Below are positions 1 to 64,000 of a DNA stretch of 64,000 bases, piece after piece; within the stretch, counting starts at the first letter, position 1; the number at the start of each line of letters is the position of its first letter. The position numbers and the translations under genes are program-made. The stretch lies in the NCBI GenBank assembly GCA_947368535.1, contig CANBHY010000007.1:45580-109579 (forward strand), written 5' to 3'. This DNA comes from an uncultured Clostridium sp. (GTDB lineage Bacteria > Bacillota > Clostridia > TANB77 > CAG-508). The notes under the pieces are model-generated. The model did not search any database. It saw only the letters and a list, made by a program, of their open reading frames with translations, and was not told the DNA's origin.

Positions 1-1
1 T

Positions 2-157
2 GACATACTAGGAAATATACTTGGAAAACCAAAATTTGATACTACAATGTCAGAAGATGATGGACCTATAAAATATAATTCAACAGATGCAAAATTTTTC
101 TTTGAAAATGAAGGAGCAATAACATATAATATTCCACGTAATGATAATAAAAAATAA
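2..157 (+). CDS. 3' end (C-terminal ~51 aa) of an unidentified protein that starts before the window
   Basis: Open frame from window edge to TAA at 155-157 (…FENEGAITYNIPRNDNKK*). A hairpin plus T-run follows at 162-198. Confidence 0.35.
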   Translation, partial: DILGNILGKPKFDTTMSEDDGPIKYNSTDAKFFFENEGAITYNIPRNDNKK

Positions 158-161
158 AAAT

Positions 162-198
162 AATCCGAATGTAAACATTACATTCGGATTATTTTTTT
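162..198. terminator. Bidirectional rho-independent terminator between convergent genes
   Basis: Perfect inverted repeat aatccgaatgta/tacattcggatt, with an A-run on one side and a T-run (atttttttag) on the other. Confidence 0.7.
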
Positions 199-202
199 AG
201 TA

Positions 203-733
203 TTATCTCCAAATATCTCCATTTATAAACATTGTTAATGCCATTATTAATGCTTGCTCCGTCATATCATATCTTGTGAGAACACCTTTTGTAAGCATTC
301 CTACTCCACCTTTTCCTTTACCTATTTGATCTGCATTATATATTTCATCCATTACTACACCTAAATTTTCATTAATAATTCTATCCACATATCTTTCTGG
401 AACAGGAAAACCAGCGCTATTTCCCCATGATTCTACTCCATTTTTATCTTTTATACATGCAATCTGAATAATTGACCAATTTCCTAATTTATCAAATATT
501 CCTGATTCAACACCTAAAAAATAATCAGCTTCAATATTATTTTCCACTGCATATTTAATTAAATTATTAACTCTATTTCTAGCTCCTTGATAGACCTCAT
601 CATTTACTGGTTCATCTGAAACATCAGAACTAACATCTATTCCTTCGACCTCAATATCTTTAAAATAATGCAAAAAGGCTTGTTTAGCACCAGTAATTTT
701 TCCTGGATTTTTTGTTCCAATTAAAACTTTCAT
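203..733 (-). CDS. YjjX/DUF84-family inosine/xanthosine triphosphatase (non-canonical purine NTPase)
   Basis: 176-aa ORF. N-terminus MKVLIGTKNPGKI…A…F and overall length and pattern are typical of the YjjX ITPase family. Confidence 0.6.
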   Translation of the reverse strand: MKVLIGTKNPGKITGAKQAFLHYFKDIEVEGIDVSSDVSDEPVNDEVYQGARNRVNNLIKYAVENNIEADYFLGVESGIFDKLGNWSIIQIACIKDKNGVESWGNSAGFPVPERYVDRIINENLGVVMDEIYNADQIGKGKGGVGMLTKGVLTRYDMTEQALIMALTMFINGDIWR

Positions 734-750
734 ATTTTTCTCCTTTATAT

Positions 751-1692
751 CTATAATTTTCTAAATTTTGCTACAAAAAAACCTTCCATAACTTTAGAGG
801 GTAATATCTTTATTGATTTTTCAATACTAGTATTTAATCCTTCAGAATTTCCTTTTATTGAATCTTTAATATCTAATTCTATATCTACCAATCTTATATC
901 AAAATTATTCAATACCCAATCTAATATAAATTCATTTTCAAATCTATTTATTGTACATGTAGAATATACTAATTCTCCACCACTTTTTAGTGCTTTATAA
1001 CCACTCTCAAAAAGTTTTTTCTGCAATTTCACTAATGTATTTACATTTTTTAAAGACCAATTTCTATATGTTTGAGGACTAGTTGCTATAAACCTTCCTT
1101 CTCCACTACAAGGTGTATCCAATAGAACTTTATCAAACTTGCTCTCATATTCATCTCCAAGTTTTTCTCCCCTTCTATTAATAACTTGTACAATATTAGC
1201 ACCTTGCATCTGAACATTAAATTTAAGTCTTTCATATCTTATTTTATCTAATTCATTAGCCAAAATTTCGCCCTTATTTTCCATTAACATTGCAAGTTCT
1301 GTAGTTTTACTTCCTGGAGCAGCAGTCATATCTAAAACAGATTCACCAGGTCTAGGATTTAGAACTAATGGTGGTACCATACTAGATAAACTTTGAAAAT
1401 ATATATACCCTTTTCCATAAATATCTAACTTTTGAATATCTTTTTCTCTAGCATTTTTAACTATTAAGGCGTCTTTAAACCAAGGTACTCTCTCAAACTT
1501 TACATTGTTTTCTTTAAAAATATTCATTAAACTATAAATATCATATTTTAAAGTATTTACTCTCAAAGTAGTATATCTATCATCTGTCATACCTGTTAAA
1601 ATTTTATCTACAGTTATAGGTGTATACACTTCATATAGTTCTTCTATAAATTCTTTTGGCAATCTTCTTTTTATTTCATTAATTGATAACAA
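751..1692 (-). CDS. NOL1/NOP2/Sun-family rRNA cytosine-C5 methyltransferase (RsmF/RsmB-like)
   Basis: SAM-binding motif DMTAAPGSKTT and catalytic DTPCSGEG motif. 313 aa. Confidence 0.8.
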   Translation of the reverse strand: MLSINEIKRRLPKEFIEELYEVYTPITVDKILTGMTDDRYTTLRVNTLKYDIYSLMNIFKENNVKFERVPWFKDALIVKNAREKDIQKLDIYGKGYIYFQSLSSMVPPLVLNPRPGESVLDMTAAPGSKTTELAMLMENKGEILANELDKIRYERLKFNVQMQGANIVQVINRRGEKLGDEYESKFDKVLLDTPCSGEGRFIATSPQTYRNWSLKNVNTLVKLQKKLFESGYKALKSGGELVYSTCTINRFENEFILDWVLNNFDIRLVDIELDIKDSIKGNSEGLNTSIEKSIKILPSKVMEGFFVAKFRKL

Positions 1693-1745
1693 TACTTACT
1701 CTCCTTTTGTTCCTTGTCAATGGGTACGTCCTTTTTAGAAAATTT

Positions 1746-2120
1746 TTAATATATATCATCATCATCCCCTACTAAAAATTCTCTTCCTGTAACTTTCTTT
1801 TTATCTCTTTGTTCTTCAACTATAGATGACAATTTTTCTTTTATTTCAAATGGTTTCTTAATATCTCTAATTTCAAACTCTGGAGTAGTTTTATCAGCAG
1901 AACAAATATGTATAGAACCAACTCCAAATATTCTTTGGAAAATAGAACGTTTTAATGTTAAATCCATTATTCTATATAATTTTATTTCTTCTTGCTTAGT
2001 AGATAATATTCCTGTATCAATTAAAAGTTTATCTTCTAATAGTGTATATACTGTAAAAGATAGTGGTAAGCCAAAAATAGGTCTTTTTCTGTCTCTCCAA
2101 ATATAATTACTTATTTTCAT
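1746..2120 (-). CDS. Bacterial PH-domain (YdbS/DUF304-like) membrane-associated protein
   Basis: 124-aa ORF with a hydrophobic N-terminal half followed by a bPH-like segment. The call rests on pattern only. Confidence 0.4.
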   Translation of the reverse strand: MKISNYIWRDRKRPIFGLPLSFTVYTLLEDKLLIDTGILSTKQEEIKLYRIMDLTLKRSIFQRIFGVGSIHICSADKTTPEFEIRDIKKPFEIKEKLSSIVEEQRDKKKVTGREFLVGDDDDIY

Positions 2121-2193
2121 TTTTTTCTCCTCCTATAATATTTATTATTTAAAGTTGTCAAAAAAGGATGTCCCTATTTACCCCTTATTAATA

Positions 2194-3777
2194 TTATTCA
2201 TGTTCTATTATTTTTATTGCACATTTTATACCATCAACTGCTGATGACATTATACCCCCAGCATATCCAGGTCCTTCTCCACAGGGATATAATCCATGTA
2301 CATTCTTTGCCATAAAATCTTCATCTCTAACAATTTTAATAGGTGATGAACTTCTAGTTTCTACACCTGTTAAAATTGCATCTTTATCTGCAAAACCTTT
2401 TATTTTACTATCAAAATATTGTACTCCATTTTTTAAAGTATTAGATACAAACTCTGGTAATATTTCATTTAAATTTGAATATGTTACTCCCGGTTTATAA
2501 GTAGGTTTAATTTCTCCCAATTTTTTTGTCTCTCTATTTTTCAAAAAATCTTCTAATCTCTGAATTGGTGCAAAATAGTTTTTTCCACCTAATTCAAAAG
2601 CCTTTTCCTCGAGCTCTTTTTGAAAATACATTCCTTCTAATGGTGATTCTCCTTTAAAATCTTCTGGATTCACATTTACTAAAACTGCACTATTAGCATT
2701 TTCTTCATTTCTAGCAAACTTACTCATTCCGTTTGTAACTATCGTATTTTCCTCGCTTGAAGATGCCATAACAAATCCTCCAGGACACATACAAAAAGTA
2801 TAACATGATCTACCAGTTAATTCATCATGATATGCTAATTTATATTCTGCAGGTGGTAAATTTAATTTTGATTTATTTCCATATTGTGAATTATTTATCA
2901 TCTCTTGTTTATGTTCAATTCTTACACCAACAGAAAAATTTTTCTTTTCCATATAAACATTTTTCTCATATAATTTTTCAAAAGTATCTCTAGCACTGTG
3001 TCCAATAGCTAGAACTGCAGTATCTGCTTCTAATTTTCTTTTATCAGTGATAATTTTCGTCAATTTACTATCTTCAATTTCAAAATCAATCACTTTTTCA
3101 TTAAATAAAAATTCTCCACCTTTGCTGATAATATATTTTCTAATATTTGAAACCACTTTAATCAAATTATCAGTTCCTATATGTGGCTTATTAATATATT
3201 TAATTTGTTCAGGTGCCCCAAACTCTACAAATCTATTAAGTACTATTTTGCATAATGGATCATGTATCCCAGAAGTAAGTTTCCCATCAGAAAATGTACC
3301 AGCACCACCTTCTCCAAATTGAATATTAGATTTTATATTTAAATTTCCAGTATTTATAAAAGTTTCAACATCTTTTTGTCTTTCTTCTACTGTTTTTCCT
3401 TGTTCAATTATAATTGGATTTAATCCATATTCTGCAAGAAATAAAGCACAAAATAATCCAGCTGGCCCAGCACCTATAACTATTGGTCTATTTAGACTTT
3501 TTCTTTTCTTAGCAATTTCTAAATTATTGTTCTGTTTTTCTACTTTTTTTATTTTGGTATATTTTTTTTCGTTCTTAACATCTAAATCAATAGCATAATT
3601 ATAAAAAATGTCTTCTTTATTTCTAGCATCAATGGATTTCTTAAATATATAAAATCCTAAAACATCATCTAATCGAATATTATTTTTTTTGCACGCTATT
3701 TTTACTACTTCTTCATTATTAAGTTCTTCTCTAATCTTTATATTTTCTAGTCTTAACATATGTTCTCCATAATCCAT
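2194..3777 (-). CDS. FAD-dependent dehydrogenase (COG2509-like NAD(FAD)-utilizing dehydrogenase)
   Basis: Dinucleotide-binding motif VIGAGPAGLFCALFLAE. 527 aa. Confidence 0.7.
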   Translation of the reverse strand: MDYGEHMLRLENIKIREELNNEEVVKIACKKNNIRLDDVLGFYIFKKSIDARNKEDIFYNYAIDLDVKNEKKYTKIKKVEKQNNNLEIAKKRKSLNRPIVIGAGPAGLFCALFLAEYGLNPIIIEQGKTVEERQKDVETFINTGNLNIKSNIQFGEGGAGTFSDGKLTSGIHDPLCKIVLNRFVEFGAPEQIKYINKPHIGTDNLIKVVSNIRKYIISKGGEFLFNEKVIDFEIEDSKLTKIITDKRKLEADTAVLAIGHSARDTFEKLYEKNVYMEKKNFSVGVRIEHKQEMINNSQYGNKSKLNLPPAEYKLAYHDELTGRSCYTFCMCPGGFVMASSSEENTIVTNGMSKFARNEENANSAVLVNVNPEDFKGESPLEGMYFQKELEEKAFELGGKNYFAPIQRLEDFLKNRETKKLGEIKPTYKPGVTYSNLNEILPEFVSNTLKNGVQYFDSKIKGFADKDAILTGVETRSSSPIKIVRDEDFMAKNVHGLYPCGEGPGYAGGIMSSAVDGIKCAIKIIEHE

Positions 3778-4439
3778 TTAATATCTTCTATTGATTTATC
3801 CATATTAAAAATCCCATTACCAACAGGATAAAAAATTGGAAATACTTTATATCTTATTCCATTGATTTCTTTGTCAAAACATTGCTTCCTACACTGGGAA
3901 ACTGATATTTTTTTATTTAAAACTATTGAACTAACCTGATTTCCTAATGTAACAATTACTTTTGGTCTTATAATATCAATTTCTTTTTCTAATAAATTCA
4001 AGTATTTACCTAAAATCTCATCACTAAGAGGTCTAGCATCGATCTGCGTACATTTTCCTAAATTAGTTATAAAAATTCTGTGTTTTTCCACATTTTCATA
4101 CACATCATCTGCAAAACTATAATCCCATTCTTTAGGCTTTCTAGACAAAATTTCTTCATAGATTTCCTTATCTATTAAATCTACTGAAAAAAACATTTTC
4201 CAAATATTTTTTGTACTAAGCCATGGAGATTTTCTACCTTTCCATGATTTTTGACTAGCTAGATTTCTGCCAGTAGGATTCATAAATACAAAACAAATGT
4301 CAGGTTCTTTTTCTAAACCTCCATTATAAATAGAATCAAGTTCTGGACTGCCATATTTTATTTGCAATTTATCATATTCTTTATTTAAATCACTTATTTT
4401 CATATTTAGTTCCTTAATTGAAATATTTCTTAATATCAT
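3753..4439 (-). CDS. Uracil-DNA glycosylase superfamily protein (family 4/5-like)
   Basis: 228-aa ORF. FVFMNPTG resembles the UDG motif A (GE.PG), and the C-terminal FPIFYPVGNG resembles the motif-B region. Overlaps the upstream gene by 25 nt. Confidence 0.4.
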   Translation of the reverse strand: MILRNISIKELNMKISDLNKEYDKLQIKYGSPELDSIYNGGLEKEPDICFVFMNPTGRNLASQKSWKGRKSPWLSTKNIWKMFFSVDLIDKEIYEEILSRKPKEWDYSFADDVYENVEKHRIFITNLGKCTQIDARPLSDEILGKYLNLLEKEIDIIRPKVIVTLGNQVSSIVLNKKISVSQCRKQCFDKEINGIRYKVFPIFYPVGNGIFNMDKSIEDIKWIMENIC

Positions 4440-4920
4440 TTTTTATATATTCCCACCAATGTGGTACAAACTCATCATTGTTATATTTTTCTTCAATTTC
4501 TTCATACGAGTTCCATTCTACATTTGATACTTCTTCTTTTTGTAAAATAAGTTCTTTTAAATCTATATCTTTTTTAACTATAAAACTATTTATAAAAGCT
4601 GTATTTCCCTTCAATACTCCAGTATAAATTAATTCATTTTCTTTAATATCAATTCCTAACTCTTCTTTAACTTCTCTTATAATAGCTTGATTCATGTTTT
4701 CATCAATATTCATTGCTCCTGTTGTCATTGCCCACATATTAGGATAACGTTTTTTATTACTTGAACGTTTTTGAACTAACAGTTTATTTTCAGAATTAAC
4801 AATCCATATTGCGACAGATTCATGGTAAAAACCTTCTGGCAATTTATCAATTCCTCTTATCATTGTTTTTCCAGTTTTGTTTCCATTTTCATCTAGTATA
4901 TTCCACACTTCCATAGCCAT
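4414..4920 (-). CDS. Nudix hydrolase
   Basis: Nudix box …IREVKEELGIDI… (GX5EX7REVXEELGU). Confidence 0.8.
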   Translation of the reverse strand: MAMEVWNILDENGNKTGKTMIRGIDKLPEGFYHESVAIWIVNSENKLLVQKRSSNKKRYPNMWAMTTGAMNIDENMNQAIIREVKEELGIDIKENELIYTGVLKGNTAFINSFIVKKDIDLKELILQKEEVSNVEWNSYEEIEEKYNNDEFVPHWWEYIKNDIKKYFN

Positions 4921-4960
4921 CTTGTTTATTTTTTAAATCTTGTAATCTAATTTATAAAAT

Positions 4961-6508
4961 TTAAAAATTAGCTCCTTCCTTATGTACTCTTTCTAAATAT
5001 TTATCAGTAAATTCTTTTATTTTATCTTGTTTTGCTTCCAATCTGTTCATCAAATCTTTTACTAATCTTTTTCCTTCATGATATTCATCTTCTGTCATTT
5101 CAAATTTTCTATATGCCTCATCAAATTCATCTTCATCTAAAAGAATAATCTTTCCATCTGGCGTTAAAACTACATCTAAGTACCAATCTTCATGATAAGG
5201 ATATCCATCCTTTTTACCAATTTCTCTTGATAAGTCAAAATACCATTCAACTATTTTTCCATTATTATCATATATAGCTGTAAGTCTAAATTTTGAATTA
5301 TAATCATAAAATTCAAGCCAACTATATCCTTCAGCATGAAAACACTTTCCTTCTGATGTCTCTCGCCTACCTATCATCTTAGTAAACACATTTAAGTGCA
5401 CATCACCTTTAAAATCATTTTCATTAACTGTAATAGTCTTTTCTTCTACTTCTTTTATGTTATCAAATCTTTCTTTATCCCATACTGCACTTCTTTTCTT
5501 TAAGCTAATCCAATATCTTTCTTCTAAATTTCCATCTGCATCTACATATTCATTTTCAAATATTCCGCCATTATTAATAATACTTTTCTTTGAACCTATA
5601 TTGGTTTTATCACATGACATTAACACTCTATTTAATCCTAATTCTTTAGCCTTAATAAGTGCTAATCTTATAATTTCAGTAACATATCCTTTTTTTCTTT
5701 CAGTTGGCCTTACACCATCCCCTATATTTCCAAAAGTTTTCCAAAGTCTTTCATTTAAAAGTCTAATTTGAACAATTCCAACCATTCTTTTATCTGATTT
5801 TCTAATTGCTAAATATAACCATGATGGAACTCTACCTTCTGGAATTTTATTTATATCTGTATCATTATTTATTTTCTCAAGCCACTCTTCAAAACTTGCA
5901 AATCTTTCTAAACCGCCTGCTCCATTTAGCATTGTATCTCCAATATCTAAATGTTCTTTTAAATATCCCATAACTTGTTGTTTATGTTCTATACTTGGAA
6001 AAACAAGATCTAATTCTCCTTTAGCATTGTTTAATTTATATTTTTCAAGTTTCATCGGTATAAATTTAATTCCATCTATTTCTTTTTCTTCTTCTATTTT
6101 TTCAAATCCTATTTTCTTATAAAATTCAAATGCATATGGAGATGAATTTACTGTTAAGTCTGTATTATTTAAATTATATTCACCTTTAGCTACTCTAATT
6201 AATTTTTTTCCTATTCCTTGTTTTTGATATTCTTTATCTACAAAAAGCATAGCAATATGATTCTTATTTTTTATTGCTATTACTCCAATAATTTTTTTAT
6301 AATCTGTTGCTACTAGTATATTTATATCGTTATTTTCTATTTCATTTTTTAAATTCTCATAATTGGCAAATTTGTAAAAGCTATCCACTCCTACCTCACT
6401 ATAGCAAGGAGCTTCAAACTCATCGAAAGTTCTTTTAACTAAATCTAATGCGTTTTTTAAATCTTCTATTTGTAATTTCCTATATCCATATTTCATATAA
6501 ATCACCAC
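4961..6508 (-). CDS. Three-domain protein: GNAT acetyltransferase, second GNAT-like domain and DUF402 (FomD-like nucleotide-binding) C-terminal domain
   Basis: N-terminal GNAT signature (…VDKEYQKQGIGKKLI…). The middle region is acyl-CoA N-acyltransferase-like. C-terminal FHAEGYSW…YHEDWYLDVVL…DEDEF is typical of DUF402. Confidence 0.5.
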   Translation of the reverse strand: MVIYMKYGYRKLQIEDLKNALDLVKRTFDEFEAPCYSEVGVDSFYKFANYENLKNEIENNDINILVATDYKKIIGVIAIKNKNHIAMLFVDKEYQKQGIGKKLIRVAKGEYNLNNTDLTVNSSPYAFEFYKKIGFEKIEEEKEIDGIKFIPMKLEKYKLNNAKGELDLVFPSIEHKQQVMGYLKEHLDIGDTMLNGAGGLERFASFEEWLEKINNDTDINKIPEGRVPSWLYLAIRKSDKRMVGIVQIRLLNERLWKTFGNIGDGVRPTERKKGYVTEIIRLALIKAKELGLNRVLMSCDKTNIGSKKSIINNGGIFENEYVDADGNLEERYWISLKKRSAVWDKERFDNIKEVEEKTITVNENDFKGDVHLNVFTKMIGRRETSEGKCFHAEGYSWLEFYDYNSKFRLTAIYDNNGKIVEWYFDLSREIGKKDGYPYHEDWYLDVVLTPDGKIILLDEDEFDEAYRKFEMTEDEYHEGKRLVKDLMNRLEAKQDKIKEFTDKYLERVHKEGANF

Positions 6509-6582
6509 ATTTCTACTCTAATATTTTATATAGAAAATGCCGTTACGTCAAGTTATCAACTTAAAGTATCATCTTCATCGAA

Positions 6583-6623
6583 ATAAAAAAAGGTACTCCA
6601 AATTAATAACTTTGAGTACCTTT
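6583..6623 (-). terminator. Rho-independent terminator of eno
   Basis: Hairpin aggtactc…gagtacct, followed by a T-run on the minus strand. Confidence 0.65.
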
Positions 6624-6638
6624 AAGTATTTATAAATA

Positions 6639-7961
<1,323 letters not shown>

Positions 7962-8079
7962 TTATACTTAAACTTAATATTTAAGTTTATTTTCAGTACT
8001 TTATACTGAAAGAAATTCTATCACACTTATATTGATTTTTCAAGTACTTATTTATTCTTGCATAACTATATAAAAATAC

Positions 8080-8490
8080 TTAAAAAATCTTATCCTTATG
8101 TAATTCAACTTGTTTTATCATAACTCCAATATTTCCCTCACCAGCAAATTTGTCATTATCATAAAAATCCTCATCACTATCCAGCCAATATAATTTATTA
8201 ATTTCCTCAACTACATTAAGATCTCTATTTAGTTTCCCCGCAAAAAACTCTAGTTCCATATCAGTTAAATTATATTGAAAATTCATTACATGAACTAATT
8301 TTATATCATTTTTTGTAATTCCTGTTTCTTCGTTTAATTCTCTATACGCTGCATCATATTCATTTTCACTATTTTCTAATTTACCACCAACTAAATTAAA
8401 CTTTCCCTTATATGGTTCTTTTAATCTTTTACACATAAGTATTTTTTTCTCATCTTTAGAATATACTGCGATAACATTTAATTTTTTCAT
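8080..8490 (-). CDS. Nudix hydrolase
   Basis: Nudix box GGKLENSENEYDAAYRELNEETGI. Confidence 0.75.
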   Translation of the reverse strand: MKKLNVIAVYSKDEKKILMCKRLKEPYKGKFNLVGGKLENSENEYDAAYRELNEETGITKNDIKLVHVMNFQYNLTDMELEFFAGKLNRDLNVVEEINKLYWLDSDEDFYDNDKFAGEGNIGVMIKQVELHKDKIF

Positions 8491-8561
8491 ATAATCACCT
8501 CATGTTATTTTATTTTCGAATACATTCTATCACAATATAAAAATCATAACAAACAAAATAT

Positions 8562-8595
8562 AAAAAGAGATCCTACTTTGGGATCTCTTTTTTAT
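8562..8595. terminator. Intrinsic terminator downstream of the large surface-protein gene
   Basis: Hairpin agagatcc…ggatctct flanked by an A-run and a T-run. Confidence 0.65.
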
Positions 8596-8597
8596 TA

Positions 8598-11500
8598 TTA
8601 TTTTCTCATTTTATAGAAACTATATACTGCTATTACTAATAATGCTAATATTGATATTGTTAAGAAAATTCTTCTGAATGCTACACTTATATCTTCATAA
8701 CCTGTATAAGGTAAATCACTATTAGATGTAGTAGTCTTTGTTTGAGTTTCTGTTGTTTTTTCTTCACCTTTAACAATATTTGAATTAGTTCCTGTTGTTT
8801 TATTTCCACTATTATTTGAATTATTATCTTGACTTGGTTGTGTACTTGTATTTGGTTTATTATCTGGAGTTGATGTTGGTTTATCGCTTGGACTTAATGT
8901 TGGTTTATCGCTTGGACTTGGTGTTGGGTTATCGCTTGGACTTGGTGTTGGGTTATCGCTTGGACTTGGTGTTGGATTATCACTTGGACTTGGTGTTGGG
9001 TTATCGCTTGGACTTGGTGTTGGGTTATCGCTTGGACTTGGTGTTGGGTTATCGCTTGGACTTGGTGTTGGGTTATCACTTGGTTCAGGTTCTTTTTCAA
9101 TAATCCAATCAACTTTAGCTACAACTCTACCTTCATTTCCTGCTTCATCTCTAAATGTAAACTCAAACTCTCCATTTTCAGTAAAAATATATGTATCTTT
9201 TCCATCATTATTTGTTATTATAATTTCTTCATTAGCTTCTACAGTTGCTACTACATTTTCAGTAGTTTCTTCTGTTATATCATATGATACTCTAGCTATT
9301 GGAGCTTCTTTATCTATCCAATCTACTTTTACTGTTACTTCTCCATATTTTCCAGCTTTAGTAACATATTCAAATGTAAACTCTCCATTTTCGGTAAATG
9401 TGTATTCATCTTCTCCATCGTTATTTGTTATTGTAATTTCTTTACTGCTTTCTATTTTAGCTGTTACATCTTGATTTGTTATATTTTCTATATTATATAT
9501 AACTGTTATTTCTGGTAATTCTTTATCTATCCAATCTACTTTTGCTATTGCTTTACCTTCATTTCCTGCTTTGTCTATAAAAGTAAACTCAAATTCTCCA
9601 TTTTCTGTAAATATATACGTATTTTTTCCATTATTATTTGTTACTGTAATTTCTTCATTAGCTTCTAATGTAGCTACTACATCATTTCCTGTAATTTCAG
9701 TTATATCATAGTTTACTTTTCCAATTGGAGCTTCTCTATCTATCCAATCTACTTTTGCTGTTACTCTTCCTTCATTTCCTAATTTATCTGTATATATAAA
9801 TTCGAATTCTCCATTTTTAGTAAATGTATATGTGTTTTCTCCATCATTATTTATTATTGTAATTTCTTCATCACATTCTATTGTTGCTACTACATCCTGA
9901 ATAGTATCTTCTGTTATATCATAAGATATTGTTGCTTCTGGAGCTTCTTTATCTATCCAATCTACTACAGCTATTGTTTTAGCTTCATTTCCAGCTTCAT
10001 CTCTGAAAACAAATTCAAATTGTCCATTTTCAGTAAATGTATATGTGTCTTTTCCGTCATTATTCAAAACTATAACATCTTCGCTAGTCATTAAAGTAGC
10101 TGTTACATTTTGATTTGTCATTTCTGTAATATCATATTGTACTGAACCAATTGGTGCAACTTTATCAATCCAATTAACTACAGCCTTAATCGTTCCTTTA
10201 GTTCCTTTATTGTCAACAAATTCAAATGTAAATTCTCCATTTTCAGTAAATGTATATGTGTCTTTTCCATCATTATTTGTTATTGTAATTTCAGTACTTG
10301 GATTTACTACTGTTGCTACTACATCTTGATTTGTCATTTCTGTAGTACTATATTCTATTTCAGCAGTTGGCACTACTATTTCTTCTCTTTTAGTTATATC
10401 TTCATATAAATTTACCATAGCTACAGATGCAAATATACCATAAGTTTCTACTTCTAATTTTACATATTGACCATAGATACTTTCGTTAAATGTAATCTTT
10501 CTTAATTCATTATCTTGTGGACATTCTTCAATTCTTCCAGCTTCAATCCAATTTTCACCATCTTCACTTATATATACTATTGCATTTTTAATAAAGTCTG
10601 GATCATTTTCTTTATATTTTGTTTGAACAAATTCTAATGCTGACATATATCTTGGTTCATCTAATTTTATATTTATAAATGGATTACCTTCTTGTTCTAA
10701 AACTGAATATCTAAAGTCTGTATGCCATAATGTATTAATATTTCCGTCAATTGCATTTAGTGCATAAAATGGTCTTGCACTATCTGCGGATTCAGTTGAA
10801 TAACTCTCAATTGATAAATGTTTTATTGGTACATACTTTTGAGTTTCTGTGTCAGTATCTTGAGTGAATTGATATTCTATAATATCACTTGCTGTATATA
10901 AACCTTTGGCTTTTGCTCTAACTAATAATTTTCTGTCTCCTACTACCACTGGTTCTTCCTCACTATAATCTGTCCAATTATTATCATTTTCTAATTTCCA
11001 TTCAAGAATATCTTTATTATCTAATCCAATTAATCTATTTTCTAAATCATTTAAATATGCATTAATTGTAGGCACTGTTCCAGTTTTTATATTTATTGTA
11101 TATACTTCATTTTCATTAAATCTTATTTTTATCTTATTTTCTTCACTAATTTGATTTAGTTCTTCTTCTGATAATTGATTCTCTGATAAATTTCCTGCTT
11201 TCCATGTGTTTCCACCATCTATACTATATTCCCAATTTGAATTTTTATATTCATCCGCTAAAATTATCTTTCCACCATTAGTTCCATCAAATGAGAAATC
11301 AGCAACTATTTTTATCGTTGTATCTTCATAGAAGTTAAACATTCTAGCAGCTATAAAGTTTCCTCCACCGCCTGAAGAAGTTCTTGCTCCTACTATTTTA
11401 ATGTATTGAACTTGAACAGGTTCTTCAAAATCAATAGTTTTAGTTGTATCATTATTTGCCCATGTTACATTTTTTATTTCAGTAAAGTTTTCTCCATCCA

Positions 11501-14414
11501 TACTTCCTAAAATTTGAGCTTGTAATATTTTACCATTTCCACCTGCAGCTGGGAAATAATCCATAGCAGATAATATAACTGGTTTATCTAATTTAATAGT
11601 AATGTACTTTTGAGTATCACTTCCATTCCATGCTGAGTGCCATCTAGTATAATAATTTCCATCAATAGCAAATGATGCATTTCCTTGATTTGAAGTTGCT
11701 TCTGAAGAAACATTTTCTATTGATAAATGAGCTATTTTTATATATTTTCTCTTAGGATTTATTTCATCTTGAGTAAATTCTAAAGTTGTAACATCACTTG
11801 CTAATCCTGTTCCTGAAGGAGCCACTCTTACTTGTATAGTTTTATCTCCTGTTAAATCTGGTTCCTCTGTTGCATATGATGTCCATGGATCATTTTCATT
11901 AAAACGCCATTCCATTATATTTGTTGTACCCATTACTTTATTTTCTAAATCATTGTTATATAATGTTGGAGCATTTGTTTCTGTAATATCTATTTTATAT
12001 AAATTCTCTTCATTGTAATTTACACCAACAATATGAATATAAATATCATCTTCTGCATTAATACTCTTTATTTCTTCCTCAGTTAGTTGCCATTTATGTT
12101 CTTCTTCTGCTGAAAATGCTACTTCATGCCATGTTTGTTTTCCATCTAAACTATAATCCCAACGAACACCATTTCCATCAAAACGACTTGATAATACAAT
12201 TTTATCTGCATCTTCACCATCAAATGAGAATGTAGCTATTGTTTTATCTAATTTTCCTAATAAGAAATTAGCTTCTGTTCTTGTTAAAGATGGCTGATAA
12301 ACATAATAATTATCTGCTGTATTGTTAGGTACTTTTGTTCCTTCTGTTAATATTCTTGTTTGTAATAATGTAAATCTATAAGAATTTTCTACACTTGTTA
12401 ATTTAGGTTTTATTAAATTTGTTAATTGTTGCATTGGTAATGGGAAATATTTTAAGTTTTCTCCAACTTCTCTAGCCAACTCAAAATATTCATCTTCTGT
12501 TTTAGTTGTACTTGTATTATATACATTAATTAATCCTAACCATGCATCAAGATTTATTGGTTGTATTTCTAATGCTCTTCTATAAATCTCTTCTTGTTTT
12601 ACTAAATCACCTTCATATGATTTAGCAAGCATTACAGTTTCTTCACATTTTTCAAAATTTTCATAATCGTTTAATGCTTCTTGAGCTAATGCCATATATA
12701 CAACTTGATAAGATCCTCTAGCATAATTAGTATTAGCATTACCCCAACCTAATAATAATCTTTCACCTTTTTCAGATAAAGTCCATCCGCTTACATCATT
12801 ATCTAGATTCCAATATCCATTTCCATTGTTATCTTGACCATAATATATAATAGCTGCGTGTCCTGGTTGCCCTATAACTGCTGCAGGTATACCATGAGAT
12901 GTACGAATATTTGAACCCGTTTTTGAAATACCACCACAAACAGCTCCAGTTCCAAATTCATTTCTAAAGTTCATCCAAACTTTATAAATTTTTTTATTCT
13001 CTGAGCTATAAGTTACTCCATATTTAGAAAATATTCCATTGAATTTTTTATCCCAATAATCTTTTCTATCTGGATCATGGAATACTGGATTGCCATAATT
13101 AGGATACACATATGCCATATAAGGGTGTGGTGTTAAATATGTCCATGCCTTGTTTGGTTGTGCATCAATAAAAGATTGTGTATATTCATTTAACCATAAT
13201 ATTTCTTCATCATCTATAATGTTGTTTAAAACAAAACGCATTTCTTCTACATTATAAGATTCAAACCATTTTGTAATATCTATACTATCAGTAACTACAA
13301 AGTTTCCTTCATCATACATTTTCTTGAAAATTGCATAACGTGTAACTGCATCTGATTGATTTAATGGTTCACTTGGTTGCATCCATAAAGCTACACGAGC
13401 TGAATGTGTAAGTGAAAGTGTAATTGCCATTTTCTTATATAGGTCACCCTTTACTGTTCCATATTTTGATACTTCTTTTACTTCAAAATCATTTTGATAT
13501 TTAGTATATAATTTTGATAATACATTTAAAGAACTATAGTAACTACCACCTTCTGGCTTTCCACCAAGAATATAAAGCTTCAATGTATCTAAATCATTCA
13601 TCAACCATGAAAGTGTTGCTTGATTTTCTTCACTTTCACTACAAAAACGTTTTAAAGCATATTGACCAGCATTTGATACAAGTTCTCTTTGTAATAATAC
13701 TAGTTCATACTCTTTATTTGATAAATCTGCATTCGCAAATTCAGTTTTAATTCTTTTATCTAAGTCCTCAACGCTGTTAACTAATCCTTCACCTGGTTCT
13801 TTATATGTTTCTTTAATTAATTTAGCATCTGCATATACTGAATGGTCATTACCATTGCTTCCATTAGCATCTGCATATAATTTTAAAAATTTTGCATCTC
13901 TTATATCTATTTTAACAAATGTTGCATTTTGTCCAGGTTTAGATACTTCTGGATTTTCATCAGTTTTTAAGTTCCAATTTTTTCCGTCTTCTGAAGTATA
14001 AATATAAAATTTAACTCCATTACTACTAGATGCTGCTGTTGTATTTAATCCTATATATGCTGTAAAATAATCATATCCTAAGTAATCTGTTAAATCATAT
14101 ACTACTGTTGAAGTAGCATGTGCCCATATTCCTTTTTTAAATGAATAATTAGCACCTTCGACTTTAACTGATATTAATGCACCATCAGATGTCTTATCTA
14201 AACAAATTGTTTTCCATCCTGCAGCTGATTGATTTGCCACATATGGAATATCTGATAAATAACAAAATTCATTGTTATTAGAATCTTCTGTACTAGCTAA
14301 AACTGTAAAAGGACTAGTTTCATTTATTAGTAAAACTAGTGTTAATATAATAATGCAAAAACTAATTTTAAATAAGTATTTAAATCTACTTTTTTCATTT
14401 TCTATATTATTCAT
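8598..14414 (-). CDS. Giant (1938-aa) LPxTG cell-wall-anchored surface protein with NPCBM-like and F5/8 type C (discoidin) carbohydrate-binding domains; putative glycan-active adhesin/enzyme
   Basis: N-terminal signal/TM segment. An NPCBM-like segment follows it (CYLSDIPYV…GWKT…KKGIWAHATS). Discoidin motifs (AIDGN..T.WH) occur twice. There are seven tandem ~84-aa modules (DWIDKEAP…YDITE…TNNDGKDTYTFTENGEFEF…). A PSPSDNPT x~10 linker follows the modules. The C-terminal sorting signal is LPYTG plus a hydrophobic stretch and KMRK. Confidence 0.8.
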   Translation of the reverse strand: MNNIENEKSRFKYLFKISFCIIILTLVLLINETSPFTVLASTEDSNNNEFCYLSDIPYVANQSAAGWKTICLDKTSDGALISVKVEGANYSFKKGIWAHATSTVVYDLTDYLGYDYFTAYIGLNTTAASSSNGVKFYIYTSEDGKNWNLKTDENPEVSKPGQNATFVKIDIRDAKFLKLYADANGSNGNDHSVYADAKLIKETYKEPGEGLVNSVEDLDKRIKTEFANADLSNKEYELVLLQRELVSNAGQYALKRFCSESEENQATLSWLMNDLDTLKLYILGGKPEGGSYYSSLNVLSKLYTKYQNDFEVKEVSKYGTVKGDLYKKMAITLSLTHSARVALWMQPSEPLNQSDAVTRYAIFKKMYDEGNFVVTDSIDITKWFESYNVEEMRFVLNNIIDDEEILWLNEYTQSFIDAQPNKAWTYLTPHPYMAYVYPNYGNPVFHDPDRKDYWDKKFNGIFSKYGVTYSSENKKIYKVWMNFRNEFGTGAVCGGISKTGSNIRTSHGIPAAVIGQPGHAAIIYYGQDNNGNGYWNLDNDVSGWTLSEKGERLLLGWGNANTNYARGSYQVVYMALAQEALNDYENFEKCEETVMLAKSYEGDLVKQEEIYRRALEIQPINLDAWLGLINVYNTSTTKTEDEYFELAREVGENLKYFPLPMQQLTNLIKPKLTSVENSYRFTLLQTRILTEGTKVPNNTADNYYVYQPSLTRTEANFLLGKLDKTIATFSFDGEDADKIVLSSRFDGNGVRWDYSLDGKQTWHEVAFSAEEEHKWQLTEEEIKSINAEDDIYIHIVGVNYNEENLYKIDITETNAPTLYNNDLENKVMGTTNIMEWRFNENDPWTSYATEEPDLTGDKTIQVRVAPSGTGLASDVTTLEFTQDEINPKRKYIKIAHLSIENVSSEATSNQGNASFAIDGNYYTRWHSAWNGSDTQKYITIKLDKPVILSAMDYFPAAGGNGKILQAQILGSMDGENFTEIKNVTWANNDTTKTIDFEEPVQVQYIKIVGARTSSGGGGNFIAARMFNFYEDTTIKIVADFSFDGTNGGKIILADEYKNSNWEYSIDGGNTWKAGNLSENQLSEEELNQISEENKIKIRFNENEVYTINIKTGTVPTINAYLNDLENRLIGLDNKDILEWKLENDNNWTDYSEEEPVVVGDRKLLVRAKAKGLYTASDIIEYQFTQDTDTETQKYVPIKHLSIESYSTESADSARPFYALNAIDGNINTLWHTDFRYSVLEQEGNPFINIKLDEPRYMSALEFVQTKYKENDPDFIKNAIVYISEDGENWIEAGRIEECPQDNELRKITFNESIYGQYVKLEVETYGIFASVAMVNLYEDITKREEIVVPTAEIEYSTTEMTNQDVVATVVNPSTEITITNNDGKDTYTFTENGEFTFEFVDNKGTKGTIKAVVNWIDKVAPIGSVQYDITEMTNQNVTATLMTSEDVIVLNNDGKDTYTFTENGQFEFVFRDEAGNEAKTIAVVDWIDKEAPEATISYDITEDTIQDVVATIECDEEITIINNDGENTYTFTKNGEFEFIYTDKLGNEGRVTAKVDWIDREAPIGKVNYDITEITGNDVVATLEANEEITVTNNNGKNTYIFTENGEFEFTFIDKAGNEGKAIAKVDWIDKELPEITVIYNIENITNQDVTAKIESSKEITITNNDGEDEYTFTENGEFTFEYVTKAGKYGEVTVKVDWIDKEAPIARVSYDITEETTENVVATVEANEEIIITNNDGKDTYIFTENGEFEFTFRDEAGNEGRVVAKVDWIIEKEPEPSDNPTPSPSDNPTPSPSDNPTPSPSDNPTPSPSDNPTPSPSDNPTPSPSDNPTPSPSDKPTLSPSDKPTSTPDNKPNTSTQPSQDNNSNNSGNKTTGTNSNIVKGEEKTTETQTKTTTSNSDLPYTGYEDISVAFRRIFLTISILALLVIAVYSFYKMRK
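8857..9083. repeat. Perfect 24-bp tandem DNA repeat (~9 copies) encoding the PSPSDNPT linker
   Basis: ggacttggtgttgggttatcgctt is repeated head-to-tail with only 1-2 substitutions per copy. Confidence 0.9.
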
Positions 14415-14540
14415 ATCTTTTTACTCCTTTTCTTTTTAACTTCATCTATCATTATACCATATTTTTCATGTTATGTAAACTCTTGTGCCATTTTTTTGTA
14501 TTTCCAGACTTTTATTCCATTTTTCCAACATTTATATAAA

Positions 14541-14577
14541 TATGAAAAAAGTTGTAAAATATTACTTTTACAACTTT
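14541..14577 (-). terminator. Intrinsic terminator overlapping the stop of the radical SAM gene
   Basis: Hairpin aagttgtaaaa…ttttacaactt, followed by a T-run on the minus strand. Confidence 0.55.
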
Positions 14578-15371
14578 TCTTCTATTTCTAACTCTCTTTT
14601 TTTATAGTACTCCATAACTTTTGAACTTCTACTAAAAATTCTTACATTTCCTAATTTCATTAGTCTTCGTTTTATTTCTAGTTCATCAGAAATTTCATTA
14701 TAAAACAAATTATTCGCATCTGAAAAATGAACAGATTCAAGCGACCTCTCTTCTCCAAAAATACTTCCAACTACAACATCTTTTATATCATGGATTCTCA
14801 TTATATCTTCATATAACTCTATATCTTTCATTGTTATATTTTTCAAAACAGGTTTCATATATAATACTGTTGGTATTTTCCAATCTTTTGGAAGATCAAA
14901 AATTCTAAATCGTCTATCTGGTGAAGCTGTATTGGGTTCTATTTCTCTCCACCTACTTATTGTAGCTGAACTAACAAAAATAACAAATTGTCCTTTATAT
15001 TTAACTAATTCTTTATACTGTTCTATTTCTTCTGGTTTTATTTCTTTTTTAGTTGATAATTGAATTTGATTTCCTCTTTTTAAAAAATATTCTAGCAATT
15101 TTCTGGTTTCTGGTTTATTATTATCATCCCAACATTCTGAAAAACACCCTAAAGTTATTAATGTATCTTTTGTAATTCCTAAAGCTTCAATTTGAGAAAT
15201 TAAATCTTCTGCTTTTTTTACATCTAAAGACACATTTTTGTTATCATATCCCATTTTTGGTAAATAACAATATACACACTGTCCATTACATCCTAAACAA
15301 GTATTTACAAATATTCTCTTTTTATCTTTTGAATATAAATAGCCTGTGTTTATCATTTCTCTCCATTCCAT
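14568..15371 (-). CDS. Radical SAM protein, SPL/DNA-photolyase-like family (COG1533-like)
   Basis: CNGQCVYC (C-x3-C-x2-C) cluster near the N-terminus. 267 aa. Overlaps the upstream HD gene by 19 nt. Confidence 0.65.
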   Translation of the reverse strand: MEWREMINTGYLYSKDKKRIFVNTCLGCNGQCVYCYLPKMGYDNKNVSLDVKKAEDLISQIEALGITKDTLITLGCFSECWDDNNKPETRKLLEYFLKRGNQIQLSTKKEIKPEEIEQYKELVKYKGQFVIFVSSATISRWREIEPNTASPDRRFRIFDLPKDWKIPTVLYMKPVLKNITMKDIELYEDIMRIHDIKDVVVGSIFGEERSLESVHFSDANNLFYNEISDELEIKRRLMKLGNVRIFSRSSKVMEYYKKRELEIEEKL

Positions 15372-16006
15372 TCTTTCATAAATTCATCTAAAAATATTTC
15401 TAAAAACTTATGTCTTTCTTCTGCAATCTTCTTAGCTGAGTCTGTATTTATTAAATCTTTTATATGCAATAATTTATCATGAAAATGATTTATTGTTGTT
15501 TTTGAACCACGTTTTTTATACTCCTCACTAGTTACTATGGCTACATCATCTGGATCATACATTGGTTTCCCTTTTCCACCATCATATGCAAAAGTTCTGC
15601 CTATACCTATTGCACCAATTCCATCTAATCTATCTGCATCTTGTGCTATTTTTCCTTCTATTGAAAGTTCTATTTTAGTATTCATATTAGAACTAAATCC
15701 TAAATTAGCACAACTATATGTAATATTTTTTATATCACTTTCTTCCATATAATTATATATTCCTAATTCTTTTAATGTTTCTTCTAATTTTTCTTCAATG
15801 TCTCCATCAAAAAACTTGTGATCATATACATCATGTAATAAAGTAATCATTGCTACTACAAAATTATTAGCTTTCTCTTCTTTATTAATAAGCATACCAT
15901 TTCTGTAAACTCTTTGAATATGCCACCAGTCATGACTGCTATCTTCATTTTGACATTTTTCTTTCACAAAACTTTTTGTTTTTTCAATTATCTCTTCCTC
16001 ACTCAT
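15353..16006 (-). CDS. HD-domain phosphohydrolase (YpgQ-like (d)NTP pyrophosphohydrolase family)
   Basis: H…HD motifs (WWHIQRV…LLHDVYDHK…D). 217 aa. Confidence 0.65.
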   Translation of the reverse strand: MSEEEIIEKTKSFVKEKCQNEDSSHDWWHIQRVYRNGMLINKEEKANNFVVAMITLLHDVYDHKFFDGDIEEKLEETLKELGIYNYMEESDIKNITYSCANLGFSSNMNTKIELSIEGKIAQDADRLDGIGAIGIGRTFAYDGGKGKPMYDPDDVAIVTSEEYKKRGSKTTINHFHDKLLHIKDLINTDSAKKIAEERHKFLEIFLDEFMKEWNGEK

Positions 16007-16125
16007 ATATATTTCTCACTTCTATCTAATTTATATTTCCTAATAATTTTATCATGGCAATAGTCTTACTTCAATAGTTAATACAAAAAGAAAGTATCTA
16101 ATTTTTTGATACTTTCTTTTTACAC

Positions 16126-18528
16126 CTAATCTAAAATATACACCTTTCCTGAATATGCATCTAGCTCAACTAATTGTCCACTTTTTATCTCTTTAGTAGC
16201 ATTTATCGTTCCAACAATACATGGAACATTAAATTCTCTTGAAAGAATTGCAGCATGACAAGTTATCCCACCTTCATCTGTAATAAATCCAGCTGCTTTT
16301 TCCATTGCTGAAACATAATCAGGTGTAGTCATAGTTGCTACTATTATATCACCTTTTTCTACATTATAAATATCTTCATATTTCTTAAGTACTTTAGCTA
16401 TCCCCTTTACTTTTCCCATATTTGCAACACTACCACAAATTATATTTGATGTTCCTTCAACACTCTCATTTGAAGATTTGTAAATATTAGCTATTTCATT
16501 TTGAAGTAATATACTTTCATCTCCAAATACAGTATATACTTCATTATTAAGCCATATCATTGCAAAACCTTTTTTTCTCTTATGTATCATTTCTTTTATA
16601 TTTGCATCAACAACACCATTTTTTTCTAAAATTTGCAATATCTCTAAATCATCAAGCATTATTAAATCTATAGTTTCTATATTTATTCTGTTTGAAATTT
16701 CCTCAAATATAGTATGTCTAGCTAAATAAAATAAATGATCTGAATATTCTGTTGTATATGTCCTTAAAAACGTAAAATCTCTAATAGCTTTCACTATTTT
16801 TTGAACTTCTAATGAAAAATCATACTCTTTTAAAATATTCTCATACTCAATATCATTATCTTTTCTAACTTTTTGAATAATATTAATTTTCTCTTCAATA
16901 TTAGAATCAAGTAAATTGTCCAATCTTAATAAATATTCTTCTTTTTTAAAACAAGTATCTTCTAATTCTACTGGTCCTTTAATCCATGAATACTTTTTAA
17001 TATGTTCGTCTATTAAATCATCTACATTTTCCCCATTTTTCCTTTTTAAAGCTATTTTAAGTAAATCTAATGGTTCTTCACTATATGAAAGAATATCATA
17101 ATTAGGACAAGTAGAAATTTTAGAAAAGATTAGCTCTATCTCTTTTTTGGAAAAATTATTATTTTCTAATTCTTTTTCTAGTTTATCTATCAAAAACTCT
17201 TCTGGCCTTGTCATACCAGGAATAAAACTTTTAATATACATATCATTAAATTTTTTAAACTCTAACAACAATTCTTCAAAACTACATTCTTTAAAGTTTT
17301 TATTCTCTAAATACTCTAAATATTTTTTTATATCTTTTACTAAATCAAATTCAATATTAGCAAATCTTTCAAAAAAGTTATTTTCTTTACTATATTTTTC
17401 AAAAACATTAGATCCTGATTCTAATGCATATTCATCTCCATTTAAACATAGATAATTTTCAGTAGGAATGAAGAATCCTAACAACTCTTTTTGAAACTTT
17501 TCCATAGTAGAATATATTTCTGTATTTTCAACAAACCAGTTAAATCTCCTTGAAACATAAAAATTCCATTCTCCCGCTTTTTTTATTCTTTCTAATAATT
17601 CATTTTTTCTTAATGTTGTAATAGGTCTGCATTGCAATATATATATACTATTATTTTCAATTCCCCATTCTACATCAACAGGAAAACCATAGAAACTTTC
17701 TAATTTTTTTATCATATTAGACAACTGAATAATCATTTTATCCTCTAATTTTTGATTATCTCCATCATCTATATCCTTCCAATTAGTGGTATTATTAGTC
17801 TTTACTAATTTCATTTTTTGACACTTAATTTCTTTATTTTTTATCGAATTATCTTTTTTACTAACAATATATTTATCAGGAGTTACTTTTCCAGAAACAA
17901 TAGCTTCTCCTAAACCTAAAACAGCTTCTATAACTAATTGATCCAAATCATCTGTAGTTGGATTTGCAGAAAAAGCTACGCCTGAAATATCACTTTGAAC
18001 CATTTTTTGAACAACAACAGCTACTGATATATTATCTATATCACTATTTTTTATTCTATAAAAAATAGCTCTTGGACTAAAACCTGAAACCCAACATTTT
18101 TTAATATTATCAACTAAATCAACTTCATCTATATTTAAAAATGTTTCTAATTGTCCAGCCCAAGCATGTTCTTTTCCATCTTCTGATAACGCAGATGAGC
18201 GTACTGCAACATATTCAGAATCTAATTTTTTATAATAATCCAATAACTCGCTTTTTAACTTATCTGATATATTAGCTTCAAGAATAATTTGAGTTATCTC
18301 TTCTGAAACTTGATTAATTTTTTCCTCATTTTCTATATCACATGTCACAAGTATGTTTTTAATTTTATATTTAATATTATTTTCATCTAAAAACTCTTCA
18401 AATGTATCTGACATAACTACATAACCATTAGGCACATTTACTTTTGTTTGATACATTTTAGCTAAAGATAATCCTTTTCCTCCAGCTCTATCCTCTTCTT
18501 GTATATTTTCAAAAAATTTTATACTCAT
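16126..18528 (-). CDS. PEP-utilizing enzyme family phosphotransferase (PPDK_N ATP-grasp N-domain plus C-terminal phosphohistidine swivel domain; PpsA/Rph-like)
   Basis: N-terminal AGGKGLSLAKM…VPNGYVV (PPDK_N). C-terminal GGITCHAAILSREFNVPCIVG (PEP-utilizers mobile domain with catalytic His). 800 aa, the same architecture as rifampin phosphotransferase and PEP synthase. Confidence 0.75.
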   Translation of the reverse strand: MSIKFFENIQEEDRAGGKGLSLAKMYQTKVNVPNGYVVMSDTFEEFLDENNIKYKIKNILVTCDIENEEKINQVSEEITQIILEANISDKLKSELLDYYKKLDSEYVAVRSSALSEDGKEHAWAGQLETFLNIDEVDLVDNIKKCWVSGFSPRAIFYRIKNSDIDNISVAVVVQKMVQSDISGVAFSANPTTDDLDQLVIEAVLGLGEAIVSGKVTPDKYIVSKKDNSIKNKEIKCQKMKLVKTNNTTNWKDIDDGDNQKLEDKMIIQLSNMIKKLESFYGFPVDVEWGIENNSIYILQCRPITTLRKNELLERIKKAGEWNFYVSRRFNWFVENTEIYSTMEKFQKELLGFFIPTENYLCLNGDEYALESGSNVFEKYSKENNFFERFANIEFDLVKDIKKYLEYLENKNFKECSFEELLLEFKKFNDMYIKSFIPGMTRPEEFLIDKLEKELENNNFSKKEIELIFSKISTCPNYDILSYSEEPLDLLKIALKRKNGENVDDLIDEHIKKYSWIKGPVELEDTCFKKEEYLLRLDNLLDSNIEEKINIIQKVRKDNDIEYENILKEYDFSLEVQKIVKAIRDFTFLRTYTTEYSDHLFYLARHTIFEEISNRINIETIDLIMLDDLEILQILEKNGVVDANIKEMIHKRKKGFAMIWLNNEVYTVFGDESILLQNEIANIYKSSNESVEGTSNIICGSVANMGKVKGIAKVLKKYEDIYNVEKGDIIVATMTTPDYVSAMEKAAGFITDEGGITCHAAILSREFNVPCIVGTINATKEIKSGQLVELDAYSGKVYILD

Positions 18529-18529
18529 A

Positions 18530-18943
18530 TTATTCTCCTATTAAATCTAGAATCAAATTTTCCCAATCTTTTGTTGGTAAAATTCTTATATCAACATCTT
18601 CATCTGAATAATATTCATTAATAATACTATCAAATTTTTTATCTTGTAACTCTTTAGCATTTTTTGATGATAGCTTTATAGATTTATTGTTTATACCATT
18701 TTCAAAAACGATTTCTTTAGTTCTAAAGGAAATAGATATATTGCAAATTTCTTTTCCCACTAAGCTATTAAAATAACTCATAAATGTTGCCAGTTCTTCA
18801 TCTGAAGATTCTCCATAAAAAGCCATATGTACAGTTTTTCCTTTTTCTTCAAGTTTCTTCAAATTGCTTTTAAATATAATAATTTTATTAATATCCATAA
18901 ATTTTTTACTATCATATTCAAACATTAATATATATTTTCTCAT
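18530..18943 (-). CDS. Hypothetical protein (137 aa), translationally coupled between the XRE-HAD gene and the PEP-utilizing gene
   Basis: 4-nt overlap with the upstream gene and a 1-nt gap to the downstream gene. No recognisable motifs. Confidence 0.4.
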   Translation of the reverse strand: MRKYILMFEYDSKKFMDINKIIIFKSNLKKLEEKGKTVHMAFYGESSDEELATFMSYFNSLVGKEICNISISFRTKEIVFENGINNKSIKLSSKNAKELQDKKFDSIINEYYSDEDVDIRILPTKDWENLILDLIGE

Positions 18944-20019
18944 AATTCTATTCCTCCATCTTCATGAACTTTCATTCTAGAATTTAATTTTTCAATACAT
19001 TCCGCAATTCCATCAGAATTTTCCCAATTTCCAACAATTATATCTTTATCATAATTACCAAGTTCACCTATATTAGCAGGAGCAATAAATACTGATCTTA
19101 AATCTAATTTCTTCAATCTATCTTTATTTAATGTATACATTTTTAAATCTTCATCTTGAGAATCTCCACCAATTATTACAAAAGGAACATCATATTTTTC
19201 TTTTAACTTTTTAGTAAGCATAAATACTGATTCTGCTTTAGAATGTTTTTTAGGCTTTATATCAAACTCTTTTCCATAATCATCATAATAAGTAACAGTT
19301 TCAATATCTTCTGAATCAATAAGCCTATCTACTTCTTCACTTACTTTAGCTAAATCAGTTCTTGTTATATCTTCGAAACCAACATTATATAAACTAGTAA
19401 CTTCTGAACTTATTACTCCGCCGTATTGACTTACAATTTTTTCAATCTCACTTCTTTTTTCTAAGATACGTGTATCTAAAGTTAATAACTTGCCTGATTT
19501 GTCTTTTTTAATAATAAAACCACAATATTCTGCAACAGCTCCATCAAATAAATTAGGTAATCCATAATTTCCAGCTAATTCGTCAAGTAATTTGTATTTA
19601 CTTTTAGCTGATTCAAAAGCTGAACCTGTAATCATAGTTATTTGTACTTCACATTTTGACTTATTTTGCATTGCTATAACTGACTCAAAAAACTTTTTAA
19701 CATTTTCAGCTCCACCTTTTAATAATAAGTCCGTTGTACCAGAATAATCTAAAAATAATGGTATTACTCTTTTTCTAGTTGTTTCTTGATATTTTAGAAT
19801 ATCTCCTGGCTGACATTCTAAAACTCTACATATTTCTTCTAATGTGCTAAATCTCATCGCAGAGATATTTCCTGTTTTAATATTAGAAAGATTTACTGGT
19901 GAAATTCCAACTTCTTCAGCTAATTTTCCTAATGTATATCCCTTTTCTTTCATTATTTCTTCCAAATTTGTTATTATTGCCATAATATCTCTCCTTTTTC
20001 TACGGAAACAGTATATCAT
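18940..20019 (-). CDS. HTH_XRE DNA-binding domain fused to a Cof-type HAD phosphatase-like domain
   Basis: N-terminal helix-turn-helix LGKLAEEVGISPVNLSNIKTG. The C-terminus carries HAD motifs III and IV (KKHSKAESV; IIGGDSQDEDLKM). HAD motif I is degenerate (LFLDYSGTT, second Asp replaced by Ser). Confidence 0.55.
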   Translation of the reverse strand: MIYCFRRKRRDIMAIITNLEEIMKEKGYTLGKLAEEVGISPVNLSNIKTGNISAMRFSTLEEICRVLECQPGDILKYQETTRKRVIPLFLDYSGTTDLLLKGGAENVKKFFESVIAMQNKSKCEVQITMITGSAFESAKSKYKLLDELAGNYGLPNLFDGAVAEYCGFIIKKDKSGKLLTLDTRILEKRSEIEKIVSQYGGVISSEVTSLYNVGFEDITRTDLAKVSEEVDRLIDSEDIETVTYYDDYGKEFDIKPKKHSKAESVFMLTKKLKEKYDVPFVIIGGDSQDEDLKMYTLNKDRLKKLDLRSVFIAPANIGELGNYDKDIIVGNWENSDGIAECIEKLNSRMKVHEDGGIEL

Positions 20020-20079
20020 AACATTATGTAAAACGCAATAGTTTTATCGTTTATCATTAAATATTTTATTTTTATAGAT

Positions 20080-20117
20080 AAAAAATCAGCAGTCGCCCTT
20101 TCAGACAACTGCTGATT
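20080..20117 (-). terminator. Intrinsic terminator of the GC-rich ORFan
   Basis: Stem atcagcagt…actgctgat with a 14-nt loop, followed by a T-run on the minus strand. Confidence 0.7.
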
Positions 20118-20144
20118 ATTCTCCGAACTATATGACACCAACCT

Positions 20145-20468
20145 TCAATAGAGCCATGGTTTTCCGTCATTTTGTTCGCACTCCTTCCAGCCCTCTTCTT
20201 CCGGCTCTCCAGCGAAGTAACCTTCAGGCATTTTATATCCCTCAGGCAGCTCTTTCTTTTCAACCAGCTCAAAACCGCCATAAGAGATCTTTTCGTCTCC
20301 CTTTATGCTCTGCAGTCCACAAGACGGACACTTGCAAAAAGGAAGCACATTATGGTAGTAATATCCATCGCTATAGCCCTGCCCATACGAAATGGAACCA
20401 CAGTGCTCACACTTGAACAGCCCATAAAAATTTGATCTGCAACGCCGTTGTACCTTTTCAACTACCAT
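20145..20468 (-). CDS. Small zinc-ribbon protein (107 aa) inside a GC-rich islet
   Basis: CEHCGS…CKCPSCG (2x CxxC) plus an acidic C-terminus. RBS GGAGGAAAGAGG. A consensus sigma-A promoter lies upstream and a terminator downstream. The overlapping antisense ORFs (20072..20281, 20132..20416, 20172..20435) are GC artefacts. Confidence 0.5.
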   Translation of the reverse strand: MVVEKVQRRCRSNFYGLFKCEHCGSISYGQGYSDGYYYHNVLPFCKCPSCGLQSIKGDEKISYGGFELVEKKELPEGYKMPEGYFAGEPEEEGWKECEQNDGKPWLY

Positions 20469-20547
20469 ACCTCTTTCCTCCAGAAAATTTATTTCCTTTC
20501 GTATTCCACAAAGTACTGCGAAGGAATCATAAAGGATTGTCTTTTCT

Positions 20548-20576
20548 ATTATACCTCAACTTTTTACAATTTTCAA
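20548..20576 (-). promoter_or_regulatory. Consensus sigma-A promoter (TTGAAA-17-TATAAT) for the zinc-ribbon ORFan
   Basis: On the minus strand, ttgaaa attgtaaaaagttgagg tataat lies ~75 nt upstream of the ATG. Confidence 0.55.
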
Positions 20577-20588
20577 GTTATGTAAACT

Positions 20589-30391: not shown

Positions 30392-31048
30392 TTATTCTAT
30401 TTCTATTGATTCTCCATTTTCTAATATCTCATAATCAACTTCATTCTTTTCAAATACGCTTTTTACATATTCAAAATCTACTGGATAATTAGGACTATCA
30501 TTATGTACAGGAATTATTAGTTTAGCACCAGCTTCTTTAGCAAATAAAGCAACTTCAAAAGGTCCCATTACCACTCCATTATCTGAAACTGGAGCACATA
30601 AAATATCACATTTATATTCGTTTTGGAAACAGATTGTATCACTTGTAGCATATACTCTTGTTTCACCATCATCAACAATATATCCTATATTTTCAATAAC
30701 TTTACCACCATTTTTCATTGGAGGTAAATATCCATGTTCAGCATGTACTACTTCTATTTTCACATCTCCCACCGTAATAACATCATTTTCCTTAACAATA
30801 TTTATATTTAATTGTGGATATGTATTTTTTACTTCACTACTTGAATAAATTTTTATATTCTCTCCAAGTTTTTCTAACAATTCTACATTGCAGTGATCTG
30901 AGTGCTTATGAGTAACGCATATTGCATCTACTTTACTCCAAATATCAAAATATTCTTCTTTATATTTTAATACTCCTGGATCAATTAATATTTTCTTTCC
31001 CTTTGTTTCAATTAATAAACAAGACTCTGGATACTTAGTAATTTTCAT
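30392..31048 (-). CDS. MBL-fold metallo-hydrolase
   Basis: HxHxDH motif VTHKHSDHCN. 218 aa. Confidence 0.75.
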   Translation of the reverse strand: MKITKYPESCLLIETKGKKILIDPGVLKYKEEYFDIWSKVDAICVTHKHSDHCNVELLEKLGENIKIYSSSEVKNTYPQLNINIVKENDVITVGDVKIEVVHAEHGYLPPMKNGGKVIENIGYIVDDGETRVYATSDTICFQNEYKCDILCAPVSDNGVVMGPFEVALFAKEAGAKLIIPVHNDSPNYPVDFEYVKSVFEKNEVDYEILENGESIEIE

Positions 31049-31074
31049 TTTTCATCAACCTTTCTTTTATATAT

Positions 31075-31704
31075 TTAAATTTCATATTGCTTTAATTTTT
31101 CAATATATTTAGCAATACTTTCATCATTAATATCTTCTGGCATTATATCACAAAATTGCATAATTTGCTTTTCAATTCCTAAAGAACATTCAATTAAATG
31201 CTTAGCCTTTTCTTCATTAGACCATACAGATAAAGGTCTATCTTTATATCTAACTTTTGCATCTTCTAATCTCTCTTTTATACTAACAACACCATCAGGT
31301 GCAACTCTTTGATCACAGTATGCACAAATCTTTACTTCATATGAATCTGATTTATATGTTTCTTCATTTTTTCTAGATCTTTTTCCATCTAAAATTTCTA
31401 ATTCTTTTTCAGATAATCCTTCGATTTTTCCAATTTCTAAATTTAATTCATGTTCATTAGTACCGTATTTTTCAAAATACTTTCTTCTTGTTCTTTTAAA
31501 ATCTTCATCATCTACAAAATCTTCTGGAATTTTTAAAATATTTCCCATATCATGCAAAAGTGAAACTCTTAATATGGCACTTTTATCTAATTCATGCCCA
31601 TTCCAATTATCTAAAATTATATTGCTACAAGCTGCAACTCTAAGCATATGCATTTGTAAATTTTCTGGTAAGTAATATTTATTATAAATATCAATAATAT
31701 TCAT
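31075..31704 (-). CDS. HD-domain phosphohydrolase (YfbR-like 5'-nucleotidase fold)
   Basis: MHMLRVAACSNI…LLHDMGN…D pattern. 209 aa. Confidence 0.6.
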   Translation of the reverse strand: MNIIDIYNKYYLPENLQMHMLRVAACSNIILDNWNGHELDKSAILRVSLLHDMGNILKIPEDFVDDEDFKRTRRKYFEKYGTNEHELNLEIGKIEGLSEKELEILDGKRSRKNEETYKSDSYEVKICAYCDQRVAPDGVVSIKERLEDAKVRYKDRPLSVWSNEEKAKHLIECSLGIEKQIMQFCDIMPEDINDESIAKYIEKLKQYEI

Positions 31705-31716
31705 TTTTAATCCCTC

Positions 31717-32523
31717 TTATAAAATTATTTCTTCTAAATCATTTGGAACATAAACATTCCCATCAAAATTTTCTTTTGCTTCTTTAGTATAAACTTCTTT
31801 CCTTTTTTCACCTAAATTTTCTTGTGTGTGCCATAACACTAAATTTTTGATATTTAAACTTTTAGCTTTAATACTTGCTGATTTAACAGTATCATGATTT
31901 TTCTCTCTTGGTTTATATTTTTCTGATTCTGTTTCTAAACAAAATGATTCATGCAATAAATAATCTGAATTTCTTGCATCTTCATACAAATTTTCATATA
32001 ATGGTTCATCTCCTGCAAATACAAGACTTTTTCCGTTATTTAAAATTGTTTTGAATCCATATTGTTTATCACTTTTAGAAATAATATCTAAAAACTCTAA
32101 TTCATAATCTAAAACTTTAACTTTTTCATGATCATTTACTATATTAATAAAAATTCTTTTATCTATATAAATTTGTTGTTCTTTTCTAAGCAAAGTATGA
32201 ATTTGGTCTCTTATAATTCCAGCAACTTCATCATGACAATATATATTTAAAGTTCCTTCATACGTTCCTTTTCTCATTGCCAAATCTACAAATCTATATA
32301 TCCAAAGCATTCCAAATAAATGATCTATATGTTTATGAGAAATAAATATATTATGAATTTTTTTAATATCAACATTCGCTCTGCCAAGTTGTTTAAGTAT
32401 TCCATTTCCACCACCAGTATCAACTAATAGATACTCTCCTTTGCTATCTTCTAGTACAAAACAAGTGTTAAAATTTTCAACTACACTTGCTGTTCCAGTT
32501 CCTAAAACTATAATTTTTTCCAT
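31717..32523 (-). CDS. MBL-fold metallo-hydrolase (RNase Z / PhnP-like)
   Basis: ISHKHIDHLFG motif. 268 aa. Confidence 0.7.
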   Translation of the reverse strand: MEKIIVLGTGTASVVENFNTCFVLEDSKGEYLLVDTGGGNGILKQLGRANVDIKKIHNIFISHKHIDHLFGMLWIYRFVDLAMRKGTYEGTLNIYCHDEVAGIIRDQIHTLLRKEQQIYIDKRIFINIVNDHEKVKVLDYELEFLDIISKSDKQYGFKTILNNGKSLVFAGDEPLYENLYEDARNSDYLLHESFCLETESEKYKPREKNHDTVKSASIKAKSLNIKNLVLWHTQENLGEKRKEVYTKEAKENFDGNVYVPNDLEEIIL

Positions 32524-32540
32524 TTTCCACTCTCCTAACT

Positions 32541-33080
32541 TTATTTGTTTTTTAAATCATATTTATTAATCATCTCTCTAGTGGCAAATCCATTTTTATC
32601 TTGCACCTTTTCTAAAAATACAATGCCATCTAAATGATCACATTCATGTTGTATGTCTCTTGCTGTAAAACCTTTTACTTGTTTTATAATTTTTTCGCCT
32701 TTTTCATTATAATAAGTTACTTCTATATTAGTATATCTTTCTATTTTTCCACGAATAGATGGAACACTTAAACATCCCTCAAACTCTGTTTCTTTCTCTT
32801 CTGATAATGGTTTCCAAGTTGGATTTATCATTACTGTTATAGGTACTTCTTCACAATCTTTATATGTACATTTTTCTTTATTTACTTGAATAATTACAAT
32901 TCTTTTATCAATCCCAGCTTGAGGAGCTGCAATTCCAAAGCCTTCAGTAAAATTTAATGTTTCTTTTAAATCTTCAATATCTTCTAATATCTCTTGATTA
33001 ATATTTTTAATATCAACTTTTTTGCACTTCTTAGCTAATATTGGATCTCCAACTTCTCTAATTCTTAAAACTTTTCCCAT
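32541..33080 (-). CDS. def: Peptide deformylase
   Basis: Motifs GIAAPQ, EGCLSVP, HECDHLDG. Confidence 0.9.
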   Translation of the reverse strand: MGKVLRIREVGDPILAKKCKKVDIKNINQEILEDIEDLKETLNFTEGFGIAAPQAGIDKRIVIIQVNKEKCTYKDCEEVPITVMINPTWKPLSEEKETEFEGCLSVPSIRGKIERYTNIEVTYYNEKGEKIIKQVKGFTARDIQHECDHLDGIVFLEKVQDKNGFATREMINKYDLKNK

Positions 33081-33099
33081 ATCATCACCTCCAAAAAGA

Positions 33100-34185
33100 T
33101 TATCTTGTTTCTAGACTATTACCAGTTAAATTTCCTTTAAAACCATAAACTTGTTTGCATAATGGCTCAACCCTTTTTCCTCCTGTTATTACTACTTGCT
33201 CTAAATCATCAAATATATTATGTAATCGAATTCCATATCTCTGCATTGTTTCTACATCAATTTCTTTAAATGCTGGACATGGTAATATTGTACCATCATA
33301 TTTTATATCTAACTTTTCAGTCCCTGCTGTACATAAATGTGCCATTCTTCCATTAAGAGGAATACCTATTCTAATATTTCCTTTATAACGAGACTGTTCC
33401 TGTTTTACTATTTCACCAAATTCAGCTAATTCTTCGCCACTAAGCATTAATTCGTCTTTATTTTCTCTGCCTCTGCCTTGAGGAACAAAATTTAATAAAC
33501 TTATACTTGGTATATCTAGCATATCAAGCATCTCTATAATATCTGGTAATTGTCTATAATTTGGTTTCATTGGAATAAAATGAATATCAACATTTAAACC
33601 TGATTTACTCGCTCTAATTAATGATTGACTTAAATATGTATTTAATCCCTTTCTTCCCATTAATTCATTATCCACAGACTCTTCTAAAGCTTGCCAGTCA
33701 AAAACAATTTTGTCTACGCCTAATTTCTTTAATTGTTCAAACTCTTCATTACTAATAGCATCAAAAGGTTTAGGTGCTAACCATCTATCATAATATGCTC
33801 TAACATTTCTTTTTAATCGCTCATTCCATGGTTCATGTAGTTCTATTTCTTCTAAATCTTGTTTTGCTTTATTTTCAATATATTCTACCATTTCTTCTGG
33901 CATGTCTTCAGCCTTTTTTATTCCACTTGTAAATATAACTGTTCTAATTCCATTTTCTTTACTAAATTGAATCATATCGTAAAGATGTGGATGCAAAAAA
34001 GGTTCTCCACCAGAAATTGAAACTTCTTCAATTCCTCCATGATTTATAAAATGCATTATTGTTCTTTTAAAATCTTCTAATTTTATTATCTTTTTCTTTT
34101 CTATAGATGAACTTGAAGAACAAAATTTGCATTTATTTGGACAAGTTTGTATTACTTCAAAACACAAATCTTTTAACATAAACAT
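33100..34185 (-). CDS. Radical SAM protein (unassigned subfamily)
   Basis: CPNKCKFC (C-x3-C-x2-C) and the glycine-rich SAM motif ISGGEPFL. 361 aa with extra C-terminal Cys residues. Confidence 0.7.
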   Translation of the reverse strand: MFMLKDLCFEVIQTCPNKCKFCSSSSSIEKKKIIKLEDFKRTIMHFINHGGIEEVSISGGEPFLHPHLYDMIQFSKENGIRTVIFTSGIKKAEDMPEEMVEYIENKAKQDLEEIELHEPWNERLKRNVRAYYDRWLAPKPFDAISNEEFEQLKKLGVDKIVFDWQALEESVDNELMGRKGLNTYLSQSLIRASKSGLNVDIHFIPMKPNYRQLPDIIEMLDMLDIPSISLLNFVPQGRGRENKDELMLSGEELAEFGEIVKQEQSRYKGNIRIGIPLNGRMAHLCTAGTEKLDIKYDGTILPCPAFKEIDVETMQRYGIRLHNIFDDLEQVVITGGKRVEPLCKQVYGFKGNLTGNSLETR

Positions 34186-34192
34186 CCTCTTT

Positions 34193-34558
34193 CTAAAAAT
34201 TCAAATCATTTTTCTTTGTATCTAGATGAGTTTCTGGATTAAATGGTGGATTCATAATTTCAATCATTTTCATTTTTCCTTTAAATGCAAACTCTGTATT
34301 AATTGGTATCTCTACCGTATCTCCGCTTTCTAATTTATACATTTTTTCATTAATACTAGCTATACCGCTTCCTTCTAATATATAATATATATGAACACTT
34401 TCGGCTTCTTTCTGATAAAATTCATGTCCATTTATCATATCTATATAATCTACTTCTATACCTAATTTCGAACTTAATTGATAACCTTTAAAAAAATCCT
34501 TTGTTTCAAAACTAACTTCTTTGGGAAATTTCTTAACATACTCCATTACACTTTCCAC
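34193..34558 (-). CDS. Cupin-fold protein
   Basis: 121 aa. The Y.LEGSG…G..V…P pattern is consistent with the small-barrel cupin_2 family. Confidence 0.45.
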   Translation of the reverse strand: MESVMEYVKKFPKEVSFETKDFFKGYQLSSKLGIEVDYIDMINGHEFYQKEAESVHIYYILEGSGIASINEKMYKLESGDTVEIPINTEFAFKGKMKMIEIMNPPFNPETHLDTKKNDLNF

Positions 34559-35015
34559 CTTCTCTTAAATATAAATTATATTCATAGCTATTACCTTCAT
34601 ATTCTTCATTTAGCCTTGCTATTATTTTATTAAAGCCAAACTTTTTATAAATATGTAAAGCATTTTCATTATCATCTTCAACACCTATTGTAAATTCTGT
34701 ATATCCCTTTGCTTCTAAATCTTTAATAACAAAATTTAATAGATTCTGTCCTAAACCTTTTCCTTGATATTCTTTTAATACTCTAAATGCAGATAAATAT
34801 ACTCTAATATTTTCAATAACTTCTAATTCACTTTTTCCTTTATAATATACTGTTAACTCCCCAATAAATTTTTCATTATCAATCATTACATAAATATCTC
34901 TAACATCATCTTTAATATTATTTATCAAATCTAATTTATATTTATCAAAATCACTATGCTTAAATAATTTTTTTAATTCATCTATTTCATTTAAATTTAT
35001 TTTTCTTACCTTCAT
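34533..35015 (-). CDS. GNAT family N-acetyltransferase
   Basis: Acetyl-CoA motif …VLKEYQGKGLGQNLL…. Confidence 0.75.
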   Translation of the reverse strand: MKVRKINLNEIDELKKLFKHSDFDKYKLDLINNIKDDVRDIYVMIDNEKFIGELTVYYKGKSELEVIENIRVYLSAFRVLKEYQGKGLGQNLLNFVIKDLEAKGYTEFTIGVEDDNENALHIYKKFGFNKIIARLNEEYEGNSYEYNLYLREGGKCNGVC

Positions 35016-35027
35016 AAAAGTTCACCA

Positions 35028-35666
35028 CTATTTTTCTAAAATAAACTCCCATAATGCCTTTTTTCTATCCAATCTAACTGTAATATCTTCATTTAATACA
35101 ATAATCCTCCATCCTTTTGTTAACCTATCAAACTGCTCTTTATTAAATAATCTAAAATATCTACCATAATCATAATAAAAATCTTTTTCAATTTCTTTAG
35201 TAGTTTCTTTTATATACTCATCATTTTTATCGGAATTCATTCTGCCAATAAATAAACCATTTGGCTTTAATACTCTATATATTTCATTAAATATTTTTAT
35301 TGTTGTTTCCATATTAAAATAATGGATTGATAAATTAGCATTAATTAGTCCTATTGAATTATCATCAAATGGCAATTTTTCTTTAACATCAACTTGCATT
35401 GTTTTACTATTAGGCACTAATTCTTTCAATTTATTTAAAGCAATATCTGATATATCGCAAGATGTAACATCAAAACCTCTATCTAATAGCCATTTTGTAT
35501 CTTGCCCTATACCACAACCTAAATCTATAGCAACCTTATATTCAAGGTTGTTGATTTCATTTTTATATTTTTCCATCCAATTATCTTTTAAAAAATCTGT
35601 TTTATTGTTTTTAATATTATCTGACCAATATGTATCATTCCAATATTCTTTACTATTTTCTGACAT
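35028..35666 (-). CDS. Class I SAM-dependent methyltransferase
   Basis: Motif I IDLGCGIGQD. 212 aa. Confidence 0.8.
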   Translation of the reverse strand: MSENSKEYWNDTYWSDNIKNNKTDFLKDNWMEKYKNEINNLEYKVAIDLGCGIGQDTKWLLDRGFDVTSCDISDIALNKLKELVPNSKTMQVDVKEKLPFDDNSIGLINANLSIHYFNMETTIKIFNEIYRVLKPNGLFIGRMNSDKNDEYIKETTKEIEKDFYYDYGRYFRLFNKEQFDRLTKGWRIIVLNEDITVRLDRKKALWEFILEK

Positions 35667-35752
35667 TTTTTCTCCAATCTCTAAAACTTTTTCTTACGAA
35701 CGTTTGTATTATATCACAGTCTTTCTTACCTCTCAACCTTTTTGTCTACTTT

Positions 35753-35789
35753 TTACAAAAAAAAACGGTAATTTTAAAATTACCGTTTT
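35753..35789 (-). terminator. Intrinsic terminator after the anti-sigma gene
   Basis: aacggtaatttt/aaaattaccgtt hairpin followed by a 9-T run on the minus strand. Confidence 0.75.
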
Positions 35790-35805
35790 ACTATAATTAA
35801 ATCCA

Positions 35806-37392
35806 TTAATGAATTATTATGCTAGCTATAAATTCTTCCACTGTATCTTGATTTTCAAAATCTGTTGGACAAGAAATTTCATAAATGTATCCATCTACTA
35901 TAAATACATATTTTCTTTGGCATTCTTCTGCATATGTTTCTAACCAAGTAATTGCATTCTTTGAATCTATTTTTACCTGTTTTTTATCTTCTACTTTTAT
36001 GTCATGAAGTGAATCTCCAAGCATTTTAGCATTTATCTTAGTTCCATTTACATTTACCTCTTTACCATCTGCCAAATCTAGCATTTGCTCATAGCTTAAT
36101 TTTAGATCTTCTTTCAATTTTGTTTCTTCTGTTGCAAAAATTGTATATTCTTTATTAAATCTATAACCACCTACATATTCTAACTTATTTATGTTTTCTA
36201 CTGCTTTTTCTAAGTTTTCATCATATAAATTCTTATAACAGTTAATTGCAATTAAATTATCTTTTAAATTTATGTCTAAATGATAAACTTTTTCATCTTC
36301 TATACCTTCACCATATGTTGTTTCATATATTTCTGATTTTTCTAGATATTTAAATTCTATATCTCTAAAATTTCGTGACACTTTTTGAGTATCTTCTGTT
36401 TCACTTTTCTTTACTAAATCTTTTTCTAAATCTAAAGTAATTGTTTCTTTATTCTCAATTTTTCCATCATATGTTTGATAAACATTTATAGTTAATTTTT
36501 TATTGAAATCTATTTTCTGGAATATAACATCAGTTGGCTCTCCTCCAATTACTGCTTCTATATTATTTTCTAATATTACATTACCCTTATTATCTAAAAT
36601 CTCTACATAATATTTTGTTCCTGGCTCTGTTGAATACAATTTTTTAAGTATTGTCATCTTTGTAGACATACTAGATTTACTTACTTCTAATATACTTATA
36701 GATTCTGTTTCTTTATTTTTTACTGTATATTTCTCACTCTTTAAATTTATTTTGTCATTTTCTAAGTTTGTTTTAAAAGACCATTTAGCTAAGTCCTCAG
36801 AATGTAATTCATCTAGCTGTTCATATAATGTTATATCAGTATTAAATTCAATATTTTCACCTAATTTTGATGCATCTATTTTATAAAATTTGTATATTGT
36901 ATATTCAGTATCACTTATTTTAGTAAATGACTCTATACTACTATTAGTATCTATTTCCCAAGTTTTTTCTTCATCTTTTAATTTCGAATTATCCAGAAAA
37001 TGCATTTCATTTTCTATTTTTCTTGGTAATTCTAATTCATATCCTACAATTAGTGTATCTTCATCAATTCCGTACTCTTTTAATGTTAATTTAAATTCAT
37101 TATTATCTGATGTTATATTTATCTCCTTGCTTGTATTTTGATATTCTGAAAGTATCCCCATTTTTTCTAGAATAACAGAAAACATATCTTTTTTATATGT
37201 TGCAAATGAATACACATTTCCTAAAACTAATCCTAATAATGCAGCAACTGTTCCAATTTTCAGTACTATATAATTCTTTAAGCTCTCTCTTTTTCTGTTT
37301 TGAACCAAATTTTCTTGTTCAAATTTTTCCATAGCTATTTTAGTTTCTAATTTATGCAATATTCTTGTATTTCTATCTTCACTATTTTTCAT
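35806..37392 (-). CDS. Putative anti-sigma factor: single-pass membrane protein with large extracytoplasmic domain (DUF4179-like)
   Basis: Overlaps the ECF sigma gene by 11 nt. A short cytoplasmic N-terminus is followed by a TM segment (IGTVAALLGLVLGNVYSF) and a ~460-aa exported domain. Confidence 0.5.
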   Translation of the reverse strand: MKNSEDRNTRILHKLETKIAMEKFEQENLVQNRKRESLKNYIVLKIGTVAALLGLVLGNVYSFATYKKDMFSVILEKMGILSEYQNTSKEINITSDNNEFKLTLKEYGIDEDTLIVGYELELPRKIENEMHFLDNSKLKDEEKTWEIDTNSSIESFTKISDTEYTIYKFYKIDASKLGENIEFNTDITLYEQLDELHSEDLAKWSFKTNLENDKINLKSEKYTVKNKETESISILEVSKSSMSTKMTILKKLYSTEPGTKYYVEILDNKGNVILENNIEAVIGGEPTDVIFQKIDFNKKLTINVYQTYDGKIENKETITLDLEKDLVKKSETEDTQKVSRNFRDIEFKYLEKSEIYETTYGEGIEDEKVYHLDINLKDNLIAINCYKNLYDENLEKAVENINKLEYVGGYRFNKEYTIFATEETKLKEDLKLSYEQMLDLADGKEVNVNGTKINAKMLGDSLHDIKVEDKKQVKIDSKNAITWLETYAEECQRKYVFIVDGYIYEISCPTDFENQDTVEEFIASIIIH

Positions 37393-37939
37393 ATGAATCC
37401 CCTCCTTTTTCTAATACTTTTTTTAATTTCTTTTTTATTCTATGTAATTTTGTATTAATGTTACTCTCTGTTGAATTCATTTCTTCTGCTATTTTCTTAG
37501 ACTTTTTTCCATAACAATAAAAAGCTATAAAAATTTCTTTATCTTTTTTCTTCATCTTATTTAACGCTTTATTTATTTCTTTCATTTGCTCTTTTTCACA
37601 TATAATTTCTTCTAAATTGCTAATATCTTTTACATCATCATCGATATTATCCTCTATTTTATACATAGGACTAATACTTCTTAATTTGTTTTTAACAATA
37701 TTTTTTGTTATACCAGCAATATAAGGTTTCAATTCTAAGTTTTTTTCTATTCTTTCTTTGTTTTTCCAAACAGCAAGTAACACATCTGAAATTAATTCTT
37801 CTACATCCTCTTCTTTTAGTAAACCATTAGTCATATTTTTTATTATTGTGTAAATATAGTTACTATAATCATCTACAATTTGTTTTAAATCTAATTCGTT
37901 ATTATCTAATATGTATTTACTAATTGTTTTATCTTCCAT
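37382..37939 (-). CDS. ECF-subfamily RNA polymerase sigma-70 factor
   Basis: Region 2 (…DVLLAVWKN…) and region 4 HTH (…IAEEMNSTESNINTKLHRIKKKL). Confidence 0.85.
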   Translation of the reverse strand: MEDKTISKYILDNNELDLKQIVDDYSNYIYTIIKNMTNGLLKEEDVEELISDVLLAVWKNKERIEKNLELKPYIAGITKNIVKNKLRSISPMYKIEDNIDDDVKDISNLEEIICEKEQMKEINKALNKMKKKDKEIFIAFYCYGKKSKKIAEEMNSTESNINTKLHRIKKKLKKVLEKGGDSYEK

Positions 37940-38054
37940 TTATTTTTCCTCCTCTTCCCCCTTCTACTTATATATTAACATTAATTAAAAAAATCTTACA
38001 CTTTTTATTTTTATAGCTAAAAAAAGAAAGTGTTTTCTAACACTTTCTCTATTA

Positions 38055-38621
38055 CTATTCACATTCATAACCTTTAGCAACTAATGTTTTCTCGATTTCA
38101 TTAGTCTTTTTTAATACCGAAATTAAAATTGGTTTCATTATAATTGTTATACTACTTATTCGCATCATTTTTCCTTTAGATTTCATTGCTTGTATTACTG
38201 AATACAACTCACTTTTAAAAACAGGTATCATACAAATTGAAATTGAAACCATTATTCCAATGTTTTCAGTATTTATTTTAAATAATTTCAATGGACAGCA
38301 TAAATTCTTAATAGTATTAGCTAACTCACTTACCGTCATTGTTTTTGAAAATACATATGTAACATTATAGCAAATAACTATTCTTATACTTATCAGTATT
38401 CCAGCAATTAAACTGTCAAAAATAATATTTATAATACCTGTAAACATTATAAAAGGAAATAATATTATCAAATTATAAATCATCTTTTTTAAATTAATTT
38501 TTAAATAAATAGCTATTAAAAAATTTAATAAAAATAATATTGCTAATAATCTAAAATCTGATACAAAGAAAATAGATATTGTATACATTATAAAAACAAT
38601 AAACTTAATTATATTTTTCAT
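38055..38621 (-). CDS. ecfT: ECF transporter transmembrane (T) component
   Basis: Polytopic membrane protein with CbiQ/EcfT-like C-terminus. Likely start is MKNIIKF, giving a 4-nt overlap with ecfA. Confidence 0.7.
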   Translation of the reverse strand: MKNIIKFIVFIMYTISIFFVSDFRLLAILFLLNFLIAIYLKINLKKMIYNLIILFPFIMFTGIINIIFDSLIAGILISIRIVICYNVTYVFSKTMTVSELANTIKNLCCPLKLFKINTENIGIMVSISICMIPVFKSELYSVIQAMKSKGKMMRISSITIIMKPILISVLKKTNEIEKTLVAKGYECE

Positions 38622-39433
38622 TTCTTGTATACCTTTACAATTGCATCTATCATTTCTGTAATTGTCCATTCTTTTAAATTTATATCTATTCCCTTTTGTT
38701 TTAATTTTAAAATAATTTGTATGATGTCTGGAATTTTAATATCTGAGTCCTCTAATAAATTTATATTATCTAAAATTTCACATTTATTAAATATATATTT
38801 TATTTTTTTATTCTCTAAAATCATTACTTTATCTGATAACAAAATCTCATCAACATTGTTTGTTACAAATATAATCGTACTTCCGCTTCTTTTTAAAGTT
38901 CTCAAACAATTATAAATATTCTCTTTTTCTCTCGAATCTATCATTGTTGTAGGTTCATCCAAAATTAAATATTTAGGTTTAATAGCTAACATACTAGCTA
39001 TATTTATTCTTTGCTTTTGACCTAAAGATAATTCATAAGTGTCACTATTTTTAAACTCTAACATATTTACTACTTCTAAAGATTCTTCTATTCTTTTTTC
39101 TTTATCTTCTATATCTAAATTCTTTAAAGCAAATTCTATATCTTCATGCACTCTTGGAAATAATATTTGATTATCTGGATTCTGAAAAACTATTCCAACC
39201 TTCTTTCTTAAATTTATAAAATCTTTTTTAGATTTTGTATCTATATCATCTATAAAAACTTTTCCTTTAGTCGGTTTAGTAAGACCTGCAAGCAAATTAA
39301 GAATAGTAGATTTTCCAGTGCCATTTTTTCCAACAATACTAATAAATTCGCCTTCATTAATCTCTAAATTTATGTTTTCTAAAACATTTTCACTATTCTT
39401 ATATCTAAAGCTTACATCTTCAATTTTAATCAT
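38618..39433 (-). CDS. ecfA: ECF transporter ATPase (A) component
   Basis: Walker A GKNGTGKST, signature LSLGQKQR, Walker B LILDEPT. Confidence 0.9.
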   Translation of the reverse strand: MIKIEDVSFRYKNSENVLENINLEINEGEFISIVGKNGTGKSTILNLLAGLTKPTKGKVFIDDIDTKSKKDFINLRKKVGIVFQNPDNQILFPRVHEDIEFALKNLDIEDKEKRIEESLEVVNMLEFKNSDTYELSLGQKQRINIASMLAIKPKYLILDEPTTMIDSREKENIYNCLRTLKRSGSTIIFVTNNVDEILLSDKVMILENKKIKYIFNKCEILDNINLLEDSDIKIPDIIQIILKLKQKGIDINLKEWTITEMIDAIVKVYKK

Positions 39434-40712
39434 CTTTATCTTCCTTTAATAACTTTTGAATTGTTCCATATATGTAAAAACTTCCTACAAAAAACACTAC
39501 ATCATTTTCATAATTTTTGCATGCAAAATCAATTGCCTCTTTTAATTCATATGCATATAACTTACTATTTTCTGTATATTTTTTTGCCGTTTTTAATAAT
39601 TCTTCTTTTGCAACATAAGATTCTTTATTATTTCCATCAGTAAATATAAAAACTGATTTATCCTCTTTTAAAAGATTTTTTAAAATCATATCATAATCTT
39701 TAGAATTTAATATTGAAATAATATAAACCTTTGAATTATTTTTATAATACATGTTAACAGTATTTACAAAATTCTCTATTGCTGGCTTATTATGAGCTCC
39801 ATCAAAAATCATTAAAGGTTTTTGATGTATTATTTCAAATCTTCCTTTATGTATCACTGTATTTAATCCGCTTCTCAATGCTTCCTCTGAAATTTCATAA
39901 GATTTATCTCTTAATATTTGTATACATTCTATACAAATACTAGCATTAATAATTTGTTTTTCTCCTTTTAAATTAACAGTAATTTTTTTATATTCTTTAT
40001 AATCAAACTTTTGGTATTCTTGATTATATTCATAATTTTTAATATCTTCTTTTTTTACTGTATGCAACTTGTTATGCTTTTTCAAACAAGTTTGCTTTAT
40101 TTTTTCATTAACATCATTTTCTTCTGATAAAGCAAATACAGTTTCAGAATTTTCTTTTATTATTCCTGCTTTTTGCTCTGCAATTTCTACTAAAGTATTT
40201 CCAAGAACTTTCATATGATCATATCCAATACTAGTAATAACTGAAATAAGTGGATTTACAATATTGGTACAATCATATAAACCACCAAGACCTGTTTCTA
40301 GTACTACTAAGTCACAATTATTTTCAGCAAAATATATCATAGCCATTGTTGTTTCTAATTCAAATAAAGTAACTTTAGTATTATTCATCTTTTGATATTC
40401 TTCTATTTCAGGCTCTATTCTTTTTATTAAGCTTTCCATTTCTTCATAAGTTATATCGTTATTTTGCACACTCATTCTTTCTGTTGATTTAACTAAATGA
40501 GGACTCATAAATTTTCCTACTTTATATCCTGCTTTTATCAAAATATTTGTTAACATCTCTGCAGTACTACCTTTTCCATTTGTACCTGCAATATGTATAA
40601 ACTTCAATCTTTTCTCAGGATGATTAAATTTTTCCATAAAAAATTCCATTGCCTTCAAAATAGGATTTTCTGTAGTTTTATAAAACTTTGACAAGTATTT
40701 TTCTACATCCAT
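39426..40712 (-). CDS. folC: Folylpolyglutamate synthase / dihydrofolate synthase
   Basis: Mur-ligase P-loop IHIAGTNGKGST. 428 aa. Confidence 0.9.
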   Translation of the reverse strand: MDVEKYLSKFYKTTENPILKAMEFFMEKFNHPEKRLKFIHIAGTNGKGSTAEMLTNILIKAGYKVGKFMSPHLVKSTERMSVQNNDITYEEMESLIKRIEPEIEEYQKMNNTKVTLFELETTMAMIYFAENNCDLVVLETGLGGLYDCTNIVNPLISVITSIGYDHMKVLGNTLVEIAEQKAGIIKENSETVFALSEENDVNEKIKQTCLKKHNKLHTVKKEDIKNYEYNQEYQKFDYKEYKKITVNLKGEKQIINASICIECIQILRDKSYEISEEALRSGLNTVIHKGRFEIIHQKPLMIFDGAHNKPAIENFVNTVNMYYKNNSKVYIISILNSKDYDMILKNLLKEDKSVFIFTDGNNKESYVAKEELLKTAKKYTENSKLYAYELKEAIDFACKNYENDVVFFVGSFYIYGTIQKLLKEDKDD

Positions 40713-40714
40713 AT

Positions 40715-41245
40715 TTATTTCTCCTCATACAAATATTTTTTCATATATGGTCTAGAAAATTTTTCTAATATGTAAATTGATATAACATGAATTGGAATCA
40801 TTACAAGTTGTGTAACAGTTCTTCCAGCCATAATTGCTAAATATGCTTTTCCATATAACATATGAATCCATAAAGAAGTTATAAAAATATTTACTGCTAT
40901 TAATTGTATTAAACTACTTATAATAAGCATAATTAATAATCGTTTATTACTCATTTCGTTTCCTTTATTATATAAAAATAATCCATATATCAAACCTGAA
41001 ATTGCGCTACTAACTGTAAAACCTGGAAAATATGGTCCAAATGGAAATAAAATCGCTCCTATAAAATCTCCAAGCAATGCAATTACAGTACTATACACTG
41101 GTCCAAGCCAAATTGCTGACATCATCATTGGCACAAAAGTAAAGCTTATAACCAATATTTCTGTTTTTATAGAAACAAATCTATTTAATATAATAAAAAT
41201 TGCAAGAAGCATTGCGGCTAAAATGTTTTTCTTAATTTTAGACAT
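40715..41245 (-). CDS. folT: ECF transporter S component, folate family (FolT-like)
   Basis: 176-aa six-helix membrane protein immediately upstream of folC, with a THF-riboswitch-like leader. Confidence 0.65.
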   Translation of the reverse strand: MSKIKKNILAAMLLAIFIILNRFVSIKTEILVISFTFVPMMMSAIWLGPVYSTVIALLGDFIGAILFPFGPYFPGFTVSSAISGLIYGLFLYNKGNEMSNKRLLIMLIISSLIQLIAVNIFITSLWIHMLYGKAYLAIMAGRTVTQLVMIPIHVISIYILEKFSRPYMKKYLYEEK

Positions 41246-41267
41246 AAAAAATATCCCCTTTCTTTAG

Positions 41268-41400
41268 AGTTTTCGCACTACAAAGAAAGAAGACCTAATA
41301 ATCTCCTTAAATAACTTTGATAGCGGAATGCGAAAATAAATAAGCAACTTTCGTTTTGCCTCAATAACAACTTCCCGTCTATTGAGTCTTAACTATTTAT
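41268..41400 (-). ncRNA. Probable THF (tetrahydrofolate) riboswitch in the folT leader
   Basis: Minus-strand sequence AGAGUAGG…UAGUUAAGAC UCAAUAG…GGGAAG…UUAUUGAGGCAAAACGAAAG…CGCAUUCCGCUAUC matches the conserved THF riboswitch blocks AGAGUAGG / CGCGUUAAG / GGGA / ACGAA / GCAUCCGCU. The genomic context is the canonical folT one. Confidence 0.6.
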
Positions 41401-41466
41401 TTCCTACTCTATTTAAGTATTCTTATATTACTACATTTTTTTACATTTCTCAATAATATTTTAAAA

Positions 41467-41886
41467 TTATTTTATAGTTATTATCTCTATCCCATTTTGT
41501 TTTAATAATTCGGCTGTTACACCATTGCCATCAATTAAAGTATGAGTAAATGTACTATCATAAATTTTGCCACTTCCACAAGAAGGACTCCTTAGTTTCA
41601 ATAACGCTTTTTTCACATTATACTTTTTAGCTAAAAATAAACTTTCTTCTGCACCTTTTAAATATTGTTTTGTAACATCTTTTCCATCTTTAGTAATTAC
41701 CTTGTCGCCACATCTAGCAGCACCAACACGTGGAGTTGCTAGTCCCCCCATAATTTCTGGACAAATTGGAATCACTTCATAATCCTTTAAAAATTCATCA
41801 ACTTCTTTCGATGCATTATTTCCGCCATCATATTTACAATTTAATCCTAACAAACAGCTACTCACTAATATTTTCTCTCTGCTCAT
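41467..41886 (-). CDS. DUF523 family protein (TudS-like thiouracil desulfurase fold)
   Basis: N-terminal ILVSSCLLGLNCKYDGG with conserved Cys residues. 139 aa. Confidence 0.6.
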   Translation of the reverse strand: MSREKILVSSCLLGLNCKYDGGNNASKEVDEFLKDYEVIPICPEIMGGLATPRVGAARCGDKVITKDGKDVTKQYLKGAEESLFLAKKYNVKKALLKLRSPSCGSGKIYDSTFTHTLIDGNGVTAELLKQNGIEIITIK

Positions 41887-42039
41887 TTTAATCTTCTCCT
41901 ACTATTTTCATTACATTAATTTGATTGTTCTTTCTCTAGCTTCTTCCAGTTAAATAATGCTTTCAATTTTTCCTTAGTACTAACTATTACCCATATTAAT
42001 TTCAAACTTATTCCATGATTTAAAATATTCTTTTATCTA

Positions 42040-42741
42040 TTAATCTTCCCTCTCTATTTTCTCTTTCCTTACTATTATTGAAAACTGATTTGCATCAGCT
42101 ACTTTGCCTTTTACCTTAGAAGAATTATATAATGGATTATCAATAATTTCTAGTACAGTATAATCTTTATTTTTAAAGTACTCTATAAAAAATTCTTTCT
42201 TATATCTGTTAAAATATGTTTTATATTTGGGATTAAATGGTTCATCTTCAAACACCTCTTTTTCATCTTTAATCCATTCCATTACATTAATAACAAGTAA
42301 ACCATTATTCTTTATAATTTCATCAAATTTATCTAATACTTTTATACATTCTTCATCATTTAAATGAATTAATACTGCAAAACATATTATTGCATCAAAT
42401 GTTTTTTCAGGAAATTCTAATCTTCTAATATCCATTACTTCAAACTTTGCTTTAGGTGCATTTTTCTTTGCCTCTTCTATCATATTTTTAGAAGAATCTA
42501 TTCCTATAACATCAAAATTATTCTCACACTTTTCTGTTAAATACTTAGGATAATCTCCAATAGCACATCCAACATCCAAAATCTTTGCATTATCAGCTAA
42601 GTTAGAACATATGTAATCTATCTCTTTTTGAAACTGTACTTTCCCCTTTAAATCCTTTGTTTTAAAATATGCAACATACTCGTCAACAATACTATCATAA
42701 GTTTCTACAGTTATATCTGTTTTGTTAATAGACTTTTTCAT
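42040..42741 (-). CDS. Class I SAM-dependent methyltransferase
   Basis: Motif I ILDVGCAIGDY. Confidence 0.75.
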   Translation of the reverse strand: MKKSINKTDITVETYDSIVDEYVAYFKTKDLKGKVQFQKEIDYICSNLADNAKILDVGCAIGDYPKYLTEKCENNFDVIGIDSSKNMIEEAKKNAPKAKFEVMDIRRLEFPEKTFDAIICFAVLIHLNDEECIKVLDKFDEIIKNNGLLVINVMEWIKDEKEVFEDEPFNPKYKTYFNRYKKEFFIEYFKNKDYTVLEIIDNPLYNSSKVKGKVADANQFSIIVRKEKIERED

Positions 42742-42757
42742 AATTCTATTCTCCTAT

Positions 42758-43645
42758 TTAAAATTGACTTGCTAATTTATCTATTAAAACCCCATTGCCA
42801 GTTTCTGCCCAATCTATTTGTATGCTATCAAAACCTTCATGTTTAAACTCATTTAATTTTTTAATATCTTCTTTATCTATTGTAAAATCTAATGCTTCTA
42901 AGTTGCTACTTATATTATCTATACTTGTGGATTTTATTAATGCCATAACACCTTTTTCTTTAACTAACCAATTTAATAATATTTGATTTTGTGTTTTATT
43001 ATATTTATTTGCAATTTCTACTAAGAAGGGATAATTTACCTCTGCTATTTTATTTCTTCTTAAAGCCTGATAACAAATAAATTTGATATTATTTTCTTTA
43101 CAATATTTTATAATCCCAATATTTTCATTTACCTTACACTCTAAATTATAAACACCTTCAAAACTATAAACTCCATACTTTTCATGTATTTGTTTCAATT
43201 CTTCTAAATTAGAATTACTTACAGAAATATGTCTAACTTTTCCTTTATCAACTAATTTTTTTACTTCTCCATAAGTCTCATCTAATGGTATTTTAGATAC
43301 ATAAGACGCATGAACTTGAACTGCATCTACATAGTCTATACCCATTTTATCTAAATACTTATTAACTTGCATCTCAACATCTTTAAGTTTTTCTATATAT
43401 TTTTCTAAGTGAACCATTAGAAAAATTTTACTTCTATCTACTCTACTAAAAAATTCTTTTAAAAACTCAACAACTTTCTCGTTATCATAAACAAGTGCTG
43501 TACTCATAAAATTTTGTCCTTTTTCTACTGAATATAACAATCCTTTTAATGTCTTTTCTTTCTCCTCTAAATTTAGTTTATAAGTTCCAATTCCTATTGG
43601 AAAAAATGATTCCTTTTCTATCATTTTCATATCCTTTCTTTTCAT
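42758..43645 (-). CDS. Aldo/keto reductase
   Basis: 295-aa AKR-like (alpha/beta)8 pattern. The YD…K…H catalytic tetrad context is preserved. Confidence 0.7.
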   Translation of the reverse strand: MKRKDMKMIEKESFFPIGIGTYKLNLEEKEKTLKGLLYSVEKGQNFMSTALVYDNEKVVEFLKEFFSRVDRSKIFLMVHLEKYIEKLKDVEMQVNKYLDKMGIDYVDAVQVHASYVSKIPLDETYGEVKKLVDKGKVRHISVSNSNLEELKQIHEKYGVYSFEGVYNLECKVNENIGIIKYCKENNIKFICYQALRRNKIAEVNYPFLVEIANKYNKTQNQILLNWLVKEKGVMALIKSTSIDNISSNLEALDFTIDKEDIKKLNEFKHEGFDSIQIDWAETGNGVLIDKLASQF

Positions 43646-43672
43646 ATACTTTTATGCAATACTGTAACACAT

Positions 43673-45001
43673 TCAATATGTCCGAGTAAACGGAAACATA
43701 TCAACAGGTGTAACCTCTTTTAGCTCGTACATATTTGAAAACATTTTCAAATCACGACTTAAAGTTGCAGGATTGCAACTAACATACACAATTTTTTCAG
43801 GTGCAATCTTCAGTATAGTTTCAATAGCTACATTATCACAACCTTTTCTAGGTGGATCAATAAAAATTACATCTGGTTTTATATTATTTTTTTCTATAAA
43901 TTCTGGTAAAGCTTTTTCAACATCACCAGCAAAAAATTCACTATTTTCTATATTATTTAAACTGGCATTTTTCTTAGCATCCTCAATAGCTTCATGTACT
44001 GTTTCAATTCCATATAATTTCTTAATTTTATTAGAAGCACAAATTCCTATAGTTCCAATTCCACAATACAAGTCAAAAATAGTTTCATCACCTTTTAAAT
44101 CAGCAAGTTCGATTGCCTTTGAATATAACTTTTCAGTTTGAACAGGATTTACTTGATAAAAAGACATTGGTGATATATTAAATTTAAAACCTAAAATATC
44201 ATCTTTAATATATCCATCACCATATAAAACAATATTTTTCTTTCCTAAAATTACATTAGTATTTTGGGAATTTACATTTTTTACAATAGTTTTAACATCT
44301 TTAAAATTCTCAGTAATATATTCTACTAATCCACTTTCAAATTTTATTTTCTCTTCATTTGAAACAATTGTAACCATTACTTCTTTAGTTTTAATTCCAA
44401 TTCTTAAAACTAAATGACGTATCTGTCCACTTCTATTTTGTTCATCATAAACAGGTATTTTATTTTCTTTAATAAATTTAAAAATACCATTCGCTATTTC
44501 TTGAAGTCTTTTATTTTGAATCATACATTCTCTAGTTTCAATTACTCTATGAGATCTTGATGCAAATACCCCCATAATAGGTTTTCCTTCATTATCTAAG
44601 CCTAAAGGATATTGTAACTTATTTCTATAAAAATATGGATTTTCCATTCTTATAGTATCATTAACTTTAACATCAATTCCTTGCTTTTTTAATGTAGACT
44701 CAACTGCACTTTTTTTAATCTCCAATGTCTTTTCATATTGAATATGTCTCATTGCACATCCACCGCATTTGCTATATGTATCACAATCCACATTCGCACG
44801 ATATTCTGACTCTTCTATAATTGCTTCTATCTTAGCAAAAGCATGAGAAGAAAGAACCTTCAAAATCTTTATTTTTACTTTTTCACCTTTTATTGCATTT
44901 GGAATAAAAATAGTAAATCCATCAATTTTAGCAATGCCTTCTCCCTCATAACCATTATCTATTATATCTACTTCATAAATTTCATTTTTCTTTATTTTCA
45001 T
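43673..45001 (-). CDS. rlmD: 23S rRNA (uracil-C5)-methyltransferase RlmD/RumA family (TRAM + MTase)
   Basis: N-terminal TRAM domain, Fe-S Cys cluster (C…CGGC…C), SAM motif DLYCGIGT. Confidence 0.85.
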   Translation of the reverse strand: MKIKKNEIYEVDIIDNGYEGEGIAKIDGFTIFIPNAIKGEKVKIKILKVLSSHAFAKIEAIIEESEYRANVDCDTYSKCGGCAMRHIQYEKTLEIKKSAVESTLKKQGIDVKVNDTIRMENPYFYRNKLQYPLGLDNEGKPIMGVFASRSHRVIETRECMIQNKRLQEIANGIFKFIKENKIPVYDEQNRSGQIRHLVLRIGIKTKEVMVTIVSNEEKIKFESGLVEYITENFKDVKTIVKNVNSQNTNVILGKKNIVLYGDGYIKDDILGFKFNISPMSFYQVNPVQTEKLYSKAIELADLKGDETIFDLYCGIGTIGICASNKIKKLYGIETVHEAIEDAKKNASLNNIENSEFFAGDVEKALPEFIEKNNIKPDVIFIDPPRKGCDNVAIETILKIAPEKIVYVSCNPATLSRDLKMFSNMYELKEVTPVDMFPFTRTY

Positions 45002-45115
45002 ATTAACATTCTTTCCCTTGAAAATTCCTATTAATTCTATCAGAAAACACTAATATTCTCAAGTATTTAAGCAAACAAAAGATGTACCATTATTTTAAGG
45101 TACATCTTTTTAATT

Positions 45116-46594
45116 TTATAAAATTATGCAAATTAATCCACCGCTTCCTTCATTAACAATTCTTTGAAGCGTTTCTTGAATCTTAACTTGAGCATCTTCA
45201 GGCATTCTAGCTAATTTATTTTGTAAACCTTCATTAACTAAATCATGAACACTCTTTCCAAAAATATTTGAATCCCAAATTTTCTTTTTATCTCCTTCAA
45301 ATTCAGAAAGTAAATAATTAACTAATTCTTCTGATTGTTTCTCACTACCAACAATTGGAGCAATTTCAGTTTCTGTATTAATCTGAATCATATGAAGTGA
45401 TGGTGCTTTTGCTTTTAATCTAACACCAAATTTTGATCCTTGTTTAATAATTTCTGGTTCTTCTAATATTAAGTCATCAACAGTAGGATTAACTATTCCA
45501 TAGCCTTTTTCTCTTACTTCGTGAAGTGCATATTGAAGTTTGTCATATTCTCTTTTTATTTTTGAAAACTCAGTAATTTTAGCAAATAGTTTTCCCTCAT
45601 TAGTAATCTCTTCTCCTGTAATTTCAGTAAGAACTTGATAAAATAATTCTTCCTTTAATGAAATATTTATATCTACATTTCCTGTTCCTAAATCAATTTT
45701 TTCAATATCTGTTCTAGTAATAATTTCAGTTTGTTGTAATTTTTTCACATCAGTGCTCACATCTTTTAATTTTACTGTATTACAAAATGCATCTTTTATT
45801 TCCTCATGTAATTCATTTTTTATATTATTAGTATCTTGTAATCCTTCTATCCATCTTGGAAATTTAATATTAATTTGCTCAATTGGAAATTCAAATAAAA
45901 TTTTAGAAAAAATATTATTAATATTATCTAATGATAAATCTTTACAGCTTAAAGGAACAACTGCTGTATTATATTTTTCTTCTAGCTCATCTCTCAATTT
46001 TAAACAATCTTCACTATCTGGATTTTCAGAATTTAAAACAATAACAAAAGGTTTTCCTTTAGCTGAAAGTTCATTTGCAACCCTTTCTTCTGGATTTACA
46101 TAATCTTCTCTTGGAATGCCTGTAATTGAACCATCAGTTGTAATTAAAATAGCAATACTAGAATGTTCCTCAATAACTTTTTTAGTTCCTATTTCTGCCG
46201 CTTTTTCAAAAGGCATCTCTTCATCAGCCCATGGTGTTTTAACCATTCTAGGCATATCATCTTCTAAATAACCAATTGCATTATTAACTAAATAGCCAAC
46301 ACAATCAACCATACGTGCTTTTAATTTTAAATTATCTTCTAATGTAATTTCAACAGCCTCATTTGGAATAAATTTTGGCTCTGTTGTCATTATTGTTTTT
46401 CCACCTGCACTTTGAGGAAGCTCATCTATTGCTCTCTCTTTTTTAAATTCATTATCAATATTAGGTAAAACTAATAACTCCATAAACTTTTTAATAAATG
46501 TAGATTTACCTGTTCTAACGGGACCAACTACTCCTACATATATATCCCCATCAGTTCTACTTGCAATATCCTTATATATATTCAAATTTTCCAT
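45116..46594 (-). CDS. spoIVA: Stage IV sporulation protein A (spore coat morphogenetic ATPase)
   Basis: N-terminus MENLNIYKDIASRTDGDIYVGVVGPVRTGKSTFIKKFME is the hallmark SpoIVA Walker A region. 492 aa. Confidence 0.95.
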   Translation of the reverse strand: MENLNIYKDIASRTDGDIYVGVVGPVRTGKSTFIKKFMELLVLPNIDNEFKKERAIDELPQSAGGKTIMTTEPKFIPNEAVEITLEDNLKLKARMVDCVGYLVNNAIGYLEDDMPRMVKTPWADEEMPFEKAAEIGTKKVIEEHSSIAILITTDGSITGIPREDYVNPEERVANELSAKGKPFVIVLNSENPDSEDCLKLRDELEEKYNTAVVPLSCKDLSLDNINNIFSKILFEFPIEQINIKFPRWIEGLQDTNNIKNELHEEIKDAFCNTVKLKDVSTDVKKLQQTEIITRTDIEKIDLGTGNVDINISLKEELFYQVLTEITGEEITNEGKLFAKITEFSKIKREYDKLQYALHEVREKGYGIVNPTVDDLILEEPEIIKQGSKFGVRLKAKAPSLHMIQINTETEIAPIVGSEKQSEELVNYLLSEFEGDKKKIWDSNIFGKSVHDLVNEGLQNKLARMPEDAQVKIQETLQRIVNEGSGGLICIIL

Positions 46595-46743
46595 AATACC
46601 CTCCTAAATCATCTAATGGACTACTACTTTTAATTAATGTATATTTACAAAGTTAAAATTTATTACTTAATTTTCAAAAATATGGATTATTATAAAAAAA
46701 TTGTAAATACTAATTCTAAAATATAAAAATGAAGGAGATATAA

Positions 46744-48414
46744 ATGTCAGTAAATAAATTCGTTAAAGATCTATTGTCTTTTAAACTAGATACTTCTCAT
46801 ACATTTAATATTCCTAATAGCAATAATAATTCTAACCCTAAAAATAAACCTAAACATGAAACTCTTACAAAATCCTTAACAGAAAATCTCGAAATTTTTA
46901 GTAAATTATATTCACAAAAAATAAACAGCGATATATGTACAAGAAAATTCATATTAAACAGCCAAGGAAAACAATATAATGCTAGTTTAATTTTTATAGA
47001 TGGACTAATTAATTCTGATTTAATTAACAGATTTCTTTTAACACCACTTATGCACAAAAATTCAACTAATAGTGAAAACTTAGAAAACAATCTTACTACT
47101 AATCAAGAAGGATTAAATTATAGAACAACTAAAAAAATAAACTTAGAACAAGCTATTTTTGAATCTTTAGTTACACAAAACTCTTTATCTACTGAAAATG
47201 AAATATCTGAAATATTGAATAAAATTAATGGTGGATTTACTTGCCTTTTAGTAGATACATTAGATGTTGCTTTTTGTGTTGAGGCTAAAGGATTTCAAAC
47301 TAGAAGTATAACCAAACCAGAAAATGAAATCGTTGTACGTGGTCCACAAGAAGCTTTTATAGAAAACATTCGTGTAAATACTTCTATAATAAGAAGAGCT
47401 GTAAATAATGAAAACCTAGTAATCGAACAACTTCAAATTGGTAATATAACAAAAACTGCTGTAGCTTTCTGCTATATGAAAAACATAGCTAATGAAAATT
47501 TAGTAAATGAAGTAAGATTTCGATTAAATAATGTTGATATAGATTCATTATTAAGTTCTGGTGTATTAGAACAATTAATTCAAGACAATAGTCATGTTCT
47601 ATATCCTCAAATGTTTGCTACCGAAAGAGCTGACAGAGCTTGTAATAATATCTTACAAGGAAGAGTTGTAATACTAGTCAATGGCAGTCCTTACGCTCTT
47701 ATTGCACCAGCTGTACTAGTTGATTTTCTTTCTTCTCCTGAAGATAACAATATACAATATCAATATGGAAATCTTGCTAGAATAATACGTTGCCTTGCAT
47801 TCTTTGTAGCTATGTTTTTACCATCATTTTATATTGCAATTACTAATTTTCATCAAGAACTCTTACCTACTGATATCGTATTTGCAATAGCATCAATGAG
47901 AAGGTCTATTCCTTTCCCTATTATATTTGAATTATTAATAATGGAAGTTTCTTTTGAATTAATTCGTGAAGCAAGCTTACGTGTTCCTTCTCCAATTGGT
48001 GCTACTATAGGTATAATAGGTGGCTTAATTCTTGGTGAAGCGGCTGTATCCGCAAACCTAGTCAGTCCACTATTAATTATTATTGTTGCTATGACTGGTA
48101 TTTGCTCTTATGCTATCCCAGACTTTTCTCTAAATTTTACTATACGTTGTTTTAGATTTATTTATCTAATTTTAGGATATACAGCAGGTTTTTTAGGAAT
48201 CAGTTTAGGTATATTTATACAACTTATTCTCCTTTCTAATTTGCAATCTTTTGGAGTATCTTATTTCTCTCCATATATTCCTATAGGCAACAAAAATGCA
48301 GATTTATCATTCTTAATGAAACCTGTATGGCAACGTGAAAAAAGGAGTTCCTTCTTAAATACTAAAAGACCAAGACAAGAAAAAAGAATAAGTATGAAGT
48401 GGAAAAAAAGATAA
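46744..48414 (+). CDS. Spore germination protein, GerA-family A subunit
   Basis: 556 aa with GerAA/GerKA-type N-terminal soluble domain and C-terminal TM helices. Confidence 0.9.
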   Translation: MSVNKFVKDLLSFKLDTSHTFNIPNSNNNSNPKNKPKHETLTKSLTENLEIFSKLYSQKINSDICTRKFILNSQGKQYNASLIFIDGLINSDLINRFLLTPLMHKNSTNSENLENNLTTNQEGLNYRTTKKINLEQAIFESLVTQNSLSTENEISEILNKINGGFTCLLVDTLDVAFCVEAKGFQTRSITKPENEIVVRGPQEAFIENIRVNTSIIRRAVNNENLVIEQLQIGNITKTAVAFCYMKNIANENLVNEVRFRLNNVDIDSLLSSGVLEQLIQDNSHVLYPQMFATERADRACNNILQGRVVILVNGSPYALIAPAVLVDFLSSPEDNNIQYQYGNLARIIRCLAFFVAMFLPSFYIAITNFHQELLPTDIVFAIASMRRSIPFPIIFELLIMEVSFELIREASLRVPSPIGATIGIIGGLILGEAAVSANLVSPLLIIIVAMTGICSYAIPDFSLNFTIRCFRFIYLILGYTAGFLGISLGIFIQLILLSNLQSFGVSYFSPYIPIGNKNADLSFLMKPVWQREKRSSFLNTKRPRQEKRISMKWKKR

Positions 48415-48426
48415 AGGAGTTTTAAA

Positions 48427-49512
48427 ATGAATTTCAAAATTGGAAAATTCCAAGCCATATCTTTAATTTTAATAGTTATGGTAAATAAAATTTTATTAAA
48501 TCTTCCAAAAGAAGTAATTAAACAATCAAAAACTGGTGCTCCAGTTACAATTATATATGTTGGTATCATAGCAATACTAATCGCATTATTAATAAGTTTC
48601 CTATTTAAAAAATTTCCTGATGAAGATATTATAGATATTTCAGAATTTGTTGGAAACAAACCTCTTCAGATATTAATTGGATTAATATTCATCGTGTTAT
48701 TTTCAACTATTATAATAACTGTAATATATGAATTTACTAACCTTTTACAAGTAATTTATTTTCCAACAACACCTGTATATTTGCTCCTATTAGCATTCTT
48801 TATATGTATGGCAGTTGCTAATCATGTTGGATTTAAATCTATTTTAAAAAGTAATAGTATTGTAGTAATTCTTATGTTATTAAGCTTAATCGTTATATTT
48901 TTTGGTACAGTAAAAAATTTAGAAATTGCAAGAATTTATCCTATTTTAGGAACTAATATATCTAATACCTTTTTAAAAGGAACTGAAAATCTTTTTGCTT
49001 ATAGTGCTCTACTTTATTTATTCTTCTTATCTCCTCTTCTAAAAAATAAAAAAGATTTTAAAAAGATAGCATTAATATCAACTTTAATTACTGGCTTATT
49101 CTTACTATTTACTACCACAACGTTATTAACAATTTTTCCTTTTATTACTCACAGTGAAGAAGTTTTATCTATGTATTTATTAACAAGATGTATAGAATTT
49201 GGTGACTTTTTGCAAAGAACAGATGCTGCATTTATATTACTATGGATTATATCTGCATTTTCATATTTAAGTGTTTCATTAAACTTTATAAATCATATTT
49301 TTGGAAAATTAACCAATTGTACAACCTCAAATAGCTATTCATATTCTTTTCTAGGAATTCTTTTTGGATTACTAATACTTTTTCAAAATCAGTCATTTTT
49401 CAAATTCTTAGAAACTACTTTTTATAAATATTATATTTGGGGAACTCTTATCTTAAGCTTATTAATTTTAATTATAGGAAACTTTAAAAGAAAGGAAACA
49501 CAGTCTAGATGA
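48427..49512 (+). CDS. Spore germination protein, GerA-family B subunit (APC-type permease)
   Basis: 361-aa ~10-TM protein immediately downstream of the A subunit. Confidence 0.85.
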   Translation: MNFKIGKFQAISLILIVMVNKILLNLPKEVIKQSKTGAPVTIIYVGIIAILIALLISFLFKKFPDEDIIDISEFVGNKPLQILIGLIFIVLFSTIIITVIYEFTNLLQVIYFPTTPVYLLLLAFFICMAVANHVGFKSILKSNSIVVILMLLSLIVIFFGTVKNLEIARIYPILGTNISNTFLKGTENLFAYSALLYLFFLSPLLKNKKDFKKIALISTLITGLFLLFTTTTLLTIFPFITHSEEVLSMYLLTRCIEFGDFLQRTDAAFILLWIISAFSYLSVSLNFINHIFGKLTNCTTSNSYSYSFLGILFGLLILFQNQSFFKFLETTFYKYYIWGTLILSLLILIIGNFKRKETQSR

Positions 49513-50642
49513 AAACAAAACTACTTGTAATAACATGTATTTTAAGTTTATTTATTGCCTTTACTAATTCATATGATGCTAGAGAAACTGAAGAATTATC
49601 TTATGCCATAGCAATTGGATTAGATATATCCGACTCTCCTGATGAACCTTTAGCTCTAACATTGCAAATTGCTAAACCTGATTCATCTGACGGATCTGGA
49701 ACCAAAATTACAACAGAATCCAAAACTGTAACTTGTAATTCTTTTAGTTTAGGAATGGCAATGTTAAATTTAGAAAATATTAATGAAATAAATTTATCGC
49801 ATTGCACTGCAATAATAATATCTGAAGAACTTGCCAAACAAGGCATTGAAGATTTTATAAATACTTTAGCCAATGATGTTGAAATCAGACCAACATGTAA
49901 TATATTAATAAGTGAAAGCAAAGCATCTGAATTATTAGAAAAAGCATCTTCAATAGAAGATATATCTGCTAAATTTTATAATTCATTTATAAACTCAGCT
50001 AAAATCACTTCATATGTAACCACATGTCCTTTAACAGATTTTTATTCTAGTCTACATGGAGACATAAAAGCACCAACAGCTATTTATACCTTTACCAAAG
50101 GCGATACTATTGAAAGTATTGGACTAGCTGTATTTAAAGATTATAAAATGGTAGGAAAATTGTCAGGATTAGATACATTTTGTTTTAATATATTAACAAA
50201 TGAATTCCAAGAAGCTACAATTGAAGTATATAACCCAGAAGATCCTGATATTCCATTAAGTATAAGTTTATCAAATTCCAAAGATAAAACCAAAACAAAA
50301 GTAACTTTAGAAAACGGTATTCCTAAAATAACTTGTGAAATATCTTTAAAATCTAGTATTTTATCTGCCAATGAAAATTATGACTATTCTTCTGAAAATG
50401 CTAAACGTGAAGTCGAAGCAGAAATCAATAAATTTATCAAAGACTCTTGTACAGACTTTTTAAATAGAACATCAAAGGAATATCAAAGCGACATCATAGG
50501 ATTTCAAGGACAATTTAATAAAAACTATTTAACTCAAGACGAATTAGACAAACATAACTGGAATGAATTATACCCTAAAGCTGAATTTGAAATTAAACCA
50601 ACAAATTACCTAATAACAGGATTTTTATTTTCAAAAGACTGA
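49509..50642 (+). CDS. Spore germination Ger(x)C-family lipoprotein
   Basis: Signal plus a lipobox-like N-terminus (…SLFIAFTNSYD). 377 aa. Overlaps the B subunit by 4 nt. Confidence 0.85.
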   Translation: MKTKLLVITCILSLFIAFTNSYDARETEELSYAIAIGLDISDSPDEPLALTLQIAKPDSSDGSGTKITTESKTVTCNSFSLGMAMLNLENINEINLSHCTAIIISEELAKQGIEDFINTLANDVEIRPTCNILISESKASELLEKASSIEDISAKFYNSFINSAKITSYVTTCPLTDFYSSLHGDIKAPTAIYTFTKGDTIESIGLAVFKDYKMVGKLSGLDTFCFNILTNEFQEATIEVYNPEDPDIPLSISLSNSKDKTKTKVTLENGIPKITCEISLKSSILSANENYDYSSENAKREVEAEINKFIKDSCTDFLNRTSKEYQSDIIGFQGQFNKNYLTQDELDKHNWNELYPKAEFEIKPTNYLITGFLFSKD

Positions 50643-50651
50643 GACTATTAA

Positions 50652-50720
50652 AACTGAGACTGTTAAAGCTCTGCTTGTTACAGTCTCAGTTGTTCAATCG
50701 AGATTGAACTTCTTATATTA
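50652..50720 (+). terminator. Tandem hairpins terminating the ger operon
   Basis: aactgagactgtt…aacagtctcagtt followed by gttcaatc gag attgaac and a T-rich tract. Confidence 0.5.
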
Positions 50721-50921
50721 AAAAAAGATTTTTTACCTATATTTAAAGGAGATTTTTTTATGAGACTGGTAATTATATTATTTTGCATATATGGATTTTT
50801 AGAATCATCATCATATGCTATTTATGAATACAAACAAAATAAAGCAGGAGCAATATGCACTATAATACTTTCAACACTCCGGGCTTGTGTTACCCATATT
50901 TGCTATATTTATTTAACGTTA

Positions 50922-50958
50922 TACTATAACAAAAGACGTAGAAAATATTTCTACGTCT
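50922..50958 (-). terminator. Intrinsic terminator of cdd
   Basis: Perfect palindrome agacgtagaaaatattttctacgtct. Confidence 0.6.
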
Positions 50959-50972
50959 CCCTTTATAACAAA

Positions 50973-51350
50973 TTAAAATTTAAAAGCTTCAGGTAATAAT
51001 TGATTAATTGTAAAACACTCTAATTTATTGTCATAATAATTATAAACTTTAAAATCGCTATTTACAAATTCAGACATAAATTGCCTGCAATAACCGCATG
51101 GCAAGCATTTTTCTGGTTCATCTCCTGGATTTCCACCAACAACTACTATATAATCGAAATCATATTCTCCTTCTGAAATCGCTTTAAGAAAAGCAACTCT
51201 TTCTGCGCAAATAGACTGAATTCCCTGATTATCAACATTACAGCCAGTATATATTTTTCCACTCTTCATTTTTAAAGCTACACCAACTTTATATATTTTG
51301 CAATGAGCATTATCTCTAGCTTTTAACGCTAATTTTATCTCTTCTTCCAT
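50973..51350 (-). CDS. cdd: Cytidine deaminase
   Basis: Zinc-ligand motifs CAERVAF and PCGYCRQ. 125 aa. Confidence 0.9.
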   Translation of the reverse strand: MEEEIKLALKARDNAHCKIYKVGVALKMKSGKIYTGCNVDNQGIQSICAERVAFLKAISEGEYDFDYIVVVGGNPGDEPEKCLPCGYCRQFMSEFVNSDFKVYNYYDNKLECFTINQLLPEAFKF

Positions 51351-51456
51351 ACTAAACTCTCCCTATACTATTTTACATTAGTATATTCTAAAAAAATATT
51401 TTAATCTAGTAATTTAAAACAAAAAATACATTATGCTTAGCATAATGTATTTTTTT

Positions 51457-51657
51457 TTATTGTAATCCATATTTTTTCTTAAATTTATCAGCTCTACCAC
51501 CAGTAGTTTCTCTTTTTAAGTTTCCTGTCCAGTATGGATGACATTTTGAACATATATCAACTTTCATATCTGGTTTTGTAGAATTTGTTTCTATTACATT
51601 TCCACAAGCACATGTGATAGTAGCTACTGTATAATTTGGATGTAATTCAGCTTTCAT
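51457..51657 (-). CDS. rpmE: 50S ribosomal protein L31
   Basis: MKAELHPNY…CxC…CHPYWTG; zinc-ribbon L31 type A. Confidence 0.9.
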
Positions 51658-51758
51658 GTAATTCACCTCTTCCTTAATTTCTTAACAATATCTTTTATAT
51701 ATTAACACAACTTTTTCGTTTTTTCAATACTTTTTAGTCATTTTATAGATTGTACTTA

Positions 51759-51962
51759 TTATTTAGATTTTTTCTCTATTTTACTTTCTTGATCTTCTAC
51801 AGTTTCTTTTACTTGAGTAACAACATTATTTACTTTGTTAGTAACTGTGCTTTTTACATTTTCGTCAAATGAAAGTCTTTTAACTAATTTTGTAGTAATA
51901 TTAAACAAACATGCTACAATTAATATAAAAAAGCCTATTTTTTTCCAACATTTTGCCAGCAT
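51759..51962 (-). CDS. Small hypothetical membrane-anchored protein (67 aa)
   Basis: N-terminal hydrophobic segment and a Lys-rich C-terminus. Weak evidence. Confidence 0.3.
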   Translation of the reverse strand: MLAKCWKKIGFFILIVACLFNITTKLVKRLSFDENVKSTVTNKVNNVVTQVKETVEDQESKIEKKSK

Positions 51963-52220
51963 CAGTTTACTCTCCTTTCAATAAAGTTACACAATACATT
52001 ATAACTACAAAATACTTTTTTGTCAATGAATAGACCACATTCATACTTGTTTTTTATTTAAACTTTAGCATTCTTCTACTATAAGTTACATTCATGGTTG
52101 CAGCAACATTGATTGCTTCGGCAACGCTGTCAACCGAATTGGCTGTGCCCCATAGTGGTTATATGGCGGTAGGTGTTGCACAACTTGCAACACTCACCGC
52201 CATATTATTTTAATAAAGTT

Positions 52221-53429
52221 TTATACTCTAAACACATAAAACCACTTCTTTAAAATTTTATCTGTTTGACTTAAAACATTAATTTTTTCTATTTTTTCAT
52301 TGGCTAATAAATTTGCTTCTCCCAATATATTATCACCACTCTTAAAAATAACTTTTCCTACTACTTGATCTTTATTAATTGGTGCAGAAATATTTTTATC
52401 TATAATAATTTCTTGCTCTACATCTAATTTATCATTTTTCTGACACATCATACCAAACGAATCTGAAAATCTTACTCCTACTGTATTTTCTTTTCCTTTA
52501 TTAATTAATACATCTGTTACAAAATCATCTTTTTTAGAAAATTCTTTATATTGATAAGTAGTAAATCCATAGTCTAATAATTTTTTAGCGCAACTAAATC
52601 TATCTTTAGTAGTCGGTGCTCTCATAACAACTGCAATTAGAGAAAGTCCATCTCTTGTAGCACTAGCCGATAAATTAAACAAAGCCAGTGATGTAGAACC
52701 TGTTTTAAGTCCTGTTGCACCTTGATAATTTTTAATTAATTTATTTGTGTTAACCAACTCAGATTTTCCATCACGCAAGCTATCCATCCAGATTGTTGTA
52801 TATTTAGTAATATCAGGATGATTTTTAAGTAACTCCCTAGACATTATTGAAATGTCATAACTACTAGTAACATGACCATCTTCATCTATTCCATGGCAAT
52901 TCTTAAACACAGTATCATTCATTCCAAGTTCTTGAGCCTTTTTATTCATTTTTTCAACAAAAACATCTTCACTACCACAAATATGTTCAGCCATTGCCAC
53001 AGTACAATCATTAGCAGAAACTACACAAATAGCCTTAAGCATTTCATCAACTGTAAGTTCTTCTGTAGTATCAAGCCAAATTTGTGAACCTCCCATACTA
53101 GAAGCTTCCTCACTACAACTTACTTTATCTTCATATGAAAGTCTACCACTATCTATCTCTTCCATAATCAAAAGAATTGTCATTACTTTTGTAACACTTG
53201 CAGGTCTTAATTGTTCATGCCCATTATGATCATATAAAATTTCACCGGTATCTTGCGAAATTAATACAGCGGATTCACAATTAAGCTCTAAAAAATTCTC
53301 ACCTACTTCTCCACTACTTTCCACAACAGCACTTTCTGACCAAGTTGGAATTGTTAAATATGTTGCCATACATGTAGTTGATAACAATACATAAATACAC
53401 AAAAAAGAAAAATATATTTTTTTATTCAT
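52221..53429 (-). CDS. Serine-type D-alanyl-D-alanine carboxypeptidase (PBP5/DacF-like)
   Basis: Signal peptide, SxxK motif ASVTKVMT, and SxN/KTG context. 402 aa. Confidence 0.9.
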   Translation of the reverse strand: MNKKIYFSFLCIYVLLSTTCMATYLTIPTWSESAVVESSGEVGENFLELNCESAVLISQDTGEILYDHNGHEQLRPASVTKVMTILLIMEEIDSGRLSYEDKVSCSEEASSMGGSQIWLDTTEELTVDEMLKAICVVSANDCTVAMAEHICGSEDVFVEKMNKKAQELGMNDTVFKNCHGIDEDGHVTSSYDISIMSRELLKNHPDITKYTTIWMDSLRDGKSELVNTNKLIKNYQGATGLKTGSTSLALFNLSASATRDGLSLIAVVMRAPTTKDRFSCAKKLLDYGFTTYQYKEFSKKDDFVTDVLINKGKENTVGVRFSDSFGMMCQKNDKLDVEQEIIIDKNISAPINKDQVVGKVIFKSGDNILGEANLLANEKIEKINVLSQTDKILKKWFYVFRV

Positions 53430-53489
53430 AACTCATCTCCTATGTCCTTTTTTATAAAATATATTCTTCTCTTTCTTTTATATTAACTT

Positions 53490-54509
53490 TTATTTATAAA
53501 AATCTTTTTTCATTAACGAAACATCTAAATCTTGTGAAATTTCTTCACCTGCTCCATGTTCTGTAAACTGCCAACCTATAGTTCTTTTTTGTAATTTAGT
53601 GTTAGATGCTCCTGGTTGATTCGTATCAAAATACCAATATTTAGGCACTTTATATTCCTCTGGATAATACGCAAGCCAAAATTTCGTTTTTAGTTCACTT
53701 AAAAACAAATTAGCTGTTTGAGCATTTGAATATACAATAGTATCTATTTTCTCTTTTTTCAAATTATTGATAAGTTCTTGAACTAACGTATACCTTGTAT
53801 TCCATATTGTATCTGCTCTGCCTTTTCCACCATGATTTTCAATGTCTAATGCTACTGGCAATACACAATTTTTTCCTTTATTATCTTTCAAGAAATTTTT
53901 AATAAAATCTACTTCTTCATCAATTTCTTTCGAATTAAGTGCTTCTTCTAAAAAATAAAATCCATATGGCACATTTAAATATTCACATGCTTCCACATAC
54001 ATTTGATAATTTTCATCTGTATAAAAATTACCCTTTTCACCATATCCTCTTCCTCCTGCTCTAATATACACATAGCTTATTTTATTTTCTAATAAAAACA
54101 CTTCAAATTCTTTACTATCTTTAAAATTTTTATCTTTATTAAATTGGGATACATCAGAAACTAAAACTTTCTCAGAATTTATTTCTTTATAATAATCTAC
54201 GTTTTCAGCCCTAACATATCCATTAATTTTTCCATCTACTTTAATCTTATACCACTCTATATCATAAGCTTCAAATTCATCTAAAATATATACATTTTCA
54301 CCTTTTTCTAATAATTTAATTTGCCTTACATTATCCACTTCAGCTTTATTATAAAAAGGAACTTTATCACCAATTACTACACCATGAGTGGATGAATTTA
54401 TTTCTTCTTGATTAACTTTTTCATAATGCATTTTTACGCCAAATAAAGCTAGTCCTATTACTACAATAAGTATTAATATTATAATAATTAACAATATCTT
54501 TTTCTTCAT
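53490..54509 (-). CDS. Membrane-anchored SH3-like + glycoside hydrolase family 25 (lysozyme/muramidase) protein
   Basis: N-terminal TM segment, SH3b-like segment (…IEWYKIKVDGKINGYVRAENV), and GH25 catalytic pattern DVSQFN…YVYIRAGGRGYG…GFYFLEEA. Confidence 0.7.
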   Translation of the reverse strand: MKKKILLIIIILILIVVIGLALFGVKMHYEKVNQEEINSSTHGVVIGDKVPFYNKAEVDNVRQIKLLEKGENVYILDEFEAYDIEWYKIKVDGKINGYVRAENVDYYKEINSEKVLVSDVSQFNKDKNFKDSKEFEVFLLENKISYVYIRAGGRGYGEKGNFYTDENYQMYVEACEYLNVPYGFYFLEEALNSKEIDEEVDFIKNFLKDNKGKNCVLPVALDIENHGGKGRADTIWNTRYTLVQELINNLKKEKIDTIVYSNAQTANLFLSELKTKFWLAYYPEEYKVPKYWYFDTNQPGASNTKLQKRTIGWQFTEHGAGEEISQDLDVSLMKKDFYK

Positions 54510-54619
54510 TTTTTCTCCTAAATAATAATCATCTATCTAATTTTAACATTTCATTATAAAAACTGTCTACAAAAAAATACAATATAAATTAAACTTCTCT
54601 TTATTGTTTACATAATTTA

Positions 54620-54628
54620 TGATATAAT
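54620..54628 (+). promoter_or_regulatory. Extended -10 promoter (TGaTATAAT) for the GC-rich ORFan
   Basis: tgatataat lies 31 nt upstream of the GGAGG RBS. Confidence 0.45.
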
Positions 54629-54659
54629 ACTACTATTAAGAATTTTGGAGGTATTTCGA

Positions 54660-55310
54660 ATGAAACCACGTGCAGTAATAACACGCTTTGCACGGATTAT
54701 ATCAACTTCAAGGCTCCCTGATAAATATAAAGTATCAACTAGTTGCCTTAAAGATATTGATCCACAAAGCATAGGACCAGCAACTCGTAAATTTTACACT
54801 GATGTACTTTCGATAGGACTCAGCTGTGAACATGAATTAGGAAACCTGCTTATCTATCCTTTAAGATCACTAAACATATACATTTTGTCAATTAATGGTA
54901 AAAGCGAAATTATTAGCTCTAACCAAAGATTGTATAAAATGCTCTGCAAAAAAGGATTTATCACCGCATCAACAGACACACAAGCACTATTTCGGGAATA
55001 TGCCACTCTGGATTTCTATAAGATCTCTCAGCACATTTCTAATTCCCAAATTAAGCAACTTCATGTAGATGACTATTTTATTAGTGACAGCGATATTTTC
55101 TTTCTCTATACACACGATAAAATGAATCATTTCGCATTTATTCCCTGCCGGTTCGAAAATAAAACCGTAATTGAAGCATTTTTTAAAACCACTTCAATTA
55201 CTGGCAAATTGCTTGAAGAATTTGATCAGTATAAACTCAGACAGATTTCTTCAGCCTTCAACGAGCCATCAGAAATAATTCAGGAGATTGCTGAACGTCT
55301 CAATTTATAG
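54660..55310 (+). CDS. Hypothetical protein (216 aa) in a GC-enriched islet; no recognisable domain
   Basis: A GGAGG RBS 7 nt upstream of the ATG at 54660 makes the annotated start at 54645 unlikely. GC and codon usage differ from the neighbours. Its own terminator is at 55322-55350. Confidence 0.45.
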   Translation: MKPRAVITRFARIISTSRLPDKYKVSTSCLKDIDPQSIGPATRKFYTDVLSIGLSCEHELGNLLIYPLRSLNIYILSINGKSEIISSNQRLYKMLCKKGFITASTDTQALFREYATLDFYKISQHISNSQIKQLHVDDYFISDSDIFFLYTHDKMNHFAFIPCRFENKTVIEAFFKTTSITGKLLEEFDQYKLRQISSAFNEPSEIIQEIAERLNL

Positions 55311-55321
55311 CACATCTAAAA

Positions 55322-55352
55322 AGCGAGGAAGCATACACTAATGCTTCCCCGC
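55322..55352 (+). terminator. Intrinsic terminator
   Basis: gcgaggaagcat…atgcttccccgc hairpin followed by tcttctttttt. Confidence 0.7.
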
Positions 55353-55407
55353 TCTTCTTTTTTAATATAAATAGTCCTATATATGCACATTTTTTTAATC
55401 CTACCCC

Positions 55408-55436
55408 TTGTTTTTTTTAACAAACTGTGTTATAGT
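55408..55436 (+). promoter_or_regulatory. Putative sigma-A promoter of rpmB (TTGTTT-17-TGtTATAGT)
   Basis: -35 at 55408-55413 and extended -10 at 55428-55436, ~45 nt upstream of the rpmB start. Confidence 0.4.
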
Positions 55437-55481
55437 ATCTAATAGTCAGTTTAATAAATTAAATGGAGGTGCGTGAAGTCA

Positions 55482-55678
55482 TGGCAAAATGTGCAATTTG
55501 TGATAAAAATATAAATTTTGGAAATCAATTAAGTATCACTCGTTCTCATATTAGTAAAAGATCTACAAGAACTTTTAAACCAAATTTAAGAACAGTTAAA
55601 GCTATAGTTGACGGTCAACCAAAAAGAATAACAGTATGTGCTAAATGCTTACGTTCTGGAAAAGTAAAAAGAGCATAG
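55482..55678 (+). CDS. rpmB: 50S ribosomal protein L28
   Basis: MAKCAICDK…RSHISKRSTRTFKPNL… The GGAGGTG RBS favours the ATG at 55482 over the annotated 55463. Confidence 0.9.
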
Positions 55679-55846
55679 TATATATTAAAATAAATTGTGT
55701 GGTAAACATGCCACACTCTTTTTTTGTCTTTTTACCTTTCTAGTTACCTTTTATTCCAAAAATTAATTTTAAAAATCCTCGTAAAAATTTTGGAGATTTT
55801 TTTACAACAACCTTCATATATTTCCACCTTCTTTTCATATAAATTA

Positions 55847-55988
55847 TTCTAGCAAGATAACCACATTATTCCTACTAAAATCATTGTAATTCCAATAATT
55901 ACAAGCCACCAAGTAACAGGAAGTAATAATACCATTATCGTTCCTATACCAAAACCAATCAAACAAACAGCAATTGTCTTTTTTAACC
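55847..55988 (-). CDS. Unannotated small ORF (~47 aa) encoding a two-helix hydrophobic peptide
   Basis: RBS-like GGGATAGGGGG upstream. Translation MLRGLKKTIAVCLIGFGIGTIMVLLLPVTWWLVIIGITMILVGIMWLSC*. It is too short to appear in the supplied ORF track. Confidence 0.3.
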
Positions 55989-56080
55989 CTCTTAACATTT
56001 TTTATCCCCCTATCCCTTTATATAATATATTATTTCGTGTATAATAATGTTCAATATTATATTAAAATAGGAAGTAAAAT

Positions 56081-56737
56081 ATGAAAACTAAAAAAGAAGC
56101 AAGTACAATATTAGAAATTTTAAGAAGAAATTATCCAGAAGCAACATGTAGTTTAGATTTTGAATCACCATTTCAAATAGTAATAGCTGTTATGTTATCT
56201 GCTCAATGTACTGATGAAAGAGTAAATAAAACTACACCTCTACTATTTAAAGATTACGGAACACCAGAAAAATTAGCAAAAATTGATTTAAAAAAATTAG
56301 AAGAAATTATACATCCTTGTGGCTTTTACAAAAATAAGGCAAAAAACGCATTAGCTTGTAGCCAAAAGATTGTAAATGATTATAATGGAATAGTTCCAAA
56401 TAATATGAAAGATTTAATGAGTTTGCCTGGCGTTGGTAGAAAAAGCGCAAATGTAATCATGTTAGAAGCATTTCATGATGCTCAAGGAATTGCTGTAGAT
56501 ACTCATGCTCGTAGAATTTCAAATAAAATAGGCTTTTCAAAAGAAAATGATCCAGAAAAAATTGAACAAGACTTATTAAAACAATTTAAAAAAGAAGATT
56601 GGGTTGACGTAAATCATCTTTTTGTATGGCATGGCAGATATACCTGTATTGCTAGAAACCCCAAATGTGAATCATGTCCTCTAACTTCATACTGTAATGA
56701 ATATAAATGTTATAGAACAAATCTGAAAAATCTTTGA
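56081..56737 (+). CDS. nth: Endonuclease III
   Basis: HhH-GPD motif LPGVGRKSANVIM and the [4Fe-4S] cluster C-x6-C-x2-C-x5-C at the C-terminus. Confidence 0.9.
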   Translation: MKTKKEASTILEILRRNYPEATCSLDFESPFQIVIAVMLSAQCTDERVNKTTPLLFKDYGTPEKLAKIDLKKLEEIIHPCGFYKNKAKNALACSQKIVNDYNGIVPNNMKDLMSLPGVGRKSANVIMLEAFHDAQGIAVDTHARRISNKIGFSKENDPEKIEQDLLKQFKKEDWVDVNHLFVWHGRYTCIARNPKCESCPLTSYCNEYKCYRTNLKNL

Positions 56738-56770
56738 TTTTTCAGTAAATTTGTTCGTGTGCCAAAATTG
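56712..56770. repeat. Copy 2 of the ~55-nt palindromic repeat, overlapping the nth stop codon
   Basis: See 23905-23965. Further hairpins follow it (gatactgtta…taacagtatc; gtcaatattt…aaatattgac). Confidence 0.8.
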
Positions 56771-57067
56771 TTGATACTGTTAAGCTTTAGCTATTACAGT
56801 ATCAGTATGTCAATATTTGAAAAATATTGACTACTTAATTTTGCGTACAATGTTTTTATGTTATATAGTATATATAACATAAAAACACATATAATACTAT
56901 TAAAGAGGTGTATGTAATTTGACAAATATTAAATGTTCGTATGACTGTATTTTTCAAATAAGTGGTTTTTGCAATTATGAAACAATACAAAAAAAAGAAT
57001 TAAACTCAGAAACTGATTGCATATATTACGAAAAAAGACACGTTTAAACAAAACGTGTCTTTCTTAT

Positions 57068-58279
57068 TTATTTATTTTTTGTAAAACAATTTTTTATTGA
57101 TATTCCTAATCCTGTAATCAACCATATAAATGCGATTAAACCTCCTACAATAGGAATTTGATATATAATCCAGTTAATTACTGTAATAATTGCTACAGAA
57201 ATAGGTAATTTTAAACTTGTCTTTTTATCTGAAATAGCCTTTGCAATAGCTATATTAGTAATCGCATTAGATATAACAAGAATAAGCATTAACAATAATA
57301 ATGCTGCAAATACTACTGAAGTAAATACATGTAACATCAATAATGCTACTAATATAATTGGAATTAAAATTATTGCTGCAATTCCTAATCCAAAAGAACT
57401 TACTGACAAGTTCTTTTTAGATTTTTCTATTACTGTTGGTAAGTATTTCATTATAACTATAAATACTGCCATTACTAATATAAAATATCTAGAAAAATCT
57501 AAAACCTTTTCAACTACAATATCTATTACTTGCTTTTTCTCTTCTACGTATTTAGAAAAATTAGTGTTTGTAATAACTGCTGATTCTGATATTACTGCTT
57601 CTTTTTCTGAAACATAATTTAAATTTCCTAATACAACAGTTTTATCTTTAACTTCCATATTTTCTACTGTTACGTTTACACTTCTATAACAAGTACCATT
57701 TAAACTAATATGATCAGCTGCAATATTTACATTATACATAACAGTAGCATTCTCTCCAAATACCATATCTTTAACAAATGCAAACATTTCTCTTGCTACT
57801 TTACCATCAAATTCTACATTTCCAGCAAATATAAATACATTTCCATTTAAATTAGCTTCATTTGAAATTTTTAATTTACTAGCAGTTACAAATAAATCTC
57901 CATTAATAGTTACATTTTTTAATTCGACTGTTTCTCCACATAAAAATGTGTTTCCGTTTATAACTTCACTATCTTTGATTATGTCTTTTGCAAAACTATA
58001 ATCATTTTCTTCTAAAATGTTTTTAGCATTAATATATAATTCTTGTTTAATTTCATCTACACCAACAGTATTTTCTTCTACAGGTATCTCATCATTTATA
58101 GGCATTATTCCATCGTCTTCGGTAGGTGTTTCTACAGTTCTAGGCATTATACGATTTTCTACTGGTGCTTCTTCATTTATTAGCATAATACCATCATTAT
58201 CATCTGCTAAAACTACATTAAAAATAGTTGTAATAAGTAAAATAAATACACCTATACTACATAATATTTTTTTTCTCAT
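57068..58279 (-). CDS. Exported/membrane protein with bactofilin-like (polymer-forming) repeat region and C-terminal multi-TM domain
   Basis: Signal peptide. Duplicated DDGIM(L/P)IN(E/D)E(A/I)PVEN segments. Repeated …NGNVFIFAGNVEFDGKV… beta-helix-like repeats. Four C-terminal hydrophobic helices. Confidence 0.45.
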   Translation of the reverse strand: MRKKILCSIGVFILLITTIFNVVLADDNDGIMLINEEAPVENRIMPRTVETPTEDDGIMPINDEIPVEENTVGVDEIKQELYINAKNILEENDYSFAKDIIKDSEVINGNTFLCGETVELKNVTINGDLFVTASKLKISNEANLNGNVFIFAGNVEFDGKVAREMFAFVKDMVFGENATVMYNVNIAADHISLNGTCYRSVNVTVENMEVKDKTVVLGNLNYVSEKEAVISESAVITNTNFSKYVEEKKQVIDIVVEKVLDFSRYFILVMAVFIVIMKYLPTVIEKSKKNLSVSSFGLGIAAIILIPIILVALLMLHVFTSVVFAALLLLMLILVISNAITNIAIAKAISDKKTSLKLPISVAIITVINWIIYQIPIVGGLIAFIWLITGLGISIKNCFTKNK

Positions 58280-58963
58280 TTACTCTTTTTCCTCCTCAAT
58301 ATATTCTTCTCTAAGGCTTCTAACAGCCTCAGCATAATTATCAGAATTTAATATATATTTTCCAGCTACTAAAATTGTAGCTCCACTACTTACAGCATCT
58401 CTACAGGTGATGTTATTTATTCCACCATCTACTTCTATGTCAATATCAAAGTCATTGTCAACACAATAATTTTTTAATTTCTCTATCTTTCTTAATACTT
58501 CTGGTATAAATTTTTGTCCTCCTCTTCCTGGAATCACAGACATCAATAAAACCATATGAATATATGGTAAATAATCGTATACCTTTTCTATACTAGTATC
58601 AGGACTAATTGCAATACCTGCTTTAATACCATTTTCATTTAAATATTTAATATTATTTAAAATCTCTTCTTTATCTTTACATGCTTCTAAATGAAATATA
58701 ATTCTATCTGCTCCTTGATCTATAAAATAATCAAAGTATTCTCTTGGATTTTCTGTCATTAAATGAACTTCCCTTGGCGTCATACAAACTGTGTTAATTT
58801 TTAAAGCAAAATCTTTCATCTTTTTAATATTATTATTATCTACAAATTTTCCGTCATTTACATCAAGATGAAAATAATTAATTTTTGCAGTTTCTACATT
58901 ATAAAAATAACTAACTGCATCTTCTTCTTCAACATCTAAAAGCGAAATCGCAATTTCAGTCAT
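58280..58963 (-). CDS. rpe: Ribulose-phosphate 3-epimerase
   Basis: HLDVNDGKFV and VDGGIN motifs. 227 aa. Confidence 0.9.
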   Translation of the reverse strand: MTEIAISLLDVEEEDAVSYFYNVETAKINYFHLDVNDGKFVDNNNIKKMKDFALKINTVCMTPREVHLMTENPREYFDYFIDQGADRIIFHLEACKDKEEILNNIKYLNENGIKAGIAISPDTSIEKVYDYLPYIHMVLLMSVIPGRGGQKFIPEVLRKIEKLKNYCVDNDFDIDIEVDGGINNITCRDAVSSGATILVAGKYILNSDNYAEAVRSLREEYIEEEKE

Positions 58964-59034
58964 TGTTTTTCTCCTTTATTATTAAACTTAATATAAAATT
59001 AAGGCATGATATTAATTCATGCCCTAAATATCTT

Positions 59035-61092
59035 TTATGGAAAAGCTAAAGAAGTTTGAGTATTAAAATCTATATCTTTAGTCTTTCTAGTAACTCCGTC
59101 AATTACTAATGAAACTGACATATTTCCTTTTCCCTCTATTGAAATTTGTGGGCTCGTTGTTACATCATAAGTTCCACCATAATTATTATTTCCAACTTTC
59201 AACTCTACTTTAGCTGTTGTAACTGAAGGTGTAGTATTATTTTCATTATCAGGATCTGTTGGTGTATTAGCTTGAGGTTGAACATATTTTGATAAATCTA
59301 CTGTAACTATAGCTGTTACTGTTTTTTGAACTTTGTTTACTGTAATAGTAATTATTTCTCCCTCATCAGCCTTATTTTTTCCAACAATATCTTGTTTTAA
59401 AACAATTCCATCTGATTTATTAGTATCTTCTGTATATTCCATTCTAACAACAAATCCCGCATTTTCTAATGCTATTTTAGCAACATCTGATGCTTGACCA
59501 GTTGTATCTGGAACATCTAATTTGTCACTACCTGTACTTACTGTAAGTGTAATTTCTTCATTATCATTGAATTCTATTCCTTCTTGAATAGTTTGTTTAA
59601 TTATTAGCCCTTCTTTTAAGCTTTCACTAGGTTCTTCAAGATATTTTACTTCTCCTAAATATCCTAAATCTTTAAGCATTTGTTCAGCTTCTTCTTTAGT
59701 TTTTCCAGTTAAATCAATCATTTTTAATTTTTTAGGTTCTTTAGCTTTTCTAACATATATAGTAATTTGATCTTTAACTTTTATCTTATAATTTGTTTTA
59801 TATGGTGGATCTTGTTTAACAACTTGACCTGGTTCAACATTTTCACCATTATAAGTTTCATCTTCAATATATTCTACTTTTAAACTATTTTTCTTTTTAA
59901 ACTCAGTTTCATTATAAACACTTATTGCTTGTGCTTCAGTTAATCTTTCACCATTTGAATTTTTAACTAAATTCGGAATTTGTGCATCATCTGATTTAGT
60001 TAAATTCATAAATAAAATTGTTCCCCCCAAAGCAACAGAGAATAAAATAATTGCAATTAGCACAAAAGAAATAATAACATGATCCTTTAAAAAGCCAATT
60101 AATCCTTTTCTCTTTCTCTTTGGTTTATCATACTCTTCATCATCTTCTTCATCATCGTCGTAGTCTTCTTCAGAATCTTTTATTTTGCCATCTATATCAT
60201 AAAGAGTATTAAGCTTTTGTGTTTGTAATGTATCAAATTTTTTATTTAATTTAACAAAATCATCATTTGGCCTTTTTAATGCTGTACTTAAATCTATAAG
60301 CATATCTGTAGCATTTTGATATCTGTCTTCTGGTTCTTTTTGCATTGCTTTTAATATAATATTGTTAACACTAATTGGTATTTGTGGATTTAATTTTTTA
60401 GGTTCAATTGGATCATCTTGAACTTGCATTAATGCCACTGAAACTGGTGTATCTGCATCAAAAGGTACTCTACCAGTTAACATCTCATACATTACAACAC
60501 CTAGTGAATATATATCAGATTTTGCATCCGTATTTCCACCTCTTGCATGTTCAGGTGAAAAATAATGCACTGAACCTATAGTTGTTCCAAAAGCTGTAAT
60601 TGTCGAATTTGATACAGCCTTAGCAATACCAAAATCAGTAACTTTTGCCATGCCATCTTCTGTAATTATTATGTTATGTGGTTTTATATCTCTATGTATT
60701 AAATTATTTTTATGAGCAGTTTCTAATGCAGATGCTATTTGAATTGCGATATTTACTGACCATTTCCAAGATAATTTGCCATCTTCTACTATAATTTCTT
60801 TTAAAGTTTTACCTTGAATAAGTTCCATTACTATATAATAAACATCGCCTTCATTGCCTACATCATATATTGAAACAATATTTGGATGTGTCAAACTAGC
60901 AGCTGTTTGTGCTTCAGACTTAAATCTTTTAATAAATTCTATATCTGTAATAAATTCTTCTTTTAATACCTTAACAGCAACAAATCTGTTAAGTACGTGG
61001 CATTTTGCTTTATAAACAGTTGCCATACCACCATTACCTATTTTTTCTAGTATTTCATACCTATTAGCAAGCATTCTTCCTATTAGATTCAT
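59035..61092 (-). CDS. prkC: Ser/Thr protein kinase with C-terminal PASTA domains
   Basis: Hanks kinase motifs (GNGGMATVYKA…VAVK, HRDIKPHNI, DFGIA). A TM segment and PASTA-like repeats follow. Confidence 0.9.
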   Translation of the reverse strand: MNLIGRMLANRYEILEKIGNGGMATVYKAKCHVLNRFVAVKVLKEEFITDIEFIKRFKSEAQTAASLTHPNIVSIYDVGNEGDVYYIVMELIQGKTLKEIIVEDGKLSWKWSVNIAIQIASALETAHKNNLIHRDIKPHNIIITEDGMAKVTDFGIAKAVSNSTITAFGTTIGSVHYFSPEHARGGNTDAKSDIYSLGVVMYEMLTGRVPFDADTPVSVALMQVQDDPIEPKKLNPQIPISVNNIILKAMQKEPEDRYQNATDMLIDLSTALKRPNDDFVKLNKKFDTLQTQKLNTLYDIDGKIKDSEEDYDDDEEDDEEYDKPKRKRKGLIGFLKDHVIISFVLIAIILFSVALGGTILFMNLTKSDDAQIPNLVKNSNGERLTEAQAISVYNETEFKKKNSLKVEYIEDETYNGENVEPGQVVKQDPPYKTNYKIKVKDQITIYVRKAKEPKKLKMIDLTGKTKEEAEQMLKDLGYLGEVKYLEEPSESLKEGLIIKQTIQEGIEFNDNEEITLTVSTGSDKLDVPDTTGQASDVAKIALENAGFVVRMEYTEDTNKSDGIVLKQDIVGKNKADEGEIITITVNKVQKTVTAIVTVDLSKYVQPQANTPTDPDNENNTTPSVTTAKVELKVGNNNYGGTYDVTTSPQISIEGKGNMSVSLVIDGVTRKTKDIDFNTQTSLAFP

Positions 61093-61151
61093 TTCTTTAT
61101 CTCTCCTTAATTTTAAAAAGATATTTAAACTTTTGTTTAAGTCTAAAGACC

Positions 61152-64000: not shown

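Follow-up and report, generated by a model that had tools for sequence, protein, structure and literature searches.

Architecture of the Locus

Three minus-strand genes, A, B, and C, are translationally coupled and read as one three-gene unit in the window (the whole 64,000-nucleotide stretch of DNA that was analyzed). The open reading frames were found at 16126-18528 (800 aa), 18530-18943 (137 aa), and 18940-20019 (359 aa). Genes A and B overlap at ATGA, with GGAGG ahead of the overlap, and B passes into C at TAA-T-ATG, with AGGAG ahead of it. The original prediction had described a three-gene operon with these reading frames and junctions, and all are borne out. The features of the locus are as follows.

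20084..20117, minus strand: intrinsic terminator of the upstream gene (15-bp stem, 6 GC pairs, T-run)
20044..20060, minus strand: candidate operator for A, the 17-bp imperfect dyad TTAATGATAAACGATAA, directly 5' of the -35 box
20010..20038, minus strand: promoter-like site (-35 TTGCGT at 20038-20033, 17-nt spacer, extended -10 TGaTATACT with the -10 at 20015-20010)
18940..19983, minus strand: gene A, 347 aa, XRE/Cro-C1 HTH (residues ~1-67) and HAD subfamily IIB-like domain (~68-347)
18530..18943, minus strand: gene B, 137 aa, orphan α/β protein
16126..18528, minus strand: gene C, 800 aa, Rph-superfamily ATP-dependent dikinase
16080..16126, minus strand: terminator-like hairpin after C (19-bp stem, ΔG -16.9 kcal/mol, z = -5.5)

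The true start of A is almost certainly ATG 19983, which lies 36 nt inside the start assigned earlier (20019). We set the start there because the homologues of A are 347 aa long, covering 97% of the long reading frame, and because an AAGGAG ribosome-binding site lies 8 nt upstream of ATG 19983. ATG 20019 falls within the spacer of the predicted promoter TTGCGT-17-TATACT.

The terminator of the upstream gene, which is also found in a near-identical MAG contig, marks the 5' boundary of the transcription unit. The hairpin that follows C begins on the final base of the C stop codon, and none of 200 shuffled sequences folded as well; it marks the 3' boundary. A G+C-based scan missed this hairpin because it is AT-rich.

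The site at 20010..20038 is predicted to be a promoter purely from its match to the consensus, and the same position in homologous loci reads TTGACA-17/18-TGnTATAAT. The original prediction had proposed a search for the operator of the XRE protein, and a candidate, the 17-bp dyad, was found beside the -35 box. The family consensus of the dyad is ATAAYG-ATAAA-CGWTAT, and GATAAACG is present in 10 of 17 upstream regions, compared with 13 occurrences per 704 kb of background. The dyad is single or paired, with 21 bp separating the two members of a pair, and its distance from the -35 hexamer is constant (offsets -16/-17 and -37/-38). Within the window, the best match to the dyad is 20044-20060, the exact sequence GATAAACGA occurs only in the candidate operator, and a dyad scan found no target promoter besides the operon's own. 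The conservation of a dyad adjoining the -35 box argues for autoregulation of the operon by A. A position upstream of the -35 box is atypical for the operator of a simple XRE repressor, and it counts against the interpretation that we favor below.

Gene C Encodes a Dikinase of the Rph Superfamily

C comprises an ATP-grasp domain (residues 1-309, with K18, R110, and T129), a divergent and mostly helical central domain (310-694, with R583 and R589-T590), and a swivel phospho-His domain (695-800) in which T756 and the invariant H758 lie within TDEGGITCHAAI. The terminal domains were recognized by Pfam as PPDK_N (307.8 bits, residues 13-310) and the PEP-utilizers mobile domain (91.1 bits, residues 724-794), and both the ATP-site residues (GGK18, R110, and T129) and the GGxTCH758AAI motif are conserved. 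The AF2 model of C had a pLDDT of 86.6. The top Foldseek match, over the full length, was the Listeria Rph structure 5hv1 (E 3.6e-38, 23% identity in the structural alignment), and HpeI (9goj) was a fold match for the ATP-grasp domain. The Rph-type domain order that had been assigned to C thus agrees with both the full-length structural match and the positions of the Pfam domains.

K18, R110, and T129 of C align with K22, R117, and T136 of RPH-Lm, ATP-site residues that have been mutated in published work (PMC4844700; PMC12167813). A HMMER alignment of C to RPH-Lm residues 651-867 extends into the substrate domain. Arg666 of RPH-Lm is kept in C as R589, Glu667 is replaced by T590 (an invariant Thr), and Lys670 is replaced by T593, so that the Arg-Glu..Lys of block 9 reads Arg-Thr..Thr. 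Because the catalytic Glu and Lys of Rph are replaced, the chemistry of the second half-reaction of C is uncertain. C scored 276.3 bits against one Rph model (NF041857, cut-off 999) and 172.1 bits against another (NF000283, cut-off 1700), and the central domain could not be aligned to the Rph models ahead of residue 582 and matched no curated family. We conclude that C belongs to the Rph superfamily of small-molecule dikinases, in which a divergent acceptor-binding domain is framed by the ATP-grasp and swivel His domains, and that, as judged from its sequence, it is not a bona fide Rph.

Gene A Encodes an HTH Domain Fused to a HAD-Like Domain

The N-terminal HTH of A was matched well above the Pfam cut-offs (HTH_26, 67.9 bits, cut-off 22; HTH_3, 31.2 bits, cut-off 23), and its profile matches in the PDB include SinR, PezA, and HipB. 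The C-terminal domain of the window protein scored 17.9-18.8 bits against S6PP, below the cut-off of 20.3. Among 24 relatives, 11 matched S6PP (best E 7.2e-6), 8 matched Trehalose_PPase, and 4 matched Hydrolase_3. HAD motif I reads D79-Y-S81-G-T-T-D85, with D79 invariant in 24 sequences, and motifs II (T119-G120), III (K249), and IV (G272-G273-D274..E278-D279) are invariant or nearly so. The four motifs are collinear and conserved across the family, as they are in HAD subfamily IIB (T6PP/OtsB, sucrose-6F-phosphate phosphatase, MPGP, and Cof), and a C2B-type cap-sized insert lies between motifs II and III. Motifs III and IV are in register with those of validated T6PP/OtsB (hhalign probability 1.9%). 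PDB sequence profiles found no solved HAD structure for A, and neither A nor its relatives matched the CheY-like receiver (PF00072, Response_reg). The HAD assignment of the C-terminal domain is thus moderately supported by sequence, and with that qualification the XRE-HAD fusion named in the original prediction stands.

A differs from the subfamily IIB phosphatases in its fused N-terminal XRE HTH, in the score of the window protein, which lies under the Pfam cut-off, and at Asp+2. This position is Asp in those enzymes and Ser or Thr in the A family (Val in one outlier, P0234); it is Asp in 0 of 24 sequences. The degenerate motif I (DYSGT) noted earlier is therefore real. The accompanying label of "pseudo-phosphatase" is too strong, because Asp+2 alone is lost and the nucleophilic Asp, the Thr, the Lys, and the acidic residues are all kept. 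Our literature searches turned up no account of an HTH-HAD transcription factor.

Gene B and the Distribution of the Operon

B has an invariant FEYD near its N terminus and a conserved GINNKSIKLS hairpin. It matched nothing in Pfam, NCBIfam, or PADLOC, and the family alignment contains no conserved His. We found 184 homologues (~136-139 aa among the matches listed). In a set of 1.84 billion representative proteins there were 19 relatives, none of which was fused to another domain. When the AF2 model of B (pLDDT 87, pTM 0.80) was compared with known folds, the matches were weak and HAD-IIB-flavored.

The A-B-C order is conserved in ~25 distinct loci with unrelated flanks, and both order and spacing are kept in every sufficiently long locus whose A shows 44% identity or more, far beyond what chance would give. 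All the complete operons that we found were from uncultured gut Clostridia. In three distant lineages, A and B are paired, with the HAD motifs intact, but no C adjoins them, and because these pairs persist without C, B is an obligate partner of A. The original prediction had treated B as incidental; of the three components, it has the tightest linkage. An orphan C homologue, with no A-B nearby, was found at least once, and all 36 of the 36 invariant central-domain residues are preserved in it, which argues that the acceptor site of C works independently of an adjacent A-B pair.

The protein identities of A, B, and C drop together across loci, as would fit genes inherited mostly vertically in a single clade. 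B covaries with both of its neighbors: its partial r is 0.76 for A (p = 0.0002) and 0.48 for C (p = 0.004), and the A-C correlation disappears when B is given (0.09, p = 0.31). Apart from generic HTH matches, the cassette was absent from phage and IMG/VR collections and from 72,556 plasmid records. In PADLOC-DB v2, B and C had no match and A had only weak generic HTH matches (capH, E 9e-5). Accessory, detoxification-type, or phosphohydrolase genes frequently lie directly downstream of the operon: HD in five loci, and elsewhere NUDIX, HAD_2, DHH, nitroreductase, flavodoxin, MatE, or MFS, with a MatE or MFS efflux gene in two loci. One locus adjoins SRA-HNH and HEPN_Apea genes.

Discussion

The interpretation that we favor, with a probability of about 45%, is that the operon is an autoregulated, self-contained unit that phosphorylates a small molecule other than rifampin and whose regulator senses the phosphorylated ligand. 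C would be the dikinase: its swivel domain would ferry phosphate into the divergent central domain, where a bound acceptor, X, would receive it, yielding AMP, Pi, and X-P. A would be the operon's transcription factor, with its XRE HTH binding the 17-bp dyad or dyads beside the -35 box, as phylogenetic footprinting suggests. The HAD-IIB domain still has the Asp nucleophile along with the site for phosphate and Mg2+ and, because it lacks the Asp+2 acid/base, would be a slow-turnover sensor of a phosphorylated ligand. This ligand would most simply be X-P, in which case expression of the operon would follow the availability of the substrate. B may be a dedicated partner that modulates or bridges A.

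Several lines of evidence support this interpretation. In C, they are the hallmarks of the ATP site and the phospho-His, the Rph domain order, the full-length Rph fold match, the RPH-Lm alignment into the substrate domain with R589 equivalent to Arg666, and the existence of an orphan C. In A, they are the HTH, the matches of 11 of 24 relatives to a sugar-phosphate HAD-IIB family, and the conserved motifs. The candidate operator, the bounding hairpins, the translational coupling, and the phosphohydrolase or detoxification-type downstream genes add to these. Against it, the central domain of C matches no curated family and the Rph Glu and Lys are replaced, no PDB HAD structure was found for A by profile, the complete phospho-Asp machinery of A exceeds the needs of a passive ligand sensor, and B has no necessary role, yet it is the most tightly linked component and covaries with A and C. 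The original prediction had suggested either antibiotic or xenobiotic inactivation or metabolite phosphorylation; we find nothing specific to rifamycin or any other antibiotic.

Among the closest known systems, RPH-Lm (PDB 5HV1 and 5FBS; Stogios, 2016; PMC4844700) is likewise a single chain with an ATP-grasp domain, a large substrate-binding domain, and a C-terminal swivel phospho-His domain, and the equivalents of its K22, R117, T136, catalytic His, and R666 are kept. In contrast, the central domain of C is ~45 residues shorter and undetected by Rph HMMs, C is far under the equivalog cut-off, and its operon with an HTH-HAD regulator and B is an arrangement undescribed for Rph. Distant Rph clades have been termed "small-molecule dikinases" with diverged specificity (PMC4844700), which also favors our interpretation. 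HpeHI, CreHI, and the phenylphosphate synthase PpsAB belong to the same superfamily and use the same ATP-to-His-to-acceptor-hydroxyl logic, and they show that the family can phosphorylate a variety of small molecules as part of inducible pathways for catabolism or scavenging (PMC12167813). These enzymes are made of two polypeptides and are found in aromatic-catabolism clusters of aerobes and denitrifiers (PMC12167813), whereas C is a fused protein of gut Clostridia to which no catabolic genes are linked. The prodiginine condensing enzymes PigC, RedH, and HapC share the three-domain layout (C scored 292.8 bits against the NCBIfam PigC model via the terminal domains, cut-off 1300), but C has no pigment biosynthesis cluster and its central domain is unrelated in sequence.

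The top NCBIfam and PDB sequence matches of C carry the name PEP synthase, as would be expected if C were an ordinary PEP synthase or pyruvate, water dikinase gene with unrelated neighbors. In PEP synthase and PPDK, the His domain lies mid-protein and a PEP/pyruvate-binding TIM barrel is C-terminal. The matches span only the ATP-grasp and swivel domains, the PEP-utilizers_C TIM barrel is absent, the His domain of C is C-terminal with the chain stopping at 800, and TIGR01418 gave 374.7 against a cut-off of 739.75. With the Rph-type domain order and the strict linkage to A and B, this domain content refutes the assignment, to which we give almost no weight; the original prediction had named a PEP-synthase central domain and a lack of neighborhood conservation as evidence against itself, and we found no such barrel and strong conservation. 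That the operon instead encodes a genuine resistance kinase for rifamycin or another antibiotic, with its regulator, is suggested by the Rph architecture, the best structural match to RPH-Lm, and the two downstream efflux genes. We consider it highly improbable, given the scores of 276 versus 999 and 172 versus 1700 bits, the 23% structural identity compared with >42% for validated clade A (PMC4844700), the unmatched central domain, the replacement of E667 and K670 by Thr, and the absence of the cassette from plasmid records; moreover, a distant-clade C. difficile homologue is reported not to confer rifampin resistance (PMC4844700). The first option of the original prediction, antibiotic inactivation, is of this kind. 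Only marginally less improbable is a tripartite toxin-antitoxin or defense-like module laid out like HipB-HipS-HipT, with an HTH regulator, a neutralizing small protein, and, in C, a kinase acting as a toxin by phosphorylating an essential metabolite or target. The gene order, the overlapping coupled genes, the autoregulatory dyad, the narrow distribution with variable flanks, the PezA and HipB matches of the HTH, and the locus beside SRA-HNH and HEPN_Apea genes all fit such a module. However, the likeness to HipBST is one of layout: the kinase fold of C is unrelated, we saw no resemblance in fold to HipA or zeta kinases, A has an extra 280-aa HAD domain, and the operon shows no signs of toxicity or mobility. 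Generic HTH matches aside, the cassette was missing from the phage, IMG/VR, and plasmid collections. B and C are unmatched in PADLOC, A-B exists without C, an orphan C would be unlikely for a toxin, and the joint fall of identities is consistent with mostly vertical inheritance.

The machinery retained by A (the Asp nucleophile, the Mg2+ ligands, the Thr, and the Lys, but never the Asp+2 acid/base) could also serve a noncanonical phosphorelay, in which C is a dikinase-type sensor kinase whose phospho-His758 donates phosphate, directly or via B, to Asp79, and the HAD domain is a receiver that switches DNA binding at the tandem sites beside the -35 box. The active site of a HAD domain is analogous to that of a CheY-type receiver, Thr occupies the Asp+2 position of P-type ATPases, whose phosphate comes from a high-energy donor, and the swivel His domain of Enzyme I phosphorylates a protein, HPr. 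The operator copies, 21 bp apart and abutting the -35 box, resemble those of many response-regulator activators, and the covariation of B with A and with C, with the A-C correlation lost once B is given, also speaks for a relay. The comparison with PTS Enzyme I-HPr and two-component His-Asp signaling is one of analogy, and the operon lacks an HPr, HPt, or receiver (PF00072) domain. Because B is the middle gene, such covariation is also expected from physical linkage with recombination; no His is conserved in B; three lineages have A-B pairs whose HAD motifs are intact but which lack an adjacent C; at least one orphan C has identical invariant central-domain residues; and the only target promoter found in the window is the operon's own. 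We regard a phosphorelay as unlikely, and phosphorylation of a small molecule remains our preferred reading.

The A-B-C operon is real, conserved, and previously undescribed, and what we say of its function is a proposal only. A shade less likely than a phosphorelay as such is that the operon represents a new His-to-Asp pathway in which a PEP-synthase-type dikinase rather than a histidine kinase loads His758 and then, through B or directly, Asp79, and A activates transcription from the tandem sites beside the -35 box. If this were true, HAD domains without Asp+2 would constitute a second, independently evolved class of phospho-Asp receivers in transcription factors.

Organization of the Operon

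The window has a GC content of about 27%, is transcribed mostly from the minus strand, and shares 98-99% identity with a contig from MAG GCA_948493165.1. The original prediction described a three-gene operon, and this proved to be real: three minus-strand ORFs (A, B, and C) are joined by a 4-nt overlap (A/B, GGAGG-N8-ATGA) and a 1-nt gap (B/C, AGGAG..TAA-T-ATG), and their order is kept across loci.

18940-20019, minus strand: first ORF (A, as first read)
18530-18943, minus strand: second ORF (B)
16126-18528, minus strand: third ORF (C)
20044-20060: dyad, candidate operator, with no second exact core in the 64 kb
20117-20084: strong terminator, the upstream boundary of the unit

This description was essentially correct, with several refinements given here and below; the first concerns the start of A at 20019. 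A shorter first ORF, read from 19983, is called for, because its homologues are 347 aa long and match 97% of the longer version, because AAGGAG stands upstream of 19983, and because the ATG at 20019 lies inside the spacer of a promoter-like site upstream of A (TTGCGT-17-TGaTATACT). The downstream boundary is a 19-bp hairpin that starts from the stop codon of C (ΔG -16.9 kcal/mol, z = -5.5). A search for riboswitches and other RNAs in and around the operon (14000-22000) gave no Rfam match at E <= 0.1.

A 455-bp segment at 20134-20588, between a Ham1 gene and that gene's terminator, has no counterpart in MAG contig L001, which is 98% identical elsewhere. The segment has 42-46% GC, compared with about 27% in its surroundings, and contains a Cys-rich (CxxC..CxxC) ORF of 107 aa (20145-20468, minus strand) that matched no family, together with a promoter-like TTGAAA-17-TATAAT. 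The segment looks like a small foreign insertion.

A Candidate Operator Upstream of A

A candidate operator for the XRE protein, for which the original prediction had suggested a search, was found. The upstream regions of the loci have otherwise diverged, but GATAAACG is present in 10 of 17 loci, compared with 13 copies in a 704-kb background; binomial p-values for this enrichment overstate independence, because the loci are related. The operator-like sites keep constant distances to the -35 element (-16/-17 and -37/-38), which spaces them by 21 bp. In the best copies the sequence is a dyad, ATAAYG-ATAAA-CGWTAT, and the window has, besides the copy at 20044-20060, only AT-rich matches with three mismatches. 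We regard the GATAAACG site as a phylogenetic footprint rather than proof of binding, and as a candidate operator.

C Belongs to a Distant Clade of the Rph Superfamily

The two ends of C (800 aa) are a PPDK_N domain and a PEP-utilizers swivel domain, and about 385 residues between them have no assignment. Models of PEP synthase, Rph, and PigC match C only in these terminal domains, far under their cut-offs, and the central domain had no match in NCBIfam, Pfam, or plasmids. The best match of the AF2 model of C (pLDDT 86.6), and a full-length one, is Listeria rifampin phosphotransferase (RPH-Lm; 5hv1, E 3.6e-38), which bears out the proposed Rph-type architecture; the match to PEP synthase and PPDK is restricted to the shared domains. 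In a HMMER alignment that reaches the substrate domain (profile 582-808 versus RPH 651-867), the catalytic Arg666 of RPH-Lm corresponds to R589 of C, whereas Glu667 is replaced by the invariant T590 and Lys670 by T593. In the ATP site, K22, R117, and T136 of RPH-Lm have K18, R110, and T129 as their counterparts in C, and H758 aligns with its catalytic His.

C was rejected as a bona fide Rph on score, identity, and its block 9 residues. As judged from its sequence by the criteria of PMC4844700, C is not an Rph; within the Rph superfamily of small-molecule dikinases it falls into a distant clade. The original prediction had named a PEP-synthase central domain and absent neighbourhood conservation as evidence against the module; C has no TIM barrel, and the A-B-C order is kept.

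A Combines an XRE HTH with a HAD-Like Domain

The N terminus of A is a Cro/C1 HTH (HTH_26, 67.9 bits). For the other 280 residues, the window protein falls slightly below the S6PP cut-off; among 24 relatives, 11 match S6PP (best E 7.2e-6), 8 match Trehalose_PPase, and 4 match Hydrolase_3, all of which are Cof-type (IIB) HAD families. The HAD motifs are collinear in the alignment of A.

Motif I: IPLFLD79-Y-S-G-T-T-D85
Motif II: T119-G120
Motif III: K249
Motif IV: G272-G273-D274..E278-D279

Motifs III and IV are in register with E. coli OtsB, although the hhalign match is weak; the OtsB sequence used for the comparison was confirmed as a T6PP by a 434-bit match to 6upb. Sequence profiles gave no match between the HAD part of A and solved HAD structures. 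The assignment of the 280-residue part to the HAD fold is thus moderately well supported but not proven.

The position two residues past the nucleophile Asp (Asp+2) is Ser or Thr in the family alignment, Val in one relative, and Asp in none. The proposed XRE-HAD fusion with a DYSGT motif was upheld as regards the HTH and the HAD motifs, but the domain does not appear to be a dead pseudo-phosphatase: the nucleophile and motifs II-IV are kept, and on these motifs it is not a dead pseudo-enzyme. In the literature searched, we came across no account of a protein that joins an XRE HTH to a HAD-IIB core that is nearly intact but systematically without the Asp+2 acid/base.

B Is the Obligate Partner of A

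B (137 aa), originally described only as an unknown small protein, matched no family in domain-family searches. It has 184 close homologues, which are about 136-139 aa long among the 120 matches listed. When 1.84 billion representatives were searched exhaustively by HMM and with no word index, just 19 relatives emerged, none longer than 165 aa and none fused. The AF2 model is confident (pLDDT 87, pTM 0.80) and shows an α/β fold; its Foldseek matches are weak and lean toward HAD-IIB (E 2.5e-3, TM 0.39). An hhalign comparison of B with A detected no homology (probability 0.5%); that B is a paralogue of the HAD domain of A is unproven, and we do not rely on it.

A-B pairs with no adjacent C occur in three distant lineages (A 31-35% identical) with DYSGTTD and GINNK intact. 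Conversely, a C homologue (46% identity) adjoins a phosphoglucomutase gene with no A-B and keeps 36 of 36 invariant central-domain residues. We conclude that A-B is the core pair, that B is the obligate partner of A, and that C has a function independent of adjacency to A-B.

The neighbours of the A-B pairs that lack C differ (L027, 3849-4499; L044, 10480-14600). The Erysipelotrichaceae pair is followed by an HTH_11-WYL regulator, and the pair in L044 lies between recF-gyrB and a TraG/DUF87-type ATPase gene with a ParA-like gene. This ATPase is not homologous to that of the window.

Distribution and Neighbours of the Cassette

The cassette was found in 18 of 185,579 species-level genomes (uncultured gut Clostridia MAGs and one Erysipelotrichaceae), and metagenome look-ups added further loci. 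The A-B-C order and tight spacing are kept in every long-enough locus with an A at least 44% identical. In one variant (L026) an FMN reductase gene (11495-12058) lies between B and C, and in another (L032) the HTH and HAD parts of A are encoded by two genes. L026 also has a second, HTH-less A-HAD paralogue (32% identity; 18866-19576) about 7 kb downstream. The HTH (99 aa) and HAD (243 aa) genes of L032 (3648-7732) adjoin SRA-HNH (ScoMcrA-like) and HEPN_Apea genes, the sole defence-island-like context observed among the loci.

The flanks of the cassette are not conserved, and all-against-all clustering of them revealed no extra conserved partner genes. The gene downstream of C encodes an HD phosphohydrolase in five loci, but these proteins are non-orthologous, which is suggestive of a neighbourhood type only; other genes found there include HAD_2, NUDIX, DHH, nitroreductase, flavodoxin, MatE, MFS, GNAT, and MBL genes.

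Directly downstream of the cassette in the window, the genes for an HD phosphohydrolase (217 aa, YedJ/PRK10119-like) and a 267-aa radical SAM protein share 19 nt (14568-16006, minus strand). The pair has its own promoter-like site and is present only in the window's lineage (L001-L003). Beyond it lies a predicted surface protein of 1938 aa (8598-14414, minus strand) with repeat modules of about 90 aa and a (PSPSDNPT)n linker; its C terminus has an LPYTG-like sorting signal with a hydrophobic tail behind it. At 21992-23879 (minus strand), a DUF87/HerA-type P-loop ATPase is seemingly split into ORFs of 304 and 236 aa that lie 260 nt apart; that of L013 is intact (589 aa). A conserved 242-aa Cys-rich protein comes next (21271-21999), and the two may be a decaying two-gene module.

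In the window (about 6000-30100) and in L012, L014, L016, L019, and L022, the cassette sits in co-directional arrays with unusually many small nucleotide and phosphoester hydrolases. Nineteen HD-domain members from 6 loci form one cluster, with about 5 of them in this part of the window; NT5C deoxynucleotidases occur in 6 loci, and there are two Ham1 genes as well as His_Phos_1, NUDIX, DHH, and UMPH-1 genes. These arrays could hint at a nucleotide-related substrate or merely reflect the genome style of the clade.

Possible Functions of the Cassette

We favor, with a probability of roughly 0.45, a reading in which C phosphorylates a small-molecule acceptor on its central domain and A senses a phosphorylated ligand through its HAD pocket. 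By homology, C can take the β-phosphate of ATP onto His758 and carry it to a second site, in which the key Arg is kept; the divergent central domain would hold the acceptor. A would bind the dyad or dyads, and its pocket would sense the ligand, most simply the product of C; loss of Asp+2 would slow turnover.

The main alternative, that the HAD domain of A is a phospho-Asp receiver fed by phosphorylated C, possibly via B, appears considerably less likely. An intact nucleophile and Mg2+ site with no acid/base would resemble P-type ATPases and CheY, which draw phosphate from high-energy donors, and the geometry of the operator (sites 21 bp apart, at fixed offsets from -35) also fits. Mirror-tree co-variation, which is confounded by physical linkage and was weighed as a hint only, links A with B (partial Mantel r(A,B|C) = 0.76, p = 0.0002) and B with C (r(B,C|A) = 0.48, p = 0.004) but not A with C (r(A,C|B) = 0.09, p = 0.31). 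However, the same pattern is expected from linkage with recombination, because B lies between A and C, and A-B is also found with no C.

A TA or defence-like module is improbable. No phage, plasmid, or defence association was found: the HAD part of A, B, and the central domain of C were absent from 72,556 plasmid records, the HAD part and B from 50,697 phage records, and the HAD part from IMG/VR. Rifamycin resistance, to which the Rph-type architecture of C would point, is about as improbable; a distant-clade C. difficile homologue is reported not to give rifampin resistance (PMC4844700). That C is a PEP synthase, as its terminal domains might suggest, has a negligible chance: it was rejected for its missing TIM barrel, wrong domain order, and score under the cut-off.

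Nothing relevant to the cassette architecture was found in the literature searched. A-B-C comprises a dikinase of an uncharacterised clade, a regulator whose architecture is undescribed, and an orphan protein as partner. In the large Rph superfamily, mis-annotation as PEP synthase is frequent; to our knowledge, its established substrates are limited to rifampin, a few phenolics, and prodiginines. The narrow range of the cassette, 18/185,579 species-level genomes, all uncultured Clostridia or Erysipelotrichaceae MAGs, limits its value. Recognizing the clade guards against false calls of rifampin resistance or gluconeogenic enzymes in gut-microbiome genes, and the dedicated regulator and candidate operator provide an experimental handle, in that reporter induction could screen for the inducer or substrate. 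Whether it is a phospho-metabolite sensor or is itself phosphorylated, A would extend the repertoire of sensor domains in bacterial transcription factors by a new type.

Follow-up and report, generated by a model that had tools for sequence, protein, structure and literature searches.

A compositionally foreign one-gene cassette with a conserved structured leader and a phage-related putative zinc protein in a gut Clostridium

The closest described relatives of the gene considered here are found in phages. They make up the family phrog_14808 (272 representative clusters at E ≤ 1e-3), whose members are uncharacterised, single-domain proteins of about 71 residues (about 60-80); a search of the literature on this family returned nothing. 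We found relatives at 16 IMG/VR loci and in 21 isolated phages, where all of them are annotated as hypothetical. The carriers include Streptococcus phages, Yersinia T4-like phages and others, as illustrated by CHPC676_0038 from a Streptococcus phage, IPP27_00017 from a pneumophage, g095 of the Yersinia phage phiR1-RT and gp108 of fHe-Yen9-01. The genes lie inside early operons, in replication and recombination modules where they follow cro-like genes, and their neighbours encode a replisome organiser, a DnaC-like loader, RusA, an SNF2 helicase, VRR-NUC, Gam-like and Sak4-like proteins, Erf and SSB. The homologues of Streptococcus and Yersinia T4-like phages are 52-72% identical, and such conservation across unrelated phages suggests a conserved target. 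That the core of this zinc protein is common to phages of Gram-positive and Gram-negative hosts suggests that the shared target is an important one.

Other known systems resemble parts of the locus. Phage morons are autonomous promoter/terminator units of atypical composition, placed between unrelated genes within a prophage. Small proteins of the zinc-ribbon or rubredoxin-like kind (the Pfam zinc ribbons, Elf1, the N-terminal domain of NrdR, Lar, Rpb9/TFIIS) have a CxxC...CxxC metal site, and the classical zinc ribbon is a two-hairpin fold. Among the 5' leaders of the Firmicutes there are the autoregulatory leaders of ribosomal-protein genes and the stabiliser hairpins, such as those of aprE and the cryIIIA STAB-SD.

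The locus described here belongs to a window of 64,000 nt, the whole stretch of DNA analysed, from an uncultured Clostridium sp. As a whole it is probably best explained as a horizontally acquired one-gene cassette whose product would bind nucleic acid or the machines acting on it, under the control of its own leader; we hold this reading with somewhat better than even confidence. It would consist of a gene for a 107-aa protein, preceded by a sigma-A-type promoter and a structured leader and closed by an intrinsic terminator. One species of Clostridia from the mouse gut carries it as a fixed element, flanked by a Ham1 gene on one side and by the regulatory region of an HTH-p137-PPDK operon on the other (Table 1). 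An otherwise unexplained GC spike is in this way tied to a concrete, testable unit: a zinc protein and a covarying leader RNA.

Table 1. Features of the cassette and its flanks, in positions of the window
Feature	Position	Strand	Basis or remark
HTH (Cro/C1-type)-HAD-like regulator, native left flank	18940..20019	-	Pfam
Regulatory region of the HTH operon	20020..20075		abuts the cassette terminator
Intrinsic-terminator-like hairpin, AATCAGCAGTTGTC-TGAAAGG-GCGACTGCTGATT then TTTTTT	20078..20117	-	terminator scan
ORF, 107 aa	20145..20468	-	open reading frame
Stop codon TGA	20145..20147	-	
Codons 81-107, acidic aromatic tail, predicted disordered	20148..20228	-	pLDDT, conserved motifs
Codons 1-80, globular 4-Cys zinc-binding domain (predicted)	20229..20468	-	phrog_14808 match, alignment, AlphaFold2
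5' leader RNA	20469..20541	-	alignments, folds, covariance model
Shine-Dalgarno GGAGGAA	20481..20475	-	6 nt upstream of ATG
Leader helix P1, UCCUUU pairing with AAAGGA	20536..20531 with 20499..20494	-	alignments, folds
Leader helix P2, AUUCC pairing with GGAAU	20527..20523 with 20507..20503	-	alignments, folds
Leader loop, variable, 15 nt	20522..20508	-	
Promoter region	20548..20588	-	consensus scan; predicted
-10 element TATAAT	20553..20548	-	consensus scan
-35 element TTGAAA	20576..20571	-	17-nt spacer to -10
Conserved upstream element AGTTTACATAA	20588..20578	-	abuts the Ham1 stop codon
Ham1-family NTP pyrophosphatase, native right flank, outside the cassette	20589..21188	-	Pfam PF01725, E 7e-16; GC3 0.205

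The preliminary description of this DNA had proposed a self-contained expression cassette, in which a promoter, a GGAGG ribosome-binding site and a terminator enclose a protein with two CxxC pairs and an acidic tail. Our scans locate all of the predicted elements at the same places, and the translation agrees with the description of the protein. The TTGAAA-17-TATAAT site has 11 of 12 consensus matches and is the top site of the region, in a promoter scan that overall gave no enrichment over shuffled sequence (6 sites vs 8.4 expected). Its position is common to the homologue loci L001, L009 and L053, as is a TTTACA element. The terminator-like hairpin (20117..20084, minus strand), with 15 pairs and a T-run, is the sole one in the region (0.6 expected) and forms the left edge of the foreign segment; the homologues each have a hairpin and T-run of their own at the equivalent position. 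The recurrence of promoter position, leader, ORF and private terminator at unrelated sites in other genomes bears out the earlier proposal, and supports the islet as a self-contained monocistronic unit whose predicted promoter and terminator are presumably in use. It is extremely improbable that the segment is no protein gene at all, and instead a structured RNA, a pseudogene or an assembly artefact. The GC-rich patch is partly noncoding, as its terminator hairpin (20084..20117) is G+C-rich and its 5' leader (20466..20541, 37% GC) is also noncoding, but the frame, the length and the cysteines are kept, almost without indels, across homologues with protein identities of just 43-70%, and this protein-level conservation effectively refutes such a reading. 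The ORF body, moreover, has no Rfam match, and the junctions are identical across many independent assemblies.

The higher GC of the islet is real, with flanks at about 27% GC and not the 25% given in the preliminary description. In 200-nt windows, GC is 0.455-0.465 at 20100-20399 vs 0.20-0.30 on either side, and the highest-GC 324-nt window of the entire 64 kb starts at 20091 (0.463; mean 0.271, sd 0.034). The ORF itself has a GC of 0.457 and a GC3 of 0.463, in a window of 27.1% GC. When compared with the 62 other window ORFs of at least 100 aa (mean GC3 0.149, sd 0.051), its GC3 has a z of 9.8, and its synonymous-codon log-likelihood has a z of -7.6, so the deviation asked about earlier is significant at synonymous sites too. 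Recoding the protein with host codon usage gave a GC of only 0.332 ± 0.011, with a maximum of 0.377 in 10,000 draws; amino-acid composition thus explains about a third of the GC excess and foreign codon choice about two thirds.

These figures bear directly on the possibility that the gene is native and vertically inherited, its GC raised by amino-acid composition or by selection on codons or mRNA. GC1 and GC2 are indeed raised in every family member, every homologue is richer in GC than its host, and the gene is fixed within the species. However, amino-acid composition accounts only for a rise from 0.27 to 0.33 of the observed 0.46, and GC3 stands 9.8 sd from the window mean. The homologues L001, L009 and L115, from hosts of similar GC, have a GC3 of just 0.24-0.25, and therefore the protein needs no GC-rich codons. 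Positions elsewhere do show vertical descent in some lineages: the gene is convergent to rpsI in four (L049, L050, L052, L053) and close to rpoB in two (L009 and L115), while L001 lies near tyrS. Against this, the locus is a different one in each clade, and upstream of the HTH-p137-PPDK operon the gene is absent in ten related species. We consider native inheritance quite unlikely. Measured against the refuting conditions named with it, the horizontal acquisition proposed earlier stands, given the atypical synonymous sites and the absence upstream of that operon in those ten species, and the islet is supported as a horizontally acquired, compositionally foreign segment. It offers a clean example of single-gene transfer, still foreign in composition though fixed in a gut species.

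The Ham1-gene-HTH arrangement is present in all same-species contigs read, which come from dozens of independent assemblies, and the suggested comparison with sister strains found the cassette in every one of them. The HTH-HAD regulator gene is the first of the conserved HTH-p137-PPDK operon, upstream of which GATAAACGA boxes are seen in relatives. The ten related species have other genes upstream of this operon and lack Ham1 there as well, so they provide no clean empty site. A protein pattern scan of 185,579 GTDB species-representative genomes gave no relative, and a neighbour-joining tree of the family is star-like and points to no donor. There is no mobility gene, integrase or convincing target-site duplication at the cassette. 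The sole candidate, the 9-nt flanking repeat TTATGTAAA at 20024 and 20578, was rejected as a target-site duplication, since other members of the family also conserve TTTACAT(AA) ahead of the promoter. Among the same-species loci, mismatches per 324 nt number 0-3 in the gene and 0-2 in the flanks, a comparison that is biased because the loci were selected by exact identity of the flank proteins.

The earlier term "moron-like" does not fit in the strict sense. The cassette is like a phage moron in being a predicted autonomous promoter/terminator unit of atypical composition between unrelated genes, but morons lie in prophages, and no prophage, integrase, phage structural or defence genes surround the 107-aa gene by neighbour genes and Pfam; its wider neighbours are Ham1, the HTH-HAD regulator, PPDK, NUDIX, HAD and AP endonuclease genes. 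Also unlike morons, the homologues of some lineages occupy stable housekeeping neighbourhoods.

Nor is the protein an ORFan, as had been supposed. There are about 11 full-length homologue clusters in other low-GC Clostridia, and the N-terminal domain belongs with phrog_14808: residues 1-54 match positions 1-54 of the 71-position profile at E 6.2e-12, and all 8 full-length members match it, with a best value of 9.3e-18. The homologous part covers the N-terminal 55-80 residues or so, with four Cys and a DF..-CEHCG-...GY.D..YH.NV.P...C..CG signature. Both are small proteins that are uncharacterised, and they differ in size and setting: the window protein has an extra 27-aa tail, and its gene is chromosomal and monocistronic, with its own promoter, leader and terminator, whereas the phage genes lie within early operons. 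The phages were recovered with a 71-aa query of the phage type only; with the 107-aa protein as query, tblastn gave no match in isolated phages or plasmids.

The cysteine pairs are CEHC at 20-23 and CPSC at 47-50. In an alignment of 150 relatives C50 never varies and C20, C23 and C47 hardly do; the four are putative zinc ligands. The 8 full-length members share 33 invariant columns. AlphaFold2 with the 150 sequences gave an overall pLDDT of 86, with values above 90 across residues 1-80, after a first run with 8 sequences had been poor (pLDDT 61). The predicted strands (2-10, 13-19, 26-32 and 67-70) and helix (35-44) are arranged as a sheet of three strands followed by the helix and one further strand, unlike the two hairpins of the classical zinc ribbon. 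In a Foldseek search of solved structures in the PDB, the zinc domain had no fold match at E<1, the top matches being NrdR and non-significant. The 107-aa protein has no Pfam match at E ≤ 0.1 and nothing above the cut-off in NCBIfam; its relatives have Pfam matches that are all sub-threshold (ZPR1, HypA, Lar and others). A PDB sequence search, like Pfam, NCBIfam and PADLOC, returned only generic sub-threshold zinc-ribbon matches. The likeness to zinc-ribbon families consists of the metal site and these weak profile matches, with no model reaching its cut-off. The tail has a pLDDT of 53-64, and its PEGYF-GEP-EEEGWK...PWLY motifs are conserved in the family alignment; residues 57-107 contain 14 D+E vs 6 K+R. 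This acidic and aromatic tail is specific to the bacterial subfamily, the 71-aa phage proteins being without it. The protein is most likely a non-enzymatic binder. Its zinc domain, which is basic, would make contact with nucleic acid or with a machine that handles DNA or RNA, and the acidic tail would act as a docking or self-masking element. Since Foldseek gave no informative relative, nucleic-acid binding is suggested solely by charge, by generic zinc-ribbon similarity and by the phage neighbourhood.

The phage kinship invites a different view, in which the protein is an anti-defence or host-takeover factor: a domesticated phage early protein that modulates restriction, Abi or CRISPR, and that the bacterium retains either for a use of its own or as a leftover. 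We find this improbable, whichever of the two the gene is kept for. The family does lie after cro-like genes among recombination genes and is very conserved between unrelated phages, 23 of the 150 relatives have sub-threshold matches to the Lar restriction-alleviation model, and the acidic tail could mimic nucleic acid. On the other hand, there is no prophage or defence context at the locus, and the Lar matches amount to generic zinc-ribbon noise under the cut-off. The PADLOC models gave nothing significant either (no match for the window protein, and at best PDC-M14A at E 0.011 among the members), which leaves the anti-defence role raised in the preliminary description with no positive support. 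In some lineages, moreover, the gene is kept vertically at housekeeping loci, adjacent to rpsI or near rpoB, a pattern that speaks more for a role in the cell than for a weapon against defence.

The toxin suggested at the same time is less probable still. A toxin or small bactericidal peptide, alone or as half of a toxin-antitoxin pair, would agree with a small, compositionally foreign gene with strong expression signals, and an antisense RNA could act on the leader, as happens in type I systems. But the unit is monocistronic, with no partner or second conserved ORF, and Rfam gives no antitoxin RNA; the protein has no predicted transmembrane helix, and is predicted to be soluble and beta-rich. 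The gene is also fixed: every strain has it, with a consensus promoter in front. Finally, the phage homologue phiR1-RT g095 was non-toxic in an E. coli screen, with a relative CFU of 0.514 vs a toxicity cut-off of 0.4, and is not among the screen's four toxic hits (PMC6893735 supplement). A toxin is very unlikely on these grounds.

Returning to the reading of a binder under leader control, the leader hairpin is common to 8 of the 10 lineages, with covarying pairs, and is followed by an A-rich spacer that separates it from the Shine-Dalgarno sequence; L053 and L118 have differing leaders. The leader cells are paired in 92.3% vs 87.6% after shuffling (1 of 500), with slid controls at no more than 65%, and the covariation score is 0.338 vs 0.258 (0 of 500), figures that derive from 8 related, model-aligned sequences and from a P1 pyrimidine/purine helix that pairs easily. 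Three pairs carry compensatory CG<->UA changes, and only 0.56% of strand-swap permutations fold equally well. The leader folds no more stably than shuffled sequence (z about 0). In Rfam 15, nothing relevant was found at E ≤ 10 over 20469..20541 or at the homologue loci, the matches all being on terminators. This conserved, structured mRNA leader is new here and outside any Rfam family. It may be comparable to the autoregulatory and stabilising leaders of the Firmicutes in its hairpin, which begins some 5 nt into the predicted transcript, and in its SD-like purine tracts and anti-SD-like UUCC strand near the true SD; it differs from them in having no Rfam match and in preceding this gene family only.

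Synthesis of the protein is probably controlled post-transcriptionally by this hairpin, in which a GGAA decoy would sequester the anti-SD-like UUCC strand, only some 20 nt ahead of the true SD. Because the leader accompanies the gene at unrelated loci and in unrelated hosts, it should be recognised either by the protein itself (autoregulation) or by a universal factor such as the ribosome or an RNase (a 5' stabiliser). A bolder version sees an unrecognised class of mini-cassettes, in which a domesticated phage early protein, its zinc fold without a counterpart among solved structures, controls its own translation through the leader hairpin. By binding the UAA/GAC-type internal loop together with P2, the protein would expose the Shine-Dalgarno sequence or block it, and the intact promoter-leader-gene-terminator unit would hop between Clostridia genomes with no recombinase. 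We regard this as speculative and rather unlikely; if true, it would mean that the relatives, very conserved from Streptococcus siphophages to Yersinia T4-like phages, act on a target that is universal, be it nucleic acid or a polymerase. If the function is mundane, the cassette carries an ordinary small hypothetical gene.

The phage loci of the family do not have this leader: a pattern scan of IMG/VR gave 0 viral matches, and no phage locus had a strong match to the leader covariance model R1, whose strong matches are only at the 8 family loci. A general riboswitch was considered and rejected, with the viral scan empty and the metagenome matches, L094 apart, looking like chance. In the 64-kb window the pattern occurs once (0 expected). 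Among its 58 metagenome matches only L094 precedes a family gene, and this locus proved to be on the same 215-kb contig as L001.

As the preliminary description had it, the islet is GC-rich: in 200-nt windows it reaches 0.455-0.465, against 0.20-0.30 on both sides. With 324-nt windows the one highest GC value of the whole 64 kb, 0.463, lies here (mean 0.271, sd 0.034). Its codon use is atypical as well: the GC3 of the 107-aa ORF is 0.463, compared with 0.149 ± 0.051 in the other 62 ORFs that reach 100 aa (z = 9.8), and the codon log-likelihood gives a z of -7.6. Because re-encoding the protein with the window's codon usage yields a GC of just 0.332 ± 0.011 (maximum 0.377 in 10,000 draws), about one third of the GC excess comes from a protein rich in Gly, Pro, Glu and Cys, and about two thirds from codon choice foreign to the genome. 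The idea of a native gene under compositional selection conflicts with this simulation, and also with homologues whose GC3 is low in hosts that are just as AT-rich; we hold it to be quite improbable. The only other GC bump, at 8.8-9.1 kb (8800-9100; 0.38, positive GC skew), is a tandem 18-nt repeat; it encodes a proline-rich (PSDNPT)n linker close to the C-terminal end of a cell-surface protein of 1938 aa (ORF 8598..14414, - strand). The second highest GC3 in the window (0.297) belongs to an ORF at 54645-55310 (+) with a TTG start and no Pfam match, which sits between genes of opposite strand, where GC is raised over 1.5 kb, and may not be a real gene.

The promoter, the GGAGG ribosome-binding site, the ORF and the stem-loop terminator were all found where they had first been placed, the promoter and terminator being predictions. 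Promoter matches are not enriched overall (6 sites for 8.4 expected); the islet site is the best of them, and its position is kept in the homologues. With its own promoter, leader and terminator, flanked by a Ham1 gene (20589..21188, -) and an HTH-HAD gene (18940..20019, -), the islet is indeed a self-contained cassette between unrelated genes.

Features of the GC-rich cassette, in window positions
Feature	Position	Strand	Remark
Promoter match TTGAAA-17-TATAAT	20576..20548	-	predicted; 11/12 consensus positions
5' untranslated region	between promoter and ATG	-	~73 nt; GGAGGAA at its end
Leader stem P1	UCCUUU 20536..20531 × AAAGGA 20499..20494	-	
Leader stem P2	AUUCC 20527..20523 × GGAAU 20507..20503	-	
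Leader hairpin loop			15 nt in the window
ORF	ATG at 20468 to TGA at 20145	-	107 codons
Hairpin with T-run	20117..20078	-	predicted terminator; 15 pairs

No Pfam, NCBIfam or PADLOC model matches the 107-aa protein, which is nevertheless not the ORFan it was taken for: searches of 5.8 billion proteins returned about 11 full-length homologue clusters, 43-70% identical except for two same-species clusters at 98-99%, and residues 1-54 match phrog_14808, a phage protein family annotated as of unknown function (E 6e-12). All 8 full-length members match this family (best E 9e-18). The homologues keep the reading frame almost without indels, with 33 invariant columns among 8 members, including C20, C23, C45, C47 and C50. 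When 1.84 billion representative proteins were searched exhaustively with a profile, 272 relatives came up at E<=1e-3, nearly all of 58-80 aa and having just the N-terminal part in common; in a 150-sequence alignment M1, D13, C20, E21, C23, G31, Y32, D34, V41, P43, C47 and C50 are nearly invariant. The two CxxC pairs noticed earlier, C20/C23 and C47/C50, are predicted to form one CxxC...CxxC metal site; the likeness to a zinc ribbon is by motif only. The N-terminal half is basic (7 K+R for 3 D+E), and the C-terminal half, where an acidic tail had rightly been seen, is acidic and aromatic (14 D+E, 8 aromatic residues), with a repeated PE(G/S)Y motif followed by GEP.EEGWK and, at the end, P.L(W/Y). 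Since the phage C-terminus YRPL.TKYPEG aligns with GF.L..KKELPEGY of the bacterial form (MAFFT), the whole globular part, residues 1-80, is probably common to both, and probably only the tail, 81-107, is new in the bacterial form. In structural models the phage-related 4-Cys domain has a confident and apparently unsolved fold, and the acidic tail is predicted to be disordered. The window protein thus shares with phrog_14808 the HMM match and the cysteine signature, but differs from it in size, in having more than a single domain and in lacking a phage context. On one ENA contig (P0002) the same gene is called as a 164-aa protein with TGA codons read through as Trp, probably no real variant but the result of gene calling with genetic code 4 on an AT-rich contig. 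On the far side of Ham1, one gene away from the islet, lies another cysteine-rich protein of 242 aa (21271-21999, -), with many CxxC-like motifs in its C-terminal half and no significant Pfam match.

The phage form, of 71 aa, is encoded in 16 IMG/VR contigs and 21 isolated phages, with the consensus MKIKEI..Q.RRDF.AIFECEHCGH...GYDD..FH.NVIP.M.C.KCGK.A..YRPL.TKYPEGM.V. Its carriers include phages of Streptococcus thermophilus, S. pneumoniae, S. oralis, Acinetobacter, Klebsiella, Salmonella and Pseudomonas, together with the T4-like Yersinia phages phiR1-RT, TG1 and fHe-Yen9-01, and every copy is annotated as hypothetical. Copies from Streptococcus siphophages and T4-like Yersinia myophages are 52-72% identical to one 71-aa IMG/VR query; the unusual conservation across very different hosts can be followed in records OL774870, MH937463, KY065468, HE956709 and KY593455 (L112, L113, L119). 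The phage genes have the GC of their phage and sit in early replication/recombination modules: preceded by a replisome organiser and a DnaC-like loader, with a RusA-like resolvase gene downstream (L034), between an SNF2 helicase plus VRR-NUC nuclease on one side and Gam-like and Sak4-like proteins on the other (L041), directly after cro-like genes (CHPC676), or before Erf and SSB (IPP27).

A strongly conserved family of phage early genes would fit an anti-defence or host-takeover factor, one of the roles first suggested; however, the cassette has neither a defence or prophage context nor a PADLOC match, some lineages hold the gene stably in housekeeping neighbourhoods, and we consider such a role rather unlikely. 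A toxin, also suggested, is highly improbable, as the gene has no partner and is fixed behind a strong promoter, the protein is soluble, and the one homologue with experimental data, g095 of phiR1-RT, was non-toxic: in a toxicity screen of 94 hypothetical genes in E. coli it reached a relative CFU of 0.514, the cut-off being 0.4, which places it outside the four toxic genes (PMC6893735). The comparison with a phage moron stands insofar as the cassette is an autonomous, compositionally odd unit, and fails in that there is no prophage.

The source of the window is an uncultured mouse-gut species of the Clostridia. Proteins identical to those flanking the islet occur in hundreds of metagenome blocks and in the MAGs GCA_948590655.1, GCA_948493825.1 and GCA_948515225.1. 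Whether same-species contigs were retrieved via the 107-aa gene, Ham1 or the HTH protein, the order Ham1, 107-aa gene, HTH-HAD, p137, PPDK was the same in every contig read; it follows that the junctions are real and that the gene has become fixed in this species, with no "empty" sister strain among these contigs. Given such reproducible junctions and the conservation at the protein level, a non-coding element or an artefact is hardly credible. Ten related species (HTH protein 64-77% identical) keep the HTH-p137-PPDK operon with different genes upstream, for instance priA-def-fmt in L013 and an ATPase in L012, and their fetched loci contain no homologue of the 107-aa gene or of Ham1. In these relatives (L012-L020) two GATAAACGA boxes, ~21 nt apart and ~60-110 nt upstream of the HTH start, precede the TTGACA-17-TATAAT promoter of the operon, and the pair is probably an operator. 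The window has, at 20020-20075, just a compressed GATAAACGATAAAAC and a weaker TTGCGT-17-TATACT promoter. As this region begins right after the cassette terminator, the left junction falls inside the regulatory region of the operon, whose regulation the insertion may have altered. At the right edge, a conserved upstream element, AGTTTACATAA, adjoins the Ham1 stop codon. A 9-nt repeat, TTATGTAAA, brackets the islet (20024 and 20578); it was rejected as a target-site duplication because its right copy forms part of a conserved promoter-upstream element that other family members also have. The search for a donor, an integrase or a target-site duplication of the cassette found none. Two adjacent ORFs (21992-22702 and 22965-23879, both -; 260-nt gap) resemble halves of one ATPase, the 304-aa half with a DUF87/HerA/FtsK-like P-loop and the 236-aa half with weak TraG-D_C/AAA matches; the same pair lies downstream of PPDK in the related locus L015.

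No relative of the 107-aa protein turned up when 185,579 species-representative genomes were scanned for its pattern. Elsewhere its homologues occupy unrelated loci: near tyrS and a MIP channel gene (L001), convergent to the 3' end of rpsI (L049, L050, L052, L053), or between a two-component system and rpoB (L009, L115), a position which, being common to two related species, indicates vertical descent. All copies are somewhat more GC-rich than their hosts, with a GC3 of 0.24-0.25 in L001, L009 and L115 and of 0.44-0.51, like the window copy, in L049, L052 and L053; the family tree is star-like. We concluded that the window copy is a comparatively recent acquisition from a higher-GC lineage or element. 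The foreign codon choice, the unrelated loci elsewhere and the absence upstream of the HTH operon in ten related species, where Ham1 is absent too, uphold the horizontal acquisition first proposed, and a horizontally acquired autonomous cassette encoding a phage-related zinc protein is very probable. The terminators of the window copy (20084-20117) and of L118 (~20-65 nt after the ORF stop, ~1365-1410) are alike, with AATCAGCA at the start and TGCTGATTTT at the end; the two proteins are only 43% identical.

What the preliminary description did not contain is a conserved, undescribed leader RNA. Upstream regions of homologues from different genomes align well, with proteins only 60-70% identical, and share TTTTAAGTTCCT, a variable 12-20 nt, GGAATGAC, a purine tract, an A-rich spacer and AGGAGGAAC. 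Together these strings fold into a hairpin of two stems that begins ~5 nt from the predicted start of transcription, with the Shine-Dalgarno (SD) sequence ~12 nt 3' of it. P1 varies by lineage with complementarity kept (UCCUUU/AAAGGA, UCUCUU/AAGAGA, CUCCUU/AAGGGG, UUCUU/AAGAA, CCUUUU/AAAAGG), and three pairs show CG<->UA double changes. When eight leaders were aligned to a covariance model, 92.3% of cells were paired against 87.6% in shuffled controls (1/500 shuffles as high), and the covariation score was 0.338 against 0.258 (0/500), in a sample of just eight related sequences, with the alignment fitted to the model and with P1 a pyrimidine/purine helix that pairs easily. Pairing falls to <=65% when the partner strand is slid, and only 0.56% of permutations fold as well when 5' and 3' strands are swapped between sequences; in fold energy the leaders do not surpass shuffled sequence. 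That the loop varies in length speaks for an RNA hairpin and against a DNA operator. Two more distant members differ: L053 lacks the motif, and L118 has a GCGGAGGA/UCCUCCGC hairpin just before the SD, again a case in which an SD-like decoy holds an anti-SD strand.

As to function, the 107-aa protein may be a small non-enzymatic binder, its basic zinc domain contacting nucleic acid or a DNA/RNA-handling machine, as its charge, the generic zinc-ribbon resemblance and the phage replication/recombination neighbourhood suggest. The acidic tail could be a docking or self-masking element, as in SSB-type proteins with their acidic C-termini. Translation or mRNA stability is probably what the leader tunes. 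It accompanies the gene to other hosts and loci, and for this reason its partner would be the encoded protein (autogenous control) or else something universal, for example the ribosome or RNase J/Y, with the leader as a 5' stabiliser hairpin. This specific picture of binding and autoregulation is tentative, while the account as a whole is, somewhat probably, the best explanation. Horizontal transfer of small genes from phage-derived hypothetical families is known ground, and a foreign small zinc protein alone would not astonish a specialist; the lineage-specific tail and the leader are new, and the very conserved uncharacterised phage family and the compact covarying leader are concrete, cheap experimental targets.

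The strict leader pattern is present in all family loci and has a single match in the window, where 0 are expected. It has no match in IMG/VR, no Rfam family matches the leader, and the covariance model found no second copy in the window and none in the phage loci. Of 58 metagenome matches to the pattern a single one stands before a family gene, on the contig that also carries L001; the others look like chance. Five of them, on unrelated marine metagenome contigs (L057, L076, L081, L095, L100), have one conserved sequence in common, with one and the same short ORF (MGMHCRNKIGNDSIK...) after it; this recurrent element hit the pattern by chance. The only Rfam match above threshold in the window is a THF (tetrahydrofolate) riboswitch, RF01831, at 41319-41413 (-), with 57.4 bits for a gathering score of 36.
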